A stretch of DNA of 64,000 nt from Escherichia coli (GTDB lineage: Bacteria; Pseudomonadota; Gammaproteobacteria; Enterobacterales; Enterobacteriaceae). Shown in pieces: positions 1 through 64,000 of the stretch. The position numbers were made by a program, and so were the translations under genes. How positions within the stretch are numbered: the stretch's first letter is position 1; each line of letters starts with the position of its first letter. Under the pieces are notes generated by a model. That model ran no database searches. It saw nothing but the letters and a program-made list of their open reading frames with translations, and was not told the origin of the DNA. The stretch is taken from NCBI RefSeq assembly GCF_017348835.2, contig NZ_CP071375.1, one strand, 5' to 3'.

Positions 1-51
1 GTTCTCGGTAAATTCACTTTCCGCATTGCGTATTTTCGTCAGGTACAACAT
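1..51 (-). CDS. murR: MurR (RpiR-family repressor of murQP), N-terminal fragment running off the window edge
   Basis: Reverse-strand ATG at 49-51 reads MLYLTKI..., divergent from murQ as in K-12; only 17 codons visible. Confidence 0.45.
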   Translation of the reverse strand, partial: MLYLTKIRNAESEFTEN

Positions 52-214
52 CTTCCACTCTCCTGGGCTGGCAGCAAAAATTCCGCTTAAGTTCTTATGA
101 CGCTCTTCACACTCTGCGAGTGTAGACTCAATGATTCCTTTAAGTCTGTCAATTCGGGATATATGATTCCATACATCTGCAATTATTTGATCGTAAATAG
201 TAAGGTCACCACCG
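52..214. promoter_or_regulatory. murR/murQ divergent intergenic control region
   Basis: 163-bp gap between divergent starts; promoter/operator positions not resolved by eye. Confidence 0.35.
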
Positions 215-1111
215 ATGCAACTTGAAAAGATGATTACCGAAGGCTCGAACGCCGCCTCGGCTGAAATTGACCGCGTATCAACGCTGGAAATGTGCCGGAT
301 TATCAACGATGAAGATAAAACCGTACCGCTTGCCGTTGAGCGCGTACTGCCGGATATCGCCGCGGCGATCGATGTTATCCACGCCCAGGTAAGCGGCGGC
401 GGTCGTCTGATTTATCTCGGTGCGGGAACATCCGGTCGTCTGGGGATTCTGGATGCCAGCGAATGTCCGCCCACCTACGGCGTGAAACCGGGTCTGGTAG
501 TTGGTTTGATTGCTGGAGGCGAATATGCCATTCAGCACGCGGTGGAAGGCGCTGAAGATAGCCGGGAAGGTGGTGTTAACGATCTGAAAAATATTAATTT
601 AACGGCACAGGATGTGGTGGTTGGTATTGCGGCCAGTGGTCGCACGCCGTATGTAATTGCCGGACTGGAATACGCACGCCAGCTCGGCTGCCGCACAGTG
701 GGAATTTCCTGTAATCCGGGGAGCGCCGTTTCAACCACCGCAGAGTTTGCCATTACACCGATTGTAGGTGCCGAAGTGGTTACCGGTTCTTCGCGGATGA
801 AAGCAGGTACAGCGCAGAAACTGGTGCTCAATATGCTCTCCACCGGGCTGATGATTAAATCCGGCAAAGTGTTCGGCAACCTGATGGTCGATGTGGTCGC
901 CACCAACGAAAAACTGCATGTGCGCCAGGTCAATATCGTTAAAAACGCCACCGGATGTAATGCCGAACAAGCGGAAGCGGCGTTAATTGCCTGCGAGCGC
1001 AACTGTAAAACGGCCATTGTGATGGTGCTGAAAAATCTCGATGCCACAGAAGCTAAAAAACGCCTGGATCAACACGGCGGCTTTATTCGTCAGGTTTTAG
1101 ACAAGGAATAA
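215..1111 (+). CDS. murQ: N-acetylmuramic acid 6-phosphate etherase
   Basis: 298-aa ORF with SIS-domain etherase sequence; conserved position before murP. Confidence 0.93.
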
Positions 1112-1114
1112 CCC

Positions 1115-2539
<1,425 letters not shown>

Positions 2540-2543
2540 TATT

Positions 2544-3848
2544 ATGAAACGGACAATGCTCTATCTTTCTCTGCTGGCTGTCAGTTGTAGCGTCAGCGCC
2601 GCAAAATACCCTGTTCTGACAGAAAGTTCGCCAGAGAAAGCAGGGTTCAACGTCGAACGGCTTAACCAGATGGATCGCTGGATTAGCCAGCAAGTGGACG
2701 CCGGTTATCCCGGCGTAAACCTGCTGATTATAAAAGATAATCAGATTGTGTATCGCAAAGCCTGGGGAGCGGCGAAAAAGTACGATGGCAGCGTATTGAT
2801 GGAACAGCCTGTCAAAGCCACCACCGGGACGCTGTATGACCTGGCTTCCAATACCAAAATGTACGCCACTAACTTTGCTCTGCAAAAGCTAATGAGCGAA
2901 GGCAAGCTGCATCCTGACGATCGGATTGCGAAATATATTTCGGGGTTTGCCGATAGTCCAAATGACACCATCAAAGGCAAAAACACGCTGCGGATTTCTG
3001 ACCTGCTGCATCACAGCGGCGGTTTCCCGGCGGACCCACAATATCCGAATAAAGCGGTCGCGGGCGCGTTATATTCCCAGGATAAAGGCCAGACGCTGGA
3101 GATGATCAAGCGCACGCCGCTAGAGTATCAGCCCGGCAGCAAGCATATTTACAGTGATGTCGATTATATGCTGCTTGGATTTATCGTCGAGTCGGTCACC
3201 GGTCAGCCGCTTGACCGCTATGTTGAAGAGTCGATTTATCGCCCGCTCGGCCTGACACATACGGTATTTAACCCGCTGCTGAAAGGCTTTAAACCGCAAC
3301 AAATTGCCGCCACGGAATTGAACGGCAATACCCGCGATGGAGTGATCCACTTCCCGAATATCCGCACCTCCACTCTCTGGGGTCAGGTGCACGATGAAAA
3401 AGCCTTTTATTCGATGGGCGGCGTTTCCGGGCACGCAGGTTTGTTTTCCAATACCGGCGATATTGCGGTGTTAATGCAAACGATGCTGAACGGCGGGGGC
3501 TATGGCGATGTGCAGCTGTTCAGTGCGGAAACGGTGAAGATGTTCACCACCAGCTCTAAGGAAGATGCCACTTTTGGCCTCGGCTGGCGCGTGAATGGTA
3601 ATGCCACCATGACGCCGACGTTTGGCACGCTGGCAAGCCCGCAAACCTACGGTCACACTGGCTGGACCGGAACGGTGACCGTTATCGATCCGGTGAATCA
3701 TATGGCGATTGTGATGTTAAGCAACAAGCCACATTCGCCGGTTGCCGATCCGCAAAAGAATCCCAATATGTTCGAAAGCGGTCAGCTGCCGATTGCAACG
3801 TATGGTTGGGTAGTTGATCAGGTGTATGCGGCGTTAAAGCAAAAGTAA
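2544..3848 (+). CDS. yfeW: Penicillin-binding protein 4B-like serine hydrolase (beta-lactamase fold)
   Basis: ORF 2457-3848 trimmed to ATG 2544 (MKRTMLYLSLLAV signal peptide), which sits just after the murP stop. Confidence 0.88.
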   Translation: MKRTMLYLSLLAVSCSVSAAKYPVLTESSPEKAGFNVERLNQMDRWISQQVDAGYPGVNLLIIKDNQIVYRKAWGAAKKYDGSVLMEQPVKATTGTLYDLASNTKMYATNFALQKLMSEGKLHPDDRIAKYISGFADSPNDTIKGKNTLRISDLLHHSGGFPADPQYPNKAVAGALYSQDKGQTLEMIKRTPLEYQPGSKHIYSDVDYMLLGFIVESVTGQPLDRYVEESIYRPLGLTHTVFNPLLKGFKPQQIAATELNGNTRDGVIHFPNIRTSTLWGQVHDEKAFYSMGGVSGHAGLFSNTGDIAVLMQTMLNGGGYGDVQLFSAETVKMFTTSSKEDATFGLGWRVNGNATMTPTFGTLASPQTYGHTGWTGTVTVIDPVNHMAIVMLSNKPHSPVADPQKNPNMFESGQLPIATYGWVVDQVYAALKQK

Positions 3849-3850
3849 TA

Positions 3851-3886
3851 AAAAGGCCAGTCAGTAATGTTACTGCCTGGCCTTTA
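3851..3886. terminator. Bidirectional intrinsic terminator between convergent yfeW and yfeX
   Basis: Hairpin ggccagtcagtaa..ttactgcctggcc flanked by an A-run upstream and T-run downstream. Confidence 0.6.
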
Positions 3887-3905
3887 ATCAATGAATCAGA
3901 AACGC

Positions 3906-4889
<984 letters not shown>

Positions 4890-4900
4890 TCAGACGCAAA

Positions 4901-5476
4901 TTAACGCCGCCAGATAATTTTACTGACTTTCCAGTTTTTCAGGGTATCGTCCGAAGGCATTAACCCTTCAGGACCACTCCATTCCCCGCTGAACTGGTAG
5001 CTAATATGTTGACTGCCTTCGGCTTTACATTCGACGGCACGATTATCATCACCATCAGCTTTTTGGCAATTGCCAAATGCTTTGCTGTAAAGGTCGCTAA
5101 ACGGTGTACCGATTTTAACACCGGTGTCAGCAGGAATATCGCTATCCAGCACGTCAATGCGACTGATCGTGCCTTGATCGCCGTTAATCACCATCGCCAC
5201 GTTGTCGCCCTTCATCACTTCAAAAAAGCGCACCACGTTGCCGTTCGCGGTTTTCATTCCGCTGCGCAGGCGATAATCGCCATCAAGCGCATCGGCAATG
5301 GCTTGTTCTTGCAGTGGTGTGGACGCCGTTAATTCACCAACGCCCTGCTCGCTCACTTTGGTGGACGACCCAAACCAGTTCCACGGGTTAGCGGCAGACC
5401 AGTTAACTGACGACATCGTGGAACAGCCGGTCAGCATCAATGGCATAGCGCATAACATTAAACGCAGCGATTTCAT
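4901..5476 (-). CDS. yfeY: Lipoprotein YfeY
   Basis: 191-aa ORF with lipobox LTGC near N-terminus. Confidence 0.85.
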   Translation of the reverse strand: MKSLRLMLCAMPLMLTGCSTMSSVNWSAANPWNWFGSSTKVSEQGVGELTASTPLQEQAIADALDGDYRLRSGMKTANGNVVRFFEVMKGDNVAMVINGDQGTISRIDVLDSDIPADTGVKIGTPFSDLYSKAFGNCQKADGDDNRAVECKAEGSQHISYQFSGEWSGPEGLMPSDDTLKNWKVSKIIWRR

Positions 5477-5536
5477 GTCACTTCCTTTGGTTATTCAATA
5501 ACGTTGCTTGGAGTGCAAATTCACCAAAAAGTGCCG

Positions 5537-5986
5537 TTATTCTTTTACTTCATTAAAACAAGCGCGTAAACGTCGATTGGTCAGCAGCCAGATTAATGCC
5601 ACAATATCCGCCACTACCAGCGCCAGACCGAAACCGCTAACGGATTCACCGTTCAGCCACAGCCACGGTTGCCAGCAAAGTAAAACCACTTGCGCCAACA
5701 GCAACAGAAAATAGAGCACATGCCAGATACGGGGAAACGAAGCCCGCCGACCACTCAGCAAAAACGCCAGCACCGCCGGAATGCCAGGAATCAGCCCCAG
5801 CCAGAAATTATCGTGATCGGGATAAAACAGATTTAGCAGCGCAGTACCCTGCTCGCGCGACGCACCGGCAATAACAAACAGCACCCAGGTTCGCGCCTGA
5901 AGCAATAGCACAAGCCAGAAGAGCAAGGGTAAACGCAGGCGACCGTGCGCATCATAATGGACAGGATGAAACTCAGTACTCTTCAT
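5537..5986 (-). CDS. yfeZ: Inner membrane protein YfeZ
   Basis: Hydrophobic ORF; first ATG at 5984-5986 (the track start is TTG). Confidence 0.8.
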
Positions 5987-6398
5987 CTTCAATCAAACGC
6001 TTACCCAGACTCAGCACGTCGGCGTGTTCATATCCCAGGCGTTCATACATTCCGAGCACCATGTCGTTATCTTCCGGCACGTTGATCTGAATTTTCGGGC
6101 AGCCGCGAGCAATCAGCTTTTTCTCCAGCCGGTTAAGCAACGCATTGGCAATTCCACGCCCACGAAACTCTGGATGCACGCCAAGATAATAAGCAGACCC
6201 GCGATGCCCGTCATAACCGCCCATCACCGTTCCGACCACTTCACCGTTCACCTCAGCGACCAGAAACAAACTGACGTCATGGTTCATCTTACGCTCGATG
6301 TCCATTTCCGGATCGTTCCACGGACGCAGCAAGTCGCAACGCTCCCAAAGGGTGATGACCTCTTCGAAATCTTCCTGGCGAAATACGCGTATCTCCAT
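5973..6398 (-). CDS. ypeA: GNAT family N-acetyltransferase
   Basis: ORF trimmed to ATG 6396-6398 ([14 protein letters not shown]...); GNAT motif [10 protein letters not shown]; 141 aa. Confidence 0.88.
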
Positions 6399-6611
6399 GG
6401 TATTCGTTACCTTTTTGCGGGTTAAAAGGCTGATTATGGCGTGAACGGTCGAATTAGCCAATATCTGACGAAAATCGGTTGAAAAAGTGGCATAATGGGG
6501 AGTTGTCAACTATTGAAATGAAAAGTAAAACAATTCTCAACAGCAAACGGTCGTAACGGATTACGCGATACGATATAACATCTGGAACTTTATTATTACA
6601 ACTCAGGCCGT

Positions 6612-7481
6612 ATGAGCACTTTTAAACCACTAAAAACACTCACTTCGCGCCGCCAGGTGCTGAAAGCCGGTTTGGCTGCCCTGACGTTGTCAGGAATGTC
6701 GCAAGCCATCGCCAAAGACGAACCTTTAAAAACCAGCAACGGACACAGCAAGCCGAAAGCCAAAAAATCTGGCGGCAAACGTGTCGTTGTTCTCGATCCA
6801 GGCCACGGCGGAATTGATACCGGAGCGATCGGGCGCAACGGTTCGAAAGAAAAACATGTGGTGCTGGCGATTGCTAAAAACGTCCGTTCCATTTTGCGTA
6901 ATCATGGGATTGATGCGCGTTTAACGCGTTCTGGCGATACGTTTATCCCACTTTACGATCGCGTTGAAATCGCCCATAAACATGGCGCAGATCTGTTTAT
7001 GTCAATTCATGCCGATGGCTTTACCAACCCGAAAGCTGCCGGTGCTTCGGTATTTGCCCTCTCTAACCGTGGGGCAAGTAGCGCAATGGCGAAATACCTG
7101 TCTGAACGCGAAAACCGCGCCGATGAAGTTGCCGGTAAAAAGGCGACTGACAAGGATCACCTATTGCAGCAAGTGCTGTTTGATCTGGTGCAAACCGATA
7201 CTATTAAAAACAGCCTGACGCTCGGCTCGCATATTCTGAAAAAGATTAAGCCGGTGCATAAACTGCACAGCCGCAACACCGAACAAGCCGCGTTTGTGGT
7301 GTTGAAATCGCCGTCGGTTCCTTCGGTGCTGGTGGAAACCTCGTTTATCACCAACCCAGAAGAAGAGCGACTGTTAGGCACGGCGGCGTTTCGTCAGAAA
7401 ATCGCCACAGCGATTGCTGAAGGCGTGATCAGTTATTTCCACTGGTTCGACAACCAGAAAGCACATTCGAAAAAGCGATAA
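6612..7481 (+). CDS. amiA: N-acetylmuramoyl-L-alanine amidase A (Tat-exported)
   Basis: 289-aa ORF with twin-arginine signal SRRQVLKAGLAALTL and amidase_3 domain. Confidence 0.93.
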   Translation: MSTFKPLKTLTSRRQVLKAGLAALTLSGMSQAIAKDEPLKTSNGHSKPKAKKSGGKRVVVLDPGHGGIDTGAIGRNGSKEKHVVLAIAKNVRSILRNHGIDARLTRSGDTFIPLYDRVEIAHKHGADLFMSIHADGFTNPKAAGASVFALSNRGASSAMAKYLSERENRADEVAGKKATDKDHLLQQVLFDLVQTDTIKNSLTLGSHILKKIKPVHKLHSRNTEQAAFVVLKSPSVPSVLVETSFITNPEEERLLGTAAFRQKIATAIAEGVISYFHWFDNQKAHSKKR

Positions 7482-8384
<903 letters not shown>

Positions 8385-8389
8385 CTCCC

Positions 8390-9442
8390 TCACCCCCATT
8401 CCCGCATCCGCTGATGCAACGTCAACGACGGCTTCTCGGCAAACAGCTGCTGGTAATCCGTGGCAAATTGCCCCAGATGCCAGAATCCCCACTGCATGGC
8501 GGCGTCTTTTACCGTTGTGCTTTGCGACCACGGGCTTATCAGTTCGCGGCGTACGGCGTTCAGGCGAATGCGTTTCAGCCACGCGTTTGGGCCAATGCCT
8601 AAAATAGCGTGAAACGCGTTTTGTAGCGTGCGGCGGCTGACATGCAGTTGATTACACAAATCCAGCACCGTCACCGGTTCGGACATGTTTTCCAGCACAT
8701 ATTCACGGGCGCGGGAAAGTAATCTACGGTAACTCTGATGACTGATGCTTTCCGCCGTCACCATTGGTTGCGCTTCTTCCAGCATCGCCCCCATCGCCAT
8801 TAGCAAATTATCCCCCAGCACTTTTCGCACTGCAGGCTGATGAAGATTTTCCGGGTTCTCGCAAAACGTCGCCAGCGCCTGTTGGACAAAGCCCCACAGC
8901 GCGGCTTTATGCTGCTCTTTCACTTCCAGCGCCGACTGGCTACGCAACATATGTAATACCCGATCCGGATTATGCAAAAAGTTAGCCTGACGGGTGATGA
9001 CATCTTCAGAAAGCACTACGCCCAGGATCGTGTAATCGTCCGGCGTACTTAATTCAAACTCGGTTCCACCAGGGCGCGTCGCTATTTCTGCGCTTCCCAG
9101 ACATTGCGAACCGATAAATCCCTGCTCACCGCGCGTCGCCGGAATGCCAAACCAGAACGAGTTCGGCCAGACCAGACACGACTGACGCAGCGCCAGACCG
9201 GTGTATTCACGAAAAACCTGAATATCATCGAGTAGAATTTCCGTAAATTCACCATGAAACTTGCCCGGATGCAGCTGATCGTAAATCTGCTGCCAGGCGG
9301 TAATCGTTAAAGCATGTTCATAGACATCCGTTGTCTGTCGTTGATGAACATTATCCACTTCGACCTTCGGCGTGAGCTTCAGGTTTTCGGGTAAGGGCTC
9401 ATGATAAAGATGGTGCAAATTGGCTGTACGGGTCTTTTTCAT
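8390..9442 (-). CDS. eutR: AraC-family transcriptional activator of the eut operon
   Basis: 350-aa ORF with C-terminal AraC HTH; last gene of eut cluster. Confidence 0.92.
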
Positions 9443-9487
9443 GATGTTAATGCCGGGTGTTGTAGGACACCCGGCACCTCCGACAGG

Positions 9488-9988
9488 TTAATGGGGCTTG
9501 AGACGATAACGACTACTGCGTTTACGTAACGTCCCGGCAGAAAAGAGCTGTTCGAGCGCATTTCTGGCTTTTTCCAGCGGCCAGCCAAAGTGGGCAGCCA
9601 CTTCTCCTGCCGTCATTCCCTGACGTACTGATGTTAACAGCGCCAACAACTCGTCAGCAGATTCCGCGACGATAACTGGCGCGTCGGGTTCCTGTACGGG
9701 TTGCTTCGGCTGGCGGTTAAAGCCAGTAACCAGCCACTGGGTGTCATCGTCTGGCCGACCGATCTCCTTACGGCTGATGACACGCCCGGTACGCATCGCG
9801 GCAGCACAACCTGCGTCCAGCGCAGCACGACACGCCGCCAGATCGCCTTCCACCACCAGCGTTAAGCGACCAGGGTCAAGCACTTCGTGACTGAGCAGAC
9901 GAACGTTAGCTGCTTTGAGCATGGCATCCGCTGCATCTATCGCAGCGACCATGCCGTCCACTTCCAGCAATCCCAGTGCATTGATCAT
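9488..9988 (-). CDS. eutK: Microcompartment shell protein EutK
   Basis: BMC domain N-terminus (MINALGLLEVDGM...); ATG 9986-9988 with GGAGG RBS. Confidence 0.9.
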   Translation of the reverse strand: MINALGLLEVDGMVAAIDAADAMLKAANVRLLSHEVLDPGRLTLVVEGDLAACRAALDAGCAAAMRTGRVISRKEIGRPDDDTQWLVTGFNRQPKQPVQEPDAPVIVAESADELLALLTSVRQGMTAGEVAAHFGWPLEKARNALEQLFSAGTLRKRSSRYRLKPH

Positions 9989-10000
9989 CGGCAACCTCCA

Positions 10001-10660
10001 TTACGCACGCTGGATTGGATTACGCGCGATTTCCAGCACTGCATCGGTAAAGGCGTTACAGGCCGCTTTACACGCTGCCTGGCTACCGGTTAAAAATGCT
10101 GCCGAGTAGTTAGTTTCAGACGGTGGCGGGACATAGGTCACCAGCTGTACGTCGGCAGATTTCAACGCTGCATCAATGCCGTAGGTCGCTTCCAGCGGCG
10201 GTGCCACCAGATACGCCATCGGATCGCCAAGCGTGATCCCGGCGGTTGATGAGAGATAAGAACCGGTACGCGAAACTACATGTGCCAGGAATGCCGTATC
10301 TTGCGCATCATTAGCCCACTGGAAAGCAGCGCCATTTTCAATATGCGCAACCATCGCATCCAGACCTGCACGCACTTCCGCCGGGTTTGGCCCACCAAGC
10401 ATAATCAGCACTTCACCGGCAGTCGGTGACGGGCCGTGTGCAGCGCCCGCATACAGCGAGCGGCCATACACCACTTCGACCATCGCCTGTTTGGTTGCTT
10501 CATCAGCGGCAATGTAGGTGACGTCATCGGAATCAGCAGAAATCAGCCCGAGGCTACGAATATGCGGCGGCAATTTCAGTTCACGCGCAAATTCGGCGTT
10601 AACGGAGGCAATCACCCGCATGGCGGTTACCGACGGTCGAATCAAATCTAAAGCTGGCAT
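10001..10660 (-). CDS. eutL: Microcompartment shell protein EutL (tandem BMC domain)
   Basis: 219-aa ORF in conserved eut position. Confidence 0.92.
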
Positions 10661-10669
10661 GATGCCTCC

Positions 10670-11557
10670 TTATCGGGTCATGTTGATGCCGGATGCTTTC
10701 TGCTCCAGCATACGTTTCGCCAAATCCACAATGACGGCTGCGGCTTCAACCGGCGGCGTGCCGCCCTGGTGAATGTTAGAGATACAGGTGCGATCGGCCT
10801 CAACGGTGGTCGCCATACGCGGCGAGTAAACGGCGTAGCAGGAGAGGCTTTCTGACTGACCCAACCCCGGACGTTCGCCCACCAGCAGGATCACTACTTT
10901 CGCGCCGAGGATCTCACCGATCTGATCTTCAATCTTCACGCGACCATAACGAACAAAGAATGGTGTACCGACTTTCAGCCCGGCCTGTTTCAGGCCCGCC
11001 ATCAGCGGTGGCAGGATCTCTTCGTAGTTCACGGTGATCGCATCAGTTGACAGGCCATCAGAAATAACGACCTGTACGTCCGGATTAGCAACACACTGTG
11101 CTTTCAGCGCTTCAACAGCTTCTGCACACAGGCGGCGGCCCATATCCGGGCGAGTCAGGTAGAGATTTTTGTCGCTAATTTCGGAGCGTACTTCCAGCAA
11201 GCCCTGCGCTTTCACCCACTCTTCCGGCACTTCTTTCAGTACGGTATCTTTCGAACGAGAGTGATCGGCCAGGAAACGCAGCAGCGCCTGGGTACGCGGA
11301 CGCGGACCGGCACGACCGGTACAAACGCGGGCCACGGTGCTGCGGCGCAGTTCTGTTAATACGTCTGCGCGATGCGGGTTTTCAACACCAATCCACGCTT
11401 TTGCTTCAGCGGAACCTAAATCCAGCGCACAGCTTTCCGAGGTCACCGGTGCCGCACAGGTGGTAGTGGCGCACTTTGCTTCTGACGGCGCGGGGGCCGT
11501 TTGTCCCATTGACGCCATCACGCTGCGTACAATTTCTTCAATCTGTTTTTGATCCAT
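10670..11557 (-). CDS. eutC: Ethanolamine ammonia-lyase small subunit
   Basis: 295-aa ORF directly downstream of eutB. Confidence 0.93.
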
Positions 11558-11577
11558 GATGTGTTATCTCCGCGTCA

Positions 11578-12939
11578 TCAGAAGAACAGTGACGGATCGC
11601 CCGCCCGTTTGGTCAGGCGACCGTTTGCCATAATGCCCATGCTTTCCAGCCAGCGTTCAAACTCCGGTGACGGGCGCAGGTTGAGTAACTGACGCACAGT
11701 GGCGGTATCGTGGAATGCGGTGGTCTGGTAATTGAGCATGATGTCATCACCCAGCGGCATCCCCATGATGTAGTTGCAGCCTGCGGTGGCGAGCAGGATC
11801 ATCAGGTTTTCGTTGAGGTTCTGGTCAGCGTCAGCGTGGTTGGTGTAACAGCAGTCACAGCCCATAGAGATGCCGCTCAGCTTGCCCATAAAGTGATCTT
11901 CTAAGCCCGCACGAATAATCTGGCGGTCATTGTAGAGATACTCCGGCCCAATAAAGCCGACCACGGTGTTGACGATAAACGGATCGTAATGACGCGCCAG
12001 CCCGTAGTTACGCGCTTCCATGGTCACCTGGTCTGCGCCGTAGTTGGCACCCGCCGACAGCGCCGAACCTTGCCCGGTTTCGAAGTAGAGGCAGTTTTCC
12101 CCGGCGATACGGTTGAACTCTGCACCCACTGCGCGCGCTTCGTCGAGCATCGCCAGTTCCACGCCAAACTCTTTCAGCCCTTTTTCACTGCCACAGATAC
12201 TCTGGAAAATCAGCCCGCCTGGTGCGCCACGACGAATCGCTTCGATCTGGGTGGTGACGTGCGCCAGTACGCAGCCCTGAGTTGGGATGTTGAATTTGTC
12301 GATCACGCCATAGATGGTGTCCAGCACGCGGCTTAAGTTTTCCACGTCGTCAGTTACCGGGTTGACGCCGATCACCGCATCGCCCACCCCGAAGGAAAGC
12401 CCTTCGTAGATTTGCGCGGCGATACTTTGCACGTCGTCACGGGTGTCATTTGGCTGCAAACGGGCGCTAAAGGTGCCCGGAATACCGATGGTGGTATTGG
12501 CCTTTTTGATTACCGGCATTTTCTTCGCGCCGTAGATCAGGTCCGCGTTGGAGCAAATCTTCGCTACCGCCGCGACCACTTCCGAGGTCAGCCCTTTGCG
12601 GGTAAAGGCAATGTCGTCCACGCTGGTTTCATCGCTCAGCACATACTCACGCAGTTCGCTGATGCTCCAGTTTTTAATCTGGTTGTAGGCCGTTTCGTTA
12701 ACATCGTCCTGAATCAGCCGCGTCACGCAGTCATCTTCATAGGCAATCACCGGATTATTGCGGATGTCCGCTACGGTCATTTCCGACAACACCTGCTTTG
12801 CTGCCACGCGCTCCTGTGAGCTTGCCGCTGCAACGCCCGCCAGCACATCCCCCGAACGCAGTTCGTTGGCTTTAGCCAGCACCTCTTTTACATCCTTAAA
12901 CTGATATACATTGCCGAACAATGTGGTCTTTAGTTTCAT
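11578..12939 (-). CDS. eutB: Ethanolamine ammonia-lyase large subunit
   Basis: ORF trimmed to ATG 12937-12939 (MKLKTTLFGNVYQF...); 453 aa. Confidence 0.93.
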   Translation of the reverse strand: MKLKTTLFGNVYQFKDVKEVLAKANELRSGDVLAGVAAASSQERVAAKQVLSEMTVADIRNNPVIAYEDDCVTRLIQDDVNETAYNQIKNWSISELREYVLSDETSVDDIAFTRKGLTSEVVAAVAKICSNADLIYGAKKMPVIKKANTTIGIPGTFSARLQPNDTRDDVQSIAAQIYEGLSFGVGDAVIGVNPVTDDVENLSRVLDTIYGVIDKFNIPTQGCVLAHVTTQIEAIRRGAPGGLIFQSICGSEKGLKEFGVELAMLDEARAVGAEFNRIAGENCLYFETGQGSALSAGANYGADQVTMEARNYGLARHYDPFIVNTVVGFIGPEYLYNDRQIIRAGLEDHFMGKLSGISMGCDCCYTNHADADQNLNENLMILLATAGCNYIMGMPLGDDIMLNYQTTAFHDTATVRQLLNLRPSPEFERWLESMGIMANGRLTKRAGDPSLFF

Positions 12940-13050
12940 AAGTCGTTCCCTCAGGAAGAAGTGATGAGTGACATTTTTCACAGCCTTCAAACAATTCTAT
13001 TTCATCGTTAACCCTTGTCCTGTAAGGTAATTACCTTAGTACGCCCGCTA

Positions 13051-13087
13051 TTCATCCTGCCGAACGCAACCGAACGCGCCGGATACA
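13051..13087. repeat. Left att-like imperfect direct repeat (ttcatcctgcc..N17..ccggataca)
   Basis: Shares the 11-bp and 9-bp arms at the same spacing with 22476-22511. Confidence 0.5.
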
Positions 13088-13127
13088 TGAGCGGGGTTAT
13101 CGAGTCGTTAGATCGAGGTATCCGGTT

Positions 13128-14333
13128 TTGAGCAAGACACCACTGACAGCAAAGGCCATAGAGGCCGCACAACCGCAGGACAAGCCCTATAAACTCACCG
13201 ATTCACAGACACCTGGCCTGTTTTTGCTGGTCCATCCCAACGGCAGCAAATACTGGCGATTCCGGTATTGGATAGACAAGAAGGAGCGGTTACAGGCTAT
13301 TGGGGTGTATCCGCTGATTAGCCTCAAGGAAGCCCGCAAACGCGCCACAGAGAGCCGTTTACTGATAGCCCAGGGAATTGACCCAATGGATTTGGCACGC
13401 AAGGAGAAAGCCATTGATGCTCTTAATGCTATCGCCAGTTTTAAAGCTGTAGCAGAAGACTGGATGGCTACCAAGGTGAGCGGATGGAGTGAGAGCTATA
13501 CAAAGCAGGTCAGATCGGCACTAGAGAAAGATGTTTACCCCGTGCTAGGTAAGCGGTCGATAGTGGATATAACGGCCCGTGACGTGCTGGCGTTACTACA
13601 GAAAAAGGAGCGCACCGCACCGGAACAAGCCAGGAAATTACGCCAGCGTATCGGGGAGATCTTCAAATTTGCCGTTATCACTGAACTGGTTAACCGGAAT
13701 CCGGTTGCAGATCTGGATACGGCACTGAAAGCCAGACGCCCAGGCCATAACGCGTGGATACCGATTAATGAAATTCCGGCCTTCTACAAAGCCCTTGAGA
13801 GAGCTGGGAGCGTTCAGATTCAGACGGCAATACTTTTGCTCATCCTCACAGCTTTGAGGACGGCAGAATTGCGCCTGATGCGCTGGGAATGGGTAGATCT
13901 GCAATCGGCAACAATCACATTGCCCGCTGAAGTCATGAAGGCCCGCCGACCGCATGTTGTCCCGCTATCCCGGCAGGCGGTCGAGCTATTACAGGACCAG
14001 TTTACCCGCAGCGGATACAGTGCTTTCGTCTTTCCTGGCCGATTCATGGACAAGCCACTTTCAGCCAGTGCCATCCTTAAAGCCCTGGAGCGTATCGGAT
14101 ACAAGTCGATAGCCACAGGCCACGGCTGGCGGACCACCTTTTCAACGGCGCTTAATGAGTCCGGCAGGTACTCACCAGACTGGATCGAAATCCAACTGGC
14201 CCACGTTCCGAAAGGCGTGCGCGGTGTTTATAACCAGGCGGCCTACCTGAAGCAACGACGGGCCATGATGCAGGATTATAGCGACTGTATTGATTCAATA
14301 CTGGCTGGTGACGGTAATCCACTTGAACCGTGA
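13128..14333 (+). CDS. intZ: P4-family tyrosine site-specific integrase
   Basis: 401-aa ORF; AP2-like N-terminal domain; C-terminal catalytic region with R..HGWR..Y signature (HGWRTTFSTAL, RGVYNQAAY); first island gene beside the left repeat. Confidence 0.88.
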   Translation: MSKTPLTAKAIEAAQPQDKPYKLTDSQTPGLFLLVHPNGSKYWRFRYWIDKKERLQAIGVYPLISLKEARKRATESRLLIAQGIDPMDLARKEKAIDALNAIASFKAVAEDWMATKVSGWSESYTKQVRSALEKDVYPVLGKRSIVDITARDVLALLQKKERTAPEQARKLRQRIGEIFKFAVITELVNRNPVADLDTALKARRPGHNAWIPINEIPAFYKALERAGSVQIQTAILLLILTALRTAELRLMRWEWVDLQSATITLPAEVMKARRPHVVPLSRQAVELLQDQFTRSGYSAFVFPGRFMDKPLSASAILKALERIGYKSIATGHGWRTTFSTALNESGRYSPDWIEIQLAHVPKGVRGVYNQAAYLKQRRAMMQDYSDCIDSILAGDGNPLEP

Positions 14334-14455
14334 ACTATAAGGCCGGGTTTATACTCAATATCGACGGTTGAAGCGCTCAAAAAACAACCGTGACAACCGT
14401 CACAAATATGCAATGTCAATGATCTGAATCAATAAATTGCCAATTCTTCGTTTCC

Positions 14456-14470
14456 ACTTTCGAATGAAAG
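14456..14470. repeat. 15-bp motif actttcgaatgaaag, copy 1 (internal inverted repeat ctttc/gaaag)
   Basis: Exact duplicate of 14591-14605. Confidence 0.7.
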
Positions 14471-14590
14471 CAAGATGCAGAAAAATAAATCACCATGAAA
14501 TCATGTACTTATTAATTTTGACCAAATGGTCCAAAATATCCTCGGTGAATCCATGCTTGCCACAGCCAGATGATTAATATTTAACCCATG

Positions 14591-14605
14591 ACTTTCGAAT
14601 GAAAG
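14591..14605. repeat. 15-bp motif actttcgaatgaaag, copy 2
   Basis: Exact duplicate of 14456-14470, 135 bp away, in AT-rich non-coding DNA. Confidence 0.7.
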
Positions 14606-14733
14606 TAAATTGATAAAAAAGTCAGTGTACACTAACTAAATCGAATATTTTTTGCGCTATGTTTGAATGATAATTGAGCAAAACTTTCGCAAGGTGTGAC
14701 GATGTGAGTAATTAATTTTAACTCTACAATAAA

Positions 14734-14791
14734 CCCATCCCGACAGGGATGGTACCTGGAGCGGAGCGAGAGGGACCATCCCCCTGTTTTT
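14734..14791 (+). terminator. Nested hairpins followed by a T-run (terminator-like; may also act on the minus strand)
   Basis: cccatcccgacagggatgg hairpin overlapping ggatggtacc..N16..gggaccatcc stem, then ccctgttttt. Confidence 0.45.
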
Positions 14792-14884
14792 AGTCTTTTG
14801 AAGTTAGTTTTTTAAGGGATTAAATAATTTTGCCTCAAATGAGACCACACCATACAAGGCCAAAAACAATCAGTATTGCGTGGA

Positions 14885-15400
14885 TCAGGCTGGTTTTTTA
14901 ACTATATACCCCGTATGCCAAGGATTCTGATCGCGCGGCATCGGGTCCGCCTTGATAGACTCATAAAACTTATCAGCCATCTCAGCCACAAACTGTACAG
15001 AGGATTCGAACTCAGCGTTTTTGTGTGCGGGAGGAAACCAGAAGTCTAACACGCCAGCATTTCTATTTTTACATACAGCGTATATAAGATAAGCATCAGA
15101 TGTAGGGGTAACTTTTTCGAAACCACCGGGACCATAACGACCAGTAGACCAGTCATCCCAGCATTGTTCTGTCCCGCTATAGCCGTACTGATTGGTATAA
15201 AGACCAATATTTACATGGACTTTACGTAAGTGGATAGGATATACACACGGGGGTTTATGGAAAAGAGTATCCTTTCCAAAATCAGGATGATGTCCATATC
15301 TCCAATGATAAATAAACGAATCCTTAAAGCTCTTTAATTCATCGTTTGTTTTAAACTTATTATCACTGTAGACCTTACCAATAAATTCATTCTGGACCAT
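14885..15400 (-). CDS. Hypothetical protein (171 aa), distal gene of two-gene island cassette
   Basis: ORF 14885-15403; ATG at 15398-15400; overlaps upstream gene by 14 nt; Trp/Tyr/His-rich, no family recognised. Confidence 0.6.
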   Translation of the reverse strand: MVQNEFIGKVYSDNKFKTNDELKSFKDSFIYHWRYGHHPDFGKDTLFHKPPCVYPIHLRKVHVNIGLYTNQYGYSGTEQCWDDWSTGRYGPGGFEKVTPTSDAYLIYAVCKNRNAGVLDFWFPPAHKNAEFESSVQFVAEMADKFYESIKADPMPRDQNPWHTGYIVKKPA

Positions 15401-15734
15401 CAAAGCTTACACTCTTTAAGCGTTCTTCTCGTGAATCGAATAAATCTTTTGATAAATCACACGCTTGTGTGAACGTCATTTTTTTTACTCGTGGTACAGC
15501 CATAGGCGAGGCCGCATTCATCACTTTGTTTTCTTCGTGATCGAGAGTAGCAGTGTAGCGAAACATGACACTTTTACCGCGCACCAACTGGTATCCTAGT
15601 CGATACGCTAACGCGTCAAGATGCGTCAGACGATTTGTTTTACGCAAGCCAGTCATAGCTTTTGGCTTACGAGTGCGCACAGAAAGGGATTTCCCTTCTC
15701 GCTTAGTCGCAAACAAAGTAACTATTTTTGACAT
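15387..15734 (-). CDS. Hypothetical basic protein (115 aa), proximal gene of two-gene island cassette
   Basis: ATG 15732-15734 preceded by GGAGA RBS; Lys/Arg-rich; stop overlaps start of downstream gene. Confidence 0.55.
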   Translation of the reverse strand: MSKIVTLFATKREGKSLSVRTRKPKAMTGLRKTNRLTHLDALAYRLGYQLVRGKSVMFRYTATLDHEENKVMNAASPMAVPRVKKMTFTQACDLSKDLFDSREERLKSVSFDGPE

Positions 15735-16290
15735 GGTATCTCCTGACATCAATCTGCTAAGGCCATTGTGCCTTGTTTGAATAGTAAACTATTCGCCCAA
15801 TCTACACCAGTGATTTTCTTGACGCCAATAGTAAAGGCAGCATTGCCCACCACAGGCAGACAATGAGACTTCAGATAGCGCACCTTCTATCGCGCACGCG
15901 CTCAATAAAACCAACGACACCGCCATCCTGCCTGACCGATGTTTTTAACCAGCGTATACAGAGAAACAGACAACAGCATGAAATCAGCGTATATCCAGGT
16001 GCAGACGGCACTATCACACAACGCACAGCAGGCTGAGGTGAACACTCAAGCAACTTTATCCCCGCCACCGACCACCGCAAACTATCATGACCGTGCCAAA
16101 TTCAAAAGGAATGGCCCATATAACGCGATGAACACACATAAGCGCTACACTTGCTTACCTGAAAACTTCACAGCGTCACAGCGCGTTTTAGACACGTTAA
16201 AATTAATGAGATTTCATTAAATTTTCACCAGACACCGGAACAAGCCTATAAATCAAAAATGAATTACCGACATGCGCCGCTGGCGTTCAC

Positions 16291-16310
16291 AGGAAGAATC
16301 AATAACTTAG
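16291..16310. repeat. Imperfect direct repeat aggaagaatcaataacttag, copy 1
   Basis: 17/20 identical to 16391-16410, exactly 100 bp downstream. Confidence 0.55.
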
Positions 16311-16390
16311 GCCAATGGCGAAAGTTAAACAAAATCAAGAACTTGCAGAAATGCAGGATGAAGCAGCCGATGTGCCCCGTTGGATTTTAC

Positions 16391-16410
16391 CAGAAGAATC
16401 AACAAGTTAG
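16391..16410. repeat. Imperfect direct repeat cagaagaatcaacaagttag, copy 2
   Basis: See 16291-16310. Confidence 0.55.
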
Positions 16411-16662
16411 ACTCGGTGATTTCACCGACTCCTGCCGGACTACTGACCAGATCGAACCATTCCCCAAATTTGGGGAGAGCAAACCACACGCAGATCCTGC
16501 CAGGCTATTTCATCCCACCGCATCACGTATTTGCACACTTCCCCGCTGACGTGCTCATTTTGATAACGAGTTACCCGCTAGCCCTTGCCACATCACCATT
16601 TGTCGCGCTTTGACTAAATTAGCGACGTGCCTGTTATAGCGATACGCTAGTTATGCAGAAAG

Positions 16663-16682
16663 CGCGACATATCCAGCAACCA
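16663..16682. repeat. Exact 20-bp direct repeat cgcgacatatccagcaacca, copy 1
   Basis: Identical to 16790-16809; lies just upstream of the 16707 ORF start. Confidence 0.7.
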
Positions 16683-16706
16683 TGCACCCTACAGAGGAAT
16701 TGAATC

Positions 16707-17159
16707 ATGCGAGACATAGACTGGTCAGCTATCCCTTTCGATGATTTACCGCCCTGGCATCTGGACTGGGACGTAGACCAACGCGAAAACGCGACATATC
16801 CAGCAACCACCAGCATTACAGCGATGCGCCCCGTAAAGCCTAAGAAATACCAGGCAACCGACCTGATAGCTCACCTCAAAGCTATTGGCGGCGTATTTAC
16901 CGGAAGCAAAGACACGCTTGCACATGAAGTATGGCCCCGGAAGACGCCAGCGGGTCGAACCGTTTTACGCTTACTGACCGAACTGTCAGACAACGGCGAC
17001 GCTGTAGTGATTAACCGTGGTCGTTGTGGCGTGGAAGTTATTCTGACGCCGAAGAACAGGGCACAGACGCCTGAATTAAGCGCACCCAAGCAAATGCATA
17101 GCCAAAAATTAAGTCCAGCAGAACGCGTTATATCGCTTTTAAATGGCATCGGATTTTAA
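16707..17159 (+). CDS. Hypothetical protein (150 aa)
   Basis: ORF with GAGG RBS about 10 nt upstream of the ATG; non-repetitive composition; no family recognised. Confidence 0.5.
   Translation: MRDIDWSAIPFDDLPPWHLDWDVDQRENATYPATTSITAMRPVKPKKYQATDLIAHLKAIGGVFTGSKDTLAHEVWPRKTPAGRTVLRLLTELSDNGDAVVINRGRCGVEVILTPKNRAQTPELSAPKQMHSQKLSPAERVISLLNGIGF
16790..16809. repeat. Exact 20-bp direct repeat cgcgacatatccagcaacca, copy 2
   Basis: Inside the 5' end of the 16707 ORF; 127 bp from copy 1. Confidence 0.7.
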
Positions 17160-17185
17160 TTAATTTTGATGTGGTAATTGCAGGC

Positions 17186-17213
17186 AAAAAAATCCCGCCG
17201 GAGAAAGCGGGGA
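17186..17213 (-). terminator. Intrinsic terminator-like hairpin oriented for the minus strand
   Basis: Minus-strand reading ccccgctttctccggcggg followed by U7 (plus strand aaaaaaa-tcccgccggagaaagcgggga). Confidence 0.5.
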
Positions 17214-17446
17214 AGTGAAATCAATCGTTGTAGTTATAGATCACATTTTGGAGTTGAGGATGGCTAATCCTCGCTAATATTATCGCGCCGTTATGTGATG
17301 GGCGCAATTATTTCTTACTAATTAAAAGTTTTGTAAATATTACAGAATATCCCTTTTCACTATATGGTAAAAGATGTGAAACAGGGACATGAGGAATATA
17401 ATATTAAGTATCAACAGTAATGTTGGTCTTTAATTTCATTCAGGGC

Positions 17447-17490
17447 GCGGTGAGGGTTTTCTCCATATTTTTCCTCACCGCTACTTTTTC
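17447..17490 (+). terminator. Terminator/attenuator-like hairpin immediately upstream of the AlpA-like gene
   Basis: gcggtgagg..N17..cctcaccgc stem then tactttttc; a third complementary segment gaggtgag overlaps the RBS of the next gene. Confidence 0.45.
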
Positions 17491-17501
17491 GAGGTGAGAA
17501 C

Positions 17502-17693
17502 ATGAATGATAGCGAATTAATGACGGTGAACGAGGTAGCCGCTTTATTCGGCGTTACCCGTCGGACAATATTCCGGTGGATGAACAAGATTAAAGGCTGG
17601 CCCGTCCCGGTCAGTCCGATTGGCTCAAGAATTAAGTTTATCCGATCTGAGATTTTGGAATTCTATAAAAACAAAGGCGCTCGCCACCAATGA
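17502..17693 (+). CDS. AlpA/Xis-like small DNA-binding regulator (phage transcriptional regulator family)
   Basis: 63-aa ORF with HTH-like segment VNEVAALFGVTRRTIFRWM; GAGGTGA RBS. Confidence 0.65.
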   Translation: MNDSELMTVNEVAALFGVTRRTIFRWMNKIKGWPVPVSPIGSRIKFIRSEILEFYKNKGARHQ

Positions 17694-17769
17694 AAACAGC
17701 TACTGAGATTATCAAATAACCTATTGATTTAAAAAGCTAGCTACCGCAATTTCTGAAGGAATAGGCAGC

Positions 17770-18096
17770 ATGAAAATCAAAGCAAACACAATTAAAGAAA
17801 TAACATCAATCAAAGTAAAAGGAGCAGATGCCATGCATTCATTAGATAGTTATTTTCAGCGCACGACAGCCCCTAAATCAGCCGCCCAGGAACGCCGTGA
17901 GGAATTCCAGGAAAAAGTGATGCGTTCTGCTGATTATATTGCGGACAAGTTCGCGGAAACGGTTCGGCCACTTGTTGATGAAGTAGCTGATAAACTTCAG
18001 TCTGAAATGCCGGAAGACATGGAAGGCACTGCAAAGGCGCGACTCCTTTTTGAATTAAGTCGTCGTTTCGGCGTGTCAATAAGCACTTTTAAATAA
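17770..18096 (+). CDS. Hypothetical phage protein (108 aa)
   Basis: ORF in co-directional island gene string; no family recognised. Confidence 0.5.
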   Translation: MKIKANTIKEITSIKVKGADAMHSLDSYFQRTTAPKSAAQERREEFQEKVMRSADYIADKFAETVRPLVDEVADKLQSEMPEDMEGTAKARLLFELSRRFGVSISTFK

Positions 18097-18113
18097 TCGG
18101 AGGAGGAAAGACA

Positions 18114-18656
18114 ATGGACGCATTTGATGTACTGACAAACAAAGGCGATGAACTGGTAGCACAGCGTGATAAAACCGCCAACGAAGGGGAACGCGCACTG
18201 TTAAATAAGCAGATTAAAGCGATCCGTATGGCCCAGTTTAAATTAATCAGCAATGAAGTTATCGAAAAAATTAAACCGCAGATCCCACAAATCGTTGCTG
18301 ACGCTATTAAAGCCGCCGGACTGGAGAAACGCATTGCCGGGCTGAAAACGAACGCAGAGAAAATGGAGATGCACAAACAGAGCGGTGCTCCGACTCCGGA
18401 TGAGTACTTCTCACCGGATGCTGAGTTTATGGCGCAGGTTGAGGAACGTCTGGGTAGCTGTCTCACCGAGGAACAGTGTCGCTATTTTGATGGAGTGGAT
18501 AGTTCGGCAGGTATTGACCTGAACTCGTATTTCGGTCGTGAAATTGAGCATTTTGATGCCGCCCCGTCTATGCCGGAGCCAGAACCAGAAATGGCCGCCG
18601 ATCCTGAAGCTGAGCAACGGAAACGCGTATTCAATGCGATAGGGATTCGGTACTGA
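18114..18656 (+). CDS. Hypothetical phage protein (180 aa), acidic C-terminus
   Basis: ORF preceded by GGAGGAAAG RBS (18092-18108); no family recognised. Confidence 0.55.
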   Translation: MDAFDVLTNKGDELVAQRDKTANEGERALLNKQIKAIRMAQFKLISNEVIEKIKPQIPQIVADAIKAAGLEKRIAGLKTNAEKMEMHKQSGAPTPDEYFSPDAEFMAQVEERLGSCLTEEQCRYFDGVDSSAGIDLNSYFGREIEHFDAAPSMPEPEPEMAADPEAEQRKRVFNAIGIRY

Positions 18657-18707
18657 TCGGATAAAAGAAAGCCGGGAATTACCCCGGCTGACTTAACAAT
18701 GTGACCA

Positions 18708-19082
18708 ATGAACAAATCGGACAAGACAAACAGGATAAGCAGTCTCGAAACAATGTTCGGGAACTATATTAGCACAAGTCCGGAGAAAATCATCATGTTG
18801 GCACTACGCATCATGCAGGGCATCGCTAAGACCCTCGCAGAACATGTCTTAGACCTGAAACATTCGCCACTGAGCAAACAGGCCATGAAGCGCCAAACGC
18901 TTCGTCTGTGGGCTGAATATTCGCTTGGAACTATCAATAAAATCATCGACATGAAATCGGGGCCGAGCAACCAGAGCGCGGAGGAAATGGAGTTCATCAG
19001 GCGTTTAATTCTCATTCGCAGAGACATTCATAGCCAGTTACACAGCGTGGGAATCGATATTAATGATGGGACGGGCGATTAA
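18708..19082 (+). CDS. Hypothetical phage protein (124 aa)
   Basis: ORF in co-directional gene string. Confidence 0.45.
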   Translation: MNKSDKTNRISSLETMFGNYISTSPEKIIMLALRIMQGIAKTLAEHVLDLKHSPLSKQAMKRQTLRLWAEYSLGTINKIIDMKSGPSNQSAEEMEFIRRLILIRRDIHSQLHSVGIDINDGTGD

Positions 19083-19120
19083 TTTTCGGACAAGTACTAT
19101 GCGCGCGCGAGGAGCTGAAC

Positions 19121-19351
19121 ATGAAGCAAGATATTGCAGACAGGCTGGAGATACTCGAAGGCCAGCGGGCAGAAGCGAAACAACTACGTAAGCAGGCCAG
19201 AAGAGCGCACAGGAACTACGAAGCAGAATCACTGACCGCTTTCATCAACTTCACAAACCGTTGCATCCTGGAGTGTTACAGGGAGGATGCAGAAAACTGG
19301 CTGGATTCATTGCCAGAACAGACTCTGCATGAACTGAACGGCGACCAGTAA
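19121..19351 (+). CDS. Hypothetical phage protein (76 aa)
   Basis: ORF with GAGGAG RBS upstream. Confidence 0.45.
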   Translation: MKQDIADRLEILEGQRAEAKQLRKQARRAHRNYEAESLTAFINFTNRCILECYREDAENWLDSLPEQTLHELNGDQ

Positions 19352-19638
19352 ATAAATCCAGTACGTTTCCCGCAGTGCGCATAACGTACATTATGTGAAA
19401 AACGATATGGATATATATCAGTCTGACTTCAATGAAGAAAACGGACTTCCAGCATCAACCACAAAGAAGTATGGCTAATGCAGCTTTATAAGCCATTGAT
19501 TCTATTAAACGATATTTTTTGTGATTGGTTGAAGCAAACCAAAACACGATGCCACTGAAGCGTTAATAAACTGTTTCAATGTGAAATTATCAGAGTAAAG
19601 AACAATTTGGAGGGTCCGCAAACGCGGATAACAATATC

Positions 19639-21819
19639 ATGAGTGGAAATCTCGGGACCATATACTACGAGGTCGATGCCCGCACTGGGAAACTTCTTAT
19701 CGCGCAACAGCAGGCGGAAGAGGCGTTCGATCGCATTGAACGAGGAGCGCGGAAGGCTGATAGCGGCGTCAAAAAGTTAAATACGCAGATGACTAAAACA
19801 TCAGCCGCAGTCAAAACCAACCTTTCCCCGGCAATCCGTAACGCATCATACCAGATCGCAGACCTTGCCACTCAATTGCAGATGGGCGGTAATGCGCTTC
19901 AGGCGTTCGCTGTGCAGGGTGCGCAGTTATTAGCTGGCTTTGGCACGATGGGCGCGGTAGCTGGCGCGGTGCTGGCTATCGCTGGCGCTATGGGTGGAAG
20001 CCTGGCACAAGGCGCTGATAGTGCAGCCGGATCGGTTGAGTATCTGGACAAGGCGATCACCAAACTGAACGAGGTCATAGCTGTAAATGAACAGGGCGTG
20101 ACGGTGATGAGTGATAGTTACGCCAGACTTTCTAAGGTTAACGCTGAAGTAGCGAAACAGATGCGGAACATGGCTGAAATTCAGGCAATTGCAGCACTGC
20201 GTGACCTGAAAGAACAGGCAAGCCAGGCACAGGGGGAAATGTCGTCATTCTGGCGCAGCTTGCAGGGTGGTAAAGCTGACGCAGCAGCAGCAGCACAGGC
20301 ACTTGATGATCTTGGAATCACAACCAACGACTACAAAGAGGCGATAGCCATACTGAACGCCAATCAGCCGGATACACAGGCGCAAATGGCAACGCTAGCT
20401 AAGTCCGTGATGTACATAGGCGAGGAATACAACCTGACAAACCAGCAAGCCTACGAGTTCATCCGAGCACTAAATAGGGCCGCGACAACGAGAACGCCGG
20501 AAGCCATGCAGGAACTATCGGGCTTCATGCAGGTATTGCTACAGGACACCGAAAACGGTAACGAGGCATTCCGTGAACTGGCTATCAAATTCGTTGATGC
20601 ACAAACCAAAGGCGCAATGCTGGAAGACCAACTAAACCGACTGAAAGGCGCTATCAGTGACGCAGCCACAGAAGCCAGAAACGCCAATTTTACCACTATG
20701 CTCAACACCGTCGCCGCACGCCTGGCAGCCATTGAGCAAGGTTGGGAGGCAGGCGTTAGGATGCAGATGAAAGCCCAGGGCTACACTGAAGAGCAGATCG
20801 ATGAATATGTGAACATGGAAACGGCGTACCGTGATGCAAAAGCCGCTTTGGACGAGAAGAATAAGGCCGACCGTGAAGCTATTGCGCTATCCAAACGCCA
20901 GGCCGCAGAAGCAGCCCGCAAGGCAAAACAGGAAGAAGCTGAAGCACAACGCAAGGCCAAACAGTTAGCCGCGCAGAAGGAGCAGGCAGGACGCTTTACG
21001 CAGCAAGTAATGACGGAATACCTGACGACCGTAGATCCGGCAACAGGCAAGGCGTTTAACCCTGCCGCACAAGTAGAAATGCAGGAGCAGCAGAAGAAAG
21101 CGGCGCTGGATAAATACAGACAGTTGGGCGTCCTGGATGAACAGCAGTACCAGAACACGCTAACCGCCATCCAGAAAACCGCGTCAATGCGCCGCCAGCA
21201 AATCATCAAAGACGAGGCCGACACGTTATTCAACAATCAGCAACAGTTGATCGGCACATTTGGCGATTTCTTCGGTGAACTGTCTGGAGTCATAGCAGAC
21301 GGTGCAGGTGAGCAAAACGCGGCATATCAAGCGCTATTTGCTGTGCAGAAGGGTTTTGTATTGGCATCAGCAGCTTTAAGCCTTCAGAAAGCGCTTGCTG
21401 AGGCAAACGCCTTGCCTTTCCCGGCTAATCTTCCGGCCTATGCGCAAGCTATGTCAGCAGGCACGCAGATCATTTCAGCTATTCGTGGAATAGCTTTCGG
21501 TGGCGGACGCTACAACGGCGGCGCGGTTGGTGCTGGCAACCTGTACCGCGTGGGTGAACACGGTAAGCCTGAGATATTCAAGGCGAACAATGGCAGCCAG
21601 TACATGATCCCAGGTGATAACGGTCGCGTGATAAGTAATCGTGACATTGGCGGCGGTGGCGGCGTAACAATCAACAGCCCGATCACCATTAACACTACGA
21701 ATGGCTTCAGTGATGAAGACTCAAGGCGTCTTGAGGAAGCGATGAAGCGCGTAGCTATGGGCGTTTGCAGGCAGGAGTCAACCAGACCGGGAGGAATGTT
21801 AGCCCCGCGCCGTCGTTAA
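19639..21819 (+). CDS. Phage tail tape-measure-like protein (lambdoid H-like), orphan
   Basis: 726-aa Ala/Gln-rich coiled-coil ORF; C-terminal GNLYR motif and Gly-rich tail as in lambda H; no neighbouring tail genes. Confidence 0.6.
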   Translation: MSGNLGTIYYEVDARTGKLLIAQQQAEEAFDRIERGARKADSGVKKLNTQMTKTSAAVKTNLSPAIRNASYQIADLATQLQMGGNALQAFAVQGAQLLAGFGTMGAVAGAVLAIAGAMGGSLAQGADSAAGSVEYLDKAITKLNEVIAVNEQGVTVMSDSYARLSKVNAEVAKQMRNMAEIQAIAALRDLKEQASQAQGEMSSFWRSLQGGKADAAAAAQALDDLGITTNDYKEAIAILNANQPDTQAQMATLAKSVMYIGEEYNLTNQQAYEFIRALNRAATTRTPEAMQELSGFMQVLLQDTENGNEAFRELAIKFVDAQTKGAMLEDQLNRLKGAISDAATEARNANFTTMLNTVAARLAAIEQGWEAGVRMQMKAQGYTEEQIDEYVNMETAYRDAKAALDEKNKADREAIALSKRQAAEAARKAKQEEAEAQRKAKQLAAQKEQAGRFTQQVMTEYLTTVDPATGKAFNPAAQVEMQEQQKKAALDKYRQLGVLDEQQYQNTLTAIQKTASMRRQQIIKDEADTLFNNQQQLIGTFGDFFGELSGVIADGAGEQNAAYQALFAVQKGFVLASAALSLQKALAEANALPFPANLPAYAQAMSAGTQIISAIRGIAFGGGRYNGGAVGAGNLYRVGEHGKPEIFKANNGSQYMIPGDNGRVISNRDIGGGGGVTINSPITINTTNGFSDEDSRRLEEAMKRVAMGVCRQESTRPGGMLAPRRR

Positions 21820-22315
21820 CCAAATCCCACGCCAGGGGGATAGACTGGCGGCCTTTCAATTCCGTTGAAACGACGGAATCAAACACCCCGATTCAGGGTA
21901 TTTAAACGTCGCGTTTCACGACATTTATCTAAGTCATTGATTTATATTGTAACTCATAATTGAGTTGCGCCGACCATCCCGCCACAAACGCTCCTACGCA
22001 AAAATTCCCTCACAATTACCCTGCCAATTTTCCAGATTTCACGTATACGCGCCTATATCCCCGCCACCGGATACACGCCCGCTTATACCGGATACTTTTA
22101 TGCCATCATTATTAAATCCATTAATAATCATCAAACCATAATTAGCACAACTTATAATCGAACAAAAAACACACAACATTGATAATGATTTTTTCTGGTT
22201 ATACTTATCTAAAAAAGTGGTATGGGAAGTAACTTATTGTTTTGTAATTACAAATTTATTGCGTGGTCAGATGAACAGACTTGCGCACCTCCCGAAAAAC
22301 ACGCGAAAATCGAAG

Positions 22316-22426
22316 TGTTCTTTCTTTTTTTGTTTTTTATTTTTTTATTTTCTCTTTTTCTTCTCTTTCCGGTTCTCTTCTTTTTCTGGTTTTGGTTTTT
22401 TCCTTTTTTATTTTTATTCTTTCTTC
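22316..22426. repeat. ~110-nt homopyrimidine (T/C-rich) low-complexity tract
   Basis: About 90% pyrimidine on the top strand by eye; no plausible coding frame. Confidence 0.7.
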
Positions 22427-22475
22427 AGGGTTGTGATCAAACACACCAAAACATTTTCGCCACAAAAGCGTTAAT

Positions 22476-22511
22476 TTCATCCTGCCAGACCATTCACTTT
22501 CACCGGATACA
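22476..22511. repeat. Right att-like imperfect direct repeat (ttcatcctgcc..N16..ccggataca)
   Basis: Partner of 13051-13087; a further partial copy (caccggatacac) at 22065-22076. Confidence 0.5.
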
Positions 22512-22572
22512 CAGCCGGATATAATCCCGCTAACACCCAGCCACCCAGCATCACGCCTGATAACTACCGTAT

Positions 22573-23976
22573 TCAGGAAGGAAATGCGAGTGATTTCACC
22601 GTCACCGGCACAACCGATCCGCCAAAAAGAGGCGTACCAATGTCGATATAGTCCCCCGCGCGGACAATCACTTCGTCAATGACTGCCAACGGGAGTTGTT
22701 GTAGCTGTGGGCGCAACAACATGCCCAGAGCTTTACCAAAGTCCTGCCCGGCCACCACCAGCAGGGGATGCGGATTCGGAAAACGCGCGACGAAATCGAC
22801 CAACGCGTTGATGACCGTCAGTACCGCGGCGTAACGCACAGGCAGCGAGGCGGGAAGCGCCAGCACGTACGCGTCAGTTTTGGGATCAAGATCCAGCTGA
22901 ATCAGCGCCTGTTGCCAGGCACTCACCAGATCCGTTTCATCAATCGGGATCGCCACCGGCAAATTGCGCAGCGGCAGTTGTACGCCCTCCAGCCAGATTG
23001 TGCTGCCAGAGAGCGAAAGGGTATGTGCACCCGCGCCAATCACCGTGGCGCGTACGGTTTGCGCCGGAAACTGCACGTTCATCTCACGCAGGCGCGGATG
23101 GTCATGCAGCGCCGTTGCCAGAAGCGGGCCAATATCGGCAAAACAGAACGGGTCGGCGGGCTGGTGGCGATAACATTCGCCCACGCCGCCAGAAAGCGTA
23201 ATGATTTCGGGCGTAACACCTGCGGGCAGCAAACCGGTTTGCATTAATGCCTGCGCGAGCGGCGAAAGCGTTCCGTCAATCACTTCGACAATCAGCTCTG
23301 CCATCCGCCAGGTAACCTGCACCAGCTGCGCGCCGGTCAGCGAACGGGCGTCGGTGCCTGCGCCGAAGCACTCATCCACAATCATCTGCCCCGGTTTATG
23401 AGCGTAAACCACGCGCCCCTGGCTGTCGGTTTCCAGCAGGCGACCACCGACGTTGAGGCAGGCAGTGCCGCTGATTTTTCCGGCATCGAACAGGGCGTAG
23501 TTCGCGGTGCCACCGCCGATGTCGATATTCAGTACCCGACACAGCCGTTGTTCAGAAAGGGTTTGCGCCCCGGCACCGTGACCGGCGATCACGGATTCGA
23601 GGTGCGGCCCGGCGCTGGCGACGACAAAATCGCCCAGCGACTGAGAGAGCGCCATCACCGCCGGGCGAGCATTGCGGGTTTTCGCGCTTTCACCGGTGAT
23701 GATGATGGCACCAGAATCAACGCTTTCCGGCGCAATGCCCGCAGCCTGATATTGCTCTAAAATCAGCGATTTCAGTTCCGCTTCTTTTAAACCACCCTGT
23801 TTATCGACAGGGGTAAAGAACACCGGGCTTTGCCAGCTAATTTCGCGTTTGATGAATTCGTAGCGCGGCACCTGCGACACCGCCGCACGGTTAACCAGTT
23901 CCAGGTGGGAGAAAATCACCTGGGTGGTGGTGGTGCCGATATCGATACCGACGCTCAGTAGCTGGCGAGTGTTCAC
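22573..23976 (-). CDS. eutA: Ethanolamine ammonia-lyase reactivating factor
   Basis: 467-aa ORF; conserved eut order. Confidence 0.92.
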   Translation of the reverse strand: MNTRQLLSVGIDIGTTTTQVIFSHLELVNRAAVSQVPRYEFIKREISWQSPVFFTPVDKQGGLKEAELKSLILEQYQAAGIAPESVDSGAIIITGESAKTRNARPAVMALSQSLGDFVVASAGPHLESVIAGHGAGAQTLSEQRLCRVLNIDIGGGTANYALFDAGKISGTACLNVGGRLLETDSQGRVVYAHKPGQMIVDECFGAGTDARSLTGAQLVQVTWRMAELIVEVIDGTLSPLAQALMQTGLLPAGVTPEIITLSGGVGECYRHQPADPFCFADIGPLLATALHDHPRLREMNVQFPAQTVRATVIGAGAHTLSLSGSTIWLEGVQLPLRNLPVAIPIDETDLVSAWQQALIQLDLDPKTDAYVLALPASLPVRYAAVLTVINALVDFVARFPNPHPLLVVAGQDFGKALGMLLRPQLQQLPLAVIDEVIVRAGDYIDIGTPLFGGSVVPVTVKSLAFPS

Positions 23977-25199
23977 GATTGTGCCTCCGCTTCGGTTTTA
24001 GCCGCGGTCGCGTCGTCTTTTGGCACCAGCATCATCGCCACGCCAATCGCCGTTACGCCGCCGATCAACTTGCCGACAATCATCGGGAAGATCATGGCAT
24101 TCATGTTGGCAGCGGCGAAGCCTAAGTGGTCGCCCAGGGCGAAAGCAGCGGAAACGGCGAAGGCGCAGTTGATGACTTTGCCGCGGGTATCCATCTGCTT
24201 CATCATGCCGAACATCGGGATGTTGTTGGCAAGCGTTGCCACCATGCCGGCTGCCGCGATGTTGTTCATATTCAGCACTTTACCGACGCTCATCAGCGGT
24301 TTTTCAAACCAGCGGGTCAGCAGCAGCACCATTGGATACGCCCCTAACAGAACGCAGGAGATAGAACCGATAACTTCAATGGCGCGCATCACCTCACCGG
24401 GTTTATCGCCAGGGGCCATAAAGATAGGATCCAGACCGGGGATCAGTTCCCAGCCAAGCAGGAATTTCACTACCGCAGCGGCAAGACCGAGGGTGATCAA
24501 TGCAACGAGGAATTTGGCGAAGATCTGGAAGCCGTTGATCATTTTTTCCGGGATGAATTTCAGCCCCAGCGCCACCAGAATCGCAACAATGATCACCGGG
24601 ATCATGTTCATCAGGATCAGGGCGAAAGTGAATTCCACCGGCTGGCCGTTGATCTGAACACCGGAGTACATAGCTACCAGACCACCAGCGATACAACCAA
24701 TCGGAATGGTCACAATGCCCGCCAGCACGCCGAGCGCCAGATAACGACGGTCAGAAGGTTCGATAATGCCGAGCGCCACCGGAATGGAAAACACAATCGT
24801 TGGCCCCATCATCGACCCGAGAATTAACCCAGAGTATAGCCACGCTGCTACGTCGCCGCCCGCCAGCTCTTTGGCGAGGAAGAAGCCGCCCATATCGCAC
24901 GCCAGCAGCGTTCCGGCGAACATTGACGGGTTTGCGCCGAGCATTTCGTAAACCGGGATAATTACCGGCCCGAGTACGTGAGCCAGTACCGGTGCCAGCG
25001 CGGTCATACCGACCATCGCCAGACCCAGAGCGCCCATTGCCATAAAGCCTTCTTCGAACTGACCGCCTGATCCTTCGATACTTTTACCGAACTTACCGAG
25101 GAAACGAGCAGAACCGCCGAACTGTGACAGGATCCTGTCTACGGCAGCTATCAGCATAAAGAACATCATGATGTACATGATGATTTCGTTAATTCCCAT
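23973..25199 (-). CDS. eutH: Ethanolamine permease
   Basis: 408-aa polytopic membrane ORF. Confidence 0.92.
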   Translation of the reverse strand: MGINEIIMYIMMFFMLIAAVDRILSQFGGSARFLGKFGKSIEGSGGQFEEGFMAMGALGLAMVGMTALAPVLAHVLGPVIIPVYEMLGANPSMFAGTLLACDMGGFFLAKELAGGDVAAWLYSGLILGSMMGPTIVFSIPVALGIIEPSDRRYLALGVLAGIVTIPIGCIAGGLVAMYSGVQINGQPVEFTFALILMNMIPVIIVAILVALGLKFIPEKMINGFQIFAKFLVALITLGLAAAVVKFLLGWELIPGLDPIFMAPGDKPGEVMRAIEVIGSISCVLLGAYPMVLLLTRWFEKPLMSVGKVLNMNNIAAAGMVATLANNIPMFGMMKQMDTRGKVINCAFAVSAAFALGDHLGFAAANMNAMIFPMIVGKLIGGVTAIGVAMMLVPKDDATAAKTEAEAQS

Positions 25200-25231
25200 C
25201 GCCTTTACTCCCTGTTAGTTGTTATTTATTA

Positions 25232-25296
25232 GCGGATGCTGCGTGAAGCCTTATCCGCACTACATGTGCAATCCCACAGACCGGATAAGACGCGGC
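25232..25296. repeat. REP-like palindromic element between eutH and eutG
   Basis: gcggatgctgcgtgaagccttatccgc...gaccggataagacgcgg. Confidence 0.4.
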
Positions 25297-25298
25297 AT

Positions 25299-26486
25299 TT
25301 ATTGCGCCGCCGCGTACAGGCCGACAATCTGTTCCAGGCTGGCGGTACGCGGGTTGCTGCGCAGACAAATATCTTCCTGCGCGGCCTGCGCCCATGCACC
25401 GTAATGCGCAGATGTCGCGCCAACATCGCCCAGTCGTTTACCAATCCCAACTTCCGCAATCAGCTCACTTACCGCGTTAATAGCGTCACGATCGTCGGAT
25501 TTTTTAGTTCGCAGTGCCCGACCAATCTGACTAAAGCGTTCGCGACATACCATCCGGTTAAACTCCATCACCGTTGGCAGCAACATAGCGTTCGCCAGAC
25601 CGTGCGGAATATGCAGCGCCGCGCCCGGCTGATGCGCCATCGCGTGGCACAACCCAAGACCCGCACTGGAAAACGCCATTCCCGCCATACATGAAGCCAG
25701 CAACATGCTCTCGCGCGCGGCAAGGTCGTGACCGTAGCCCACCGCTTTCGGCAGCGATTTGCCAATCATCGCAATGGCACCAATCGCCAGACTGTCGGTA
25801 AACGGTGTAGCGTTCAGGGCGCTGTATGCTTCAATGGCATGGGTTAACGCATCAATGCCGGTCATCGCCGTGACATGCGACGGCACACCTTCGGTCAATG
25901 CGGCGTCGAGGATCGCCACATCCGGCATCAGCGAGGCATGGGCTAACACCTGCTTGCGCCCGCTCACCGCGTCGATAATCACCGTTACATTGGTGGTTTC
26001 AGAGCCGGTTCCGGCGGTAGTTGGAATGGCAATCAGCGGCAAGCGCGGTTGCAGAACGCTGGTTTCTGACATCTCTGCCAGCGTGCTATCCGGGTTCGTC
26101 ACCAGCAACGCCACGGCTTTCGCCGCATCCAGCACCGAGCCGCCGCCAAATGCGATCACCCCGTCACAACCTGACTCACGCAACTGCGCCACGGCTGCAC
26201 ACACGTCGGTAATGCACGGTTCGCCCACCGGACATGGCCAGAGCGTCATGGCGATACCTTTAACGGCCAGGCTACGCGTCAGCCCGGCGGTCATCCCTGC
26301 CTGATGCAAAAAGCTGTCTGCCATCACGAACAGATGTTTCAGCCCACGCGTTTGCGCTTGCTGTCCGCAACTGCTCACCGAGCCCGGACCGCAAAGCGTC
26401 ACCGGTGGAACGCTAAATGTTTTTACCCGTTGCAGATTCAGGGTATCGAACGCCTGAAAGAGCGCGGTCTGCAATTCATTTTGCAT
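25299..26486 (-). CDS. eutG: Iron-containing alcohol dehydrogenase
   Basis: ORF trimmed to ATG 26484-26486 (MQNELQTALF...); 395 aa. Confidence 0.9.
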   Translation of the reverse strand: MQNELQTALFQAFDTLNLQRVKTFSVPPVTLCGPGSVSSCGQQAQTRGLKHLFVMADSFLHQAGMTAGLTRSLAVKGIAMTLWPCPVGEPCITDVCAAVAQLRESGCDGVIAFGGGSVLDAAKAVALLVTNPDSTLAEMSETSVLQPRLPLIAIPTTAGTGSETTNVTVIIDAVSGRKQVLAHASLMPDVAILDAALTEGVPSHVTAMTGIDALTHAIEAYSALNATPFTDSLAIGAIAMIGKSLPKAVGYGHDLAARESMLLASCMAGMAFSSAGLGLCHAMAHQPGAALHIPHGLANAMLLPTVMEFNRMVCRERFSQIGRALRTKKSDDRDAINAVSELIAEVGIGKRLGDVGATSAHYGAWAQAAQEDICLRSNPRTASLEQIVGLYAAAQ

Positions 26487-27312
26487 ATAGCCCCTCCGCT
26501 TTCTCTCGCCCACTACTGGCGATTGCCAGCGGGGTCATAAACAAACTGTGCTGCGGTAAATGCACCTGTAACGCCGGGAATTGTTTGCGAAACAGTTCCG
26601 CCACGCCCGGTTGCATACAAGAGCCGCCCGCCAGCCATAAATCAGTAATGCCCTGCCCTTCAATATGCCGGGCGACAATGTCCGCCATTTTTTCGTACAC
26701 CGGTTTCACCGCAGGCCAAATCTCTTCACCGTGACCGCGCTTGTACTGCTCCGCCTCTTCCAGCGAAATACGGCGATTTCCGGCGAGAGTCAGAGAGATG
26801 TGATGTCCGCCGGTGGCTTCATCCGCCGAGTACGTCACTTTGCCCTTTTTCACGATGGCAATGCCGGTAGTGCCACCGCCGATATCCACTACGCCTGCGT
26901 TATCCAGTTGCAGTAGATCCGCGACTGCGGTTGGCTCATCCAGCACATGGCTCACTTCCAGCCCGGCAGACTCCAGCACGTTGATGGAAATACGCGGGTC
27001 CGTACCTGGAGGAAATGAAGTCGCCGCATGGCTAAAACGACGACCGAATTGCTGCTCGAGCGTGTCGAGATGGCGACGAACAATGGTGACCGCGCCGAAG
27101 AAATCCCAGACGATGCCGTCGCGGACCACATCGGCCCAGTCGAGGCATACCGCCACCGGCTGACCGTCGCGGTCGACAACCATCGACACCACATCGCAGG
27201 TGCCCAGATCCACCCCCAGCCACAGCGGAGATTCCGTCGCGGCGGGCGTCTGGTTACACAGCGTTGCCGCCGTTTGCAGACGTGGGGTGAGCCATTGTTC
27301 GTCGTGCGCCAT
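26476..27312 (-). CDS. eutJ: Hsp70/actin-fold chaperone-like protein EutJ
   Basis: 278-aa ORF. Confidence 0.9.
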   Translation of the reverse strand: MAHDEQWLTPRLQTAATLCNQTPAATESPLWLGVDLGTCDVVSMVVDRDGQPVAVCLDWADVVRDGIVWDFFGAVTIVRRHLDTLEQQFGRRFSHAATSFPPGTDPRISINVLESAGLEVSHVLDEPTAVADLLQLDNAGVVDIGGGTTGIAIVKKGKVTYSADEATGGHHISLTLAGNRRISLEEAEQYKRGHGEEIWPAVKPVYEKMADIVARHIEGQGITDLWLAGGSCMQPGVAELFRKQFPALQVHLPQHSLFMTPLAIASSGREKAEGLYAK

Positions 27313-27322
27313 CTGTTACTCC

Positions 27323-28726
27323 TTAAACAATGCGAAACGCATCGACTAATACACAGCGACGCAGACGGACAAACGTACGCGCGCTGGTTACCCCTTCACC
27401 GGTTGGCGTGGTGATGGTCATGGTGGTCCAGCCTTCCCCGCCCAGCCCCAGCCCGGCAATGCACGGTCCGTTCTTAACGAAAATGCTGGTATCAATGGCA
27501 TTCGCCATCTGGTTCATGTTCTCGATATTGCGCGAGTGCATTGCCGCCGTGTGGTGGCAACCGCCTTCCAGTTTCACCGCCAGCGCAATGGCATCCGCCA
27601 CGTTGGCGACGCGCACGACGGGCAACACCGGCATCATCAGTTCAGTCACGGCAAACGGATGTTCTGCGGTGGTTTCTACAAACAGCAATCGCGTTTGTTC
27701 CGGAACTTTAAGGCCGATTGCCGCCGCGATTTTGCCTGCATCGCGACCTACCCAGTCACGGCTGACGGTACCTTTTCCGCGCTCGTCGATATTTTTCAGC
27801 AACACCGGTTGCAATTGCTGCGCCTGCTCTGCGGTCAGTTTCACCGCGTGCTGGCCTTCCATCAGACGCATCAGTTCATCGGCTACGCTATCAACAACAA
27901 TCAGTACCTTTTCGTCGGCACAAATGATGTTGTTATCGAAAGACGCGCCTTTAACGATGGACTGAGCAGCACGGGCGAGGTCAGCGGTTTCATCCACCAC
28001 TACCGGCGGGTTGCCAGCGCCTGCGGCAATCAGACGTTTATTGGTGTGTTTACGCGCCGCTTCTACTACCGCTTCGCCGCCGGTCACCACCAGCAGGCCG
28101 ATGCCCGGAAACTTGAACAAGCGTTGCGCGGTTTCGATATCCGGATTTGCCACAGTAACCAGTAAGTTTTCCGGCCCACCTGCGGCAACAATCGCCTGGT
28201 TGAGCAGCGTAATCGCCCGCTGGGAGACTTTTTTCGCCGCCGGATGCGGGGCAAAAATGACGCTGTTGCCCGCGGCAATCAGGCTGATGGCGTTGTTAAT
28301 TACGGTTGCCGCCGGGTTAGTGGACGGCGTCACCGAAGCCACCACGCCCCAGGGTGCGTTTTCAATTAGGGTCAGGCCGTTGTCGCCAGTCAGCACTTGC
28401 GGAGAGAGGTACTCAACGCCTGGTGTGCCGCGCGCCTGAGCGACGTTTTTTGCAAATTTATCTTCAACGCGCCCCATGCCGGTTTCACTGACGGCAAGTT
28501 CCGCTAAATCTCTGGCGTGTTTTTCGCCTGCTTCACGAATGGCAGCAATGGCTAACTGGCGCATTGCCACGCTCTTTAACCCTTGCTGGGCGACTTTGGC
28601 TGCCGCAACGGCGTCATCCAGGGACGCGAAAACGCCCATCTCATGAACGGCGGCGGGCGGCGTGTCACTGCTTTGCATTTTCAGCAGTACCGCTTTCACC
28701 ACCTGTTCAATATCCTGTTGATTCAT
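27323..28726 (-). CDS. eutE: CoA-acylating acetaldehyde dehydrogenase
   Basis: 467-aa aldehyde dehydrogenase-family ORF. Confidence 0.92.
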   Translation of the reverse strand: MNQQDIEQVVKAVLLKMQSSDTPPAAVHEMGVFASLDDAVAAAKVAQQGLKSVAMRQLAIAAIREAGEKHARDLAELAVSETGMGRVEDKFAKNVAQARGTPGVEYLSPQVLTGDNGLTLIENAPWGVVASVTPSTNPAATVINNAISLIAAGNSVIFAPHPAAKKVSQRAITLLNQAIVAAGGPENLLVTVANPDIETAQRLFKFPGIGLLVVTGGEAVVEAARKHTNKRLIAAGAGNPPVVVDETADLARAAQSIVKGASFDNNIICADEKVLIVVDSVADELMRLMEGQHAVKLTAEQAQQLQPVLLKNIDERGKGTVSRDWVGRDAGKIAAAIGLKVPEQTRLLFVETTAEHPFAVTELMMPVLPVVRVANVADAIALAVKLEGGCHHTAAMHSRNIENMNQMANAIDTSIFVKNGPCIAGLGLGGEGWTTMTITTPTGEGVTSARTFVRLRRCVLVDAFRIV

Positions 28727-28737
28727 GATGTTCTGCC

Positions 28738-29025
28738 TTATTTGTGGAAAATTACCTGACCGCCAGACACCACCTCATCGACAATGCCAATCACGCACAG
28801 ATCGACCGGTGACGTTTCGCTTTTATGCGCCTGGCGGGCGGAACTGCCACTCACCAGTAACACCCACTCCCCGGTTCCCGCGCCAATATTGTCGATGGCG
28901 ACGGCGCATTGCCCGTCAGGATTACCTTGTGGATCAATCATTTCCACCATCAGCAATTTGTCATGCGCCAGTCCGTGATGGCGTACGGTACAAACAATTT
29001 GTCCAGTGACGACTGCCAGTTTCAT
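28738..29025 (-). CDS. eutN: Microcompartment vertex protein EutN
   Basis: 95-aa ORF. Confidence 0.9.
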   Translation of the reverse strand: MKLAVVTGQIVCTVRHHGLAHDKLLMVEMIDPQGNPDGQCAVAIDNIGAGTGEWVLLVSGSSARQAHKSETSPVDLCVIGIVDEVVSGGQVIFHK

Positions 29026-29131
29026 ACCCGCCTCCGTGGCGTATTTCAGGTAAAAGCTCCCCCTACCCTCCGCGGAAGGTAAAATGAAAAATGAGAGAGC
29101 GTGACGCCCGAATCGACGTCACACAGGGTGA

Positions 29132-29425
29132 TTACAGGTTGCTGCTATCGCCTTTCAGGCCGATCGGGAACACTTCTTCCAGGTCGCCGTGCGGACGCGG
29201 GATAACGTGTACAGATACCAGCTCGCCGATACGCTGTGCCGCTGCGGCACCGGCATCGGTCGCCGCTTTACAGGCTGCAACATCACCACGAACCATGGCA
29301 GTACACAGGCCGCCGCCAATCTGCTTAACACCAACCAGCTTGACGCGCGCCGCTTTCACCATCGCGTCAGAAGCCTCAATCAGTGCAACCAGGCCCCGGG
29401 TTTCGATCATTCCTAATGCTTCCAT
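29132..29425 (-). CDS. eutM: Microcompartment shell protein EutM
   Basis: ORF trimmed to ATG 29423-29425 ([11 protein letters not shown]...); 97 aa BMC domain. Confidence 0.9.
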
Positions 29426-29463
29426 TGTGCTTTCCTCTTTATCAGGGTCCAGAACGGGACCGT

Positions 29464-30480
29464 TCATTCAACCAGTGTTTGTAAACTGCTTTCGCGGTTC
29501 ATTTCTGTCTGACGCGGCACAGCTGCCACCAGCGCCAGCTCGATAATTTCCTGCACGCTACAACCACGAGAGAGATCGTGCATCGGCGCGGCAAGTCCTT
29601 GTATCAATGGCCCGACGGCACGATATCCGCCGAGTCGTTGTGCGATTTTGTAGCCAATATTTCCGGCTTCCAGCGACGGAAAAACCATCACATTGGCCTT
29701 GCCCTGTAGCGGGCTGGCAGGCGCTTTTTGCGCCGCCACTTCCGGCACGAAGGCGGCGTCAAACTGCAACTCGCCATCGACTACCAGCTTTGGTGCGCGC
29801 TCACGGACGATTTCTGTCGCCTGCTGGACATTGGCAACGCAGGGGTGACGGGCGCTACCGTTACTGGAAAACGACAGCATCGCCACGCGCGGCTCTTCTC
29901 CGGTGATGGCGCGCCAGGTTTCGGCGCTGGCAAGCGCGATATCCGCCAGCTGCGCCGCCGTCGGCTGTGGTACCACGCTGCAATCGGCAAAGCCCAACGC
30001 CGGACCGCTGTACTGTGGCAGCATCAGGAAAATGGATGAGAGCGTTTTACAGCCTGGCTGCAAGCCGATAATGCGTAATCCGGCACGCAGCACATTCGCC
30101 GTGGAAGAGAGGTTGCCCGCGATACAGACATCCGCTTTACCGGCGCTGACCATTGCGGCGGCGAACATCAGCGGATCGGTAAGTTTTTCCAGCGCATCCG
30201 GCGGCGTTTTTTCGCCCGCGCGGGCCAGCCAGCGATGAGCAAATTCTTCCCGCATTGCGAGGTTGCCATGCGGATCAATAACCTGTAGCCCGTCCATCGC
30301 TACGCCATGACTGAGCGCAAACTGACGAAGTTCAAACGGATTGGCGACCAGAATGGGCGTTGCCAGACCTTGTTGATGTAAATATTGCGCAGCTTTCAGC
30401 ACACGTTGATCTAACGCATCCGGAAAAACCACTCTGGCGGGCGCTCGCAACGCCAGTTCACGACAACGTTCAATAATCAT
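29464..30480 (-). CDS. eutD: Phosphotransacetylase
   Basis: 338-aa ORF. Confidence 0.92.
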
Positions 30481-31280
30481 TGCGTTTCCCCCAGTCGTTG
30501 TTGGATCTGCTTCACCGTTAGCGGCTGCTTCGTTACGCTCAGGATCATCATCACGTAGACCGTGCTCGAAAGGCGGTTCAGCGCCTGCAAGATGTCCGGG
30601 CGTAATACTTCAAAGCTGCGGGTGATAAACACCTGCGCCGCTACGGTTTCGGTTTCCCGCACTTTGGTGCGTAGCAGATTGAGCAACGCAGCATCGCGCC
30701 CGTGGCTGGCTTCCGGCACCAGATGATCGTGGTCGAGATAGCGCAGCGGCTGATGAGAAAGCCGATGCAGATCTTCGTCAGAAAGCCCGACAATCGCTTG
30801 ATCGCCCAGCGGTTCCCCCAGCGCATCGGCACGCATAATGTTGCCAAGACGCGAACGGATATCCGCCAGCCACGGCTGCCACGGTTCCGCCAGTTCAATT
30901 TGCAGCCACACTGCCAGCGCAATGGTGCTGTCGAGAACCGCGCGAAAACCCAGACGCGGATCGCTTTTGGCGACCATTTTTTCCGCCGACAGGTGAGTCA
31001 GCGTATCCGGCTTTTTTGCCACCGGCTGGCGGCACAGTTCGCAGCACGCCTGCGGATGTTCATCGCTGCTGGTCAGCCCATGAACGGGCTGCGGCTGCTG
31101 CTGTTCATCGTCAACAAACAGGCGGCCCTGCTCGTCAATAAACTTGATGCGCAGATGGCGGCTTTCCAGTAACTCCCGGGCAGAGGGCGTCAGGCGACTG
31201 TCCGCAGGGAGATGGATCTCTGCGCCTTCGCTGAGCGTATGGTTCGCTCTTAGCCATGCTTCGGTGATGAAATCTTTCAT
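30477..31280 (-). CDS. eutT: Cob(I)alamin adenosyltransferase EutT
   Basis: 267-aa ORF. Confidence 0.9.
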
Positions 31281-31978
31281 AGGGATTGCCAGTTAGCCGG
31301 CCAGGCGACATACAGGAATTTCACGCTGGATGTCGTACCAAATTCGATGCTGGAGCCTTTCGGGATAAACATCACGTCACCCGCTTTGGCGATCATGGTT
31401 TCGCCTTCGTGGCGAACATGCAGCTCCCCTTCCAGCACCATGTCGATTTCGTCGTAGTTCAGGGTCCACGGGAAGAATGCGTTCTCCCACTGCATAAAAC
31501 CGGCGGCCATGCTGCTGCCGTCGTCTCCGGTCACAAGATCAGTCAAGCCCACGCAATGCGGTTGTGCGCCATCAAAACGACCAAACTTGACGCTGCTGCC
31601 ATCAATCACTTTGATGCCGCCTTTGCCGGTCACCGATTTGAAGCTCGGCAGCATTGCGCCCTGCTCCAGCGACTGTTTTTCCTTCATCACTTTTTCCATC
31701 AGCTGCGCGACCAGGCTTTCGGTAAACTGGCCTTCCGGCAGCTGGGCAATGATGGTTTCGCGGATGCGCTGGCTTTCGGTTTTATCGGCTGGCACGCTGG
31801 CGGGAACAGACGCCGTTACCGGGATCGATTCATCACATTCGGTGATGGTAAAACCCAGTAGATCCGCCACTTCACGGGCTTCCGGGGTAATAATGCTGGC
31901 GCGCAGAACCACGGACATTGCCTGTTCGCCGCGCGCGTGTGCTTCACGAATATCATTCGCTGTGATGAGTTTTTTCAC
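31277..31978 (-). CDS. eutQ: Cupin-fold protein EutQ
   Basis: 233-aa ORF. Confidence 0.9.
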   Translation of the reverse strand: MKKLITANDIREAHARGEQAMSVVLRASIITPEAREVADLLGFTITECDESIPVTASVPASVPADKTESQRIRETIIAQLPEGQFTESLVAQLMEKVMKEKQSLEQGAMLPSFKSVTGKGGIKVIDGSSVKFGRFDGAQPHCVGLTDLVTGDDGSSMAAGFMQWENAFFPWTLNYDEIDMVLEGELHVRHEGETMIAKAGDVMFIPKGSSIEFGTTSSVKFLYVAWPANWQSL

Positions 31979-32432
31979 CTGCTTCCTCCTGTTTGGTGAG
32001 AGATGCCAGATAATCCACCAGTTGCTGCACGCTTTGCGGGTCGTGGCTGTTTAGCTCGAAAATCGGCTCTTCGAAGCCCGTCTCAAGCAATAACTTTCGC
32101 GTTGCGGCGACGTCAGCATCTGGCATGTCCGTTTTACTGATGACGGCGATTTGCCGTTTGCTGACGCCAATATCCAGCAACCCGGCAGGCAACCGACTTT
32201 CCGGGTCATTCGCGCCGTGGACATAGATCAGCATGTCCACATCCTGTAGCGTGGTAATTAAGGCGTGATACCAGCGGGGATGGCTAAAATATTCACCCGG
32301 CGTATCAATATCGCCCTTATCATTAAATTCCACGGCCTGTGTTTTTCTGGCGAGGGTATAATTCCCCTGCAACGCATTAAATAACGTTGTTTTTCCTGCC
32401 CCGACGGTACCCACAAACGCAATTCGTTTCAT
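31953..32432 (-). CDS. eutP: P-loop NTPase EutP
   Basis: 159-aa ORF with Walker A GTVGAGKTT. Confidence 0.9.
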   Translation of the reverse strand: MKRIAFVGTVGAGKTTLFNALQGNYTLARKTQAVEFNDKGDIDTPGEYFSHPRWYHALITTLQDVDMLIYVHGANDPESRLPAGLLDIGVSKRQIAVISKTDMPDADVAATRKLLLETGFEEPIFELNSHDPQSVQQLVDYLASLTKQEEAGEKTHHSE

Positions 32433-32444
32433 GAATGCCTCGTA

Positions 32445-32780
32445 TTAACTTTTGGTCATTTCACAAAGCGTATAATTTAATAAGCGACCTAAACCGCTGA
32501 CGGTTTGTGATAACGCTTCTTCTACTGCGCCCACCGAGCCATAAATCACCAATGCACCACTGAAGCGGTCGAGAAAACCGATATGCACATCAGCGGCTTT
32601 CAATGCTAAATCACCGGCGATCATCGCCGTTTCGCCAGGAGTTAGCGTCATAATGCCAATTGCGCCCGCATCCGGAACGCCGATTTTCTTCGCCAGTTCC
32701 TCGCCGGGATGCGCGATGAGATGCGCCAGCGTGACCTGTTTGCCGGGCACAAATTCCTGAATGATGCGTTCTTTATCCAT
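32445..32780 (-). CDS. eutS: Microcompartment shell protein EutS
   Basis: ORF trimmed to ATG 32778-32780 ([10 protein letters not shown]...); 111 aa. Confidence 0.88.
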
Positions 32781-33027
32781 GAGTCGCCGCCTGTGAAAAA
32801 CTTTCGTGTATCGTGACAATTTTTCGTCAGAGTAAATAACAAAATTCGGCAAGCGCGTTTAAAAGGTGAGGTAGATCACTAAGAATGGAGAGATATTCGC
32901 TGTGGTGCATAAACTTTCATATACAACGCATGAATATAAATAAAATAATATCGAGATATTATATAGACTGCTTTTTTTATTATTCGCAAACTCAGTAATA
33001 AGCTTTACTAATATATTGCAGCCAAAC
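32781..33027 (-). promoter_or_regulatory. eut operon upstream control region (main eut promoter expected here)
   Basis: AT-rich 250-bp non-coding region upstream of eutS; exact promoter and EutR site not resolved. Confidence 0.3.
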
Positions 33028-33055
33028 CGCTTACCCTGAATATTCAGGGTAAGCG
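33028..33055. repeat. Perfect 28-bp palindrome cgcttaccctgaat/attcagggtaagcg just downstream of maeB
   Basis: Read directly from sequence; 18 bp after the maeB stop. Confidence 0.6.
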
Positions 33056-33072
33056 TGAGAGTTAAAAAAGAA

Positions 33073-35352
33073 TTACAGCGGTTGGGTTTGCGCTTCAACC
33101 ACGGCCAGCGCCACCATGTTGACGATACGACGCACCGATGCGATCGGCGTTAACACATGAACCGGTTTCGCCACGCCCATCAGCACCGGACCGACAGTCA
33201 CACCTTCCGAGCTGGAAACGCGCAGTAAGTTGTAACTAATGCGGGCAGCTTCCATGTTCGGCATCACCAGAATATTGGCAGAACCTTTCAAAGGGCTGTC
33301 CGGCATACGGTCGTTGCGAATCGCTTCCACCAGCGCTGCATCGCCGTGCATTTCACCATCAATCATCAGTTCTGGTGCACGTTCCCTGACCAGTTCCAGC
33401 GCCTGACGCATTTTGCTCGACGACGGGCAGTCAGAAGAACCAAAGTTGGAGTGCGACAACAAAGCAACGCGCGGCTCAATACCAAAACGACGGACAGTTT
33501 CTGCCGCCATCAAGGTGATCTCCGCCAGCTCTTCTGCGTCTGGTTCGTCATTGACGTAGGTATCGGCAATAAAGGTGTTACCACTCGGCAGCAGCAGCGC
33601 GTTCATTGCACCTGCGGTGTGAACGCCATCGTGATAACCAAAGACATTTTTCACCACGCTAAAATGTTCATGATAATCACCCACCGTACCGCAAATCATT
33701 GCATCGGCTTCGCCACGCTGAACCATGATCGCGCCGATCACTGTCGGGTTACTGATCAGCGCCCGCTGCGCCTGTTCCTGAGTGACGCCGCGACGCTTCA
33801 TGATCTGGAAGTATTCGGTCCAGTACTCTTTAAAGCGCGGATCGGATTCGTTATTGACGATCTCAAAATCAACGCCCGCTTTGATCTGCAAGCCCAGTTT
33901 CTGAATGCGCATTTCGATCACGTTCGGACGACCGATAAGGATCGGTTTCGCCAGTCCCAGCGTTACCAGTTCCTGAGTGGCATGCAGAACGCGCGCCTCT
34001 TCCCCTTCCGGCAGAACTACGCGCTTCGGCGCTTTGCGAGCCTGGGAGAAAATCGGCTTCATAAACAGGTTGGTTTTGTAAACGAACTCAGTCAGCTTGT
34101 CGATGTAGACGTCGAAATCAGCAATCGGACGCGTCGCCACGCCCGACTCCATCGCCGCTTTCGCGACCGCAGGAGCGATCTTAACGATCAAGCGCGGATC
34201 AAACGGTTTTGGAATGATGTATTCCGGACCAAAGCTCAGATCCTGATCGCCATACGCTGAAGCCACCACTTCGCTCTGTTCCGCATGGGCCAGTTCTGCA
34301 ATCGCGCGTACCGCCGCCAGTTTCATCTCTTCGTTGATGGCGGTTGCGCCAACGTCCAGCGCGCCACGGAAGATAAACGGGAAGCACAGGACGTTGTTCA
34401 CCTGGTTCGGGTAGTCGGAACGGCCGGTACAGATGATGGCATCCGGACGCACTTCTTTCGCCAGCGGCGGCAGAATTTCCGGTTCCGGGTTCGCCAGCGC
34501 CAGGATCATTGGTGCCCGAGCCATTTTCTTCACCATTTCCTGGGTCAGCACTTTCGGGCCGGAACAGCCGAGGAAAATATCCGCACCTTCAATCACATCA
34601 TCGAGGGTACGTTTGCCGTCATCCACCACCGCATATGCGGCTTTGGTTTCCGCCATGTTTGGCTCACGGCCCTGATAGATAACGCCTTTTGAATCGCAAA
34701 CCACGATGTTATGTTTTTGCAGACCCAACGCTACCAGCAGGTTCATACAGGCGATTGCTGCAGCACCCGCGCCGGAAACCACCATACGCACGTCAGAGAT
34801 GTTTTTCTCCACCACGCGCAAGCCGTTGAGGATGGCGGCAGTGCTGATGATTGCCGTGCCGTGCTGATCGTCGTGGAATACCGGAATATTCATCCGCTCG
34901 CGCAGTTTCTGTTCAATATAGAAACATTCTGGCGCTTTAATGTCTTCGAGGTTGATTCCGCCGAAGGTCGGTTCGAGCGCAGCGACGACTTCAATAAATT
35001 TGTCCGGGTCGAGTTCATCAACTTCAATGTCAAATACATCAATTCCGGCGAATTTCTTAAACAGAACGCCCTTGCCTTCCATCACCGGTTTGCCCGCCAG
35101 CGCGCCAATGTTGCCTAACCCCAGCACCGCCGTACCGTTAGAGATCACCGCCACCAGGTTACCGCGCGCGGTATATTTGTAGGCTTTTAACGGGTCTTTT
35201 TCGATTTCAAGACAAGGTGCGGCAACGCCTGGTGAGTAGGCCAGCGCCAGATCGCGCTGCGTTGCCAGAGGCTTGGTTGGAGAAACCTGGATTTTCCCTG
35301 GAACTGGAAATTCATGGAAATCAAGTGCACTTTGTTTTAACTGGTCATCCAT
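33073..35352 (-). CDS. maeB: NADP-dependent malic enzyme
   Basis: 759-aa ORF. Confidence 0.94.
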
Positions 35353-35640
35353 TTGGTTGTTCCTTTCACGTAACGTTCACAAATAAAGTGTGTGGGCAAC
35401 AGCCCCTGCCCACAACGTGGCGCACATTATTACCCTGCCGGAGTCTACAGACTTTGAGCAAGTCCAAACTCTCACCATTAATATAATGTTTTGGTAATAA
35501 TCCTATAACACTGATGTTACCTGCTTAATCCAGCAATACCATGCCTGTCTGCTATGCTTTTTTGATGCGTTTAGCGAAATTTCTCAGAAGTGTGAATTAA
35601 CGCACTCATCTAACACTTTACTTTTCAAGGAGTATTTCCT

Positions 35641-36591
35641 ATGAACGAGTTAGACGGCATCAAACAGTTCACCACTGTCGTGGCAGACAGCGGCGATATT
35701 GAGTCCATTCGCCATTATCATCCCCAGGATGCCACCACCAATCCTTCGCTGTTGCTCAAGGCTGCCGGATTATCACAATATGAGCATTTAATAGACGATG
35801 CTATCGCCTGGGGTAAAAAAAATGGCAAGACCCAGGAACAACAGGTGGTCGCAGCGTGTGACAAACTGGCGGTCAATTTCGGTGCTGAAATCCTCAAAAT
35901 CGTACCCGGTCGCGTGTCAACAGAAGTTGATGCACGCCTCTCTTTTGATAAAGAAAAGAGTATTGAGAAGGCGCGCCATCTGGTGGACTTGTATCAGCAA
36001 CAAGGCGTTGAGAAATCACGCATTCTGATCAAACTGGCTTCGACCTGGGAAGGAATTCGCGCGGCAGAAGAGCTGGAAAAAGAAGGTATTAACTGCAACC
36101 TGACGCTGCTGTTTTCTTTTGCACAGGCGCGGGCCTGTGCAGAAGCGGGCGTTTTTCTGATTTCGCCGTTTGTCGGGCGTATTTATGACTGGTATCAGGC
36201 ACGCAAGCCGATGGACCCGTATGTGGTGGAAGAAGATCCAGGCGTTAAATCAGTACGCAATATCTACGACTACTATAAGCAACACCACTATGAAACCATT
36301 GTGATGGGCGCGAGCTTCCGTCGCACCGAACAAATCCTCGCCTTAACCGGCTGCGATCGACTGACTATCGCACCGAATTTGCTGAAGGAGCTGCAGGAAA
36401 AAGTTTCGCCAGTGGTACGTAAATTAATCCCACCTTCTCAGACGTTCCCACGCCCAGCTCCCATGAGCGAAGCGGAGTTCCGTTGGGAGCACAATCAGGA
36501 TGCGATGGCGGTAGAAAAACTGTCTGAAGGCATTCGTCTATTCGCCGTTGATCAACGCAAACTGGAAGATCTTCTTGCCGCCAAACTATAA
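35641..36591 (+). CDS. talA: Transaldolase A
   Basis: 316-aa ORF. Confidence 0.93.
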
Positions 36592-36610
36592 ACCAGCCAC
36601 GGAGTGTTAT

Positions 36611-38614
36611 ATGTCCCGAAAAGACCTTGCCAATGCGATTCGCGCACTCAGTATGGATGCGGTACAAAAAGCCAATTCTGGTCATCCCGGCGCGCCGATG
36701 GGCATGGCTGATATTGCCGAAGTGCTGTGGAACGATTTTCTTAAACATAACCCTACCGACCCAACCTGGTATGATCGCGACCGCTTTATTCTTTCCAACG
36801 GTCACGCGTCGATGCTGCTCTACAGTTTGCTGCATCTGACCGGTTACGACCTGCCGCTGGAAGAGCTGAAGAACTTTCGTCAACTGCATTCGAAAACCCC
36901 TGGCCACCCGGAAATCGGCTATACGCCCGGAGTTGAAACCACCACCGGTCCTCTTGGACAAGGTTTGGCGAACGCCGTCGGGCTGGCGATAGCGGAACGT
37001 ACGCTGGCTGCACAGTTTAACCAGCCAGACCATGAGATCGTCGATCACTTCACCTATGTGTTTATGGGCGACGGCTGCCTGATGGAAGGTATTTCCCACG
37101 AAGTCTGTTCGCTGGCGGGCACGCTGGGACTGGGCAAGCTGATTGGTTTTTACGATCACAACGGTATTTCGATTGATGGAGAAACCGAAGGCTGGTTTAC
37201 CGACGATACGGCAAAACGTTTTGAAGCCTATCACTGGCATGTGATCCATGAAATCGACGGTCACGATCCGCAGGCGGTGAAGGAAGCGATCCTTGAAGCG
37301 CAAAGCGTGAAAGATAAGCCGTCGCTGATTATCTGTCGTACGGTGATTGGCTTTGGATCGCCGAATAAAGCAGGTAAGGAAGAGGCGCACGGCGCACCGC
37401 TGGGGGAAGAAGAAGTGGCGCTGGCACGGCAAAAACTGGGCTGGCACCATCCGCCATTTGAGATCCCTAAAGATATTTATCACGCCTGGGATGCCCGCGA
37501 AAAAGGCGAAAAAGCGCAGCAGAGCTGGAATGAGAAGTTTGCCGCCTATAAAAAGGCTCATCCGCAACTGGCAGAAGAGTTTACCCGTCGGATGAGCGGT
37601 GGTTTACCGAAGGACTGGGAGAAAACGACTCAGAAATATATCAATGAGTTACAGGCAAATCCGGCGAAAATCGCTACCCGTAAGGCTTCGCAAAATACGC
37701 TTAACGCTTACGGGCCGATGCTACCGGAGCTGCTCGGCGGTTCGGCGGATCTGGCTCCCAGCAACCTGACCATCTGGAAAGGTTCTGTTTCGCTGAAGGA
37801 AGATCCGGCGGGCAACTACATTCACTACGGGGTGCGTGAATTTGGCATGACCGCTATCGCCAACGGCATTGCGCACCACGGCGGCTTTGTGCCGTATACC
37901 GCAACGTTCCTGATGTTTGTTGAATACGCCCGTAACGCCGCGCGGATGGCGGCACTGATGAAAGCGCGGCAGATTATGGTTTATACCCACGACTCAATTG
38001 GTCTGGGCGAAGATGGTCCGACGCACCAGGCTGTTGAGCAACTGGCCAGTCTGCGCTTAACGCCAAATTTCAGCACCTGGCGACCGTGCGATCAGGTGGA
38101 AGCAGCGGTGGGCTGGAAGCTGGCGGTTGAGCGCCACAACGGACCGACGGCACTGATCCTCTCCAGGCAGAATCTGGCCCAGGTGGAACGTACGCCGGAT
38201 CAGGTTAAAGAGATTGCTCGTGGCGGTTATGTGCTGAAAGACAGCGGCGGTAAGCCAGATATTATTTTGATTGCTACCGGTTCAGAGATGGAAATCACCC
38301 TGCAAGCTGCGGAGAAATTAGCAGGAGAAGGTCGCAATGTTCGCGTGGTTTCCCTGCCCTCGACCGATATTTTCGACGCCCAGGATGAGGAATATCGGGA
38401 GTCGGTGTTGCCTTCTAACGTTGCGGCTCGCGTGGCGGTGGAAGCAGGTATTGCCGATTACTGGTACAAGTATGTTGGTCTGAAAGGGGCAATTGTCGGG
38501 ATGACGGGTTATGGGGAATCTGCTCCGGCGGATAAGCTGTTCCCGTTCTTTGGCTTTACCGCCGAGAATATTGTGGCAAAAGCGCATAAGGTGCTGGGAG
38601 TGAAAGGTGCCTGA
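36611..38614 (+). CDS. tktB: Transketolase 2
   Basis: ORF trimmed to ATG 36611 ([13 protein letters not shown]...); 667 aa. Confidence 0.93.
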
Positions 38615-38620
38615 TGGTGA

Positions 38621-38710
38621 TCGCCGGACGCTGATCGCCGGATGCTGATTGCCGGATGCGACGCTGACGCGTCTTATCCGGCCTACAGCGTCTTATCCGG
38701 TCTACATGTC
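38621..38710. repeat. REP/BIME cluster downstream of tktB
   Basis: Repeated gccggatgc...cgtcttatccggcctaca units. Confidence 0.6.
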
Positions 38711-38723
38711 CCCGCTATTTTGT

Positions 38724-39767
38724 TTAACGGGTGATCCACAACGTGGGCCAGGCGTCTGGCCCATGCCAGTTATCGCAGGTGGGTTCTGCGGCGTAACGCA
38801 CCAGGCGAAAACGCTGACCGTCAAAGCGCCAGCGCGCCTGAATGCCACAATCGCTTAATCCGCGCCCTTTCGCTAAGGTCACCAGCTCACGCGATTTCTC
38901 ATCAAATGTTGCGTTCATCAGTTCCAGTTCATTTGTCTCCTGCCCGTTGTTGAACGGCAAACGCAACCGAACCGGACGCGAGGCTAGTGGCTTTTTACGC
39001 GACACAATCCATGCCAAATCAATGGTGTTATAGGCCCCTGCCTCACAGCTAATCATCATCAGCGCTTTATCATCAGTCAGCGCAGTGACATTCACCTCAC
39101 GACGCAATGGATCAAGCGAGCAGCGCAGACCATTCATCCGCCAGTTTCCATAATCCAGCAAATCGTTGCGTTCTTCGAGTGAGAGTGGCGTCGGCGTTGG
39201 GTTAACCACCACGACCTCTTTCAGCGCAGGCGCGGGCGGTACGCTGAGCGGCGGTTCGTCCCCTTTCTTGATCCACGCGTTTTCACTGCCAACGCGCTTT
39301 TGCTGAGCATCAATAAACAACAACGCCGCTTTTAAGCCACTCAGAGAAATGGTCTGATTGCCGTCGCGTAAGGTGATCGCCTTCCCTTCCTGAATCATCT
39401 GCAAAAACGCGGTGATGGTTGCCGTATCATCGGTTACTAATAACCATGGTGAAATCCGCCACTTGTCACCACTTAACGCCAACGGCTCGCCATCTAACAG
39501 CAGCCGTGGCGCAATTTCCCCTTCAGACGCATCCGGCGACTTCAACCCGCCGCGCTCAATACGTAAAACGGCATCGGTATGCGCCCCGGCGCTGCGGCTC
39601 AGGGTCATCACCAGTCCATTATGATCGCCCGTATTACGCGCCACGCAGAAGTTTTGGTTATTACAGGTGACCTGCCAGTCGGAAAACGCCCGTTGCGCTG
39701 GTGCCGCCCACACCAAAGACGTCGGCAACAAAGCGAAAAAAAAGAGAAGGAAAATGCGATAGCGCAT
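38724..39767 (-). CDS. ypfG: Periplasmic protein YpfG
   Basis: 347-aa ORF with signal peptide. Confidence 0.85.
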   Translation of the reverse strand: MRYRIFLLFFFALLPTSLVWAAPAQRAFSDWQVTCNNQNFCVARNTGDHNGLVMTLSRSAGAHTDAVLRIERGGLKSPDASEGEIAPRLLLDGEPLALSGDKWRISPWLLVTDDTATITAFLQMIQEGKAITLRDGNQTISLSGLKAALLFIDAQQKRVGSENAWIKKGDEPPLSVPPAPALKEVVVVNPTPTPLSLEERNDLLDYGNWRMNGLRCSLDPLRREVNVTALTDDKALMMISCEAGAYNTIDLAWIVSRKKPLASRPVRLRLPFNNGQETNELELMNATFDEKSRELVTLAKGRGLSDCGIQARWRFDGQRFRLVRYAAEPTCDNWHGPDAWPTLWITR

Positions 39768-39892
39768 GGACGGTACGACCCCAGAAGTTCAAACAAACAG
39801 CACAAGTCGTATCTTCGTTGCGCAGGTAGCGCGGCTCAATCGGATTTGTCGGATTGAGCCAACAATAAACAACGAAATATTATTGTTATTTT

Positions 39893-40468
39893 TCAGTCCA
39901 TTAAATGTGACGTTTGCAAATAGTTAAGCAATAACACCGTCTTACCGTCACGTATCTCGCCGGTTTTGATCATCTCCAGCGCCTGGCTGAACGGCAGCTC
40001 GAGCACTTCAATATCTTCATCTTCGACACCGCCACCGGCGTTAGCGCGCTGATTGTCACTGTATTCGGCGATAAAAAAGTGGATTAGCTCAGTCACACCG
40101 CCTGGCGACATATACAGTTCAAATAATTTGCGCACTTCACCCACTTCATAGCCCGTCTCTTCAATCGCTTCTTTGCGAATGCACACTTCCGGTTCGTCGT
40201 TATCCAGCAGCCCGGCGCAGGTTTCAATCAGCTGCCCGCTTTCATTGCCATTAACCCAGGTAGCGACACGGAACTGACGAATCAGAACCACGGTCTTTTT
40301 CTTCGCGTTGTACAGGAGGATCGTCGCACCATTACCGCGATCGTAAACTTCACGTTTATGGCGGATAACTTCGCCATCTTTGCGCGTGAGATCGTAAGTA
40401 ATGTTGTGCAGGGTGAAATAGTTATCGGAGAGAATTTTGTCTTTAATGAGGGTGATTTGTTGCGTCAT
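39893..40468 (-). CDS. nudK: GDP-mannose pyrophosphatase (Nudix)
   Basis: ORF trimmed to ATG 40466-40468 ([10 protein letters not shown]...); Nudix box present. Confidence 0.9.
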
Positions 40469-40535
40469 ACCGACTCCACAGCGCGAAATGAACAATTATC
40501 TTACGCTGTGAAGTCGGGTTTGTCTGCGCAGGCTA

Positions 40536-42515
40536 TCAGTGAGATTTGACTGATTTTACCCCCAGCCAGTCAATAATCCCCTGTGCCGCATGACGTCCTT
40601 CTGCCATTGCGGTAACCACCAGATCCGCACCACGCACGGCGTCACCACCAGCGAAGATTTTCGGATTGGTGGTCTGGTAACGGTACTGGCTTTCCACATC
40701 CGCGATGATGCGGCCCCATTTGTCTACCGTTACACCGTGCGACTCCAGCCACGGCATCCCATGCGGATTGAAGCCAAACGCCATAATCACCGCGTCGGCT
40801 GGCATGACAAATTCACTGCCTTCCACCGGTACTGGACGCCGACGCCCCTGGGCATCCGGCTCGCCAAGACGCGTGCGCAGGAAACGAATCCCGCAGACGT
40901 GACCTTGTTCATTCAGCTCAAGCGCCACCGGCTGGACGTTAAATTCGAAGTTGGCCCCCTCTTCGCGGGCGTTCTTCACCTCTTTCTTCGAGCCTGGCAT
41001 GTTAGCTTCATCACGACGATAAGCGCAGGTGACGTTACTCGCGCCGTGGCGCAGCGCAGTACGCACACAGTCCATCGCGGTGTCGCCGCCGCCCAGTACC
41101 ACGACGTTGAGTCCGGCGGTATTGATAAACGGCTCTTCCGGTAGCTCTTCGAGCCCCATCACCTGTTTAGTGTTGGCGATGAGGAACGGCAGCGCGTCAT
41201 AAACGCCCGGCGCATCTTCATTGGGTAAACCCGCTTTCATGGAACGGTAAGTGCCTACGCCAACGAAGACCGCGTCGTATTGTTCCAAAAGCGAATCCAA
41301 AGAGACATCTTTACCCACTTCACAATTGAGTTCGAAGTGAATCCCCATCGCGCTGAAGATTTCCCGACGACGTGCCAGCAGGGATTTATCCAGTTTGAAA
41401 GAAGGAATGCCGAAAGTGAGCAAGCCACCGATTTCTGGATGGCGATCGTACACCGTCACCGCCACGCCATTGCGGGTCAGAACATCCGCACAGGCCAGCC
41501 CTGCCGGACCTGCACCGATAATCGCCACCCGCTTGTCCACTTTGGTGACATGGCTTAAGTCAGGACGCCAACCTTTCGCCAACGCCTGATCTGAAATGTA
41601 GCGTTCAATGTTGCCGATAGTTACCGCACCGTGCTCATCGCGAATAGTACAGGCACCTTCACACAAACGGTCTTGCGGACAAACGCGTCCGGTAATTTCC
41701 GGCAGGGTGTTGGTCAGGTGAGAAAGCTCGACGGCGGCGTCGATGTTTCCGGCTTTCACCAGTTCAATCCACTGCGGTATATGGTTATGCAGCGGGCAGG
41801 TCCATTCACAAACGCTGTGCTCGCCGCATTTAAGGCAGCGCGAGGCTTCCCGTTGTGCCTGATCGGCACGGAATGGCAGATAAATTTCATCAAAACCGGT
41901 TTTGCGCGCTTCAATCGCCAGTTTATCCGGCTCGCCACGCGCGGGCGTTGCCTGCATTTGCTCGACTTTACTCATTACCGGCATTTCTTGCGCCGCGGTA
42001 CTGGCATGCCACGGTTGATGTTCCTGACGTGCGGTACGCAAGCGACGGGATTTCGCCATGCCTGAGAGTGCGGCGTCAGTGACCAGCTGCAGCGCGTCCG
42101 CCGGGCAATTCTCGACACAGGCAGGACCGTTTTCGCGCCCTGCACAAAGGTCGCATTTATGCGCCGTGGCTTTAACTTTGCCCGCTGCGACGGGTGTCAG
42201 GACGATTTGCATCGTACCAAACGGACAGGCCACCACGCAGGATTTACAGCCAATACACTTTTGCTGATTGACCTGAATGCTGTCATCAACGTGGCTGATT
42301 GCGCCATTAGGGCAGCTACGGGCGCAGGGCGCATCTTCACAATGGTGACAGGTCACTGCACTACGTTGCTGCTGATGTTTGATAACCGTAATTCGGGGAT
42401 GAAAATGATGTTGGCTCAGGACATGTTGCTCATCATTGTGAGCCATGACACAAGCGATTTCACAAGCATGACAACCCAGACATTGCTGACTGTTGGCCAT
42501 AATAAAACGATTCAT
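40536..42515 (-). CDS. aegA: Fe-S cluster oxidoreductase AegA
   Basis: 659-aa ORF with N-terminal ferredoxin Cys clusters and C-terminal FAD/NAD domain. Confidence 0.9.
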   Translation of the reverse strand: MNRFIMANSQQCLGCHACEIACVMAHNDEQHVLSQHHFHPRITVIKHQQQRSAVTCHHCEDAPCARSCPNGAISHVDDSIQVNQQKCIGCKSCVVACPFGTMQIVLTPVAAGKVKATAHKCDLCAGRENGPACVENCPADALQLVTDAALSGMAKSRRLRTARQEHQPWHASTAAQEMPVMSKVEQMQATPARGEPDKLAIEARKTGFDEIYLPFRADQAQREASRCLKCGEHSVCEWTCPLHNHIPQWIELVKAGNIDAAVELSHLTNTLPEITGRVCPQDRLCEGACTIRDEHGAVTIGNIERYISDQALAKGWRPDLSHVTKVDKRVAIIGAGPAGLACADVLTRNGVAVTVYDRHPEIGGLLTFGIPSFKLDKSLLARRREIFSAMGIHFELNCEVGKDVSLDSLLEQYDAVFVGVGTYRSMKAGLPNEDAPGVYDALPFLIANTKQVMGLEELPEEPFINTAGLNVVVLGGGDTAMDCVRTALRHGASNVTCAYRRDEANMPGSKKEVKNAREEGANFEFNVQPVALELNEQGHVCGIRFLRTRLGEPDAQGRRRPVPVEGSEFVMPADAVIMAFGFNPHGMPWLESHGVTVDKWGRIIADVESQYRYQTTNPKIFAGGDAVRGADLVVTAMAEGRHAAQGIIDWLGVKSVKSH

Positions 42516-42720
42516 AACGACCTTCTTTTTTGGTTGTAAAAACCTTATTCTTTATATGAGTGTTGTTATTACCCGACTTACAGGGGAATCGGCAATGTTC
42601 ATGTGCCCAGAATAAGTAACTATTTCGCTATAAACTGTGGCAGATCAAATAATCCCATCACTGACTAAATTGCGTTTCAGCGAACTGGAACATTAATGAT
42701 TTTTTGTGGAGAAGACGCGT

Positions 42721-44421
42721 GTGATTGTTAAACGACCCGTCTCGGCCAGTCTGGCCCGGGCCTTTTTTTACATTGTGCTGCTGTCGATTCTTTCCACGGG
42801 TATCGCTCTGCTAACTCTGGCGAGCAGTTTGCGCGACGCTGAGGCTATCAATATTGCCGGATCGCTGCGTATGCAGAGTTACCGCCTGGGCTACGACTTG
42901 CAAAGTGGCAGTCCACAACTCAATGCACATCGCCAGTTATTTCAGCAGGCACTGCATTCACCGGTATTAACCAACCTCAACGTCTGGTATGTGCCAGAAG
43001 CAGTAAAAACTCGCTATGCGCATCTGAATGCAAACTGGCTGGAGATGAATAATCGGCTCAGCAAGGGCGATTTGCCGTGGTATCAGGCCAATATTAATAA
43101 TTATGTTAATCAGATAGACCTGTTCGTGCTGGCTTTACAGCACTACGCTGAACGCAAAATGCTGCTGGTGGTGGCGATTTCCCTGGCTGGCGGTATCGGT
43201 ATTTTCACGCTGGTCTTTTTTACTTTGCGCCGCATACGCCATCAGGTGGTTGCCCCGCTGAATCAGCTGGTTACCGCCAGTCAGCGTATTGAACACGGAC
43301 AGTTCGACTCGCCGCCGCTGGATACCAGTCTGCCGAATGAGCTTGGTCTGCTTGCAAAAACCTTTAACCAGATGTCGAGCGAGCTGCATAAATTGTACCT
43401 TTCGCTGGAGGCGTCAGTAGAAGAAAAGACCCGCGATCTCCACGAGGCCAAGCGTCGTCTGGAGGTGTTGTATCAGTGTTCGCAGGCGCTGAACACCAGC
43501 CAGATTGATGTGCATTGTTTCCGCCATATTTTGCAGATTGTTCGCGACAATGAAGCGGCTGAATATCTGGAGCTGAACGTTGGGGATAACTGGCGGATTA
43601 GCGAAGGGCAACCAAACCCGGAATTGCCGATGCAGATTTTACCGGTGACAATGCAAGAGACGGTTTACGGCGAACTGCACTGGCAAAATAGTCACGTTTC
43701 ATCATCAGAACCGCTGCTTAACAGCGTTTCGTCGATGCTGGGACGCGGTTTGTACTTTAATCAGGCGCAGAAGCATTTTCAGCAGTTATTGTTGATGGAA
43801 GAACGTGCGACCATCGCCCGCGAATTGCACGACTCGCTGGCTCAGGTGCTTTCTTACTTACGTATCCAGTTGACGTTACTTAAGCGTTCGATACCGGAAG
43901 ATAACGCCACCGCACAAAGTATCATGGCCGATTTTTCCCAGGCGTTGAATGATGCTTATCGGCAGTTACGCGAGCTGTTGACTACTTTCCGCCTGACGCT
44001 GCAGCAGGCGGATCTCCCCTCCGCGTTGAGGGAAATGCTGGATACGTTACAAAATCAAACCAGCGCCAAACTGACCCTCGACTGCCGTCTGCCAACCCTG
44101 GCACTGGATGCGCAAATGCAGGTGCATTTGTTGCAAATTATTCGCGAAGCGGTGCTGAATGCGATGAAGCACGCCAACGCCAGCGAAATCGCCGTCAGTT
44201 GCGTCACCGCGCCGGACGGCAATCACACGGTTTATATCCGTGATAACGGGATTGGTATCGGTGAACCGAAAGAGCCCGAAGGTCATTATGGACTGAATAT
44301 CATGCGCGAACGCGCGGAACGGCTGGGCGGGACGCTGACTTTTTCACAACCTTCCGGCGGCGGCACGTTAGTGAGTATTAGCTTTCGCTCCGCGGAGGGT
44401 GAGGAAAGTCAGCTGATGTAA
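42721..44421 (+). CDS. narQ: Nitrate/nitrite sensor histidine kinase
   Basis: ORF trimmed to GTG 42721 (MIVKRPVSASL...); HAMP and HisKA_3/HATPase domains. Confidence 0.9.
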   Translation: MIVKRPVSASLARAFFYIVLLSILSTGIALLTLASSLRDAEAINIAGSLRMQSYRLGYDLQSGSPQLNAHRQLFQQALHSPVLTNLNVWYVPEAVKTRYAHLNANWLEMNNRLSKGDLPWYQANINNYVNQIDLFVLALQHYAERKMLLVVAISLAGGIGIFTLVFFTLRRIRHQVVAPLNQLVTASQRIEHGQFDSPPLDTSLPNELGLLAKTFNQMSSELHKLYLSLEASVEEKTRDLHEAKRRLEVLYQCSQALNTSQIDVHCFRHILQIVRDNEAAEYLELNVGDNWRISEGQPNPELPMQILPVTMQETVYGELHWQNSHVSSSEPLLNSVSSMLGRGLYFNQAQKHFQQLLLMEERATIARELHDSLAQVLSYLRIQLTLLKRSIPEDNATAQSIMADFSQALNDAYRQLRELLTTFRLTLQQADLPSALREMLDTLQNQTSAKLTLDCRLPTLALDAQMQVHLLQIIREAVLNAMKHANASEIAVSCVTAPDGNHTVYIRDNGIGIGEPKEPEGHYGLNIMRERAERLGGTLTFSQPSGGGTLVSISFRSAEGEESQLM

Positions 44422-44584
44422 TGCCTCCTACTGACCAAAGAATACTTGCACTTAAGGTTCAGTATAAAAGGGCATGATAATTTACATTAACTCCTTTTTT
44501 TCTCCACGATTGGCTCGTACCTTGCCGCTACAGTGAAGCAAGTCAAGCCTACAACGATACGCAGAAACACGAGGTCCTCTTTTA

Positions 44585-47500
44585 ATGGCGAATTTCTTTA
44601 TTGATCGCCCCATTTTTGCCTGGGTGCTGGCAATCCTGTTGTGTCTGACAGGTACCCTGGCGATTTTTTCATTGCCCGTTGAACAATACCCCGATCTCGC
44701 GCCACCGAATGTGCGAGTGACCGCTAACTATCCCGGCGCATCGGCCCAGACGCTGGAAAACACCGTGACCCAGGTTATCGAGCAAAATATGACCGGCCTC
44801 GATAATCTCATGTATATGTCATCTCAGAGCAGTGGCACCGGTCAGGCATCTGTCACTTTAAGTTTTAAAGCAGGCACCGATCCGGACGAAGCCGTGCAGC
44901 AAGTACAAAACCAGCTGCAATCAGCCATGCGAAAGTTACCGCAGGCGGTGCAAAATCAGGGCGTGACGGTGCGTAAAACCGGCGATACCAATATTCTGAC
45001 CATTGCTTTCGTCTCTACCGATGGTTCGATGGATAAACAGGATATTGCTGATTATGTTGCCAGTAATATTCAGGATCCGTTAAGCCGCGTGAATGGCGTC
45101 GGGGATATCGATGCCTATGGTTCGCAATATTCCATGCGTATCTGGCTGGACCCGGCGAAACTCAACAGTTTCCAGATGACAGCTAAAGATGTCACTGATG
45201 CCATTGAGTCACAGAACGCGCAGATTGCGGTTGGGCAACTTGGGGGTACACCTTCCGTCGATAAGCAGGCGCTCAACGCCACCATTAACGCCCAGTCACT
45301 GCTGCAAACACCAGAACAGTTCCGCGATATCACCTTGCGGGTGAATCAGGACGGCTCAGAAGTAAGGCTGGGCGATGTCGCCACCGTCGAAATGGGGGCG
45401 GAGAAATACGATTATCTTAGCCGCTTCAATGGTAAGCCAGCCTCCGGGTTGGGGGTAAAACTGGCCTCCGGCGCAAACGAAATGGCGACAGCGGAGCTGG
45501 TGCTCAATCGTCTCAACGAGCTGGCGCAGTATTTCCCGCATGGACTGGAATACAAGGTGGCGTATGAAACCACCTCGTTTGTTAAAGCCTCCATTGAAGA
45601 CGTGGTGAAAACGCTGCTGGAAGCTATCGCTCTGGTTTTCCTCGTTATGTATCTGTTCCTGCAAAACTTCCGCGCCACGCTGATACCCACTATCGCCGTG
45701 CCGGTGGTGTTGATGGGAACCTTCTCCGTACTTTACGCCTTCGGTTACAGCGTCAACACCTTAACCATGTTCGCGATGGTGCTGGCGATCGGTCTGCTGG
45801 TGGATGACGCCATCGTGGTGGTGGAAAACGTCGAACGTATTATGAGTGAGGAAGGACTCACTCCTCGCGAAGCCACACGTAAATCGATGGGGCAGATCCA
45901 GGGGGCACTGGTCGGGATTGCGATGGTGCTTTCGGCGGTATTTGTACCAATGGCCTTCTTCGGCGGCACCACCGGTGCCATCTATCGCCAGTTCTCTATT
46001 ACCATTGTTGCGGCGATGGTGCTGTCAGTACTGGTAGCGATGATCCTCACTCCGGCTCTGTGTGCCACGCTACTTAAGCCACTGAAAAAAGGTGAGCATC
46101 ACGGGCAAAAAGGCTTTTTTGCCTGGTTTAACCAGATGTTTAACCGCAACGCCGAACGCTACGAAAAAGGGGTGGCGAAAATTCTCCACCGTAGCCTGCG
46201 CTGGATTGTGATTTATGTCCTGCTGCTTGGCGGCATGGTGTTCCTGTTCCTGCGTTTGCCGACGTCGTTCTTACCGCTGGAAGACCGGGGCATGTTTACT
46301 ACCTCGGTACAATTGCCCAGCGGTTCAACCCAACAACAGACCCTGAAAGTCGTTGAGCAAATCGAGAAATATTACTTCACCCATGAAAAAGACAACATCA
46401 TGTCGGTGTTTGCCACCGTTGGCTCTGGCCCTGGGGGCAACGGGCAAAACGTGGCGCGAATGTTTATCCGCCTGAAAGACTGGAGCGAACGCGACAGTAA
46501 GACCGGCACCTCATTTGCCATTATCGAGCGTGCAACGAAGGCGTTTAACAAGATTAAAGAAGCTCGCGTTATCGCCAGCAGCCCGCCAGCAATTAGCGGT
46601 CTTGGTAGTTCTGCGGGTTTTGATATGGAGTTGCAGGACCACGCTGGAGCAGGTCACGATGCGCTGATGGCAGCACGTAACCAGTTGCTGGCGCTGGCGG
46701 CGGAAAACCCGGAGCTAACCCGTGTGCGCCATAACGGCCTCGATGACAGTCCGCAGTTGCAGATTGATATCGACCAGCGTAAAGCTCAGGCGCTGGGCGT
46801 TGCTATCGACGATATTAACGACACACTGCAAACCGCCTGGGGTTCGAGCTATGTGAATGACTTTATGGATCGCGGTCGCGTGAAGAAAGTCTATGTGCAG
46901 GCAGCTGCGCCGTATCGCATGCTGCCAGATGACATCAATCTCTGGTATGTCCGAAATAAAGATGGCGGCATGGTGCCCTTCTCTGCTTTCGCGACCTCAC
47001 GCTGGGAGACAGGCTCGCCGCGTCTGGAACGCTATAACGGTTATTCTGCGGTTGAGATTGTTGGGGAAGCCGCACCGGGGGTCAGTACCGGTACGGCGAT
47101 GGATATTATGGAATCGTTAGTGAAGCAGTTGCCAAACGGCTTTGGTCTGGAGTGGACGGCGATGTCGTATCAGGAGCGGCTTTCCGGCGCGCAGGCTCCG
47201 GCGCTGTACGCTATTTCCTTGCTGGTGGTATTCCTGTGTCTGGCTGCATTGTATGAAAGCTGGTCGGTACCGTTCTCGGTAATGCTGGTCGTGCCGCTGG
47301 GGGTTATCGGCGCGCTGCTGGCAACCTGGATGCGGGGGCTGGAAAACGACGTTTACTTCCAGGTGGGCCTGTTAACGGTCATTGGTTTATCGGCGAAAAA
47401 CGCCATCCTGATCGTCGAGTTTGCTAACGAGATGAACCAAAAAGGCCACGACCTGTTTGAAGCGACGCTCCACGCCTGCCGTCAGCGTTTACGCCCGATT

Positions 47501-47698
47501 CTGATGACCTCGCTGGCATTTATCTTCGGCGTATTGCCAATGGCAACCAGCACGGGTGCCGGTTCCGGTGGTCAGCATGCGGTGGGTACTGGCGTAATGG
47601 GCGGGATGATTTCAGCTACTATTCTGGCTATTTACTTCGTGCCGCTGTTCTTTGTGCTGGTGCGCCGCCGCTTCCCGCTGAAGCCGCGCCCGGAATAA
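44585..47698 (+). CDS. acrD: RND aminoglycoside efflux pump
   Basis: 1037-aa ORF. Confidence 0.94.
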
Positions 47699-47702
47699 GC
47701 AA

Positions 47703-47737
47703 TAAAAAAGGCGACATGCCAATGTGTCGCCTTTTTC
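47703..47737. terminator. Intrinsic terminator after acrD (also downstream of ypfM on the other strand)
   Basis: aaaaaa-ggcgacatgccaatgtgtcgcc-ttttt. Confidence 0.65.
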
Positions 47738-47796
47738 AACTTTCCGATTAAGAACTTGCTCAGCAGGTTCTTGCTGTTTGTACTTTGTCTCAGGAA

Positions 47797-47856
47797 TTAC
47801 TTACGAAGCATAACTTCAATAAAGTCTTTCCAGTTCCCCAGTTCACGTTCAATCAT
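47797..47856 (-). CDS. ypfM: Small protein YpfM (19 aa)
   Basis: Reverse-strand micro-ORF MIERELGNWKDFIEVMLRK with GAGAGG RBS; not in the 60-aa ORF track. Confidence 0.6.
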   Translation of the reverse strand: MIERELGNWKDFIEVMLRK

Positions 47857-48218
47857 AACAACCTCTCTTATAATTATGGGTATTCTACGGAAACAATATA
47901 CCGTGGTGAAGCTAATTTACTCGATTGCTGCGATGACTACCTCCGGGGGACAAACCTTATGTAAATACTATGGTCCTGCGGTGATGATTTGTATGTGATA
48001 CACAGCAACATTTCGAGATATTCATACGGCATCTAATACTGATTTAATTCTGGTTAAAATACAGACAGATAACAAGATGAATATTCTTAATGTTTACGTT
48101 AAAAATGTTTAATATTATTTAATAGTTGTTAATTTGAATACTTCGATAATGTTATATTTCCTGATAATCATTTGCAGGCAAAATGTTTTCACCCTTAAAT
48201 GAGTATTTATTCTCATAA

Positions 48219-48593
<375 letters not shown>

Positions 48594-48596
48594 TCT

Positions 48597-49724
48597 ATGT
48601 CGTGCCCGGTTATTGAGCTGACACAACAGCTTATTCGCCGCCCTTCCCTGAGTCCTGATGACGCAGGATGCCAGGCTTTGTTGATTGAACGTTTGCAGGC
48701 GATCGGTTTTACCGTTGAACGCATGGACTTTGCCGATACGCAGAATTTTTGGGCATGGCGTGGGCAAGGTGAAACATTGGCCTTTGCCGGGCATACCGAC
48801 GTGGTGCCGCCTGGCGACGCCGATCGTTGGATCAATCCGCCGTTTGAACCAACCATTCGTGACGGCATGTTATTCGGGCGCGGTGCGGCAGATATGAAAG
48901 GCTCGCTGGCGGCGATGGTGGTAGCTGCAGAACGTTTTGTCGCACAACATCCCAACCATACGGGGCGACTGGCATTTCTGATCACCTCTGATGAAGAAGC
49001 CAGTGCACACAATGGTACGGTAAAAGTCGTCGAAGCGTTAATGGCACGTAATGAGCGTCTCGATTACTGCCTGGTCGGCGAACCGTCGAGTATCGAAGTG
49101 GTAGGTGATGTAGTGAAAAATGGTCGTCGCGGATCGTTAACCTGCAACCTAACCATTCATGGCGTTCAGGGGCATGTTGCCTACCCACATCTGGCTGACA
49201 ATCCGGTACATCGCGCAGCACCTTTCCTTAATGAATTAGTGGCTATTGAGTGGGATCAGGGCAATGAATTCTTCCCGGCGACCAGTATGCAGATTGCCAA
49301 TATTCAGGCGGGAACAGGCAGTAACAACGTTATTCCGGGTGAACTGTTTGTGCAGTTTAACTTCCGCTTCAGCACCGAACTGACTGATGAGATGATCAAA
49401 GCGCAGGTGCTTGCCCTGCTTGAAAAACATCAACTGCGCTATACGGTGGATTGGTGGCTTTCCGGGCAGCCATTTTTGACCGCGCGCGGTAAACTGGTGG
49501 ATGCGGTCGTTAACGCGGTTGAGCACTATAATGAAATTAAACCGCAGCTACTGACCACAGGCGGAACGTCCGACGGGCGCTTTATTGCCCGCATGGGGGC
49601 GCAGGTGGTGGAACTCGGGCCGGTCAATGCCACTATTCATAAAATTAATGAATGTGTGAACGCTGCCGACCTGCAGCTACTTGCCCGTATGTATCAACGT
49701 ATCATGGAACAGCTCGTCGCGTGA
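48597..49724 (+). CDS. dapE: Succinyl-diaminopimelate desuccinylase
   Basis: 375-aa M20 peptidase-family ORF. Confidence 0.94.
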
Positions 49725-49751
49725 TGAGTGGTTCTGCAAGAGGAAATAAGC

Positions 49752-49952
49752 ATGGACTGGCTGGCTAAATATTGGTGGATTCTGGTGATTGTCTTTTTGG
49801 TAGGCGTCCTGCTGAACGTGATTAAAGATCTCAAGCGCGTCGACCATAAGAAATTTCTCGCCAACAAGCCGGAGCTTCCCCCGCATCGTGATTTCAACGA
49901 TAAGTGGGACGATGACGACGACTGGCCGAAAAAGGATCAACCGAAGAAGTAA
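49752..49952 (+). CDS. ypfN: Small membrane protein YpfN
   Basis: ORF trimmed to ATG 49752 ([14 protein letters not shown]...); 66 aa. Confidence 0.8.
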
Positions 49953-49960
49953 GCTAAGTG

Positions 49961-50040
49961 GCCGGATAAGGCGTTAACGCCGCATCCGGCAATGGTGAAC
50001 GATGCCTGATACGACGCATCACGCGTCTTATCAGGCCTGG
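49961..50040. repeat. REP element
   Basis: gccggataaggcgttaacgccgcatccggca and partner. Confidence 0.5.
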
Positions 50041-50051
50041 TAATCTGTCTT

Positions 50052-50750
50052 TTACATCATTTCAATCACATCATCATCGCCAGGCTTACCGCCACTTAGC
50101 GCTTCGTCGAAATAATGTTTCGGAATGGTATAACGCAAGTGATCCAGGGCAAATTGCATACTGCGATTGTCGATCGCATGGCCTAAATCCTCCACGATAT
50201 CCAGCGTCACGTCACCACCGGCACTGATTAACGCTTCCTGCGCCGCAACCGCATGCGCCAGATCGATAACCGGATCTTCACCGCCATGAATCAGGTGAAT
50301 TGTCGTTGCTGTAGACGCGGTTTCCGGCAGGCTCGCATAGCGTCCGTTAAAGGCAATGACGCGCGAAGCAAGGCCCGGTTCGGCTTTAATGCTCTCCAGC
50401 GCCATAATCGCGCCTTGTGAGAAACCAATTAGCGCCGTGGCGTTAGCCCCTACTCCGCTCTGTTTCTGCCAGTAGCGCACCGTCTCAATAAACGTCGGCA
50501 TGATGGCATCCACACGCGCCTGGCGATTATCTTCCGTAATACCCTGCACCGAAAACCACTGACGCCCCGCCGGATTACCGCTCGGCTCCGCGCCTCCGAC
50601 ACTCACCACCAGCGCATCCGGGAACAACGGTGCAAACCAACTGCCAATCTCCCCCATCGCTACTGGGTTATCACCGACGCCGTGAAAAAGCAGCAATAAC
50701 TGTTGCGCAGGTTTATCCGGGCTTTGAACAACAAAATGGTCATGTTTCAT
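50052..50750 (-). CDS. ypfH: Alpha/beta-hydrolase esterase YpfH
   Basis: ORF trimmed to ATG 50748-50750 (MKHDHFVVQS...); GFSQG nucleophile elbow. Confidence 0.88.
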   Translation of the reverse strand: MKHDHFVVQSPDKPAQQLLLLFHGVGDNPVAMGEIGSWFAPLFPDALVVSVGGAEPSGNPAGRQWFSVQGITEDNRQARVDAIMPTFIETVRYWQKQSGVGANATALIGFSQGAIMALESIKAEPGLASRVIAFNGRYASLPETASTATTIHLIHGGEDPVIDLAHAVAAQEALISAGGDVTLDIVEDLGHAIDNRSMQFALDHLRYTIPKHYFDEALSGGKPGDDDVIEMM

Positions 50751-50823
50751 GGCGAACTCCTTAACTGATGTCATTAATTTTACGCCGCTGACTCACAATG
50801 ACCATGGGAGAAAATTGAAGGAG

Positions 50824-52839
50824 TCAGTGAAAAAATTGCCATTGCGTTATGCGATCGCGCAGACGCTCAGTGCGAACCTCATTAAGTGCGAACAGCGCCT
50901 GTGCGGCCTCTTCCCGCTGACGGACCAGTAACATCTTGCGGCCTGAAAGTTTAAGTGTGGTACATAACTGCGCATCACTGGCGTTTTTCTGTAAACGCCC
51001 ACGCAGCGCCGGTAATGCCAGTTCACTGGTTTGTAGCAGACGCAATAAGCAACCTAACGACGTTAATAGCGGACGATGAGCGAAAGCAAAACCGGCCAGT
51101 TCAAGCCAGTCGTCGTCAGAAAGCACGATATCGTTTAGTGGATCAACAGGAAGCATTTCGCCATTCCACTGCGCGAGAGCTTGCGCATCGCGACGTAAAC
51201 GGTAATGCTCACGTTCAGCCAGCTGTTTACCCGCATCACTCATCGGTAACAGCGCCATCGCCGTATAGCAACCGCTGCTGGCTTCACGATGATTACCCAT
51301 TCGCACCAGCACAAAACCGCAGCGTTGCCAGAAACGCCATAACTCCCCGGTGTAACCAAAACTCACCGAAAGATAGTCGAGGCCAGGCCTATATTGCAAA
51401 GCGCTGGCAATGAGCTGTTGCCCAACGCCTTCGCGCTGACGCGCCGGATGGACTGCAATCCGGCTGACCCGCCGTCCACGCAATGTCGCCGCCAGTGGAT
51501 TGCTGCCGTGCGCCGCCAGCGACTGGGCCACCAGATTACCCCGCGGGCGACGAAAACCTGCCCATACCGCCTGACTGAGTTCTTGAGATAATCCACCCTC
51601 ATCCACCAGCCACAGCGCTCCGGCAATCTCGTTTTCGCCAGCCGCCTGTAAAAAATGTTGCCCTGGTGCATCCATCATCCGGCGTAAATCCAGCGGCGAA
51701 GTCCGGTAGTGCGCACCAGACAATAACTGATAAACCTTTAACGGCGTTTCTGGCTCGATTCGCCATAACGTCTGTTCAAATGCGGAAATGACAATATTGC
51801 CTTGTGGTGTATGGGTGAAGTTTTCATCGTCAAAAACCAGTGCATTACTAACCATTTTTTCCAGCGGGCATCCCTGTGCCCAGCGGATCGGCTGTTGTAG
51901 TTCAAAACGGTGTAAATGCGGAAAGCGAGCGCAAAATTTCAGCAAAAAACCACGTCCGGTGCCTTCGTAGCCCTGCACCGTAGTGGTTAACAACGTTCGA
52001 GGAAAACGCGATACCAGTTGATGCAACAACGGCGCAGGTATGGCTGCGGCTTCGTCGACCACCAGCCAGTCGGCTTGCTCATCGCTGGCTAACAAGGCAT
52101 CCGGCGCAATAAAGCGAAACTTCTCGCCCGCAAATTGTGCCAGTACATCCGTTGCCGCTTTTGCGGGCGCAGTGACAATCGCACTACCCGCAATACGAGA
52201 AATGAGTTGCCCTGCCAGCGCCGATTTACCGCGCCCACGCGCAGCAGTTACCGCTGCCACGCCCGACGGCATGGTCAGTAGCTGCTGTAAGAGTTGCTGT
52301 TGTTCTGGTTGTGGTGCGCCGGTCGCGGGGTGCCAGTCAGTACGGGGAGTAAAATGCGCCAACGAGAACGGCTGGTTTTGCCGCCAGAGGATAGCGTCGT
52401 TATCCGCCGTAAGTACGCGTTTGAAATGCTGGACAAAATGCGGCGTCGCAATAGGGTCAGGGCAATCACTCCAGCGCAGCGAGTCGGCATCAGGTTGGTT
52501 TTCCCACTCTTCCCATACAGGGAGTAACAAAACCAGCCAGCTTCCCGCTTTCAACGTTCCGCTAAGTGCGGCAAAGGCAGCGGCATCAAAGCCGTGGCGG
52601 GCGTCGAATACCGCATGCCGGAACTCGCGCCCAAGTAAAGTTTGTAGTGCCGAGGGAGAACAGTGGTTTTCAGCGACTGGCTGCGGCGAAATCCACAGCC
52701 AGTCGCCAGGTAAGGCATCACGCAACTTAAGCGCATGATCAAAACACCAACCCTCTTCCCCGCTCAACACCAGCAAGCGGCGGATCCCTTCACGTTTCAT
52801 TTGCGCTGTTAATGTGTGAAGCGCAGTCAGTTCAGCCAT
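50824..52839 (-). CDS. tmcA: tRNA(Met) cytidine acetyltransferase
   Basis: 671-aa ORF with helicase-like P-loop and GNAT domain. Confidence 0.9.
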   Translation of the reverse strand: MAELTALHTLTAQMKREGIRRLLVLSGEEGWCFDHALKLRDALPGDWLWISPQPVAENHCSPSALQTLLGREFRHAVFDARHGFDAAAFAALSGTLKAGSWLVLLLPVWEEWENQPDADSLRWSDCPDPIATPHFVQHFKRVLTADNDAILWRQNQPFSLAHFTPRTDWHPATGAPQPEQQQLLQQLLTMPSGVAAVTAARGRGKSALAGQLISRIAGSAIVTAPAKAATDVLAQFAGEKFRFIAPDALLASDEQADWLVVDEAAAIPAPLLHQLVSRFPRTLLTTTVQGYEGTGRGFLLKFCARFPHLHRFELQQPIRWAQGCPLEKMVSNALVFDDENFTHTPQGNIVISAFEQTLWRIEPETPLKVYQLLSGAHYRTSPLDLRRMMDAPGQHFLQAAGENEIAGALWLVDEGGLSQELSQAVWAGFRRPRGNLVAQSLAAHGSNPLAATLRGRRVSRIAVHPARQREGVGQQLIASALQYRPGLDYLSVSFGYTGELWRFWQRCGFVLVRMGNHREASSGCYTAMALLPMSDAGKQLAEREHYRLRRDAQALAQWNGEMLPVDPLNDIVLSDDDWLELAGFAFAHRPLLTSLGCLLRLLQTSELALPALRGRLQKNASDAQLCTTLKLSGRKMLLVRQREEAAQALFALNEVRTERLRDRITQWQFFH

Positions 52840-52853
52840 CCCTGCCCCGGAAG

Positions 52854-53717
52854 TTAAATGCTTTTACCAAAAGTATTGCATTGTGCCGGATCGCCGCTGT
52901 CGAAACCACGTTTAAACCAGCTGTAGCGTTGCTGAGAAGTGCCATGAGTGAAACTGTCTGGTACTACTCGCCCCTGACTTTGTTGTTGTAAACGGTCATC
53001 GCCGATGGCCTGCGCCGCGTTCAGCGCCTCTTCCAGATCGCCGGTTTCCAGAACGCCTTGCTGCTGCATACTATGCCCCCAGACACCGGCAAAACAGTCG
53101 GCCTGGAGTTCCATACGCACAGATAAGCGGTTCACTTCCGCCTGCGTCGCGTTTTGTTGCAGTTGACGAACTTTCGGCTCGATGCCTAACAGTTTCTGCA
53201 CATGATGACCGACTTCATGGGCGATAACGTACCCCTGGGCAAAATCGCCATCCGCGCCAAGTTTGTCTTTCATGTCATCATAGAAGGAGAGATCGATATA
53301 AACCGTGCCATCCGCCGGGCAATAGAACGGCCCCATTATGGACTGGCCCGCCCCGCATCCGGTACGCGTCATTCCACGGTACATGACCAGCTTCGGTTGC
53401 TGATAGGTCTTACCCATCTTCTCGAATTGTTGTCCCCAGGTGTCTTCCGTGGTTGCCAGAATCACCGAGGTGAATTTTGCGGCTTCGTCTTCATTTGGGC
53501 TAATTGACCGCGTTGATTGCTGTTGAGAAACCGGCTGCCCGGTCATCAACCCGGTTAAATCAACGCCATAGTAGCCTGCAACCAGCACGACTATCAGTAA
53601 AATCAGCCCGCCTTTACCGCTCGGCAGACGGAAACCGGGACCGCCCATTGACGGACCGCCGGAGCTATTGCGCCTGTCTTCAACATTGTCACTTTCACGT
53701 CGCCCTTGCCAACGCAT
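52854..53717 (-). CDS. ypfJ: Putative zinc metalloprotease YpfJ
   Basis: 287-aa ORF with HEVGHH motif. Confidence 0.88.
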
Positions 53718-53884
53718 AGATACCTCAACAATATATTCATTATAGAAATGATCGTAGGTGGTTCAGAGGAAGATTACCACAGGAAAGCGGGATGAAATGG
53801 CGGAGGAATGAGCGTTCAATGCACATCTTACGAGAATGGTTGTCTTGCCGTGTCAGCAGCACGGCAAGATGATGAACAGAAAAA

Positions 53885-54598
53885 TCAGTCCAGCTGTACA
53901 CCCAGGCGGCGGGCGACGGCTTCATAGGCTTCGATCAGGCCACCGAGGCTCTGGCGGAAACGGTCTTTGTCCATTTTCTCCAGCGTTTCTTTGTCCCACA
54001 GGCGGCTACCGTCCGGGGAGAACTCATCACCCAGTACCACTTCGCCTTTGTACAGACCAAATTCCAGCTTGAAGTCGACCAGAATCAGACCAGCATCATC
54101 GAACAGTTTTTTCAGCACGTCGTTCGCTTTGTAGGTCAGCTCTTTCATACGCGCCAGATTCTCTTTGCTTACCCAGCCAAAGGTTTCGCAGTAAGATTCG
54201 TTGACCATCGGATCGTGCATGGCGTCGTTTTTCAGGAACAGATCGAACAGCGGCGGGTTCAGCTCAATACCTTCTTCGATTCCAAGACGTTTCACCAGAG
54301 AGCCCGCAGCACGGTTACGCACGACACACTCAACCGGCACCATATCCAGCTTTTTCACCAGACATTCGGTATCGGAGAGCAGACGCTCCATTTGAGTCGG
54401 GATACCCGCTTCAGCCAGTTTGCTCATAATGAAGTAGTTGAACTTGTTGTTCACCATACCTTTGCGATCAAACTGCTCAATGCGCGCGCCATCCCCTGCT
54501 GACGTATCATTGCGGAATTCGAGCACCAACAGGTCCGGGTTTTCCGTGCTGTATACGGTTTTCGCTTTACCACGATACAACTCAGCTTGCTTTTGCAT
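53885..54598 (-). CDS. purC: SAICAR synthetase
   Basis: ORF trimmed to ATG 54596-54598 ([17 protein letters not shown]...); 237 aa. Confidence 0.93.
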
Positions 54599-54652
54599 CT
54601 TTATCACTCCTGGGTGTGAATTAACGTTTTAAAATCTTTTGCTGTCTGGTGT

Positions 54653-54717
<65 letters not shown>

Positions 54718-54810
54718 TGCGAATTACCGCTAAAATCGCGTTTTCCTGCCGACGCACACGTTTGCGTATCATATCAGAAAAAAGGGCCGGATGACTCCAG
54801 CCCTGTATTT

Positions 54811-55845
54811 TTACTTGCTAAACGCAGCCTGGAAGACAGCTACCAGCGCGTCGTTCTGACTCTGAGTCAGAGTATGACCTTTCGGATCGATGAACTGTAG
54901 GCTGCTGCGGTTATCTAAATCGCCAACCTGCAGTTTATAGTCACCGGATGCCAGACCTGGATCGCTCGCGCCCAGTTCCTGCCAGTCGCTGTCAGACAGC
55001 GGCTTATAAGTTACGGCCATGTTGCCCTGCGAACGGGTGCTGTCGGTCACTTTCATGCCCACTTTTTCCAGCGCCGCTGGCAGACGTTGCCAAACCACAT
55101 TGAACGGCCCGCGTACGACCAGCATTGGTAAACCGGTGTCATCAGCTGCACTTTGTACGTCCATAGTGGTGGAGGCACGATTTTGCGCAGCGTTCGCGGC
55201 GTCAGTGGCAGATTTATCCAGACCGGCGGAAATAACGTTCATCATCTCCGTGCTGTAACGCTGCATGGAAGCCGCGTCTGCAACCGGTTTGCCCGCCTGT
55301 TCCAGGTTCAGCAGTTTAACCGTAACCGCCTGCTGATAACCCTGCGGCTTAACAGAGATTTGATAACGACCACGATACTGCTCGTCTTCGTCCAGACGGT
55401 TCCATTGTACCCAATCGGTGGTCAGTGTCTGACCAGCATCATCACGTTGGGTGATGGTGTAGTTTTTCGCCTGCAGCACGCTAACCACCTGCGGCCACAG
55501 AGTATTGCCACGGCCATTTTCCACCAGCAATGAAGCGGTATCGCCCGTGAACTGGGTACGCGCGCCAGAAACCAGTGCCAGCGGCTGGGCTGGTGGACGA
55601 ATGTCCAGCGCCTTACCGACAGCACCACTACCGTTGGTCACCGGGATTGCATAATCACCGGAGGTCACCGGCAAAATCATTCCAGCCGGGGCATGAAGCT
55701 CCGCAAGCGGTGCCGCTTCCAGGTAGGCTTCATCACCACTGACCTGACGCTTATAGCGTGAGTCAGAACTACAGGCAGCGAGTAATAAAACAAGCGAAAC
55801 ACCCGCAACCTTTGCCAGGCGCGACTTTTGAACAGAGTAAGCCAT
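54811..55845 (-). CDS. bamC: Outer membrane protein assembly lipoprotein BamC
   Basis: 344-aa ORF with lipobox LLAACSS. Confidence 0.92.
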
Positions 55846-55861
55846 CAAATCTCCCTAAACT

Positions 55862-56740
55862 TTACAGCAAACCGGCATGCTTAAGCGCCGCTCTGACCGT
55901 CTCACGACCACTGTCGGTGATTGGTGTCATTGGCAGGCGCAGCGTATCGGTCGCCACAAGACCCAGTTCCTTACATGCCCATTTCACCGGGATTGGATTG
56001 GGTTCGACAAATAGTTTGTTGTGTAATGGCATCAGACGCTGATTAATAACGCGTGCCTCGGCAAAATGCCCTTCTGCTGCCAGTTTGCACATCTGGGCCA
56101 TATCACGCGCTGCGACGTTAGCCGTAACGGAAATAACCCCATGACCGCCTAATTGCATGAAGTCCAGCGCGCTCGCATCATCGCCGCTCAGCAGAACAAA
56201 ATCATCTGAAACCAGCTCTTTGATCTGGTTTACACGCGTTAAGTTCCCTGTTGCCTCTTTGATTCCGATAATATTTTTTACTTTCGCCAGACGGCCCACC
56301 GTTTCCGGGAGCAGATCGCAGCCAGTACGGGACGGCACATTATACAGAATTTGCGGCAGGTCAGTATGCTCAGCGATGGCTTTGAAATGCTGATACAAAC
56401 CTTCTTGCGACGGACGATTGTAGTAAGGGGTTACCGTCAGGCAGCCGACGATACCACTGTCATTGAAGCGCTGCGTCAGGCTAATGGCTTCCGCAGTAGC
56501 GTTAGCACCAGTCCCGGCAATCACCGGAATGCGCCCGTCAGCCAGCTCCAGCGTCATCATCACCACATCAGCATGTTCGTCATGATTTAAGGTAGCGGAC
56601 TCGCCAGTGGTGCCAACAGAAACGATCGCCGAAGTACCGCTGGCGACATGATAATCAATCAGTTTTTTCAAGCTAGCCCGACAGACATTACCTTTTTCAT
56701 CCATCGGAGTAACAATCGCGACAATACTTCCCGTGAACAT
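55862..56740 (-). CDS. dapA: 4-hydroxy-tetrahydrodipicolinate synthase
   Basis: ORF trimmed to ATG 56738-56740 ([13 protein letters not shown]...); 292 aa. Confidence 0.93.
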
Positions 56741-56885
56741 GGGCCATCCTCTGTGCAAACAAGTGTCTCAATGGTACGTTTGGTATGGCATTAAAAGCAA
56801 GCAGACAGAACCGTTCTGATTGTTGTATGCATGTTTTTTTTATGCTTTCCTTAAGAACAACTCACCCCTTAAAGGAATAACCAGT

Positions 56886-57458
56886 TTGACACTGTCATCG
56901 CAACATTATCTGGTGATCACTGCGTTGGGTGCCGATCGCCCTGGAATTGTGAACACCATCACCCGTCATGTCAGTAGTTGCGGCTGTAATATTGAAGACA
57001 GTCGCCTGGCGATGCTGGGAGAAGAGTTCACGTTTATCATGCTGCTTTCCGGTTCATGGAATGCCATCACTCTGATTGAATCAACGTTACCGTTGAAAGG
57101 TGCCGAACTGGATCTTTTAATCGTGATGAAGCGCACGACGGCGCGTCCGCGTCCGCCAATGCCAGCATCTGTCTGGGTTCAGGTCGATGTGGCAGACTCC
57201 CCGCATTTAATTGAACGCTTCACAGCACTTTTCGACGCGCATCATATGAACATTGCGGAGCTGGTGTCGCGCACGCAACCTGCTGAAAATGAACGGGCTG
57301 CGCAGTTGCATATTCAGATAACCGCCCACAGCCCCGCATCTGCGGACGCAGCAAATATTGAGCAAGCGTTCAAAGCCCTATGTACAGAACTCAATGCACA
57401 AGGCAGTATTAACGTCGTCAATTATTCCCAACATGATGAACAGGATGGAGTTAAGTAA
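56886..57458 (+). CDS. gcvR: Glycine cleavage system transcriptional repressor
   Basis: In-frame TTG start at 56886 gives the 190-aa MTLSSQHYLVITALGADRPGIV... protein. Confidence 0.8.
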   Translation: MTLSSQHYLVITALGADRPGIVNTITRHVSSCGCNIEDSRLAMLGEEFTFIMLLSGSWNAITLIESTLPLKGAELDLLIVMKRTTARPRPPMPASVWVQVDVADSPHLIERFTALFDAHHMNIAELVSRTQPAENERAAQLHIQITAHSPASADAANIEQAFKALCTELNAQGSINVVNYSQHDEQDGVK

Positions 57459-57928
57459 TGAATCCACTGAAAGCCGGTGATATCGCACCGAAATTTAGCT
57501 TGCCGGATCAAGACGGAGAACAAGTTAATTTGACCGACTTCCAGGGACAGCGTGTTCTGGTTTATTTCTACCCGAAAGCCATGACCCCCGGCTGTACCGT
57601 ACAGGCCTGCGGCTTACGCGATAACATGGATGAGTTGAAAAAAGCGGGCGTTGATGTGCTGGGTATCAGCACCGATAAACCCGAAAAACTCTCCCGTTTT
57701 GCGGAAAAAGAGCTGCTTAACTTCACGCTCCTGTCTGATGAGGACCACCAGGTGTGCGAGCAATTCGGCGTCTGGGGGGAAAAGTCCTTCATGGGCAAAA
57801 CCTACGATGGTATTCATCGCATCAGCTTCCTGATTGACGCTGATGGCAAAATCGAACATGTCTTTGACGATTTCAAAACCAGCAATCACCACGACGTTGT
57901 GCTGAACTGGCTGAAAGAACACGCCTGA
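57458..57928 (+). CDS. bcp: Thiol peroxidase / peroxiredoxin Bcp
   Basis: 156-aa ORF; ATG overlaps the gcvR stop by 1 nt. Confidence 0.93.
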   Translation: MNPLKAGDIAPKFSLPDQDGEQVNLTDFQGQRVLVYFYPKAMTPGCTVQACGLRDNMDELKKAGVDVLGISTDKPEKLSRFAEKELLNFTLLSDEDHQVCEQFGVWGEKSFMGKTYDGIHRISFLIDADGKIEHVFDDFKTSNHHDVVLNWLKEHA

Positions 57929-58122
57929 TTACTTTGCTCCATTCCGTGCTGGCTGCGCTTGTGGTCAGCACACCTCACTTCTCGTGACCAAGATCACATT
58001 CTCACTTTCCCCTGCGACACGGGTGTCGAATCCATTTTTTGCTGAACGTTAATGACCATCATTTTTGTACCGTTCAGAATCCAGTTAATTCATAACTTAT
58101 TGAATATATTAAATTAATAAGA

Positions 58123-58140
58123 CTGGCATCCTTTATGCAA
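58123..58140 (+). promoter_or_regulatory. Sigma-54 (-24/-12) promoter of the hyf operon
   Basis: TGGCAT-N5-ATGCA with canonical GG..N10..GC spacing, about 40 bp upstream of hyfA. Confidence 0.5.
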
Positions 58141-58180
58141 TATGAAATGTAATGTTTCATATCATTTTCAAGGAGCCGAC

Positions 58181-58798
58181 ATGAACCGCTTTGTGGTGGC
58201 CGAACCAATGTGGTGTACAGGATGTAATACCTGTCTCGCTGCCTGTTCGGACGTGCATAAAACGCAAGGTTTACAGCAACACCCGCGCCTGGCCCTGGCG
58301 AAGACGTCAACACTCACTGCCCCTGTCGTGTGTCATCACTGTGAGGAAGCCCCTTGCCTGCAGGTCTGCCCGGTCAATGCCATCTCCCAGAGGGATGATG
58401 CGATCCAACTCAACGAAAGCCTCTGTATTGGCTGCAAGCTTTGCGCCGTGGTCTGCCCATTTGGCGCAATCAGCGCTTCAGGAAGCCGTCCGGTGAATGC
58501 CCCTGCGCAATATGTTTTTCAGGCTGAAGGCTCACTCAAAGACGGCGAAGAAAACGCGCCAACACAACATGCTTTGCTGCGCTGGGAACCGGGTGTCCAG
58601 ACCGTCGCGGTGAAATGCGACCTGTGTGATTTCTTGCCAGAAGGTCCGGCCTGCGTTCGCGCTTGCCCGAATCAGGCGTTACGGCTGATCACCGACGATA
58701 GCCTGCAACGTCAGATGAAAGAAAAACAGCGCCTTGCCGCAAGCTGGTTTGCCAATGGCGGGGAGGATCCCCTTTCCCTCACTCAGGAGCAACGCTAA
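58181..58798 (+). CDS. hyfA: Hydrogenase-4 component A (4Fe-4S ferredoxin-type)
   Basis: ORF trimmed to ATG 58181 (MNRFVVAEPMWCTGCNTC...); 205 aa. Confidence 0.9.
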   Translation: MNRFVVAEPMWCTGCNTCLAACSDVHKTQGLQQHPRLALAKTSTLTAPVVCHHCEEAPCLQVCPVNAISQRDDAIQLNESLCIGCKLCAVVCPFGAISASGSRPVNAPAQYVFQAEGSLKDGEENAPTQHALLRWEPGVQTVAVKCDLCDFLPEGPACVRACPNQALRLITDDSLQRQMKEKQRLAASWFANGGEDPLSLTQEQR

Positions 58799-60816
58799 TG
58801 GATGCCCTGCAATTATTAACCTGGTCGCTGATCCTCTATCTGTTTGCCAGTCTGGCTTCGCTGTTTTTACTCGGTCTGGACAGACTGGCTATTAAGCTTT
58901 CCGGCATCACATCGCTGGTGGGCGGCGTGATTGGCATTATCAGCGGAATTACGCAATTACATGCAGGCGTAACTTTAGTCGCCCGTTTTGCCACCCCTTT
59001 TGACTTTGCCGATTTAACCCTGCGAATGGATAGCCTCTCGGCATTTATGGTGCTGGTTATCTCCTTGCTGGTGGTGGTTTGTTCGCTCTATTCATTGACT
59101 TACATGCGCGAATACGAGGGCAAAGGCGCGGCGGCGATGGGCTTCTTTATGAATATTTTCATCGCATCGATGGTTGCCCTGCTGGTGATGGACAACGCTT
59201 TTTGGTTCATCGTGCTGTTTGAAATGATGTCACTGTCTTCCTGGTTTCTGGTCATTGCCAGGCAGGATAAAACGTCGATCAACGCTGGCATGCTCTACTT
59301 TTTTATCGCCCACGCCGGATCGGTGCTGATTATGATCGCCTTCTTGCTGATGGGACGCGAAAGCGGCAGCCTCGATTTTGCCAGTTTCCGCACGCTTTCA
59401 CTTTCTCCGGGGCTGGCGTCGGCGGTGTTCCTGCTGGCCTTTTTCGGTTTTGGCGCGAAAGCCGGAATGATGCCGTTGCACAGCTGGTTGCCGCGCGCTC
59501 ACCCTGCCGCACCATCGCACGCTTCGGCGTTGATGTCTGGCGTAATGGTCAAAATCGGTATTTTCGGCATCCTGAAAGTAGCGATGGATCTGCTGGCGCA
59601 AACGGGTTTGCCGCTGTGGTGGGGCATTCTGGTGATGGCGATCGGCGCAATCTCCGCGCTCCTGGGCGTGCTATATGCGCTGGCGGAACAGGATATCAAA
59701 CGGCTGCTGGCCTGGAGTACCGTCGAAAACGTCGGCATTATTTTGCTGGCAGTCGGTGTGGCGATGGTCGGTCTGTCACTGCACGACCCGCTGCTCACCG
59801 TGGTTGGACTGCTCGGCGCACTGTTTCATCTGCTCAACCATGCGCTGTTCAAAGGGCTGCTATTTCTCGGCGCGGGTGCGATTATTTCGCGTTTGCATAC
59901 CCACGACATGGAAAAAATGGGGGCACTGGCAAAACGGATGCCGTGGACAGCCGCAGCATGCCTGATTGGTTGCCTCGCGATATCAGCCCTTCCTCCGCTG
60001 AATGGTTTTATCAGCGAATGGTACACCTGGCAGTCGCTGTTCTCACTAAGTCGTGTGGAAGCCGTAGCGCTACAACTTGCGGGTCCTATTGCTATGGTAA
60101 TGCTGGCAGTCACTGGTGGGCTGGCAGTAATGTGCTTCGTAAAAATGTACGGTATTACTTTCTGTGGTGCGCCGCGCAGTACACACGCTGAAGAGGCACA
60201 GGAAGTGCCAAATACGATGATCGTCGCCATGCTACTGCTCGCGGCACTCTGCGTATTAATTGCGCTTAGTGCCAGTTGGCTGGCACCGAAGATAATGCAT
60301 ATTGCCCATGCGTTTACCAATACCCCTCCCGTCACTGTCGCCAGCGGAATAGCACTTGTACCCGGCACGTTTCATACACAGGTCACCCCCTCATTACTGT
60401 TGCTGTTACTACTGGCGATGCCTTTGCTGCCTGGCCTTTACTGGCTGTGGTGTCGTTCGCGCCGCGCAGCGTTTCGTCGCACAGGAGATGCCTGGGCATG
60501 CGGCTACAGCTGGGAAAACGCGATGGCTCCGTCAGGCAATGGCGTGATGCAGCCGCTGCGTGTGGTCTTCTCTGCGTTATTTCGTCTACGACAACAGCTC
60601 GACCCTACGCTGAGGCTAAATAAAGGTCTTGCGCACGTCACCGCCAGGGCTCAGAGCACAGAACCCTTCTGGGATGAGCGGGTGATCCGCCCCATCGTGA
60701 GCGCCACCCAACGGCTGGCCAAAGAAATACAGCATCTGCAAAGCGGCGACTTTCGTCTCTATTGCCTGTATGTGGTCGCCGCACTGGTTGTGCTGCTAAT
60801 CGCTATTGCCGTCTAA
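58798..60816 (+). CDS. hyfB: Hydrogenase-4 component B (NuoL-like membrane subunit)
   Basis: 672-aa polytopic ORF. Confidence 0.92.
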   Translation: MDALQLLTWSLILYLFASLASLFLLGLDRLAIKLSGITSLVGGVIGIISGITQLHAGVTLVARFATPFDFADLTLRMDSLSAFMVLVISLLVVVCSLYSLTYMREYEGKGAAAMGFFMNIFIASMVALLVMDNAFWFIVLFEMMSLSSWFLVIARQDKTSINAGMLYFFIAHAGSVLIMIAFLLMGRESGSLDFASFRTLSLSPGLASAVFLLAFFGFGAKAGMMPLHSWLPRAHPAAPSHASALMSGVMVKIGIFGILKVAMDLLAQTGLPLWWGILVMAIGAISALLGVLYALAEQDIKRLLAWSTVENVGIILLAVGVAMVGLSLHDPLLTVVGLLGALFHLLNHALFKGLLFLGAGAIISRLHTHDMEKMGALAKRMPWTAAACLIGCLAISALPPLNGFISEWYTWQSLFSLSRVEAVALQLAGPIAMVMLAVTGGLAVMCFVKMYGITFCGAPRSTHAEEAQEVPNTMIVAMLLLAALCVLIALSASWLAPKIMHIAHAFTNTPPVTVASGIALVPGTFHTQVTPSLLLLLLLAMPLLPGLYWLWCRSRRAAFRRTGDAWACGYSWENAMAPSGNGVMQPLRVVFSALFRLRQQLDPTLRLNKGLAHVTARAQSTEPFWDERVIRPIVSATQRLAKEIQHLQSGDFRLYCLYVVAALVVLLIAIAV

Positions 60817-60826
60817 GGAAATCACC

Positions 60827-61774
60827 ATGAGACAAACTCTTTGCGACGGATATCTGGTCATTTTTGCGTTAGCACAGGCCGTGATTCTGCTGATGCTAAC
60901 CCCACTTTTTACGGGTATTTCCCGGCAGATACGCGCGCGTATGCACTCCCGCCGCGGGCCTGGGATCTGGCAGGATTATCGCGATATCCACAAACTGTTT
61001 AAACGCCAGGAAGTTGCGCCGACATCTTCAGGTCTGATGTTCCGCCTGATGCCGTGGGTATTAATCAGCAGCATGCTGGTGCTGGCGATGGCCCTACCAC
61101 TATTTATTACCGTTTCCCCTTTTGCGGGCGGCGGCGATCTGATCACCCTTATCTATCTTCTTGCCCTGTTTCGTTTTTTCTTTGCTCTTTCAGGGCTGGA
61201 TACCGGAAGCCCGTTTGCGGGAGTCGGTGCCAGTCGCGAGTTGACGCTCGGCATTCTGGTCGAACCCATGCTCATTCTCTCACTGCTGGTATTGGCGCTG
61301 ATAGCGGATTCCACGCATATCGAGATGATCAGCAATACGCTGGCGATGGGCTGGAACTCGCCGCTAACCACCGTACTGGCGTTACTGGCCTGTGGTTTTG
61401 CCTGCTTCATTGAGATGGGAAAAATTCCCTTTGATGTTGCTGAAGCAGAACAGGAATTACAGGAAGGCCCGCTGACCGAATATTCCGGTGCCGGGCTGGC
61501 GCTGGCGAAATGGGGGCTGGGGCTGAAACAGGTCGTGATGGCAGCACTGTTTGTGGCCCTGTTTCTGCCCTTTGGGCGCGCGCAAGAACTTTCTCTCGCC
61601 TGCCTGCTGACTTCACTTGTCGTTACGCTGCTCAAGGTTTTGCTGATTTTTGTACTGGCCTCAATCGCAGAAAACACGCTGGCACGCGGGCGTTTTTTAC
61701 TCATTCACCATGTGACCTGGCTTGGCTTCAGCCTTGCTGCGCTTGCATGGGTCTTCTGGTTAACCGGTCTGTAA
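60827..61774 (+). CDS. hyfC: Hydrogenase-4 component C (NuoH-like)
   Basis: ORF trimmed to ATG 60827 (MRQTLCDGYLVIF...); 315 aa. Confidence 0.9.
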   Translation: MRQTLCDGYLVIFALAQAVILLMLTPLFTGISRQIRARMHSRRGPGIWQDYRDIHKLFKRQEVAPTSSGLMFRLMPWVLISSMLVLAMALPLFITVSPFAGGGDLITLIYLLALFRFFFALSGLDTGSPFAGVGASRELTLGILVEPMLILSLLVLALIADSTHIEMISNTLAMGWNSPLTTVLALLACGFACFIEMGKIPFDVAEAEQELQEGPLTEYSGAGLALAKWGLGLKQVVMAALFVALFLPFGRAQELSLACLLTSLVVTLLKVLLIFVLASIAENTLARGRFLLIHHVTWLGFSLAALAWVFWLTGL

Positions 61775-61790
61775 GGAGCACTGACGGAAT

Positions 61791-63230
61791 ATGGAAAATC
61801 TTGCTCTGACGACGTTAATGCTGCCTTTTATCGGCGCACTGGTCGTTTCGTTTTCGCCACAACGTCGGGCCGCCGAATGGGGGGTTTTGTTCGCCGCGCT
61901 GACCACGCTGTGCATGTTGTCGCTGATCTCCGCGTTTTATCAGGCCGATAAAGTTGCCGTCACGTTGACGTTGGTCAACGTGGGGGATGTGGCATTGTTT
62001 GGCCTGCTCATTGATCGCGTGAGTACGCTGATTCTGTTTGTGGTGGTGTTTCTCGGTTTGCTGGTCACGATCTACTCCACGGGTTATCTGACGGATAAAA
62101 ATCGCGAACACCCGCATAACGGCACGAATCGTTATTACGCATTTTTGCTGGTGTTTATCGGCGCGATGGCGGGACTGGTACTCTCCTCGACGCTGCTCGG
62201 TCAGTTGTTGTTTTTTGAAATTACGGGCGGCTGCTCCTGGGCGTTGATCAGTTATTATCAGAGCGATAAAGCGCAGCGTTCAGCACTAAAAGCGTTGCTT
62301 ATCACCCATATCGGTTCGTTGGGGTTGTATCTTGCCGCCGCCACGCTGTTTTTGCAGACCGGAACGTTTGCGCTTAGCGCGATGAGCGAGTTACACGGCG
62401 ACGCACGTTATCTGGTTTATGGCGGCATCCTGTTTGCCGCGTGGGGGAAATCGGCCCAGCTACCGATGCAAGCGTGGCTACCGGACGCAATGGAAGCGCC
62501 AACACCGATCAGCGCCTATCTCCACGCCGCATCGATGGTGAAAGTGGGCGTTTACATTTTTGCCCGCGCCATTATCGACGGCGGCAATATCCCGCATGTG
62601 ATTGGCGGTGTTGGCATGGTCATGGCCCTGGTCACCATTCTTTATGGCTTCCTGATGTATTTGCCACAGCAGGATATGAAGCGGTTGCTGGCCTGGTCGA
62701 CCATCACTCAACTTGGCTGGATGTTCTTCGGCTTGTCGCTCTCCATCTTCGGCTCGCGGCTGGCGCTGGAGGGTAGCATCGCCTACATCGTCAACCACGC
62801 GTTCGCTAAAAGCCTGTTTTTCCTTGTAGCAGGTGCGCTGAGTTACAGCTGCGGCACGCGCTTGTTGCCGCGTCTGCGTGGCGTATTGCACACCCTGCCG
62901 TTGCCAGGCGTGGGTTTCTGCGTAGCAGCGCTGGCGATTACCGGTGTGCCGCCGTTCAACGGCTTCTTCAGTAAATTCCCGCTGTTTGCCGCCGGTTTTG
63001 CGTTGTCAGTGGAGTACTGGATCCTGCTGCCCGCCATGATTCTGCTGATGATTGAATCGGTCGCCAGTTTCGCCTGGTTTATTCGCTGGTTTGGTCGCGT
63101 CGTGCCGGGCAAACCGAGCGAGGCCGTCGCCGATGCCGCACCGCTGCCAGGGTCAATGCGCCTGGTGTTGATTGTACTGATTGTGATGTCGCTGATTTCC
63201 AGCGTAATCGCCGCGACCTGGTTGCAGTAA
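61791..63230 (+). CDS. hyfD: Hydrogenase-4 component D (NuoM/N-like)
   Basis: 479-aa polytopic ORF. Confidence 0.92.
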   Translation: MENLALTTLMLPFIGALVVSFSPQRRAAEWGVLFAALTTLCMLSLISAFYQADKVAVTLTLVNVGDVALFGLLIDRVSTLILFVVVFLGLLVTIYSTGYLTDKNREHPHNGTNRYYAFLLVFIGAMAGLVLSSTLLGQLLFFEITGGCSWALISYYQSDKAQRSALKALLITHIGSLGLYLAAATLFLQTGTFALSAMSELHGDARYLVYGGILFAAWGKSAQLPMQAWLPDAMEAPTPISAYLHAASMVKVGVYIFARAIIDGGNIPHVIGGVGMVMALVTILYGFLMYLPQQDMKRLLAWSTITQLGWMFFGLSLSIFGSRLALEGSIAYIVNHAFAKSLFFLVAGALSYSCGTRLLPRLRGVLHTLPLPGVGFCVAALAITGVPPFNGFFSKFPLFAAGFALSVEYWILLPAMILLMIESVASFAWFIRWFGRVVPGKPSEAVADAAPLPGSMRLVLIVLIVMSLISSVIAATWLQ

Positions 63231-63241
63231 GGAGATGATGA

Positions 63242-63892
63242 ATGACCGGTTCTATGATCGTAAATAATCTGGCGGGACTGATGATGCTGACATCGCTGTT
63301 TGTGATTAGCGTCAAAAGCTATCGCCTGTCATGCGGATTTTACGCCTGCCAGTCGCTGGTGCTGGTGTCTATTTTCGCCACTCTCTCGTGCCTGTTCGCC
63401 GCAGAGCAACTGCTGATCTGGTCTGCCAGCGCCTTTATCACCAAAGTGCTGCTGGTACCGTTAATCATGACTTACGCTGCACGAAATATTCCCCAGAACA
63501 TCCCGGAAAAAGCGTTATTCGGTCCGGCAATGATGGCACTGCTCGCGGCGTTAATTGTCCTGCTTTGCGCATTTGTCGTTCAGCCCGTGAAGCTACCGAT
63601 GGCTACCGGGCTGAAACCGGCGCTGGCGGTAGCGTTAGGTCATTTTCTGCTTGGCCTGCTGTGCATTGTCAGCCAGCGCAATATCCTGCGGCAAATTTTT
63701 GGTTACTGCCTGATGGAAAACGGCTCCCATCTGGTGCTGGCGCTTCTTGCCTGGCGAGCACCGGAACTGGTGGAAATAGGTATCGCTACCGACGCCATCT
63801 TCGCCGTCATTGTGATGGTGTTACTGGCAAGAAAAACATGGCGTACCCACGGCACGCTGGACGTGAACAACTTGACCGCGCTGAAGGGATAA
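63242..63892 (+). CDS. hyfE: Hydrogenase-4 component E
   Basis: 216-aa membrane ORF. Confidence 0.9.
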
Positions 63893-63896
63893 TGAG

Positions 63897-64000
63897 ATGA
63901 GTTATTCTGTGATGTTCGCTTTACTCCTGCTCACGCCGCTGCTTTTTTCGCTGCTCTGTTTTGCCTGCCGGAAACGGGGGCACTCTGCGACTCGCGCGGT
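63897..64000 (+). CDS. hyfF: Hydrogenase-4 component F, N-terminal fragment running off the window edge
   Basis: ATG at 63897 opens a hydrophobic ORF ([17 protein letters not shown]...) continuing past the window. Confidence 0.6.

Follow-up and report, generated by a model that had tools for sequence, protein, structure and literature searches.

The 64,000-nt stretch of Escherichia coli DNA analysed here (the window) contains the convergent genes hemF and eutR, whose stop codons face each other across five base pairs (Table 1). On the + strand the junction reads ...AGG GAT TGG GTG TAA CTCCC TCA CCC CCA TTC CCG..., in which TCA (8390-8392) is the eutR stop TGA read from the opposite strand. 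Both gene identities are established by full-length matches to NCBIfam equivalog profiles with the C-termini included, HemF to NF003727 (472.8 bits, cut-off 297; profile 2-294 of 294) and EutR to NF007522 (790 bits, cut-off 319; profile 1-350 of 350). The gene directly upstream of hemF, amiA, is presumably the first of an amiA-hemF transcription unit. The window is the reverse complement of E. coli PE164 NZ_CP114128.1 1302522-1366521 with 0 mismatches in 64,000 bases, and RefSeq places an identical 5-bp gap between hemF and eutR in PE164 and in K-12 MG1655 (b2436 end 2554124, b2437 start 2554130). Of 5,426 complete E. coli genomes, 5,395 match a junction-centred probe of 145 nt without interruption. 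A preliminary description of this DNA had given the spacing of the convergent stops as 5 bp, which is correct according to the sequence, the ORF list, the equivalog matches and the RefSeq annotation of both PE164 and K-12. The gap also withstands re-annotation, which that description had considered able to widen it, because it is defined by two stop codons and changes of start codon leave it untouched.

Table 1. Positions of genes, structures and candidate Rho-loading stretches around the junction (window coordinates), and of two insertions at the same site in other genomes (contig coordinates)
Feature	Position	Strand	Description
amiA	6612-7481	+	Directly upstream of hemF, 3-bp spacing; NCBIfam NF007652 equivalog, 580 bits; RefSeq
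hemF	7485-8384	+	Oxygen-dependent coproporphyrinogen III oxidase, 299 aa; stop TAA 8382-8384; ORF list, NCBIfam, RefSeq
Spacer CTCCC	8385-8389		5 bp separating the hemF and eutR stop codons; read from sequence
eutR	8390-9442	-	AraC-family activator, last gene of the eut operon, 350 aa; stop TGA 8392-8390; NCBIfam, RefSeq
Coding-tail inverted repeat	8371-8403		Formed by the four C-terminal codons of each gene, R-D-W-V in hemF and R-E-W-G in eutR; both stops and the spacer lie in the loop
Second small hairpin, GCAUCCGCUGAUGC	8404-8417	+	Directly 3' of the first hairpin in hemF read-through RNA; folding
First C-rich, G-poor stretch, candidate rut	8385-8462	+	C/G 1.94, 18 YC dimers in 78 nt; above the 95th percentile (1.75)
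Second, stronger C-rich, G-poor stretch, candidate rut	8745-8822	+	C/G 2.58, 20 YC dimers; above the 99th percentile (2.27)
Weak 5-bp hairpin with T-rich tail, GCGGCTTTATGCTGC TCTTTCACTT	8901-8925	+	Consensus scan; directly after the equivalent of the published Rho peak, 8900
Insert in E. coli 2020CK-00188	L066:3071-4904		DUF1963 protein gene and a hypothetical gene
Insert in E. whittamii	L006:3560-5343		TacA-like antitoxin (PF08681, E = 2.7e-25), 171-aa protein, 223-aa ORF

An island of ~9.6 kb with an intZ integrase (window ~11,600-21,400; PE164 1344042-1353394) separates eutA from eutB and so interrupts the eut operon. It sits where K-12 has the cryptic prophage CPZ-55 but differs in cargo, which here includes a YafO-family toxin preceded by its partner ORF, an HTH regulator and a hypothetical protein of 726 aa.

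The 5-bp gap is real yet ordinary and belongs to a common class of E. coli junctions. In a sample of 36 convergent pairs, comprising the 7 of the window and 29 from three arbitrary 50-kb stretches of K-12 (150 kb), roughly a quarter (10/36) were separated by 5 bp or less or overlapped, including 9 of the 29 K-12 pairs. These were cueR/ybbJ and yebW/pphA (both 0 bp), emtA/ycgR and yebB/ruvC (both 1 bp), pdeD/yoaE (3 bp), the overlapping mntP/rlmA and exoX/ptrB (both -4), and two prophage pairs (-29 and -63). The seven named pairs likewise lie tail to tail with a gap into which an intergenic terminator cannot fit; they were compared with hemF/eutR by gap only, and at hemF/eutR the coding tails additionally form a palindrome over the stops. 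Convergent gaps in the window measure 5, 57, 98, 99, 109, 517 and 551 bp, and hemF/eutR is the sole junction of the seven without an intergenic hairpin element. Two of the short gaps (49953-50051 and 38615-38723) are occupied by REP/BIME units, and two others (47699-47796 and 3849-3905) hold hairpins bordered by A and T runs. A search of the whole window with Rfam found nothing at the hemF/eutR junction. The sole Rfam match at gathering score, naRNA4 (RF02564, 85.7 bits; 49,960-50,037, +), is REP-derived and coincides with a two-unit REP/BIME in the convergent gap between ypfH and ypfN.

Spacer variation among relatives and insertions in E. coli

A scan for EutR with one genome per species returned 63 loci. 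Genera in which hemF is convergent to eutR include Escherichia, Citrobacter, the Klebsiella oxytoca group, Salmonella arizonae, Pseudocitrobacter, Pluralibacter and Intestinirhabdus, and among the more distant eutR-bearing genera of the 63 loci hemF was not convergent to eutR. HemF and EutR are constant in length across genera and the spacer between them is variable. A 5-bp spacer recurs in three further loci, two from divergent Escherichia lineages (L004 and L005) and one (L003, DXKH01000140.1) from a MAG labelled Citrobacter sp. with an E. coli-like EutR (99.7% identical). The latter, together with L059-L061, which are labelled Bacillus hominis and Prolixibacteraceae, carries an E. coli-like eutR at 95-100% protein identity and appears to be mis-binned or contaminating Escherichia DNA. 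Pluralibacter, with 8 bp, and Intestinirhabdus, with 19 bp, have short spacers free of REP elements.

The spacers of 23 Citrobacter, Klebsiella, Salmonella and Pseudocitrobacter loci are 54-150 bp long and consist almost wholly of one to three REP-type palindromic units, for example GCCTGATGGCGCTACGCTTATCAGGCCTAC and GTAGGCCGGATAAGACGC...GCGTCGCATCCGGCA. These units were assigned to REP by direct similarity to the E. coli REP sites of other convergent gaps (92% over 37 nt to window 38650-38686); the Rfam model naRNA4, searched against the relatives' loci, scored the spacers below the gathering threshold and did not report them at E <= 0.01. The copy number and order of REP units vary among species at this fixed junction (L007-L040), and REP turnover is therefore traceable across genera. 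REPs are the customary occupants of convergent junctions: in E. coli they are reported from 207 of 704 convergent intergenic regions, with a proposed role in terminating transcription in both directions and in blocking decay (bioRxiv 10.64898/2026.03.23.713779). This arrangement of REP/BIME at convergent genes is shared by the 54-150-bp hemF-eutR spacers of Citrobacter, Klebsiella and Salmonella arizonae, whereas the junction of the window is too short for such an element and the REP/BIME core GCC[G/T]GAT ... ATC[C/A]GGC is absent in or beside 8385-8389. By parsimony over the genera Citrobacter, Klebsiella and Salmonella, an ancestral REP spacer would have been lost in Escherichia, a reading weakened by the fast turnover of REP elements and by the 8- and 19-bp REP-free gaps of two other genera.

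The same position has also received insertions. The hemF/eutR junction is split in about 30 of the 5,426 complete E. coli genomes, and two inserts of ~1.8 kb that were inspected, one in E. coli 2020CK-00188 and one in E. whittamii, are independent and both lie exactly between the hemF and eutR stops (Table 1). The 171-aa protein of the E. whittamii insert has a weak GNAT match below the Pfam cut-off.

Fate of transcripts crossing the junction

No intrinsic terminator was found near the junction in a consensus scan of both strands from 6400 to 10200, which returned just two weak sites, fewer than shuffled sequence gave and neither of them at the junction. The scan likewise found none on the - strand from the eutR stop (8389) through hemF and amiA to 6400. 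Of the features of an intrinsic terminator, the coding-tail hairpin supplies a G+C-rich stem-loop, and on neither strand does a U run follow directly 3' of the stem: beyond it comes GCAUCCGCUGAUGC in the + RNA and UGACCUUAAUAAACU in the - RNA. The earlier statement that the junction leaves no room for terminators thus stands for a canonical terminator, for which 5 bp are too few and the scan is empty, but does not extend to every RNA structure, as the coding tails themselves fold as a hairpin over the junction.

Read-through and antisense transcripts of E. coli reportedly undergo Rho-dependent termination, an observation attributed to Peters and colleagues in 2012. At hemF, the RNA past the stop codon contains two C-rich, G-poor stretches that are candidate rut sites (Table 1; C/G percentiles were taken over 78-nt windows of the 64-kb window). 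A published K-12 data set includes a region of Rho termination, in the antisense class and assigned to eutR, with its best position at NC_000913.3 2554640 (+), a Rho score of 4.50 and p = 8.9e-8 (Adams et al. 2021, PMC7815308 Supplementary file 2). Reads of 3' ends upstream and downstream of this site numbered 78 and 18 without bicyclomycin and 102 and 106 with it (PMC7815308). The untreated counts are low, and the peak position is approximate since the Rho score is calculated from 800 nt upstream and downstream. K-12 and the window align over 621 nt at 99% identity with zero indels, and K-12 2554640 therefore corresponds to window position 8900, 516 nt beyond the hemF stop. The second, stronger C-rich stretch sits 80-155 nt upstream of this position. 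Untranslated, rut-like RNA ahead of the release zone, as characterises a Rho-dependent terminator, is thus present in both stretches past the hemF stop.

As the region is antisense to eutR and sensitive to bicyclomycin, hemF transcripts enter eutR antisense and end inside it. The preliminary description had proposed that the two transcripts must overlap antisense or terminate within the partner gene, and in the hemF direction the K-12 data bear this out. All experimental termination data come from K-12, a strain other than that of the window. The site shares with the published class of Rho-terminated read-through and antisense RNAs (Adams et al. 2021, PMC7815308) an untranslated antisense RNA past a stop codon, C-rich and G-poor stretches and bicyclomycin sensitivity; it is itself an entry of the published table and differs in no substantive respect, with rut and release sites that are only approximate. 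Many further regions in that table are classed as antisense, for example 514988 (+), which is antisense to qmcA and downstream of cueR (PMC7815308). Given such regions, this one beyond the cueR/ybbJ gap of 0 bp, the hemF case follows a general rule. A weak hairpin with a T-rich tail directly after position 8900 is not significant alone, because the scan that detected it gave fewer sites than shuffled sequence, and it could either help Rho by pausing polymerase or, at a score resolution of 800 nt, lie there by chance. A separate, strong Rho region at K-12 2558053 (+), antisense to eutB, gave 523 and 24 reads untreated and 371 and 399 with bicyclomycin (Rho score 23.4; PMC7815308). It corresponds to window ~12,313 and implies a far more abundant antisense transcript in the eut operon, distinct from the hemF read-through.

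Other published resources were searched for 3' ends at the junction. The curated Term-seq table of Adams et al. (PMC7815308) assigns no 3' end to hemF, amiA or eutR and lists none within K-12 2554000-2554599, which includes the junction, and a stable, hairpin-protected 3' end of hemF is therefore unconfirmed. In the supplements of the SMRT-Cappable-seq study (PMC6131387) hemF, eutR and amiA are absent, the sole hemF entry in the supplements of PMC10349824 is cyanobacterial, and a full-text literature search for hemF together with eutR returned nothing that bears on the junction.

We consider it likely that two unrelated transcription units meet tail to tail here in an ordinary way, with no terminator set aside for either, and that read-through hemF RNA, and by extension eutR RNA, is ended by Rho inside the partner gene. 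Polymerase arriving from amiA-hemF would pass the hemF stop and continue antisense to eutR, and the RNA past that stop, being untranslated, would expose the two C-rich, G-poor stretches. Rho may load on these stretches and free the hemF transcript around 8900, no more than ~0.5 kb into the sequence antisense to eutR. Transcripts of eut and eutR would in turn pass the eutR stop, enter hemF antisense and be ended there by Rho, which we infer because the - strand through hemF and amiA is without an intrinsic terminator. The eutR read-through RNA is moderately C-rich at +1 to +98 (C/G about 1.6) and becomes strongly C-rich only at +701 to +838. Exonucleases acting in the 3'-to-5' direction would probably trim both RNAs back toward the coding-tail hairpin, which may thereby protect their ends. 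Dar & Sorek 2018 (PMC6061677, abstract) describe Rho-dependent transcripts whose steady-state ends lie just past stable stem-loops that lack U-tracts and are followed directly by rut sites. The hairpin-then-C-rich layout at the hemF 3' end fits this pattern, a correspondence that is unconfirmed given the absent Term-seq end and the modest stability of the hairpin on the + strand.

The coding-tail hairpin and other readings of the junction

The inverted repeat spanning the two stop codons folds in a 43-nt window (8366-8408) with a minimum free energy of -13.4 kcal/mol as + RNA and -16.6 kcal/mol as - RNA, which ranks among the best 9% and the best 2.4%, respectively, of all 43-nt windows of the 64 kb; for folds of 151 nt around the junction, z was -1.51 on the + strand and -2.89 on the - strand. 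A hairpin over the junction is kept, with differing sequences, in K-12 and in the divergent Escherichia lineages L004 and L005, where EutR ends in E-L-G and the hairpin lies in a shifted register.

This structure could be taken as a compact bidirectional terminator or pause at which converging polymerases collide and release, such that both transcripts end at the junction and overlap by a few tens of nucleotides. The position of the palindrome over both stops, the stability of the - strand fold in both the 43-nt and the 151-nt windows and the persistence of the hairpin in divergent Escherichia lineages all agree with such a function, and bidirectional terminators that lack a U-tract and act independently of Rho have been reported between convergent genes in hundreds of cases (Ju et al. 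2019, cited through bioRxiv 10.1101/2022.10.23.513370). With those SEnd-seq terminators and the collision model, as presented there, the junction shares a hairpin-forming palindrome between converging genes; it differs from them in that the hairpin lies inside the coding tails rather than in intergenic DNA and in that published Rho-sensitive read-through extends beyond it. The + strand 3' ends past the junction are bicyclomycin-sensitive and peak about 516 nt further on, so polymerases pass the hairpin, which on this strand is unremarkable in both folds. The lack of a Term-seq 3' end within K-12 2554000-2554599 (PMC7815308) also speaks against membership of the SEnd-seq class, and collision requires both genes to be active, whereas eut is conditional and its operon is split by an island here and in K-12. 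Finally, the inverted repeat may be a by-product of two proteins that happen to have similar C-terminal peptides, [D/E]-W-[V/G]. We therefore regard termination of both transcripts at the hairpin as unlikely.

A further proposal gives the palindrome a selected, dual use: as a bidirectional 3' stem-loop replacing the REP elements of sister genera it would define or protect both mRNA 3' ends, and residual hemF read-through, kept short by Rho, would restrain eutR in antisense and so tie the use of ethanolamine, which depends on B12, to aerobic haem synthesis. We offer this as a long shot.

Another regulatory reading is an excludon-like arrangement, in which a putative antisense RNA from hemF read-through, or transcriptional interference, would act against eutR, so that aerobic haem synthesis and the B12-dependent ethanolamine regulon would be inversely coupled; we hold this to be very improbable. 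Antisense transcription does cover the 3' 0.5 kb of eutR in K-12 (PMC7815308), the Rho peak implying an antisense overlap of about this length, and terminator-less convergent genes are one described excludon layout (PMC7154746). There is also a parallel in Listeria, where an antisense RNA controls pocR, another AraC-family regulator of a B12-dependent pathway (PMC7154746), and EutR has a weak match to the NCBIfam PocR model (E = 2.4e-4). Against this, Rho limits the overlap of the hemF read-through with eutR, and tight junctions are common between functionally unrelated pairs. In close relatives REP elements separate the two genes, and insertions do so in about 30 of the 5,426 E. coli genomes, so the tight coupling of hemF and eutR is not conserved. 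Some evidence thus counts against both the collision terminator and the excludon-like arrangement, and neither has positive evidence. An artefact of annotation or sequence, whether a misassigned stop, a frameshift or faulty assembly, can be dismissed, as the stops were read directly, the equivalog profiles match to the last residues, the protein lengths are the same in other genera and the junction is identical or nearly so in thousands of independent complete genomes.

Standard annotation and the published Rho data set already cover the hemF/eutR junction, and its termination by Rho in the hemF direction is already known. New here are the REP-filled junction in Citrobacter, Klebsiella and Salmonella as against none in Escherichia, and the coding-tail hairpin, of moderate stability, across both stops. 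Taken alone the junction is of little importance, a clean textbook case of E. coli convergent genes with no terminator between them, and its interest would rise to moderate only with a regulatory role for the antisense overlap or for the coding-tail hairpin. One orthologous spacer nevertheless ranges from 5 bp through 150 bp of REP to 1.8 kb of inserted genes with the stop codons unmoved, and this variation provides a background for studying REP function and antisense transcription.

What the first reader, a model, noticed from the sequence alone, without database searches (positions are those of the whole stretch)
13051..22511. ~9.5 kb integrase island splits the eut operon between eutB and eutA; content may differ from K-12 CPZ-55
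The eut genes on both sides are intact and co-oriented, so the operon transcript (minus strand, eutS to eutK) has to cross the island. K-12 has the CPZ-55 prophage at this locus. However the ORF sizes here (171, 115, 150, 63, 108, 180, 124, 76, 726 aa after the integrase) do not match my recollection of K-12 yffL-yffS (roughly 213, 81, 122, 138, 197, 125, 130, 269 aa), suggesting a variant or more complete element. My memory of those sizes is not reliable enough to be sure.
Basis: partly seen in the sequence, partly recalled or inferred. Interest (0 to 1): 0.55.

Follow-up and report, generated by a model that had tools for sequence, protein, structure and literature searches.

The report
Tape-measure-carrying mobile island splitting eut
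A 9.6-kb mobile element sits between eutA and eutB of an E. coli pig isolate; it is not the K-12 CPZ-55 "cryptic prophage" but a relative from a family that looks like phage satellites carrying their own tail tape measure gene.

Summary
A 9,614-bp island (window 12959-22572) lies between the eutB start and the eutA stop. It is bounded by the 8-bp repeat TCAGGAAG already published for CPZ-55. The window is 100% identical to E. coli PE164.

Only the integrase (91% aa), the ends and a 65-bp motif match K-12 CPZ-55. The cargo differs: a weak YafO-like toxin pair, an excisionase-type HTH, five small unknown ORFs and an intact 726-aa tail tape measure protein (TMP).

Ten other IntZ elements at the same junction (6.8-14.8 kb) form a mosaic family with conserved gene order. 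Some also carry a small-terminase-like gene (K-12 YffO), a tail-completion gene or an abortive-infection gene. The TMP and integrase are under purifying selection (dN/dS 0.06-0.17). TMP length is fixed at 725-732 aa, like phage mEp013.

Relatives with TMPs at least 90% identical occur as circular 10-11-kb contigs without integrase. Some of these carry a primase-helicase-like gene.

My best reading is a helper-dependent, satellite-like element that supplies its own TMP. Function is inferred, not shown. In K-12 such insertions abolish ethanolamine use.

The island is ordinary as a variant at a known hotspot. The satellite reading is the interesting part.

The parts
11578..12939 (-). eutB (ethanolamine ammonia-lyase large subunit), intact. 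It is the first eut gene downstream of the island in operon direction.
   Evidence: PGAP annotation of the 100% identical PE164 record; ORF list.
12951..12958 (.). attL copy of the 8-bp core TCAGGAAG. It keeps the eutB ribosome-binding region unchanged.
   Evidence: Comparison with the empty site and 10 occupied sites. Same duplication published for CPZ-55 (PMC6379469).
12959..22572 (+). The whole island: 9,614 bp, IntZ-type integrative element.
   Evidence: Junctions identical in window, K-12 and 9 other strains. 100% identical to E. coli PE164.
12994..13021 (-). Promoter-like site (AGGACA-16-TAGAAT) in the island's left arm, pointing out toward eutB. Speculative.
   Evidence: Consensus scan only. 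Total promoter-like sites were fewer than in shuffles, so this is weak.
13079..13125 (.). Left-arm pair of CCGGATAY motifs (13079-13087 on +, 13118-13125 on -). Candidate arm-type integrase binding sites.
   Evidence: The CCGGATAYW scan found 6 plus-strand sites in 64 kb, all inside the island, against 1.2 expected. The shorter CCGGATAY also occurs a few times outside the island. The motif sits at fixed offsets +121/-160 in all 10 IntZ elements and is absent or single in integrase-less relatives.
13128..14333 (+). intZ-type tyrosine integrase, 401 aa.
   Evidence: phrog_1 8.4e-69. 91% aa identity to K-12 IntZ. dN/dS 0.08-0.13.
14885..15400 (-). YafO-like putative toxin, 171 aa. The family assignment is weak.
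   Evidence: PGAP name. Pfam YafO_toxin i-E 0.0094, 16.5 bits. phrog_1651 9e-43, unknown function.
15387..15734 (-). 115-aa ORF overlapping the toxin start. Putative antitoxin by position only.
   Evidence: PGAP CDS. No family hit.
15735..16706 (.). About 970 nt with no credible ORF, holding direct repeats. Conserved in relatives, including a circular one. Role unknown (regulatory region or origin?).
   Evidence: Repeats D3 and D7. Conservation 78-92%.
16707..17159 (+). 150-aa ORF of unknown function.
   Evidence: 100% identical protein in circular contig L015 and in L007. No family hit.
17194..17211 (-). Terminator-like hairpin (CCCGC...GCGGG followed by T7) that works only on the minus (eut) strand. 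It would stop eut read-through. A second such site is at 18670-18689.
   Evidence: Consensus scan. Function inferred.
17502..17693 (+). 63-aa HTH protein of the excisionase/MerR (HTH_17) type. Probable excisionase and/or regulator.
   Evidence: phrog_66 1.7e-09. TIGR01764 23.6 bits, below its 28.8 cut-off. HTH_17 in homologues.
17770..18096 (+). 108-aa core ORF (homologues ~88 aa; the true start may be M22). Unknown function.
   Evidence: Family alignment A5. Present in integrated and circular relatives.
18114..18656 (+). 180-aa core ORF with repeated (D/E)YF motifs in an acidic tail. Unknown function.
   Evidence: Alignment A4. Homologues named in the sources are almost all E. coli or Shigella (one partial Salmonella hit).
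18795..19082 (+). 95-aa YffM-family core protein, predicted three-helix bundle. Unknown function.
   Evidence: Homologous to K-12 YffM and to proteins of plasmids and circular contigs. AF2 pLDDT 88.7. No informative fold match.
19121..19351 (+). 76-aa ORF of unknown function.
   Evidence: Conserved at 98% in six of the ten compared IntZ elements (86% in a seventh). No family hit.
19639..21819 (+). Intact tail tape measure protein, 726 aa.
   Evidence: phrog_1538 2.8e-103 and phrog_1107 6.7e-58. Sf11 TMP gp18 (PDB 9OCC) 5.2e-11 alone, 1.3e-81 as a profile. Ends conserved with phage mEp013 TMP. dN/dS 0.06-0.17.
21830..21850 (+). Hairpin CGCCAG-N9-CTGGCG just after the TMP stop codon. Conserved across the family.
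   Evidence: Alignment A1.
21989..22053 (+). Near-invariant ~60-bp non-coding motif, the only cargo DNA shared with K-12 CPZ-55. Role unknown.
   Evidence: No phage match below E=0.1 and no Rfam match.
22067..22096 (+). Two further CCGGATAY motifs (22067, 22088).
22316..22430 (+). Polypyrimidine (T-rich) tract in an AT-rich spacer. Unexplained.
   Evidence: Sequence. Repeats.
22503..22523 (+). Right-arm pair of CCGGATAY motifs, 70 and 58 bp from the island end. Candidate arm-type sites.
22573..22580 (.). attR copy of TCAGGAAG. Its first three bases are the complement of the eutA stop codon.
22573..23976 (-). eutA, intact. It is the last eut gene upstream of the island in operon direction.

Best explanation
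The feature is a 9.6-kb site-specific integrative element.

Shown:
- An IntZ-type tyrosine integrase inserted it at an 8-bp core (TCAGGAAG) that overlaps the eutA stop codon. This is the site used by K-12 CPZ-55.
- Its cargo is different from CPZ-55.
- It belongs to a mosaic family known so far almost only from E. coli and Shigella. The shared gene order is: integrase, variable cargo, excisionase-type HTH, four or five small conserved ORFs, optionally a small-terminase-like gene with a partner, optionally a tail-completion gene, a ~727-aa tape measure protein, a conserved non-coding motif, then more variable cargo.
- Family members exist both integrated at eutA/eutB and as circular 9-11-kb molecules.

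Inferred:
- The family is a phage-satellite-like parasite of temperate siphoviruses with mEp013-type tails.
- After excision (integrase plus the HTH protein), the element would be packaged and spread using a helper phage's virion proteins.
- Its own tape measure protein would be built into, or compete for, the helper's tail, much as Vibrio PLE satellites do.
- The toxin-like pair would stabilise the element or act in defence.

While integrated, the island is expected to block transcription from eutA into eutBCLK. The strain would then not use ethanolamine unless the island excises precisely. This is shown for the K-12 relative and inferred here.
For: Site and integrase:
- Junctions are identical in 11 loci. 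IntZ is 91% identical to the K-12 protein.
- CCGGATAY motifs sit at fixed offsets at both ends of all IntZ elements and are absent or single in integrase-less relatives.

Different cargo.

Family and mosaicism.

Phage-assembly genes and no other phage genes:
- TMP.
- terS-like YffO and relatives, phrog_1482, E from 5.5e-13 to 3.7e-11.
- Neck1/tail-completion protein in L012.
- No capsid, portal, tail-tube or lysis gene in any of the elements examined.

Genes are maintained, not decaying:
- TMP dN/dS is 0.06-0.17 at dS up to 0.43. Integrase dN/dS is 0.08-0.13.
- TMP length is 718-729 aa in 119 of the 120 best clusters and 726-732 aa in alleles only 43% identical. The phage mEp013 TMP is 735 aa and shares conserved N- and C-termini.

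Episomal relatives:
- L015, L023 and L024 have 127-, 127- and 77-nt terminal overlaps.
- L016, L017 and L018 are cyclic permutations from three different samples (the two Logan contigs 99.97% identical; the ENA contig 98-99.95%).
- All lack intZ and eut flanks and carry a TMP 90-91% identical to the window's.
- L016-L018 encode a DUF5906 primase-helicase-like protein, phrog_1156 4.6e-29.
- The closed plasmids CP057168.1 and CP058022.1 share the backbone.

Precedent for satellite TMPs: PLE (PMC11838301) and EPIPs.

Polarity on eut: PMC7617246 and PMC11334477. Minus-strand terminator-like hairpins lie inside the island.

Low-frequency excision of CPZ-55: PMC3105296.
Against: - No experiment shows induction, packaging or transfer of any family member.
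- No helper phage is identified. Whether PE164 carries an mEp013-like prophage was not checked.
- The window element itself has no recognisable replication gene and no terS-like gene, so it may be a non-transferable derivative.
- The elements are nearly absent from IMG/VR: one 4.8-kb hit to the motif and no TMP above about 68% identity.
- The predicted attP junction was not found in JGI metagenome contigs.
- The conserved 60-bp motif has no convincing match in phage genomes; the single hit was 35 nt at E=0.1. A shared cos or pac site is therefore not supported.
- A mobilome study saw no CPZ-55 activity in K-12 under stress.
- Circular contigs show an episomal state, not encapsidation.
Confidence: 0.55

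Rival explanations
1. It is a decaying remnant of a full-size temperate phage that once integrated at eutA/eutB, the classical 'cryptic prophage' view. The tape measure gene would be a leftover with no present role.
For: K-12 CPZ-55 is annotated as a cryptic prophage (PMC3105296). The TMP is a typical phage gene whose relatives sit in 40-50-kb phage contigs. Some variants have IS elements, frameshifted ORFs or a pseudogenised intZ.
Against: No full-size prophage was seen at this site among the loci examined; all are 6.8-14.8 kb with the same gene order. There are no remnants of capsid, portal, tube or lysis genes. The TMP and integrase are under strong purifying selection with fixed TMP length. 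Close relatives are circular 10-11-kb molecules with their own replication genes.
Confidence: 0.15
2. It is chiefly a mobile defence island. The TMP homologue acts as a decoy that poisons tail assembly of infecting siphoviruses, and the toxin pair gives abortive infection. The element itself is not packaged.
For: Variable slots hold defence-type cargo: an AIPR abortive-infection protein in L006, YafO-like toxins and HNH nucleases. Tail-assembly interference is a known defence strategy on satellites and prophages (PMC11364771, PMC10884400). The TMP N- and C-termini match phage TMPs, as a competitor would need.
Against: PADLOC found no known defence protein in the window element apart from an HTH resembling mad1. 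The terS-like and tail-completion genes in relatives point to packaging rather than pure defence. A strictly conserved full TMP length is not obviously needed for a decoy. This rival is compatible with the satellite reading, since satellites usually interfere with their helper.
Confidence: 0.2
3. It is an integrated small plasmid (an integrative plasmid family) that has picked up phage genes by chance and has no functional link to phages.
For: Relatives are circular 9-11-kb molecules, two of them deposited as closed plasmids and typed non-mobilizable. Some have serine recombinases and replication-initiator-like genes.
Against: The phage-type genes (TMP, terS-like) are the conserved, selected core of the family rather than sporadic cargo. 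With no mobilisation or conjugation genes, horizontal spread across E. coli lineages needs another vehicle.
Confidence: 0.1

Closest known systems
CPZ-55 cryptic prophage of E. coli K-12 (intZ, yffL-yffS)
   Same: Same integration point and 8-bp duplication. IntZ is 91% identical. Same CCGGATAY motifs at both ends. Same 60-bp non-coding motif. A YffM-family protein is present. Orientation is opposite to the eut operon.
   Different: The other 9 ORFs have no homology to yffL-yffS. The window island has a 726-aa tape measure gene and a toxin-like pair, which K-12 lacks. K-12 has terS-like YffO, YffP, replication-initiator-like YffL and YffQRS, which are absent here. Sizes are 9,614 bp against 6,790 bp.
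PLE satellites of Vibrio cholerae (helper phage ICP1)
   Same: Small integrative elements that encode their own tape measure protein, which is built into satellite particles and changes the tail (PMC11838301). This is the same concept proposed here.
   Different: Different host. The helper is a myovirus. No sequence homology was tested or expected. PLEs also encode a tail chaperone, a baseplate hub, RepA and several anti-ICP1 factors. PLE function is shown experimentally; here it is only inferred.
PICIs of Gram-negative bacteria (e.g. EcCICFT073) and P4-like satellites
   Same: Size of 7-15 kb. Integrase at one end. A small HTH regulator or excisionase. terS-like genes and SF3 primase-helicase in some family members. 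Variable slots with defence or toxin genes. P4 likewise can live integrated or as a plasmid (general knowledge).
   Different: The window element has no primase-replicase, no terS or capsid-redirection gene, and no Sid, Psu, Delta or cos region. It carries a tail gene, which classical PICIs and P4 do not.
Tape measure proteins of temperate siphoviruses (mEp013 gp87; Shigella phage Sf11 gp18, PDB 9OCC)
   Same: Full-length homology, with the same length class (726 aa against 735 and 780). The N-terminal ~50 aa and the C-terminal ~110 aa, the part that sits in the tail tip, are conserved.
   Different: The gene stands alone, without tail tube, chaperone, tip or head genes. The best phage identity is only about 36% for matches spanning most of the protein; shorter C-terminal segments reach 40-68%.
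EPIPs of Mycolicibacterium (preprint, 2025)
   Same: Small satellite genomes reported to encode a tape measure protein and a small terminase, with altered tail lengths.
   Different: Actinobacterial host, serine integrase, and they also encode capsid-related proteins. No homology was tested.

Membership tests
IntZ / CPZ-55-type integrative elements at the eutA-eutB junction | IntZ-family tyrosine integrase adjacent to attL | tested here: met
   401 aa, 91% identical to K-12 IntZ; phrog_1 8.4e-69.
IntZ / CPZ-55-type integrative elements at the eutA-eutB junction | Insertion right after the eutA stop codon, with duplication of TCAGGAAG | tested here: met
   Published for CPZ-55 in PMC6379469.
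IntZ / CPZ-55-type integrative elements at the eutA-eutB junction | Conserved end sequences with CCGGATAY motifs at fixed offsets | tested here: met
   Offsets +121/-160 and -70/-58 in window, K-12 and 7 others; L007 keeps one of the two right-end motifs.
CPZ-55 sensu stricto (the K-12 element) | Gene content yffL-yffS with near-identical DNA | tested here: not met
   No DNA match between 14330 and 22502 except 65 bp. Protein matches are limited to a weak YffM hit.
Tail tape measure protein | Sequence homology to phage TMPs over the full length, including the C-terminal tip-binding region | tested here: met
   phrog_1538 2.8e-103; phrog_1107 6.7e-58. PDB 9OCC chain M 1.3e-81 with the family profile. 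Alignment with mEp013. Pfam TMP_2 is weak, 8e-4.
Tail tape measure protein | Incorporation in a phage tail and control of tail length | not testable with these tools
   Needs virion proteomics and electron microscopy.
PICI (Gram-negative type) | Primase-replicase (pri-rep) and origin | tested here: not met
   No ORF of the window island hits a replication family in PHROGs, NCBIfam or PADLOC. A DUF5906 helicase occurs only in circular relatives.
PICI (Gram-negative type) | Packaging or capsid-redirection module (terS, Ppi, Rpp) and no virion structural genes | tested here: not met
   The window island has no terS-like gene; one is present in K-12 and other relatives. It does carry a structural gene, the TMP.
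PICI (Gram-negative type) | Integrase plus AlpA-type regulator | tested here: inconclusive
   The integrase is present. The 63-aa HTH is of the excisionase/HTH_17 type (phrog_66 1.7e-09; TIGR01764 below cut-off) and was not shown to be AlpA.
PICI (Gram-negative type) | Induction and high-frequency transfer by a helper phage | not testable with these tools
   Needs an experiment.
P4-like satellites | Alpha primase-helicase, Sid, Psu, Delta and a P2-type cos site | tested here: not met
   No PHROG or NCBIfam hits to these in the island. No convincing phage-database match to the non-coding motif; the one hit was 35 nt at E=0.1.
cfPICI | Own capsid, portal, protease and head-tail connector genes | tested here: not met
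   None found in the window island. Only one relative (L012) has a Neck1/tail-completion gene.
PLE | Satellite-encoded alternative TMP | tested here: met
   TMP present and under selection. This is a functional analogy only.
PLE | Vibrio host, ICP1 helper, and PLE core genes (RepA, TcaP, NixI and others) | tested here: not met
   The host is E. coli, so the Vibrio/ICP1 part of the definition fails. Homology to the PLE core genes was not specifically tested.
Type II toxin-antitoxin, YafO family | YafO_toxin domain with an upstream overlapping antitoxin | tested here: inconclusive
   Pfam PF13957 i-E 0.0094, 16.5 bits. PGAP names it YafO family. The upstream 115-aa ORF overlaps the toxin start but has no family hit.

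The most novel reading that the evidence does not exclude
The IntZ/CPZ-55 elements, including the textbook K-12 'cryptic prophage', and their circular 9-11-kb relatives form a previously unrecognised family of E. coli phage satellites. These can live integrated or as plasmids, and they bring their own tape measure protein to the tails of temperate siphoviruses. This would be a second, independent case after Vibrio PLEs, and in a genetically tractable host. As a side effect, integration and precise excision would act as an on/off switch for ethanolamine use.
Probability: 0.4. Interest if true: 0.7.

Novelty: new variant of a known kind. Interest (0 to 1): 0.5.

Why it matters
Taken narrowly, the result only says that the eutA/eutB hotspot holds a different element from the K-12 one. 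That is already known in outline.

The wider result is more useful. CPZ-55 has been treated for decades as inert phage debris. The comparison here shows a coherent, selected family with both integrated and episomal members, whose conserved core consists of virion-assembly genes. If these are satellites, E. coli K-12 genetics could be used to ask how a satellite-encoded tape measure protein is chosen over the helper's. It could also show what that choice does to tail length, host entry and helper fitness. This question was opened only recently by the Vibrio PLE work.

There is also a practical side. About 8% of complete E. coli genomes carry such an insertion. In K-12 the insertion abolishes ethanolamine use, a trait linked to gut colonisation and urinary tract infection.

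Tried and rejected
- Rfam scan of the island at E up to 0.1: no hit.
- PADLOC: no defence system, only an HTH resembling mad1.
- NCBIfam: nothing beyond the integrase and the HTH.
- Island cargo against 50,697 phage records (blastn): only the last ~300 nt of the TMP gene match, at 66-76%.
- The 150-nt region around the conserved motif against the same records: only one 35-nt hit at E=0.1, treated as chance. A shared cos or pac site is not supported.
- Motif CCAGATTTCACGTAYACGCGC: 1 hit in IMG/VR and 0 in the 100,044 species-representative genomes. There were 20 hits in metagenome contigs, and the ones I could place are integrated copies.
- Predicted attP junction in metagenome contigs: 0 hits. 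This is weak negative evidence for free circles of the IntZ type.
- TMP search in IMG/VR: only distant relatives, in 40-50-kb phages.
- AlphaFold model of the YffM-family protein: confident three-helix bundle, but Foldseek against PDB and BFVD gave only generic helical bundles with E above 0.07. I looked for a tail-chaperone-like fold and found no support.
- The 180-aa ORF looks largely disordered with (D/E)YF repeats, so I did not model it.
- Promoter scan: fewer promoter-like sites than in shuffles, so the outward promoter toward eutB is only a hint.
- I first suspected that some TMP-carrying copies sat at other chromosomal sites because of their coordinates. The one checked (strain C41) is also at eutA/eutB.
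- One script run was spoiled for L012 by a file-name clash and was repeated.

Full report
**1. The observation**

The window region 12500-23000 is 100% identical to the chromosome of E. coli PE164, a pig isolate. An island-free strain aligns up to window 12958 and resumes at 22573. The two alignments share 8 bp, TCAGGAAG.

The island is therefore 12959-22572, 9,614 bp. One copy of the core sits at each end (12951-12958 and 22573-22580). The first three bases of the right copy are the complement of the eutA stop codon. The left copy keeps the eutB ribosome-binding region as it is in empty sites. The same duplication was published for CPZ-55 (PMC6379469).

eutA, eutB and the other 15 eut genes are annotated as intact. 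Their recollection of the K-12 yff sizes is exact. GC content drops inside the island.

**2. Is it K-12 CPZ-55?**

No. Against MG1655, only these parts align:
- eutB plus the integrase gene (82.7% nt)
- a 65-bp stretch at 21989-22053
- the last ~70 bp of the island

At the protein level IntZ is 91% identical. The only other link is a weak match between the 124-aa ORF and YffM (35% over 81 aa, E 4e-8).

**3. What the island encodes**

| Window position | Strand | Product |
|---|---|---|
| 13128-14333 | + | Tyrosine integrase |
| 14885-15400 | - | 171-aa protein. PGAP calls it a YafO-family toxin, but it only weakly matches Pfam YafO_toxin (i-E 0.0094). |
| 15387-15734 | - | Overlapping upstream 115-aa ORF, antitoxin-like by position only |
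| 15735-16706 |. | About 970 nt without a credible ORF, but with repeats |
| 16707-17159 | + | 150-aa ORF |
| 17502-17693 | + | 63-aa excisionase/MerR-type HTH (phrog_66 1.7e-09) |
| 17770-19351 | + | ORFs of 108, 180, 95 and 76 aa with no family hits |
| 19639-21819 | + | 726-aa tail tape measure protein (TMP) |

The TMP assignment is strong:
- phrog_1538 at 2.8e-103 covers the N-terminal 455 residues, and phrog_1107 at 6.7e-58 covers the C-terminal 314.
- The solved Shigella phage Sf11 TMP gp18 (PDB 9OCC; PMC12724387) matches at 5.2e-11 with the single sequence and 1.3e-81 with a family profile.

No capsid, portal, tail-tube, lysis or replication gene was detected.

**4. The family**

I examined eleven further occupied sites. 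Ten of them (L002, L004-L011, L022) showed exactly the same junctions where tested. The eleventh, L012, lies between eutB and eutA by its annotation. Measured island sizes run from 6.8 to 14.8 kb.

The gene order is conserved:
1. integrase
2. a variable slot (YafO-like toxins, YffL, other HTH proteins)
3. the HTH
4. the small ORFs
5. an optional slot (a terS-like gene plus partner; an AIPR abortive-infection gene in L006; a Neck1/tail-completion gene in L012)
6. a TMP of 726-732 aa
7. a conserved hairpin and a ~60-bp motif
8. a second variable slot (YffQRS-like and others)

Modules recombine freely. L010, for example, has a 73%-identical integrase, small ORFs that are 93-100% identical, and a different TMP allele.

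K-12 CPZ-55 is a member that has the terS-like YffO (phrog_1482, 5.5e-13), YffP and a weak replication-initiator-like YffL, but no TMP.

Prevalence among 5,426 complete genomes:
- 416 carry intZ, always in one copy.
- 247 match part of the core module.
- 72 carry this TMP allele group.
- 8 carry at least 80% of this very island.

Homologues of the 180-aa ORF and of the TMP that carry a source name are almost all from Escherichia or Shigella; the one exception is a partial Salmonella hit.

**5. Signs of function rather than decay**

- Between window and relatives, TMP dN/dS is 0.06-0.17 at dS 0.05-0.43. Integrase dN/dS is 0.08-0.13 at dS 0.5-1.7.
- TMP length is 718-729 aa in 119 of the 120 best protein clusters.
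- TMP length is 726-732 aa even between alleles only 43% identical. This is close to the 735 aa of phage mEp013, whose TMP is 49% identical over its full length to the L010 allele.
- The N-terminal ~50 and C-terminal ~110 residues are conserved between all element alleles and the phage protein. The C-terminal part sits in the tail tip in solved siphovirus tails (PMC12724387).
- At the DNA level, only that 3' end matches phages: mEp010, mEp013, mEp044, mEp515, and Klebsiella, Salmonella, Yersinia, Hafnia and Morganella temperate siphoviruses, at 66-76%.

**6. Integrase sites**

The scan for CCGGATAYW found six plus-strand sites in the 64-kb window, all inside the island, against 1.2 expected. 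The shorter CCGGATAY occurs a few times outside the island as well.

In all ten IntZ elements the motif sits at offsets +121 and -160 from the left end. In nine of them a pair sits 70 and 58 bp from the right end; L007 keeps one of that pair. It is absent or single in relatives without an integrase. I read these as arm-type integrase binding sites. This is an inference.

**7. Episomal relatives**

This was the most informative result. Several TMP clusters had longest contigs of 10-12 kb.

| Locus | Source | Length | Evidence of circularity |
|---|---|---|---|
| L016 | Logan ERR13033388 | 10,321 bp | 30-nt terminal overlap; cyclic permutation of L017 at 99.97% identity |
| L017 | Logan SRR15373010 | 10,321 bp | 30-nt terminal overlap |
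| L018 | ENA metagenome | 10,293 bp | A further rotation of the same sequence |
| L015 | GCA_958412445.1 | 10,266 bp | 127-nt terminal overlap |
| L023 | GCA_907172595.1 | 11,256 bp | 127-nt terminal overlap |
| L024 | GCA_002485715.1 | 10,942 bp | 77-nt terminal overlap |

None of the six contains intZ, the att core or eut flanks.

- All six carry the HTH and a 726-727-aa TMP 90-91% identical to the window's. Several also carry a terS-like gene. The small-ORF backbone was confirmed by protein comparison for L015 and L017.
- L016-L018 also encode a 529-aa DUF5906 protein that matches the helicase half of phage primases (phrog_1156, 4.6e-29).
- L015 has a serine recombinase and a YffL-like replication initiator (phrog_270, 6.9e-06).
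- Two closed E. coli plasmids, pRHB34-C15_2 (9,003 bp) and pRHB04-C06_4 (8,873 bp), share the HTH, YffM, YffO and YffP backbone without a TMP.

The family therefore has integrated and free circular forms.

**8. Interpretation**

A 7-15-kb element fits a phage satellite better than a decayed prophage when it has all of the following:
- an integrase or its own replication gene
- an excisionase-type regulator
- a terS-like gene
- one or two virion genes under selection
- variable slots with toxin or defence cargo
- no capsid or lysis genes

A satellite-encoded TMP has a direct precedent. All Vibrio PLEs encode an alternative TMP that is selectively built into PLE particles (PMC11838301). A 2025 preprint on mycobacterial EPIPs notes that TMPs are otherwise not known in satellites. 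I found no paper in the held library that treats CPZ-55 or eut-site elements as satellites.

The satellite reading remains an inference:
- No helper is known.
- The window element has neither a terS-like gene nor a recognised replication gene.
- The elements are almost absent from IMG/VR.
- The predicted attP was not found in JGI metagenomes.
- A mobilome study saw no CPZ-55 activity in K-12, although excision at under 1 in 100,000 cells was reported earlier (PMC3105296).

The decoy/defence reading of the TMP cannot be separated from the satellite reading in silico. The two are also compatible.

**9. Effect on eut**

The island's main gene block is antisense to the operon. Minus-strand-specific terminator-like hairpins lie at 17211-17194 and 18689-18670, with further ones at 14405-14388 and 14752-14735.

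For the K-12 relative:
- eutB is not induced by ethanolamine plus B12 in BW25113, and no microcompartments form (PMC7617246).
- Scarless removal of the insertion restores growth on ethanolamine as nitrogen source (PMC11334477).

By analogy, PE164 is probably Eut-negative unless the island excises. This was not tested. A promoter-like site pointing from the island's left arm toward eutB (13021-12994) is only a consensus match.

**10. Verdict**

The island is real and precisely bounded, and it is not K-12 CPZ-55. As a variant at a known hotspot it is a new member of a known kind. The family-level picture is the part worth following up: a selected stand-alone tape measure gene, assembly genes, and circular relatives with replication genes. 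I rate it as a new variant of the phage-satellite theme, with moderate confidence.

Noticed in passing
window 21989-22053 (with the hairpin at 21830-21850): A near-invariant ~60-bp non-coding motif follows a conserved hairpin just after the TMP stop codon. It is retained in K-12 (between yffP and yffQ), in other IntZ elements and in circular relatives, even where the flanking genes differ. It has no convincing phage match and no Rfam match. It could be a promoter, a packaging site or a regulator site.
   Followed up: partly
window 22316-22430: A polypyrimidine (T-rich) tract of about 115 nt lies on the plus strand, inside a 34% GC spacer at the island's right end. PGAP calls a 47-aa ORF on the opposite strand there. 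The stretch is also present in the MRSN346647 variant (L009) at 85% identity.
   Followed up: partly
window 15735-16706: About 970 nt has no credible ORF but holds direct repeats (16267-16310 and 16367-16410; a 25-mer at 16658 and 16785). It is conserved in relatives, including circular L015, where it follows the replication-initiator-like gene. It is a possible origin or operator region.
   Followed up: partly
window 17194-17211 and 18670-18689: Terminator-like hairpins sit inside a block of plus-strand genes, but their T-runs make them terminators only on the minus strand. They would insulate the element from eut operon read-through.
   Followed up: no
L015-L018, L023, L024 (circular contigs); CP057168.1 and CP058022.1 (plasmids): Circular 9-11-kb E. 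coli molecules share the island's backbone. Several carry a TMP 90-91% identical to the window's. Some have a DUF5906 primase-helicase-like gene or a serine recombinase in place of IntZ.
   Followed up: yes
L009 (E. coli MRSN346647, NZ_CP018206.1 3,341,983-3,352,333): A family member in which the TMP region is replaced by a frameshifted pyridoxal-dependent decarboxylase gene, gadC, murI and an IS1. This is metabolic or acid-resistance-type cargo in the same slot.
   Followed up: no
L023 3384-3881 and L025 3793-4290: The circular relative L023 and the related 11.2-kb contig L025 (no terminal overlap detected) encode a cyclophilin-type peptidyl-prolyl isomerase (Pfam Pro_isomerase), next to the terS-like gene and upstream of the TMP.
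   Followed up: no
window 18114-18656: The 180-aa core protein and its relatives carry repeated (D/E)YF motifs in an acidic, probably disordered C-terminal half. They have no family assignment.
   Followed up: partly
L003 (E. coli O157:H7 N8B7-2): In this island-free strain eutA is annotated as a pseudogene with an internal stop. The eut operon can therefore be broken in other ways.
   Followed up: no
K-12 derivatives (JM109 record NZ_CP117962.1, hit H58; literature on W3110 and XL1-Blue): Some K-12 laboratory lineages have an empty eutA/eutB site. CPZ-55 has therefore been lost precisely more than once, or was never fixed in the lineage. This fits the low-frequency excision reported in 2010.
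   Followed up: partly

Follow-up and report, generated by a model that had tools for sequence, protein, structure and literature searches.

The eut operon of Escherichia coli in the window analyzed here (the whole 64-kb stretch of DNA) is interrupted between eutA and eutB by a CPZ-55-type island of 9,622 bp. Comparison of occupied and empty sites shows that recombination occurred in TCAGGAAG, a short core overlapping the stop codon of eutA, rather than in the pair of bipartite repeats that an earlier note had offered as the duplicated attachment core. Our overall reading, to which we assign a probability of about 0.7, is that the island belongs to the CPZ-55 family and has TCAGGAAG as its core, that the repeats lie in the arms of its attachment sites, and that a motif they contain, CCGGATAYA, serves as the arm-type site of the integrase IntZ, which would also repress its own synthesis. 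The other half of each repeat, the 11-mer TTCATCCTGCC, would be dispensable under this same reading.

Across the left junction, the window matches E. coli strain PE164 with 100% identity; the RefSeq annotation of this strain was mapped to the window with a locus-to-window offset of 1649. This annotation and the list of open reading frames place eutB, encoding the alpha subunit of ethanolamine ammonia-lyase, at 11578-12939 on the minus strand (start codon at 12937-12939), and an intact eutA of 467 amino acids at 22573-23976 on the same strand. The tyrosine integrase gene intZ occupies 13128-14333 on the plus strand and is recognized as such by Pfam, by a PHROG integrase match and by its RefSeq name. 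Its start codon is the TTG at 13128, which is preceded by a GAGG Shine-Dalgarno sequence at 13115-13118. Specifically, the protein carries an N-terminal Arm DNA-binding domain (PF13356, Arm-DNA-bind_3, residues 6-92, E = 1.4e-23), followed toward its C terminus by PF22022 (Phage_int_M, E = 2e-29) and PF00589 (Phage_integrase, E = 6e-22). Further inside the island, positions 17502-17693 of the plus strand encode an AlpA/Vis-like helix-turn-helix protein of 63 amino acids that matches phrog_66, 'excisionase and transcriptional regulator' (E = 1.7e-9), and that is a candidate directionality factor, excisionase or regulator.

The borders of the island were established by searching both junctions against 5,426 complete E. 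coli genomes. In approximately 4,970 island-free genomes, the match to the left query stops at window position 12971, and the match to the right query begins at 22573. The two matches overlap by 21 bp in NZ_OY754377.1, where the empty site reads ...TTTCAT-AAGTCGTTCCC-TCAGGAAG-GAAATGCGAGTGATTTCACC... and the gap between eutA and eutB is 11 nt. The island-free order is eutB-AAGTCGTTCCC-TCAGGAAG-GAAATGCG(eutA), with a single copy of TCAGGAAG. The window has this sequence twice on the plus strand, at 12951-12958 in attL, where homology to island-free genomes ends, and at 22573-22580 in attR, where that homology resumes at 22573. The switch between chromosome and island falls at 12958/12959 on the left and at 22572/22573 on the right, such that attL reads CCC-TCAGGAAG-AAGTGATGAGTGA and attR reads GTAT-TCAGGAAG-GAAATGCGAGTGA. 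The TCA within the attR core is the complement of the TGA stop codon of eutA. When attL, attR and the empty site are compared, the island-side flank AAGTGATGAGTGA (12959-12971, plus strand) partly resembles the attB flank GAAATGCGAGTGA and is a candidate core-type (C') half-site; inspection by eye found no convincing inverted core-type repeats around CAGGAAG.

The same TCAGGAAG is invariant at the ends of six islands of 6.8-10.7 kb, namely the window island and five others, including CPZ-55 of K-12. Islands occupy the eutA/eutB site in 406 of the 5,426 complete genomes (~7.5%), consistent with the published 8%. The 8-bp duplication at CPZ-55 is itself already published (Ramisetty and Sudhakari, PMC6379469), and the excision frequency of CPZ-55 has been reported as <1e-5 per cell (Wang et al., PMC3105296). 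Strain Z142-6 (H30) was considered as a source of a diverged left arm and was set aside as uninformative on this point. Its locus (L008, 13223-15143) bears a deletion across attL that joins a 5'-truncated eutB to a 5'-truncated intZ, thereby fixing the island in place and inactivating eutB.

The letters and positions of the reported repeats are correct. The 11-mer TTCATCCTGCC is found at 13051-13061 and 22476-22486, its only two occurrences in the window, and the 9-mer CCGGATACA follows at 13079-13087 and 22503-22511, after spacers of 17 nt on the left and 16 nt on the right. The small tandem described within the left copy is also real, and corresponds to a 10-bp duplication, CCGAACGCAA/CCGAACGCGC, at 13060-13079. 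The repeats had been placed at both island borders; they are near them, but not at them, since the left repeat is 93-129 bp inward of its junction, and the right repeat is 62-97 bp inward of its own. Both copies do fall within attL and attR in the broad sense of a core with its arms, but neither is the core itself.

Could these 37-bp bipartite repeats nonetheless be a duplicated core, with recombination occurring inside them and the island boundaries set by them? As direct repeats, the copies share one orientation and lie near either end of an island that carries an integrase, and the 11-mer occurs nowhere else in the window. We give this reading next to no credence. The 1-kb empty-site locus (L001) contains zero copies of TTCATCCTGCC, CCGGATACA or CCGGATA, and the boundary of chromosomal homology falls at TCAGGAAG, 93 bp and 62 bp outside the repeats, with island-specific sequence in the intervals. 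Likewise, the 11-mer is not conserved among the islands at the eut site, and a contig that carries attP (L014, discussed below) joins the island ends at CAGGAAG. The earlier note had named two observations that would refute it, an island-free junction lacking the sequence and true boundaries elsewhere; both apply here, with the boundaries at 12951-12958 and 22573-22580, and the repeats are not the core.

A finer view of the crossover is provided by a diverged lineage of islands that occupies the same eut site and whose integrases are 67-69% identical to IntZ. In GCA_025155425.1, which represents this lineage, attL reads CCC-T-CAGGAAG-AAGAACAG (L011) and attR reads CTATT-A-CAGGAAG-GAAATG (L016). 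The bases immediately 5' and 3' of CAGGAAG each stay with their own flank in these two junctions, and strand exchange is thus confined to the 7-bp CAGGAAG. We infer that the overlap in the window is the same CAGGAAG at 12952-12958. Furthermore, contig L014 (3245 bp, from the Logan assembly of SRR19546272) consists of the right island end, CAGGAAG, the left island end and int, which is the arrangement of attP, implying that its junction derives from an excised circle or from a tandem array.

This contig bears on the origin of the 8-bp repeat, for which a transposon-like target duplication has been suggested (PMC6379469). Given that attP in L014 includes CAGGAAG, the element must carry its own copy of the core; site-specific recombination fits this arrangement, and a transposon-like target duplication does not. 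We therefore reject the latter on the basis of the joined island ends with one CAGGAAG, as seen in L014 from the related lineage. Also opposed to target-site duplication are the location of all islands at the same site and the nature of the mobility gene, which is a tyrosine integrase rather than a transposase. In the diverged lineage, the island supplies an A instead of a T before CAGGAAG; as a result, the stop codon of eutA is lost and EutA lengthens from 467 to 491 amino acids (L016, 15574-17049).

The 9-mer half of the repeats is best understood when attP is reconstructed by joining the island ends, with positions given relative to the core. The P arm of the window then holds two tandem sites on the plus strand: P1, CCGGATACA, at 22503-22511 (position -70), which is the 9-mer of the right repeat, and P2, CCGGATATA, at 22515-22523 (position -58), which begins 12 bp after P1. 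On the P' arm, P'1 is the CCGGATACA of the left repeat at 13079-13087 (plus strand, position +128), and P'2 is GGTATCCGG, the inverted form of CCGGATACC, at 13117-13125 (minus strand, ~+167), where it is wedged between the intZ start codon (TTG) and its Shine-Dalgarno sequence (GAGG). In all, the 360 bp of the two arms hold four copies of CCGGATA (at 22503, 22515, 13079 and, inverted, 13119), where the remainder of the window would predict 0.08 (Poisson P = 1.5e-6).

Comparisons among islands show how constant these sites are. In an unbiased count of 6-mers over six E. coli attP reconstructions, CGGATA/ATCCGG was repeated more often than any other word in every one, and its positions were fixed. 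Within these six islands, three of the four sites have an unvarying CCGGATA, and at P1 the entire 9-mer is unchanged; P2 keeps CGGATA throughout, and its first C is a T in 7_33_46A (TCGGATATA). This last island also has an additional inverted copy of the motif where the window has the 11-mer. When ten P' arms are aligned, including three otherwise scrambled ones that belong to integrases 67-69% identical to IntZ, all 14 motif columns are invariant, versus 50 of the 155 other columns (Fisher p = 4.7e-7). Specifically, CCGGATA of P'1 and TATCCGGTT of P'2 are each retained in 10/10 arms.

The P-arm footprint in the diverged lineage is weaker than the P'-arm footprint. GGATACA is present there at the identical distance from the core, and the copies are degenerate (GGGATACA, AGGTATATA). 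The repeated 6-mers of this lineage are ACCGGA and GGATAC, which take the top rank in the observed attP of L014. In the reconstruction from L011 and L016, the top 6-mers are ACCCCG and CACCGC, and the motif-related ACCGGA is fourth with 3 copies.

We conclude that the CCGGATAYA copies are most likely arm-type sites of the integrase, as judged from their sequence conservation and from the Arm DNA-binding domain at the N terminus of IntZ. Of the parts of the diverged integrases, this domain is conserved best (73-76% identity, versus 51-59% for the core-binding domain). One integrase, at 200-1405 of L013, looks mosaic when compared to IntZ of the window, with 93.5% identity in the arm domain, 58% in the core-binding domain and 72% in the catalytic domain. 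A scan of genome contigs with IntZ peptide patterns matched only one locus, in a metagenome-assembled genome, whose protein is 41% identical, which was of no use for footprinting; the arms compared here came from contigs reached through protein homologs.

An alternative is that CCGGATAYA is bound by the AlpA/Vis-like excisionase encoded at 17502-17693, or by a host factor, and acts mainly as an intZ operator. This possibility is unlikely in our estimation, yet it accounts for several observations. The position of P'2 between the Shine-Dalgarno sequence and the intZ start, and that of P'1 ~50 nt upstream, are typical of operators, and an extra motif pair lies inside the island. Set against this are the recurrence of the motif on the two arms, each time at a set distance from the core, as is seen for the arm-type sites of lambda Int, and its persistence next to integrases in which conservation is highest in the arm domain. 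Moreover, CPZ-55 of K-12 keeps the four sites, whereas no helix-turn-helix or AlpA-type gene is annotated in its island. The excisionase sites of lambda that have been mapped so far are located on one arm. Those of KplE1 mapped so far are likewise on one arm (PMC2951348), whereas the motif described here is on two. Excisionases of the P4 and KplE1 types do bind repeated sites in attL (PMC2951348), which speaks for the operator explanation.

The extra pair, CCGGATACAC...ACCGGATAC, is located ~500 bp from the right end (22067-22095, plus strand). It provides two further copies of CCGGATAC, at 22067 and 22088, in the context CACCGGATACAC...TACCGGATAC. The pair is kept in 7_33_46A, is not conserved in K-12, EFF60 and TUM10008, and adjoins a block of ~70 bp (21985-22055) whose conservation extends to each of the five islands compared. 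The region 21900-22200 was also tested as a second, degenerate P arm; its matches were limited to short words and the 12-mer CACCGGATACAC. A scan for the IHF consensus gave a single match with one mismatch, the weak IHF-like site TATCGAGTCGTTA (compared to WATCAANNNNTTR) at 13098-13110 on the plus strand, between P'1 and P'2.

Conservation of the right arm could in principle have a different cause, namely a small open reading frame read out of eutA on the minus strand, in which case the block at 22497-22572 would contain no DNA-binding site. Over the right-arm motif, the minus strand reads TAT-CCG-G, giving YPAVYP. The PGAP annotation of K-12 has an ORF of 41 amino acids there, the frame is open in all island classes, and EutA of the diverged lineage reads through it to reach its 491 amino acids. 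In our reading of the alignment, some differences between K-12 and the window are synonymous. Nevertheless, we judge this explanation to be very improbable. On the P' arm, to which no such ORF applies, the motif is likewise invariant, in its direct and its inverted copy. Moreover, the putative start codon varies, with ATA in the window together with an in-frame TAG, and amino-acid changes are frequent outside the motif.

In comparison to the 9-mer, the 11-mer half of the repeats is poorly maintained. The left TTCATCCTGCC (13051-13061, plus strand) is at position +100 in attP and is lineage-specific, with 2 of its 11 columns invariant among the ten P' arms. The right TTCATCCTGCC (22476-22486, plus strand), at position -97, is outside the conserved P arm, beyond the point at approximately -75 where homology between the right arms of different island classes breaks down. 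It is absent from three of the six E. coli islands (K-12, TUM10008 and 7_33_46A), which have unrelated, terminator-like sequence in its place; neither arm of the window contains a terminator-like site. TUM10008 keeps the left 11-mer and lacks the right one. The matched spacing of the two repeats, to which the earlier note had drawn attention, is likewise not retained: the left spacing in K-12 is 7 nt, 10 bp shorter than that of the window, because the 10-bp unit CCGAACGCAA/CCGAACGCGC is single-copy in K-12.

These observations can be weighed against the idea that the entire 37-bp module is functional, with TTCATCCTGCC binding a second factor 16-17 nt upstream of an arm-type site on each arm. 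The 11-mers, at -97 and +100, are almost symmetric about the core; their spacings to the 9-mer are equal to within 1 nt, and variants of the 11-mer persist in both arms of ECONIH5 and EFF60. In addition, an exact shared word of at least 11 nt between two 180-bp island ends arose in only 1.15% of 2000 dinucleotide shuffles, a P value of ~0.012 that is nominal in that the earlier reader was free to choose any repeat. We find a functional module quite improbable in light of the loss of the right 11-mer from half of the E. coli islands, its location past the breakdown of homology near -75, the retention of the left copy without the right in TUM10008, the 10-bp shift of the left spacing in K-12 and the low invariance of its columns (2/11). 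The 11-mer is also absent from both arms in the diverged lineage. Most likely, the TTCATCCTGCC half and its 16/17-nt spacing reflect chance or a recent, lineage-specific local feature with no required role.

Taken as arm-type sites, the CCGGATAYA copies suggest how the island may move. We propose that IntZ, as a tyrosine integrase of the lambda/P4 type, inserted the 9.6-kb island between eutA and eutB, with its C-terminal domains acting at core-type sites around CAGGAAG and its N-terminal arm domain probably binding CCGGATAYA. By bridging arms and core, IntZ would form an intasome like those of lambda, P4 and KplE1. The arms would present P1 and P2 in tandem on P, and a direct P'1 and an inverted P'2 on P'. 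Integration would leave the P sites in attR and the P' sites in attL, where they lie upstream of intZ.

This arrangement has a possible regulatory consequence. The intZ gene is transcribed away from the core, at a distance of 169 nt, and P'1 is ~50 nt upstream of its start codon. A promoter-like sequence that faces intZ, GTGACA-16-AACAAT (12968-12995, plus strand), was detected by consensus scan, and its use would put both P' sites within the leader of intZ. Given this position in the leader, we propose that IntZ probably represses its own synthesis, by analogy to IntS in KplE1.

A standalone Arm DNA-binding-domain protein of 141 amino acids is encoded adjoining the P arm in the diverged sister islands (L016, 15145-15570; L015, 17217-17642; L014, 728-1153) and is ~38% identical to the N terminus of IntZ. 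A tblastn search of the window for a remnant of this gene matched intZ alone. One can speculate that IntZ blocks its own translation via the inverted P'2, that the 141-aa arm protein competes for or co-occupies the arm sites as a novel type of directionality or immunity factor and that the internal motif pair is part of the same circuit. We regard this more elaborate scheme as doubtful.

Among known elements, CPZ-55 of K-12 (intZ, yffL-yffS) is the closest counterpart to the window island, with the same eutA/eutB site, the same TCAGGAAG at both junctions and all four copies of CCGGATAYA. The left arms are ~93% identical, and the integrases are 85-95% identical depending on the domain. The distal right arms are unrelated beyond approximately -75, and K-12 lacks both the 10-bp duplication and the right 11-mer. 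The window island is longer than CPZ-55 (9.6 kb versus 6.8 kb), and in place of yffL-yffS it carries a YafO-like toxin gene, the gene for the AlpA-like helix-turn-helix protein and an ORF of 726 amino acids.

The KplE1 (CPS-53) prophage of K-12, with IntS and TorI, offers a functional parallel. Its intS promoter overlaps arm-type sites of attL and is subject to negative autoregulation (PMC2951348). As in the window, the integrase gene adjoins attL and is transcribed away from the core, and the gene for the recombination directionality factor, for which the window offers a candidate, is uncoupled from it. A Serratia protein called 'putative prophage CPS-53 integrase' in one database source is ~45% identical to IntZ. 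The two elements differ in that KplE1 is inserted in the tRNA gene argW, whereas the window island is found at the stop codon of a protein-coding gene within an operon. Moreover, the binding sites and autoregulation of KplE1 were shown experimentally, whereas those of the window are deduced from sequence.

Similarities to the lambda and P4 Int systems include a 7-bp overlap, an N-terminal arm-binding domain, a small helix-turn-helix candidate for the excisionase and a repeated, core-unrelated motif on both arms within ~170 bp. The number and orientation of sites differ, as the window has two tandem sites on P together with one direct and one inverted site on P'. The window also differs by having no clear inverted core-type repeat at the overlap and an IHF-like site that is a one-mismatch match only. 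Four elements of a heterobivalent att site are present, namely an adjacent tyrosine integrase, its arm domain, an overlap shared by attB, attP, attL and attR, and a conserved motif on two arms. The recombination module is an ordinary att layout of the lambda/P4/KplE1 type and represents no new biology.

In the library searched, no title or abstract dealt with the att architecture of CPZ-55. The core was already published, whereas three details appear to be new: the assignment of the arm motif, the overlap of 7 bp and the attP-bearing contig. For an island that is common in E. coli, the analysis amends the map by returning the borders to the published TCAGGAAG core, and it argues that the 8-bp repeat reflects the overlap of site-specific recombination (the 7-bp CAGGAAG) as opposed to a transposon-like duplication. 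For the cryptic prophage of K-12, it provides a testable set of four candidate arm sites for IntZ, together with a probable autoregulatory arrangement. With the joints located, PCR assays for excision and for the empty site can be designed, as can clean deletions in the eut operon.

Several features of the island are of separate interest. The YafO-family toxin homolog (172 amino acids) is preceded by an overlapping ORF of 121 amino acids, and together these (window 14885-15752, minus strand) are probably a toxin-antitoxin pair carried as island cargo. The 726-aa ORF (19639-21819) has strong PHROG matches to tail tape-measure families (E = 3e-103), and it is the only recognizable tail or virion gene of the island. 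A search of the island against Rfam returned no known RNA family.

Just inside the right end, at 22320-22430, is a polypyrimidine tract with 78 T residues in 111 nt. The tract is shared with the ECONIH5 and EFF60 islands and with an IS-flanked fragment of plasmid p2018-02-2CC_1 (L009). This plasmid match (H100/L009) was examined and discarded as uninformative on att function, as it is an IS-flanked piece of the T-rich right-end region. On the opposite strand of the tract, PGAP annotates a Lys/Glu-rich ORF of 47 amino acids, whose ATG is inside the right TTCATCCTGCC 11-mer. At the left island end, a promoter-like sequence, AGGACA-16-TAGAAT (12994-13021, minus strand), points outward to eutB. 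This sequence could drive expression of eutBCLKR downstream of the insertion, and its -10 element is not kept in K-12.

Follow-up and report, generated by a model that had tools for sequence, protein, structure and literature searches.

The two short exact repeats that lie downstream of an integrase gene in this Escherichia coli genome are probably operators for the host DeoR-family repressor YciT, spaced 135 bp apart within a conserved noncoding module (hereafter NC) of a small mobile island. Since the repeats match DNA sites bound by YciT, the island appears, on sequence grounds, to be wired to a regulator of its host and not to its own proteins.

The 15-bp sequence ACTTTCGAATGAAAG occurs exactly twice on the plus strand of the window (the whole stretch of 64,000 nucleotides that was analyzed), with its second copy at positions 14591–14605 and a start-to-start distance of 135 bp. 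Allowing up to two mismatches added no further match, and a relaxed form of the core (TTTCNNNTGAAA) likewise matched the two copies alone across all 64 kb. In a set of 100 dinucleotide-preserving shuffles the mean number of matches to ACTTTCGAATGAAAG was 0.13 and none of the shuffles reached two. The preliminary description, which had reported this pair and the inverted repeat ctttc/gaaag inside each copy, is thus borne out, as CTTTC-GAAT-GAAAG is present in both; the possibility that the motif is a common chance word in the window is contradicted by the shuffles and by the low diversity of the copies among alleles described below. Similarity between the copies stretches to 30 nucleotides at 80% identity (repeat family D7). 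The surrounding sequence, which had been characterized as some 550 bp of AT-rich DNA devoid of any ORF of 60 or more amino acids, indeed comprises 551 bp between the stop codon of intZ (14333) and that of a yafO-family toxin gene (14885), with a GC fraction of 0.327 over positions 14400–14699 and with its largest ORFs encoding 40 to 47 amino acids. The RefSeq annotation of strain PE164, which is 100% identical over the region queried, places no feature in this gap.

The repeats reside in an island of 9.6 kb (12972–22572) that is inserted between eutB and eutA, the limits of which were set against thousands of genomes with an empty site. It is bounded by an imperfect 21-bp duplication of the 3' end of eutA (12951–12971 and 22573–22593), corresponding to the att cores, and is related to the cryptic prophage CPZ-55 of K-12. 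Its genes encode an AlpA/excisionase-type HTH protein, several small proteins of unknown function and a 726-residue tape-measure-like protein, while the variant in strain ES5 carries an additional gene annotated as terminase small subunit-like (TerS-like); this gene content gives the island family the appearance of a phage satellite or of what is left of a prophage. NCBIfam and PADLOC searches of the neighboring small proteins returned nothing useful.

Comparison of NC across genomes indicated that it behaves as a unit in its own right. Among 5426 complete E. coli genomes, 51 (∼1%) carry NC, always directly after intZ and at 83–100% identity. A further copy is located on an IncFIB plasmid, and ten metagenome contigs also carry the module, all with E. 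coli-type alleles that are 89–100% identical to known ones. The CPZ-55 prophage of K-12, the strain that provided the ChIP-exo data discussed below, lacks NC. The borders of NC are constant whether it is followed by the yafO gene pair, by unknown small genes or by more unannotated DNA. Its divergence is uncoupled from that of intZ (for example, 13% versus 1.4% in one allele), so the block recombines independently. The features of NC and its surroundings are collected in the table, together with palindromes at YciT peaks in K-12.

Features of the noncoding module and its neighbors (positions refer to the window), and palindromes at the centers of YciT ChIP-exo peaks in K-12
Feature	Position	Strand	Sequence	Remarks
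intZ	13128–14333	+		Integrase gene, 5' neighbor of NC
NC	14348 to about 14820			Conserved noncoding module (roughly 460 bp) between intZ and variable cargo; limits from BLAST homology block
Short palindrome	14388–14405	-	cGTGA-N6-TCACA	T run next on - strand; terminator-like in scan
FNR-box-like palindrome	14420–14431		TGAT-N4-ATCA	9/10 positions; overlaps IHF-like site
IHF-consensus match	14427–14439	+	AATCAATAAATTG	Predicted site; perfect fit to WATCAANNNNTTR
O1 (motif copy 1)	14456–14470	+	ACTTTCGAATGAAAG	Proposed YciT operator; conserved core TTTCGAATGAAAG at 14458–14470
Imperfect palindrome	14516–14536		TTTTGACCAAATGGTCCAAAA	Between O1 and O2
O2 (motif copy 2)	14591–14606	+	ACTTTCGAATGAAAGT	Proposed YciT operator
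Third element	14677–14694	+	AGCAAAACTTTCGCAAGG	Possible half-operator; left half ACTTTCG at 14683–14689 common to O1 and O2
Hairpin pair	14734–14791		CCCATCCC / GGGATGG(TACC) / GG(G)ACCATCCCC, then T run	NC right border
yafO-family toxin gene	14885–15403	-		Cargo after NC here, convergent with intZ
ybiO peak			CTTTCGGGTGAAAG	K-12
pdeR peak			TTTTCAAACGAAAG	K-12
sixA peak			CTTTCATCTGAAAC	K-12
rdcA/phnA peak			TTTTCATTTGAAAG	K-12
yfcV peak			CTTTCCGAATGAAAG	K-12; strongest peak

Both copies of the motif stand out as points of conservation within an otherwise variable module. In an alignment of 19 alleles divided into 328 overlapping windows of 14 columns (mean pairwise diversity 0.143), copy 2 ranked second (diversity 0.014) and copy 1 ranked 13th (0.038). 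The four least variable non-overlapping windows correspond to AGCAAAACTTTCGC (14677–14690, diversity 0), copy 2, TGAATCAATAAATT (0.033) and copy 1. When the comparison was widened to 27 alleles, the sole variant in copy 2 was a G to T change in the central spacer (found in two alleles), copy 1 displayed five single-allele changes, none of them compensatory, and the 135-bp spacing was kept in 25 of the 27. The G to T variant of copy 2 is the one carried by strain ATCC 8739, whose allele is 83% identical. Given their low diversity across alleles, we conclude that the repeats are likely to be functional elements and no recent accident.

The invariant window belongs to a third element, the columns of which (14677–14690) are unchanged in all 27 alleles as well as in the set of 19. 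It contains ACTTTCG, 92 bp beyond copy 2 and in the same orientation as both copies; at 14456, 14591 and 14683 are the sole plus-strand occurrences of that heptamer in the island. The right half of the element is degenerate, so YciT is only presumed to bind there. The third least variable window coincides with a predicted IHF site, a perfect match to the consensus WATCAANNNNTTR; it comprises conserved AT-rich DNA that lies 17 bp before copy 1, outside the O1–O2 interval, and overlaps a palindrome that is FNR-box-like.

Several further symmetric sequences are less uniformly maintained. The palindrome closest to intZ, which is lost in four of 27 alleles (L010, L056, L066 and L072), may be a CRP-like site or may act as a weak intrinsic terminator of transcripts running leftward. 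That between O1 and O2 is kept in most alleles and replaced in two (L007 and L071), with no compensatory changes. The hairpin at the right border looks like a bidirectional terminator and was flagged by the scan as terminator-like on the minus strand; it displays compensatory double changes in L008-type alleles (A-T to G-C and T-A to A-T). The corresponding 41-bp unit is present in zero to four copies among strains (none in L010 and L054, two in L058, three in L006 and four places in ES5) and is found at the NC locus only, which led us to reject its identification as a dispersed repeat.

The identity of the protein that might recognize O1 and O2 was suggested by the host chromosome. O2 is identical at 16 of 16 positions to the palindrome at K-12 positions 863545–863560, between ybiY and fsaA; the E. 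coli ybiY promoter reads TTGACGCACATCAA-TCTA-ACTTTCATTCGAAAGT-ATTTTAAT, corresponding to the reverse complement of window positions 14591–14606 at all 16 positions. When flanking sequence is included, 23 of 25 aligned positions match that operator, on its fsaA-facing side. The core of O1 matches the K-12 ybiY, ybiV and ybiU sites, and the shared core TTTCGAATGAAAGT is present at three places within the 22 kb of K-12 sequence examined, each of them intergenic and just upstream of ybiY, ybiV or ybiU. A full-text literature search for the motif also revealed that the 14-mer core of the ybiY palindrome is present in the Salmonella pflE promoter, the ortholog of the ybiY promoter, in oligonucleotides 212a/b (PMC3326293).

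These same host genes are among those that respond most strongly to loss of YciT, a recently characterized E. coli repressor of sugar metabolism. Deletion of yciT raised expression of ybiY, ybiU, ybiW, ybiV and fsaA (log2 changes of +7.74, +7.04, +3.53, +2.20 and +1.78, respectively), with ybiY, ybiU and ybiW at the head of all the induced genes listed there (PMC8464067 Dataset S6), and ChIP-exo peaks for YciT were reported at ybiY (S/N 45) and ybiV (S/N 24) (PMC8464067 Dataset S4). YciT was also recovered from the ybiY promoter by DNA-affinity mass spectrometry and was read there as a repressor (10.1101/2025.05.13.653802); the method likewise supports its binding at the phnA promoter, which is tabulated as a single-repressor architecture in a study that also reprints an abundance of ∼82–104 YciT copies per cell (PMC7567609). 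It has further been proposed that ybiYW is repressed in air and that this repression is relieved under anaerobiosis. The yciT gene is itself a core gene, which 5422 of the 5426 complete E. coli genomes carry. Together with the phylogenetic footprints, the identity of the repeats to a YciT-bound and YciT-repressed promoter palindrome supports the earlier, generic suggestion that they are operator or regulator sites.

Palindromes of the CTTTC-N4-GAAAG type are also found at the centers of five of 12 YciT ChIP-exo peaks tested, as compared with 1.5% of random 110-bp windows; the comparison covered five segments of K-12 and thus 12 of the 49 published peaks. The peak coordinates were moved to the current K-12 frame by offsets of +776, +1975 and +1977, which were chosen with regard to the two K-12 reference versions and to the fit. 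Against the identification, the published peaks at ybiY and ybiV are located ∼100–150 bp away from the palindromes, although the YciT site of the Reg-Seq study is reported to be ∼100 bases distant from that of ChIP-exo (10.1101/2025.05.13.653802), which fits the position of the palindrome. Also on the opposing side, the Reg-Seq study describes YciT near −5 along with an activator-like footprint, left without explanation, near −20. The pair of YciT peaks that fall within CPZ-55 of K-12 are devoid of the palindrome and instead share AGATGGGAGGTGAA, and so were not counted as evidence for the island sites. It is from peak coordinates and sequence that we infer the CTTTC-N4-GAAAG palindrome to be the YciT operator. 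Read in this way from the published peak lists, the operator would take the form CTTTCR-NN-TGAAAG, which may help to annotate the ybi regulon.

A related reading is that the sites bind, or once bound, YciT and are now idle, with NC being the decaying remainder of a captured YciT-regulated catabolic promoter region. Such an origin would agree with the clustering of several host-type sites in NC (CRP-like, FNR-like, IHF-consensus and YciT-type), with the lack of any gene clearly driven by it, and with an overall divergence of 10–22% that is not below the divergence of intZ at fourfold sites. What speaks against decay is that the sites are sharp islands of conservation where mean diversity is 14%, in alleles with a recombination history separate from that of intZ, and that their spacing is so widely preserved. 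Moreover, a degenerate scan for the motif pair in 100,044 species-representative genomes returned 41 loci, all of them unrelated repeats (from Clostridia, cyanobacteria, archaea and others) and none from Enterobacterales, and yielded no source locus with two sites 105–135 bp apart. We consider a relic of this kind improbable.

The repeats could alternatively act as RNA, forming a pair of small hairpins in a leader or small RNA of the island or serving as promoter elements for such an RNA. Each copy can be folded as a hairpin of 5–6 bp, and the terminator-like hairpins at both borders of NC, on both strands, would suit a self-contained transcription unit. A scan of positions 12500–18500 against Rfam nonetheless identified no family (a single sub-threshold GcvB-like match lies elsewhere), single-sequence folding gave z-scores of −1.0 and −1.8, and the RNAalifold consensus of 27 alleles, spanning 369 columns, had an energy of only −11 kcal/mol and a covariation term of −0.8 kcal/mol. 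The structure conservation index of 0.06–0.49 on either strand, at a mean identity of 91%, is far under that of structured RNAs, and variants in the stems are uncompensated; a structured small RNA was accordingly rejected. The preliminary suggestion of small-RNA promoter elements found no support either. A consensus scan of the region identified no acceptable sigma-70 promoter, the top match of a weight-matrix scan (TTGCCA-17-TCGAAT) lacks the −11 A and is not conserved among alleles, and inspection by eye for sigma-54, sigma-32, sigma-E and sigma-28 promoters gave no convincing match. An RNA role for the repeats is therefore quite improbable in our estimation. A type I toxin–antitoxin locus was also considered and rejected, since a scan of 27 alleles found no ORF with a constant start and stop (single-base indels are common among them) and the candidate ORFs lack a Shine-Dalgarno sequence.

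Regulators encoded by the island itself had been put forward earlier as potential binders, and the sites might indeed be operators for its AlpA-like HTH protein, for the antitoxin-like protein of 115/121 residues, or for the arm-binding domain of IntZ. The dyad symmetry of the motif would fit a dimeric protein of this sort, an AlpA/excisionase-type HTH protein is encoded on the island, and intZ adjoins the sites in every chromosomal copy. The distribution of these genes argues otherwise. The toxin–antitoxin pair, including the 115-residue protein, is missing from alleles (L005, L006, L008 and L009) that keep both sites, and the ATCC 8739 allele has no annotated AlpA-like gene and no match to the alpA stretch. 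On the plasmid the sites are kept in the absence of any nearby integrase, with an AlpA-like protein that is only 37% identical. The island proteins near NC on that plasmid are mostly 24–47% identical to their counterparts (with the exception of one that shares 84% identity with a single chromosomal variant), whereas the module itself, there inverted relative to the alpA operon, retains 83.5% nucleotide identity, which points to a conserved binder that is external to the island. No further copy of the motif is present near the int or alpA promoters, and the motif is identical to host operators. The arms of attL and attR repeat CCGGATAC and TCATCCTGCC, which are distinct from the motif, so the two copies are not integrase arm sites; they are also positioned ∼1.5 kb inside the island, away from the att cores. 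Integrase arm-type and excisionase sites were rejected on these grounds, and the recombinase-site reading of the preliminary description is not supported. We regard an island-encoded binder as very improbable.

Still less credible is the reading of NC as a cis-acting site for a helper phage or for the island's own mobilization (a pac or cos site, an iteron origin or an oriT) with repeats bound by a terminase small subunit or an initiator: despite the AT-rich DNA with an IHF consensus and repeated sites around a central palindrome, the TerS-like gene of some island variants and the tape-measure-like gene, and the behavior of the module as an intact unit whichever way round it lies with respect to the alpA operon, 50,697 phage records contained no similarity to NC at E<=1e-3 (and 38-bit noise only at E<=10), neither NC nor the motif pair was matched in viral (IMG/VR) contigs, no lambda cosN and no replication gene were found, TerS-like protein identity between the plasmid and ES5 variants is only 38% as against 83.5% for the module, and the identity to host YciT-target promoters would be left unexplained. 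Consensus binding sites for ArgR, Fur, CpxR, OmpR, TyrR, H-NS and Cra produced only partial matches in this AT-rich DNA and were dropped.

Returning to YciT as the probable ligand of O1 and O2, the proposed recognition site would be a 6-2-6 near-palindrome, CTTTCG-AA-TGAAAG, as in the YciT-repressed ybiY, ybiV and ybiU promoters. The separation of the two sites corresponds to about 13 helical turns, with the third half-site and the IHF-consensus site alongside. The module that bears them travels with intZ of CPZ-55-family islands in the eut operon, flanked by its terminator-like hairpins. YciT would then occupy both sites, with an oligomer probably bridging them, since other DeoR-family repressors that have several operators, such as DeoR and GlpR, act in this manner. 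The bound repressor might silence a weak promoter inside NC or form a roadblock to transcription between intZ and the cargo, and repression would be lifted by a YciT ligand or a change in conditions. Hexamers resembling −10 elements adjoin both copies on the plus strand (TAAAAT in most alleles, and TAAATT); they vary among alleles and no −35 element is evident. In view of these hexamers and of the resemblance of O2 and its flank to the ybiY-fsaA operator, a rightward YciT-controlled promoter in NC is plausible.

As to what such control might accomplish, we can offer only a speculative suggestion, to which we attach a low probability. NC could be a mobile YciT-gated cassette (with either a promoter or a small RNA devoid of structure between terminator-like hairpins) that reads a host sugar-phosphate or anaerobiosis signal in order to time cargo expression or mobilization; or it could be a decoy that titrates YciT, of which a cell contains only ∼100 molecules, and so lifts repression of the ybiUVWY glycyl-radical-enzyme pathway in the host.

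If YciT does occupy these sites, then a metabolic repressor of the host reaches into a small CPZ-55-family integrative island, offering an example in which control of an island is exercised by a host factor and not by regulators that the island encodes. The sites would also provide a second, independent context for YciT operators, in which they are paired at a fixed spacing and accompanied by natural variants, and a point of entry to a conserved noncoding module that is otherwise opaque and is carried by about 1% of E. coli. What is new here is the presence of a known host factor's sites on a mobile element in a conserved pair; current understanding is not overturned.

Among known systems, the cosB R sites of lambda and the pac hexamers of P1 resemble NC in having short repeated sites with an IHF consensus in AT-rich DNA, and the island, too, may be an element that a helper packages. 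NC differs from them in its lack of a cosN, in its lack of similarity to phage DNA and in the much wider spacing of its repeats. A different parallel is found in the immunity region of P4 (where CI RNA targets the seqA/seqC repeats) and in P1/P7 c4, where short direct repeats are likewise positioned in the noncoding DNA of an integrase-bearing, satellite-type element that has no protein repressor gene. Unlike those loci, NC displays no C4 or other Rfam match and no conserved RNA structure, it contains no complementary seqB-like element (as in P4) beyond the dyad of the motif itself, and its motif equals the operator of a host protein.

The operators of DeoR (deoO1/O2/OE) and those of GlpR at the glp operons are closer in design, with several near-palindromic sites distributed over about a hundred to several hundred basepairs. 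Those operators are bound by an oligomeric repressor, and both the looping and the oligomeric state that we envisage for YciT at NC are drawn by analogy with them. The closest counterparts of all are the host YciT sites themselves. These are single sites at defined promoters, that of ybiY lying between the FNR box and the −10 element, that of ybiV covering the TATAAT and that of ybiU falling in the 5' UTR, whereas those of NC are carried by a mobile element and paired in direct orientation. In other respects the two groups are alike: both are found in noncoding, AT-rich DNA with an FNR-like box nearby, and they share the same sequence, including complete identity at ybiY and a core that is common to all three host promoters.

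Besides an integrase and an AlpA-type HTH gene, the CPZ-55-family island has a gene for a 726-aa tape-measure-like protein; apart from the latter it contains no virion genes, and it has no replication genes. An extra gene in the variant of the island from strain ES5 (locus L011, 9753-10163) is annotated as terminase small subunit-like. The island may be an undescribed type of satellite or a prophage remnant.

Features of the island and its surroundings (window coordinates unless stated)
Feature	Position	Description
CPZ-55-family island	12972-22572	
21-bp duplication	12951-12971 and 22573-22593	imperfect copies of the eutA 3' end bounding the island; TCAGGAAGAAGTGATGAGTGA and TCAGGAAGGAAATGCGAGTGA
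TCATCCTGCC	13052-13061, 22478-22487, 15924-15932, 16494-16501	
CCGGATAC	13079-13086, 13118-13125, 22067, 22503	repeat present in both arms
Hairpin-forming unit	14734-14791	41 bp; CCATCCC..GGGATGGTACC..GGGACCATCCC, then T run
93-aa ORF	15939-16220	unannotated; counterpart in L008 (allele of the noncoding module) 87 aa, 3536-3799
44-nt repeat	16267-16310 / 16367-16410	75% identity, 100 bp apart
25-nt direct repeat	16658-16682 / 16785-16809	96% identity, 127 bp apart; straddles start of 150-aa ORF
726-aa ORF	19639-21819	strong tape-measure matches (phrog_1538, E 3e-103)
T/C tract	22314-22433	almost pure, 120 bp, near island right end
CTTTCGAACGAGAG	11248-11261	inside eutC; one mismatch to CTTTCNNNNGAAAG

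The 3' end of eutA is duplicated at the island boundaries, and insertion therefore gives eutA a replacement 3' end. Copies of TCATCCTGCC lie approximately 90 bp inward from both ends of the island and occur twice more internally; these and the CCGGATAC repeats are probably sites for the integrase or an excisionase. The internal TCATCCTGCC copies suggest that the island has grown by tandem accretion of elements at a single site.

At the right border of the noncoding module downstream of intZ, the hairpin-forming unit is a tandem repeat specific to its locus, present in 0, 1, 2, 3 or 4 copies depending on the strain. Its most divergent alleles display two compensatory base-pair changes, and the unit looks like a bidirectional terminator with a slipping copy number.

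Farther into the island, the 44-nt repeat falls within an unannotated 950-bp gap upstream of the 150-aa ORF. The 93-aa ORF, which matched no family in NCBIfam or PADLOC, is retained in islands without the toxin-antitoxin pair, within a block of 84–87% identical DNA. The T/C tract is annotated in RefSeq as a hypothetical protein of 47 aa (- strand).

Outside the proposed YciT operators, the sequence that comes closest to their palindrome is the one in eutC, which K-12 also carries; it is probably a chance occurrence within coding sequence. Certain Clostridia MAGs from mouse gut (L020-L030, L035-L041) each gave numerous hits in the degenerate motif-pair scan of species-representative genomes, and two cyanobacteria (L043 and L044; Limnoraphis/Lyngbya) gave six at each locus. 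These are dispersed or tandem repeat families bearing no relation to the island motif pair.

Going by how the published list (PMC8464067 Dataset S4) describes the genes, six of the 49 YciT ChIP-exo peaks (ykfC, ybcK, yfdQ, yffQ, yffS and yjhU) lie in cryptic prophage or KpLE2 DNA. The K-12 loci bearing on these prophage peaks are CPZ-55 (L073) and CPS-53 (L078). The palindrome is absent at both YciT peaks in K-12 CPZ-55, and the two peaks have AGATGGGAGGTGAA in common.

What the first reader, a model, noticed from the sequence alone, without database searches (positions are those of the whole stretch)
14734..14791. Nested, mutually exclusive hairpins ending in a T-run: terminator or structured RNA element
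cccatcccgacagggatgg forms a 6-bp hairpin whose 3' half (ggatgg) is also the 5' end of a longer stem ggatggtacc..N16..gggaccatcc, followed by ccctgttttt. On the plus strand this looks like an intrinsic terminator, possibly ending a small RNA from the AT-rich region; on the minus strand the inner hairpin plus gtttattgt could terminate the two-gene cassette. Alternative pairings suggest a switchable structure.
Basis: seen in the sequence. Interest (0 to 1): 0.45.

Follow-up and report, generated by a model that had tools for sequence, protein, structure and literature searches.

The report
Variable-copy three-arm hairpin beside integrase
A small GC-rich DNA/RNA hairpin with three mutually exclusive arms, followed by a T-run, marks the end of a conserved non-coding block next to the intZ integrase of a rare E. 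coli island. It is real and its structure is conserved, but it is most likely an ordinary terminator-type stem-loop that is also a hotspot for replication slippage (0 to 4 copies).

Summary
CCATCCC (14735-41), GGGATGG(T) (14746-53) and (A)CCATCCC (14775-82) form a 7-bp hairpin or, exclusively, an 8+3-bp hairpin, followed by CCTG and T5. This is the only such site in the window; shuffles give 0.04.

It lies in E. coli, at the right edge of a ~475-bp AT-rich non-coding block. The block sits between intZ (island in the eutB/eutA gap) and variable cargo, here a YafO toxin cassette.

Two new facts emerged:
- **Copy number.** The element is a 41-bp unit present in 0, 1, 2, 3 or 4 copies in related islands. 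Extra units always carry the 4-nt loop inverted. This fits fold-back template switching during replication.
- **A diverged allele.** ATCC 8739-type strains (16 genomes) keep both hairpins and the T-run. The long stem shows three compensatory pair changes and the short stem one.

There is no Rfam match, no dispersed copies and no homologue outside E. coli.

Best reading (about 0.4): a plus-strand RNA stem-loop plus U-run that ends a transcript, probably a short one starting just upstream. A weaker minus-strand terminator uses the short hairpin. Folding predicts that long through-transcripts adopt the wrong register in both directions. A regulatory switch is neither shown nor excluded. No transcript data exist. 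Modest interest.

The parts
14343..14818 (.). Conserved AT-rich non-coding block between intZ and the variable cargo. The hairpin element forms its right edge.
   Evidence: Found in 51 of 5426 complete E. coli genomes, always after intZ, plus one plasmid. Homology between islands with different cargo ends at about 14816-14818. Variable sites show no codon periodicity and there is no conserved ORF. GC is 27-40%.
14735..14775 (+). The 41-bp repeat unit: arm 1, 4-nt loop, arm 2, then a 23-nt segment. There is one copy here and 0-4 copies in related islands.
   Evidence: Searches give the copy numbers (0: L009, L019; 2: L006; 3: L007, L031; 4: L008). One search shows the unit occurs only at this locus.
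14735..14741 (+). Arm 1 (CCATCCC). It pairs with arm 2 to give the short hairpin.
   Evidence: One compensatory change relative to type B.
14742..14745 (+). 4-nt loop (GACA). Other alleles carry it in both orientations: GACA/TGTC and GTCA/TGAC.
14746..14753 (+). Arm 2 (GGGATGGT), the central arm shared by both hairpins.
14754..14774 (+). Interior of the long hairpin. It comprises the A.G mismatch (14754/14774), the inner stem CCT/AGG (14755-57 / 14771-73) and the purine apex GGAGCGGAGCGAG (14758-14770), with core GCGNAGC at 14761-14767.
   Evidence: MFE of the isolated hairpin. The inner stem covaries (T:A to A:T) in type B. The central N is seen as G, T, A and C. The GCGNAGC mini-hairpin motif is described in PMC13037366.
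14775..14782 (+). Arm 3 (ACCATCCC). It pairs with arm 2 to give the long hairpin.
14783..14791 (+). CCTG spacer and T5 run (14787-14791). This is the plus-strand U-tract. The C-run and spacer length vary between alleles (CCTG, CTGG, TGG).
   Evidence: The T-run is kept in type B.
14725..14734 (-). A-rich flank, which reads GTTTATTGTA on the minus strand. This is the U-rich tail after the minus-strand short hairpin.
   Evidence: Flagged as terminator-like. The type B equivalent, TTATTAGTTT, is flagged.
14702..14730 (+). Candidate weak sigma-70 promoter, ATGTGA-17-TACAAT. It would start transcription at about A14737, inside arm 1.
   Evidence: My own scan scores it 8 of 12. Type B has ATGTAA-17-TAAACT at the same place (read). 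This is the most conserved stretch among type A alleles. It is an inference, not a demonstrated promoter.
14378..14405 (-). Terminator-like hairpin GTGACGGTTGTCAC followed by TTGTTTTTTG at the left edge of the block, on the minus strand.
   Evidence: Not conserved in the L002 and L009 variants.
13128..14333 (+). intZ, a tyrosine integrase of the island inserted between eutB and eutA.
14885..15734 (-). Cargo cassette convergent with the block: a YafO-family toxin (14885-15400) and its 115-aa partner (15387-15734).
   Evidence: RefSeq annotation of the identical locus. The toxin matches phrog_1651.

Best explanation
The element is a cis-acting RNA stem-loop on the plus strand. The long hairpin (arm 2, purine apex, arm 3) plus the following U-run is a Rho-independent terminator-type 3' end that closes the conserved non-coding block next to intZ.

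It most likely ends a very short transcript of about 55 nt in one-copy alleles. That transcript would start at a weak promoter immediately upstream (ATGTGA-17-TACAAT), inside arm 1. Only such a transcript folds almost entirely into the terminator register.

Arm 1 plus the A-rich left flank gives a second, weaker terminator-like hairpin for minus-strand transcripts, for example those from the YafO cassette. The site would therefore act as a two-way boundary.

The 0-4 copy variation and the flipped loops are not part of the function. They are by-products of fold-back template switching and slippage at the palindrome during DNA replication.

**Shown:** the anatomy, the energies, conservation of the pairing, the copy-number and loop-flip pattern, and restriction to this one locus.

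**Inferred:** that the region is transcribed, on which strand, where the transcript starts, and that termination occurs.
For: **Structure is kept across divergence.**
- Type B (ATCC 8739 and 15 other genomes) differs from type A at 12 of 48 element positions, within a segment that is 59-75% identical.
- All 11 pairs of the long stem remain standard pairs. Three are changed on both sides and one goes from G-C to G-U. No shuffle out of 500 reaches this, and slid registers drop to 44-63% paired.
- The short stem has one compensatory change.

**U-tracts are kept.** A T-run follows the long stem in both types. A U-rich tail follows the short stem on the minus strand in both types, and the scan flags it each time.

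**The plus strand looks like the structured strand.** The mismatches and apex are all purine there (A.G, tandem GA, GCGNAGC with a free N). The one wobble is G.U on plus but A.C on minus.

**Register depends on the start point.**
- An RNA starting at 14737 has P(long) = 0.998.
- RNAs starting at 14681 or 14600 have P(long) = 0.03-0.29.

**Location.** The element always sits at the boundary where conserved block meets variable cargo.

**Candidate promoter.** Hexamers with 17-nt spacing and an A at position +7 occur at the same place in both types.

**Repeat variation is explained without invoking function.** In two independent loop lineages, unit 1 carries loop L and all later units carry its reverse complement. 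This turns the stem into a 19-bp perfect inverted repeat, as fold-back priming predicts. Template switching is known to invert spacers and homogenise arms (PMC8604942, and 10.1101/2021.04.15.439925).
Against: - No transcript, 5' end or 3' end data exist for this locus.
- The candidate promoter has a poor -35 (3 of 6), and the stricter scan finds no promoter here.
- The plus-strand T-run begins 3-5 nt after the stem. It abuts the stem only through a bulged 3-bp extension that is lost when the loop is flipped.
- For long transcripts, folding favours the non-terminator register in both directions.
- Two alleles have lost the whole unit without other damage to the island.
- Covariation rests on only two lineages. 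Template switching can itself create matched changes in palindrome arms without selection.
- Apex conservation between the types (11-12 of 13) is only marginally above the 60-75% background.
- No target for a small RNA was found.
Confidence: 0.4

Rival explanations
1. It is a two-way insulator for long transcripts. The element stops read-through from intZ or the block on the plus strand, and from cargo such as the YafO operon on the minus strand. It has no dedicated short transcript.
For: U-rich tracts follow a hairpin on both strands in both allele types. The element sits between convergent units in the window. The window-type intZ has no terminator of its own, whereas the other intZ variant has GCCGGATTCGTCCGGC+T right after the gene.
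Against: With the last 8 nt held unpaired, plus-strand transcripts from upstream give P(long) of only 0.03-0.29. Minus-strand transcripts from 14884 or 14830 give P(short) of only 0.05-0.21. The first-made hairpin is the wrong one in both directions. The element is kept in islands with no minus-strand cargo and with an intZ terminator already present.
Confidence: 0.22
2. It is a regulatory switch. The short hairpin acts as an anti-terminator of the long hairpin plus U-run. Read-through into the plus-strand cargo then depends on where the transcript starts, on a factor that binds arm 1 or the apex, or on the heritable copy number of the unit (a contingency locus).
For: Both alternative helices are kept in the diverged allele; one position covaries in all three arms. 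The predicted register flips with the start point and with copy number. One and four copies leave a stem next to the U-run, whereas two and three copies do not. In many islands the next genes are co-directional.
Against: No leader peptide, aptamer or Rfam family was found. In the window the next gene is convergent. The loop of the short hairpin is free to flip, so no loop-specific factor binds it. The three-arm layout is what template switching produces anyway. The covariation in the short helix is a single pair, reached by 49 of 500 shuffles.
Confidence: 0.1
3. It functions at the DNA level. One possibility is a hairpin extruded in single-stranded DNA that is used for priming, nicking or recombination. 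Another is a palindromic binding site, repeated every 41 bp, for an island protein.
For: The apex core GCGNAGC, with any N, is the very stable DNA mini-hairpin motif linked to single-strand priming sites in the phage G4 origin and in ssiA (PMC13037366). The loop flips and fold-back duplications show that the DNA hairpin forms in vivo at least occasionally. The 41-bp period is about four helical turns. The F plasmid sopC site has 43-bp repeats with 7-bp inverted repeats (from my own knowledge).
Against: The island encodes no recognisable Rep/HUH, primase or ParB/SopB protein. Most of its proteins match no family. Most alleles have one copy and some have none. A third unpaired half-site makes little sense for a dimeric binder. 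Nothing suggests the island passes through a single-stranded stage.
Confidence: 0.1
4. It has no function. It is a quasi-palindromic minisatellite kept complementary by template-switch mutation and simply tolerated in non-coding DNA.
For: Copy number ranges from 0 to 4. There are loop inversions, a variable C-run, and two independent complete losses. Template switching can create and maintain hairpins without selection (10.1101/2021.04.15.439925).
Against: The A.G mismatch and the purine internal loop are not corrected to perfect pairs in either type. The inner stem CCT/AGG, which lies outside the repeated arms, also covaries. The T-run persists. Among type A alleles this is the most conserved 100 nt of the block, with 12 variable columns per 100 against 38 per 100 in the rest.
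Confidence: 0.15

Closest known systems
Rho-independent (intrinsic) transcription terminators, including bidirectional ones
   Same: A GC-rich stem-loop followed by a T-run, with an A-rich tract on the other side. It sits at a boundary between transcription units. The stem is maintained by compensatory changes.
   Different: There are three arms instead of two, so each direction has its own hairpin sharing a central arm. The plus-strand T-run is offset by 3-5 nt. The 'loop' is a 21-nt structured purine apex. Folding predicts poor formation in long transcripts.
Terminator/anti-terminator attenuators (trp-type leaders, riboswitch expression platforms) and the lambda tI/sib site downstream of int
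   Same: Mutually exclusive 1:2 and 2:3 pairings, with the 2:3 pairing followed by a U-run. The site lies downstream of an integrase gene. The outcome plausibly depends on which promoter made the transcript, as at tI/sib (from my own knowledge).
   Different: No leader ORF, aptamer or known protein site is present. No RNase III-type long duplex forms in one-copy alleles. There is no att site between int and the element. The downstream gene is convergent in the window.
Quasi-palindrome template-switch hotspots (spacer inversion, arm homogenisation, inverted-repeat expansion)
   Same: Loops are found in both orientations. Added units carry the reverse-complement loop. The inverted repeat grows from 8 to 19 bp. 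Units are deleted between 7-bp direct repeats.
   Different: Here the process has produced a tandem array with a 41-bp period at a site that also shows signs of structural constraint.
d(GCGNAGC) mini-hairpin motif at single-strand priming sites (G4 origin, ssiA)
   Same: The exact heptamer sits at the tip of the long hairpin. N is free to vary and all four bases are seen.
   Different: Nothing here points to a single-stranded replication stage or a cognate primase. The motif may simply cap an RNA stem.
Tandem-repeat RNAs and DNA sites (ToxI antitoxin repeats, sopC centromere repeats, REP/BIME)
   Same: Short units of about 36-43 nt, each with an internal inverted repeat, in a variable number of tandem copies.
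   Different: No co-directional toxin gene follows. No partition proteins are encoded. It is a single locus rather than hundreds of copies. Most alleles have one copy.

Membership tests
Intrinsic terminator | GC-rich stem-loop of about 5-14 bp | tested here: met
   Short hairpin: 7 bp, -12.2 (plus) and -11.3 (minus) kcal/mol. Long hairpin: 8+3 bp, -19.2 (plus) kcal/mol.
Intrinsic terminator | U-tract starting 0-2 nt after the stem | tested here: inconclusive
   Minus strand: met, flagged. Plus strand: the T-run starts 3-5 nt after the stem. It is adjacent only through a bulged CAG/CTG extension, which is absent in flipped-loop alleles.
Intrinsic terminator | The hairpin next to the U-tract forms in the nascent RNA | tested here: inconclusive
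   Equilibrium folding with 8 nt held unpaired. Plus strand: P(long) is 0.998 if the RNA starts at 14737 but 0.03-0.29 from upstream. Minus strand: P(short) is 0.88 from 14800 but 0.05-0.21 from further away.
Intrinsic terminator | RNA 3' ends map in the U-tract | not testable with these tools
   No transcript data are available. No paper with such data for a carrier strain was found.
Transcription attenuator / riboswitch | Mutually exclusive terminator and anti-terminator helices | tested here: met
   Arm 2 is shared by both helices. Both helices are kept in type B.
Transcription attenuator / riboswitch | A sensing part upstream (leader peptide, aptamer or known protein site) | tested here: not met
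   No Rfam match at E<10 over the element. No conserved small ORF and no codon periodicity.
Transcription attenuator / riboswitch | A regulated co-directional gene downstream | tested here: inconclusive
   The next gene is convergent (YafO cassette) in the window. Co-directional small genes or an HTH gene follow in other islands.
REP/BIME or MITE-type dispersed palindromic repeats | Many copies dispersed in the genome | tested here: not met
   The unit is found only at this locus, in 34 of 5426 genomes. There is one site in the window. Only chance hits turn up in 100,044 species genomes and in viral contigs.
Type III toxin-antitoxin RNA repeats (ToxI-like) | A tandem repeat array followed by a co-directional toxin endoribonuclease gene | tested here: not met
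   Most alleles have one copy. The downstream gene is convergent or unrelated. PADLOC gives no hit for the neighbouring proteins.
Partition-site repeats (sopC/parS-like) | A cognate ParB/SopB-type binding protein encoded by the element | tested here: not met
   No such family appears among the 10 proteins of the island searched: nine island genes plus the intZ integrase.
Quasi-palindrome template-switch hotspot | Spacer inversion and inverted-repeat expansion between alleles | tested here: met
   Loops occur as GACA/TGTC and GTCA/TGAC. Arrays always have loop L in unit 1 and its reverse complement in later units, in two independent lineages. This gives a 19-bp perfect stem.
GCGNAGC mini-hairpin motif | The heptamer GCGNAGC with any N | tested here: met
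   Present at 14761-14767, with N seen as G, T, A and C across alleles. The motif is as defined in PMC13037366. Only the sequence motif was tested, not its role.

The most novel reading that the evidence does not exclude
The three-arm repeat is a register switch that controls transcription across the integrase/cargo boundary. Transcripts that start inside arm 1 fold into long hairpins and stop at the U-run, yielding a small hairpin RNA with one conserved purine apex per unit. Transcripts from upstream fold into the short-hairpin register and read through. Heritable gain and loss of 41-bp units by template switching would then toggle the terminator: predicted on with 1 or 4 copies, off with 0, 2 or 3. 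That would make it a contingency locus for expression of island cargo.
Probability: 0.1. Interest if true: 0.6.

Novelty: new member of a known kind. Interest (0 to 1): 0.33.

Why it matters
If the main reading holds, this is one more terminator-type stem-loop, possibly a tiny RNA gene, in a rare cryptic island. It has little wider consequence.

Its value is as a clean natural example of two things:
- **Copy-number change by template switching.** Fold-back template switching builds, flips, expands and deletes a hairpin repeat, with 0-4 copies and loops inverted in a fixed pattern.
- **A caveat for structure prediction.** The same process can mimic the compensatory changes usually taken as proof of a selected RNA structure.

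The less likely register-switch reading would link a mutational hotspot to control of read-through into island cargo. That idea could be tested directly with reporter fusions of the natural alleles.

Tried and rejected
- **Known RNA family.** Rfam at E up to 10 gives nothing on the element in the window or in the type B locus.
- **Dispersed repeat or mobile element.** Exact-pattern scans of viral contigs and of 100,044 species genomes, and BLAST against phages and plasmids, gave only chance hits plus one plasmid with a 0-copy allele. The unit is confined to one locus in E. coli.
- **Hidden small protein or type I toxin in the block.** Variable sites show no codon periodicity, and there is no conserved or hydrophobic small ORF. 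The 40-aa minus-strand ORF across the hairpin would be frameshifted by the 41-bp copy changes.
- **Link to the YafO cassette or a defence system.** PADLOC gives no hits. The hairpin is present without the cassette.
- **More diverged homologues via integrase relatives.** Relatives at 67-69% identity have no such block after int. A covariance model of the element found no further copies in any held locus.
- **A base-pairing target of the apex.** Matches in the window equal chance.
- **CsrA-type GGA loops.** The GGA motifs are not conserved; most alleles read AGAGCGTAGCG.
- **Integrase arm sites or att.** The island's att sites lie upstream of intZ and at the eutA end. Nothing shares repeats with the element.
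- **Strong promoters in the block.** None was found by the consensus scan. Only 8-of-12 matches came from a looser scan.
- **Literature.** Nothing was found on this sequence, on CPZ-55/intZ non-coding RNAs, or on transcript maps of ATCC 8739.

Full report
**1. What is there**

- Arm 1, CCATCCC (14735-41), pairs with arm 2, GGGATGG (14746-52), over a GACA loop. This gives 7 bp and -12.2 kcal/mol as RNA.
- Arm 2, extended by T14753, also pairs with arm 3, ACCATCCC (14775-82). An A.G mismatch follows, then a further CCT/AGG stem. These enclose a 13-nt purine apex, GGAGCGGAGCGAG. This hairpin gives -19.2 kcal/mol.
- After arm 3 come CCTG and a T5 run (14787-91).
- On the minus strand, the short hairpin is followed by GTTTATTGTA.

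The two hairpins share arm 2 and cannot coexist. Whole-region folding z-scores are unremarkable (-1.3 and -1.45). The three-arm layout, however, is unique in the 64-kb window and is expected 0.04 times in dinucleotide shuffles.

**2. Where it is**

The window is E. coli.
- The element lies in a ~550-nt gap between intZ (13128-14333, plus strand) and a convergent two-gene cassette. The cassette is a YafO-family toxin (14885-15400) and a 115-aa partner (15387-15734).
- intZ is the tyrosine integrase of a ~9-kb island inserted between eutB and eutA, the CPZ-55 site of K-12.
- The island looks like a decayed phage-like element. It has an excisionase-like HTH protein, several unknown proteins and a tape-measure-like protein.

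The gap is mostly one conserved AT-rich non-coding block, about 14343-14818.
- The block is present in 51 of 5426 complete E. coli genomes, always after intZ. It also occurs once on an IncFIB plasmid in a different context.
- Islands with different cargo are homologous up to about 14816-14818, roughly 25 nt past the T-run, and then diverge.
- The block shows no codon periodicity and no conserved small ORF.
- K-12's own CPZ-55 lacks it.

The hairpin therefore belongs to this block, not to the YafO cassette. It is present in islands that have no such cassette.

**3. The element is a 41-bp unit of variable copy number**

I anchored on the flanks TCTACAATAAA and TTTTAGTC and compared related loci.

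| Copies | Where found |
|---|---|
| 0 | Strain PSJ-23 (its island is 98.7% identical over the ~570-bp intZ-to-cassette gap compared, and carries the same YafO cassette); the plasmid |
| 1 | Most genomes; nine metagenome contigs |
| 2 | KSC9 |
| 3 | 1504D004 and its twin; one metagenome contig |
| 4 | ES5 |

- The unit is CCATCCC-N4-GGGATGG-TACCTRGAGCGNAGCGAGAGGGA, closed by a final CCATCCC.
- The arms are invariant. The 4-nt loop occurs in both orientations (GACA/TGTC and GTCA/TGAC).
- In every array, in both loop lineages, unit 1 carries loop L and all later units carry its reverse complement.

That pattern is what a fold-back template switch predicts:
1. The nascent strand a-L-a'-S-a pairs its 3' arm with its own a'.
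2. It copies L' and a' from itself.
3. It returns to the template, giving a-L-a'-S-a-L'-a'-S-a.

The result is an expanded perfect inverted repeat of 19 bp around the apex. Slippage can then add units. Recombination between the 7-bp direct repeats removes them, which explains the 0-copy alleles and the single-copy flipped-loop allele. The C-run after the last arm also varies in length.

Spacer inversion and arm homogenisation by template switching are documented (PMC8604942; 10.1101/2021.04.15.439925).

The unit is not a dispersed repeat.
- It occurs only at this locus, in 34 genomes.
- It is absent from phage records and viral contigs.
- Pattern scans of 100,044 species genomes gave only chance hits.

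**4. A diverged allele keeps the structure**

Sixteen genomes, including ATCC 8739, share the block up to about 14690. They then carry a roughly 60-75% identical version of the last ~150 bp.

There the element reads CACCCC-GTCA-GGGGTGG-A-A-CCA-GGAGCGCAGCGAG-TGG-G-T-CCACCC-T, followed by CCTTG and T5.

On an ungapped alignment of nine distinct alleles:
- All 11 pairs of the long stem are standard pairs in all sequences.
- Three pairs are changed on both sides (A:U to G:C, U:A to A:U, and the inner-stem U:A to A:U). One goes from G:C to G:U.
- No shuffle out of 500 reaches this, and slid registers fall to 44-63% paired.
- The short stem has one compensatory change and loses its outermost pair.
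- The A.G mismatch, the purine apex and the T-run are retained.
- The central apex base is G, T, A or C in different alleles.

On the plus strand the apex reads as CCU/AGG stem, purine-purine pairs, and then GC-GNA-GC. The heptamer GCGNAGC, with any N, is the known very stable mini-hairpin motif (PMC13037366). Together with the G.U wobble, which would be A.C on the other strand, this makes the plus strand the better-structured one.

Three caveats apply:
- There are only two lineages.
- Apex conservation (11-12 of 13) is only marginally above background.
- Template switching can generate matched arm changes without selection.

**5. What folding says about termination**

The consensus scan flags the minus-strand short hairpin with its U-rich tail as terminator-like. 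This holds in the window, in another type A island and in type B. It does not flag the plus-strand site, because the loop is long and the T-run starts 3-5 nt after the stem.

I folded nascent RNAs with the last 8 nt held unpaired.

| Strand | RNA start | P(short hairpin) | P(long hairpin) |
|---|---|---|---|
| plus | 14600 or 14681 | 0.71-0.96 | 0.03-0.29 |
| plus | 14737 (inside arm 1) | about 0 | 0.998 |
| minus | 14884 or 14830 | 0.05-0.21 | 0.79-0.93 |
| minus | 14800 | 0.88 | 0.12 |

- For long through-transcripts, the hairpin next to the U-tract is out-competed in both directions. It is also the second one to be made.
- In an RNA that starts inside arm 1, the long hairpin is essentially the only structure.
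- A weak promoter-like pair sits at the right distance in both allele types. It is ATGTGA-17-TACAAT at 14702-14730, and ATGTAA-17-TAAACT in type B. Each has an A seven bases after the -10 hexamer, inside arm 1.
- This stretch is the most conserved part of the block among type A alleles.
- The -35 match is poor, and the stricter scan reports no promoter.

**6. Interpretation**

I commit, at about 0.4, to a plus-strand RNA stem-loop plus U-run that ends a transcript at the edge of the non-coding block. Most probably this is a ~55-nt transcript from the adjacent weak promoter. The short hairpin and A-rich flank would give a weaker stop for minus-strand transcripts. The copy-number variation and flipped loops are mutational by-products.

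The rivals are:

| Rival | Confidence |
|---|---|
| Two-way insulator for long transcripts | 0.22 |
| True switch or contingency locus | 0.10 |
| DNA-level role (single-strand hairpin or protein-binding repeats) | 0.10 |
| Tolerated quasi-palindromic minisatellite with no function | 0.15 |

None can be settled without transcript mapping or reporters. I found no such data.

**7. Comparison with known systems**

The element works like an intrinsic terminator, but it is an atypical one. It has three arms, an offset T-run and a structured apex.

Defining features it fails:
- **Attenuators and riboswitches:** no sensor.
- **REP/MITE repeats:** a single locus.
- **ToxI-type repeats:** no co-directional toxin gene.
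- **Partition sites:** no partner protein.

It matches no Rfam family. It does meet the features of a template-switch hotspot. I class it as a new member of a known kind and of modest interest. The most novel reading still open is a register switch coupled to heritable copy number.

Noticed in passing
window 17440-17505: The excisionase/AlpA-like HTH gene (17502-17693) is preceded by a strong hairpin, GCGGTGAGG...CCTCACCGC, and a T-run that ends only a few bases before its Shine-Dalgarno sequence and ATG. This leaves no room for a promoter and looks like an attenuator. It produced weak LhrC and STnc430 Rfam hits. The plasmid locus L009 (about 2050-2105) has the same layout before its HTH gene.
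   Followed up: partly
window 14456-14485 and 14591-14620: Two copies of a 30-nt direct repeat, each starting with the palindrome ACTTTCGAATGAAAG. The palindrome is invariant across most alleles while its flanks vary. It may be a protein-binding site in the non-coding block.
   Followed up: partly
window 14520-14531: A conserved 12-bp palindrome, GACCAAATGGTC (GACCAACTGGTC in other alleles), lies inside the block and looks like an operator.
   Followed up: no
window 14378-14405: A minus-strand terminator-like hairpin, GTGACGGTTGTCAC followed by TTGTTTTTTG, sits just downstream of the intZ stop codon. With the hairpin element it brackets the block on the minus strand. It is missing in the L002-type and plasmid variants.
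   Followed up: partly
window 14511-14522, 14711-14722, 17159-17170; inverted at 16196-16207: The motif ATTAATTTTRAY recurs four times in the island. One copy overlaps the only consensus promoter match (GTCACA-17-TAAAAT at 16175-16203). It could be a shared operator or just AT-rich promoter-like sequence.
   Followed up: no
window about 14846-15853: The YafO toxin cassette is about 1 kb and is absent from otherwise collinear islands such as L003. The 8-mer AATGAGAC is repeated at 14838-14845 and at 15862-15869, close to the insertion boundaries. A different, shorter YafO gene occupies the same place in L002-type islands.
   Followed up: partly
window 22319-22434: A ~115-nt pyrimidine-rich, T-dominated low-complexity tract lies near the eutA end of the island, next to repeated CCGGATACAC motifs (22067, 22503). 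It may be part of the attachment-site arm.
   Followed up: no
window 16267-16310 / 16367-16410 and 16658-16682 / 16785-16809: Two pairs of direct repeats lie in the region upstream of and inside the 150-aa gene at 16707. One pair is 44 nt at 75% identity, 100 nt apart. The other is 25 nt at 96% identity, 127 nt apart. The second pair reads GAAAGCGCGACATATCCAGCAACCA.
   Followed up: no
L005, L006, L015-L017, L021, and K-12 L022:3666-3690: intZ comes in two 3'-end variants. One, including K-12, has its own canonical terminator, GCCGGATTCGTCCGGC followed by T's. The window's variant has none before the non-coding block.
   Followed up: partly
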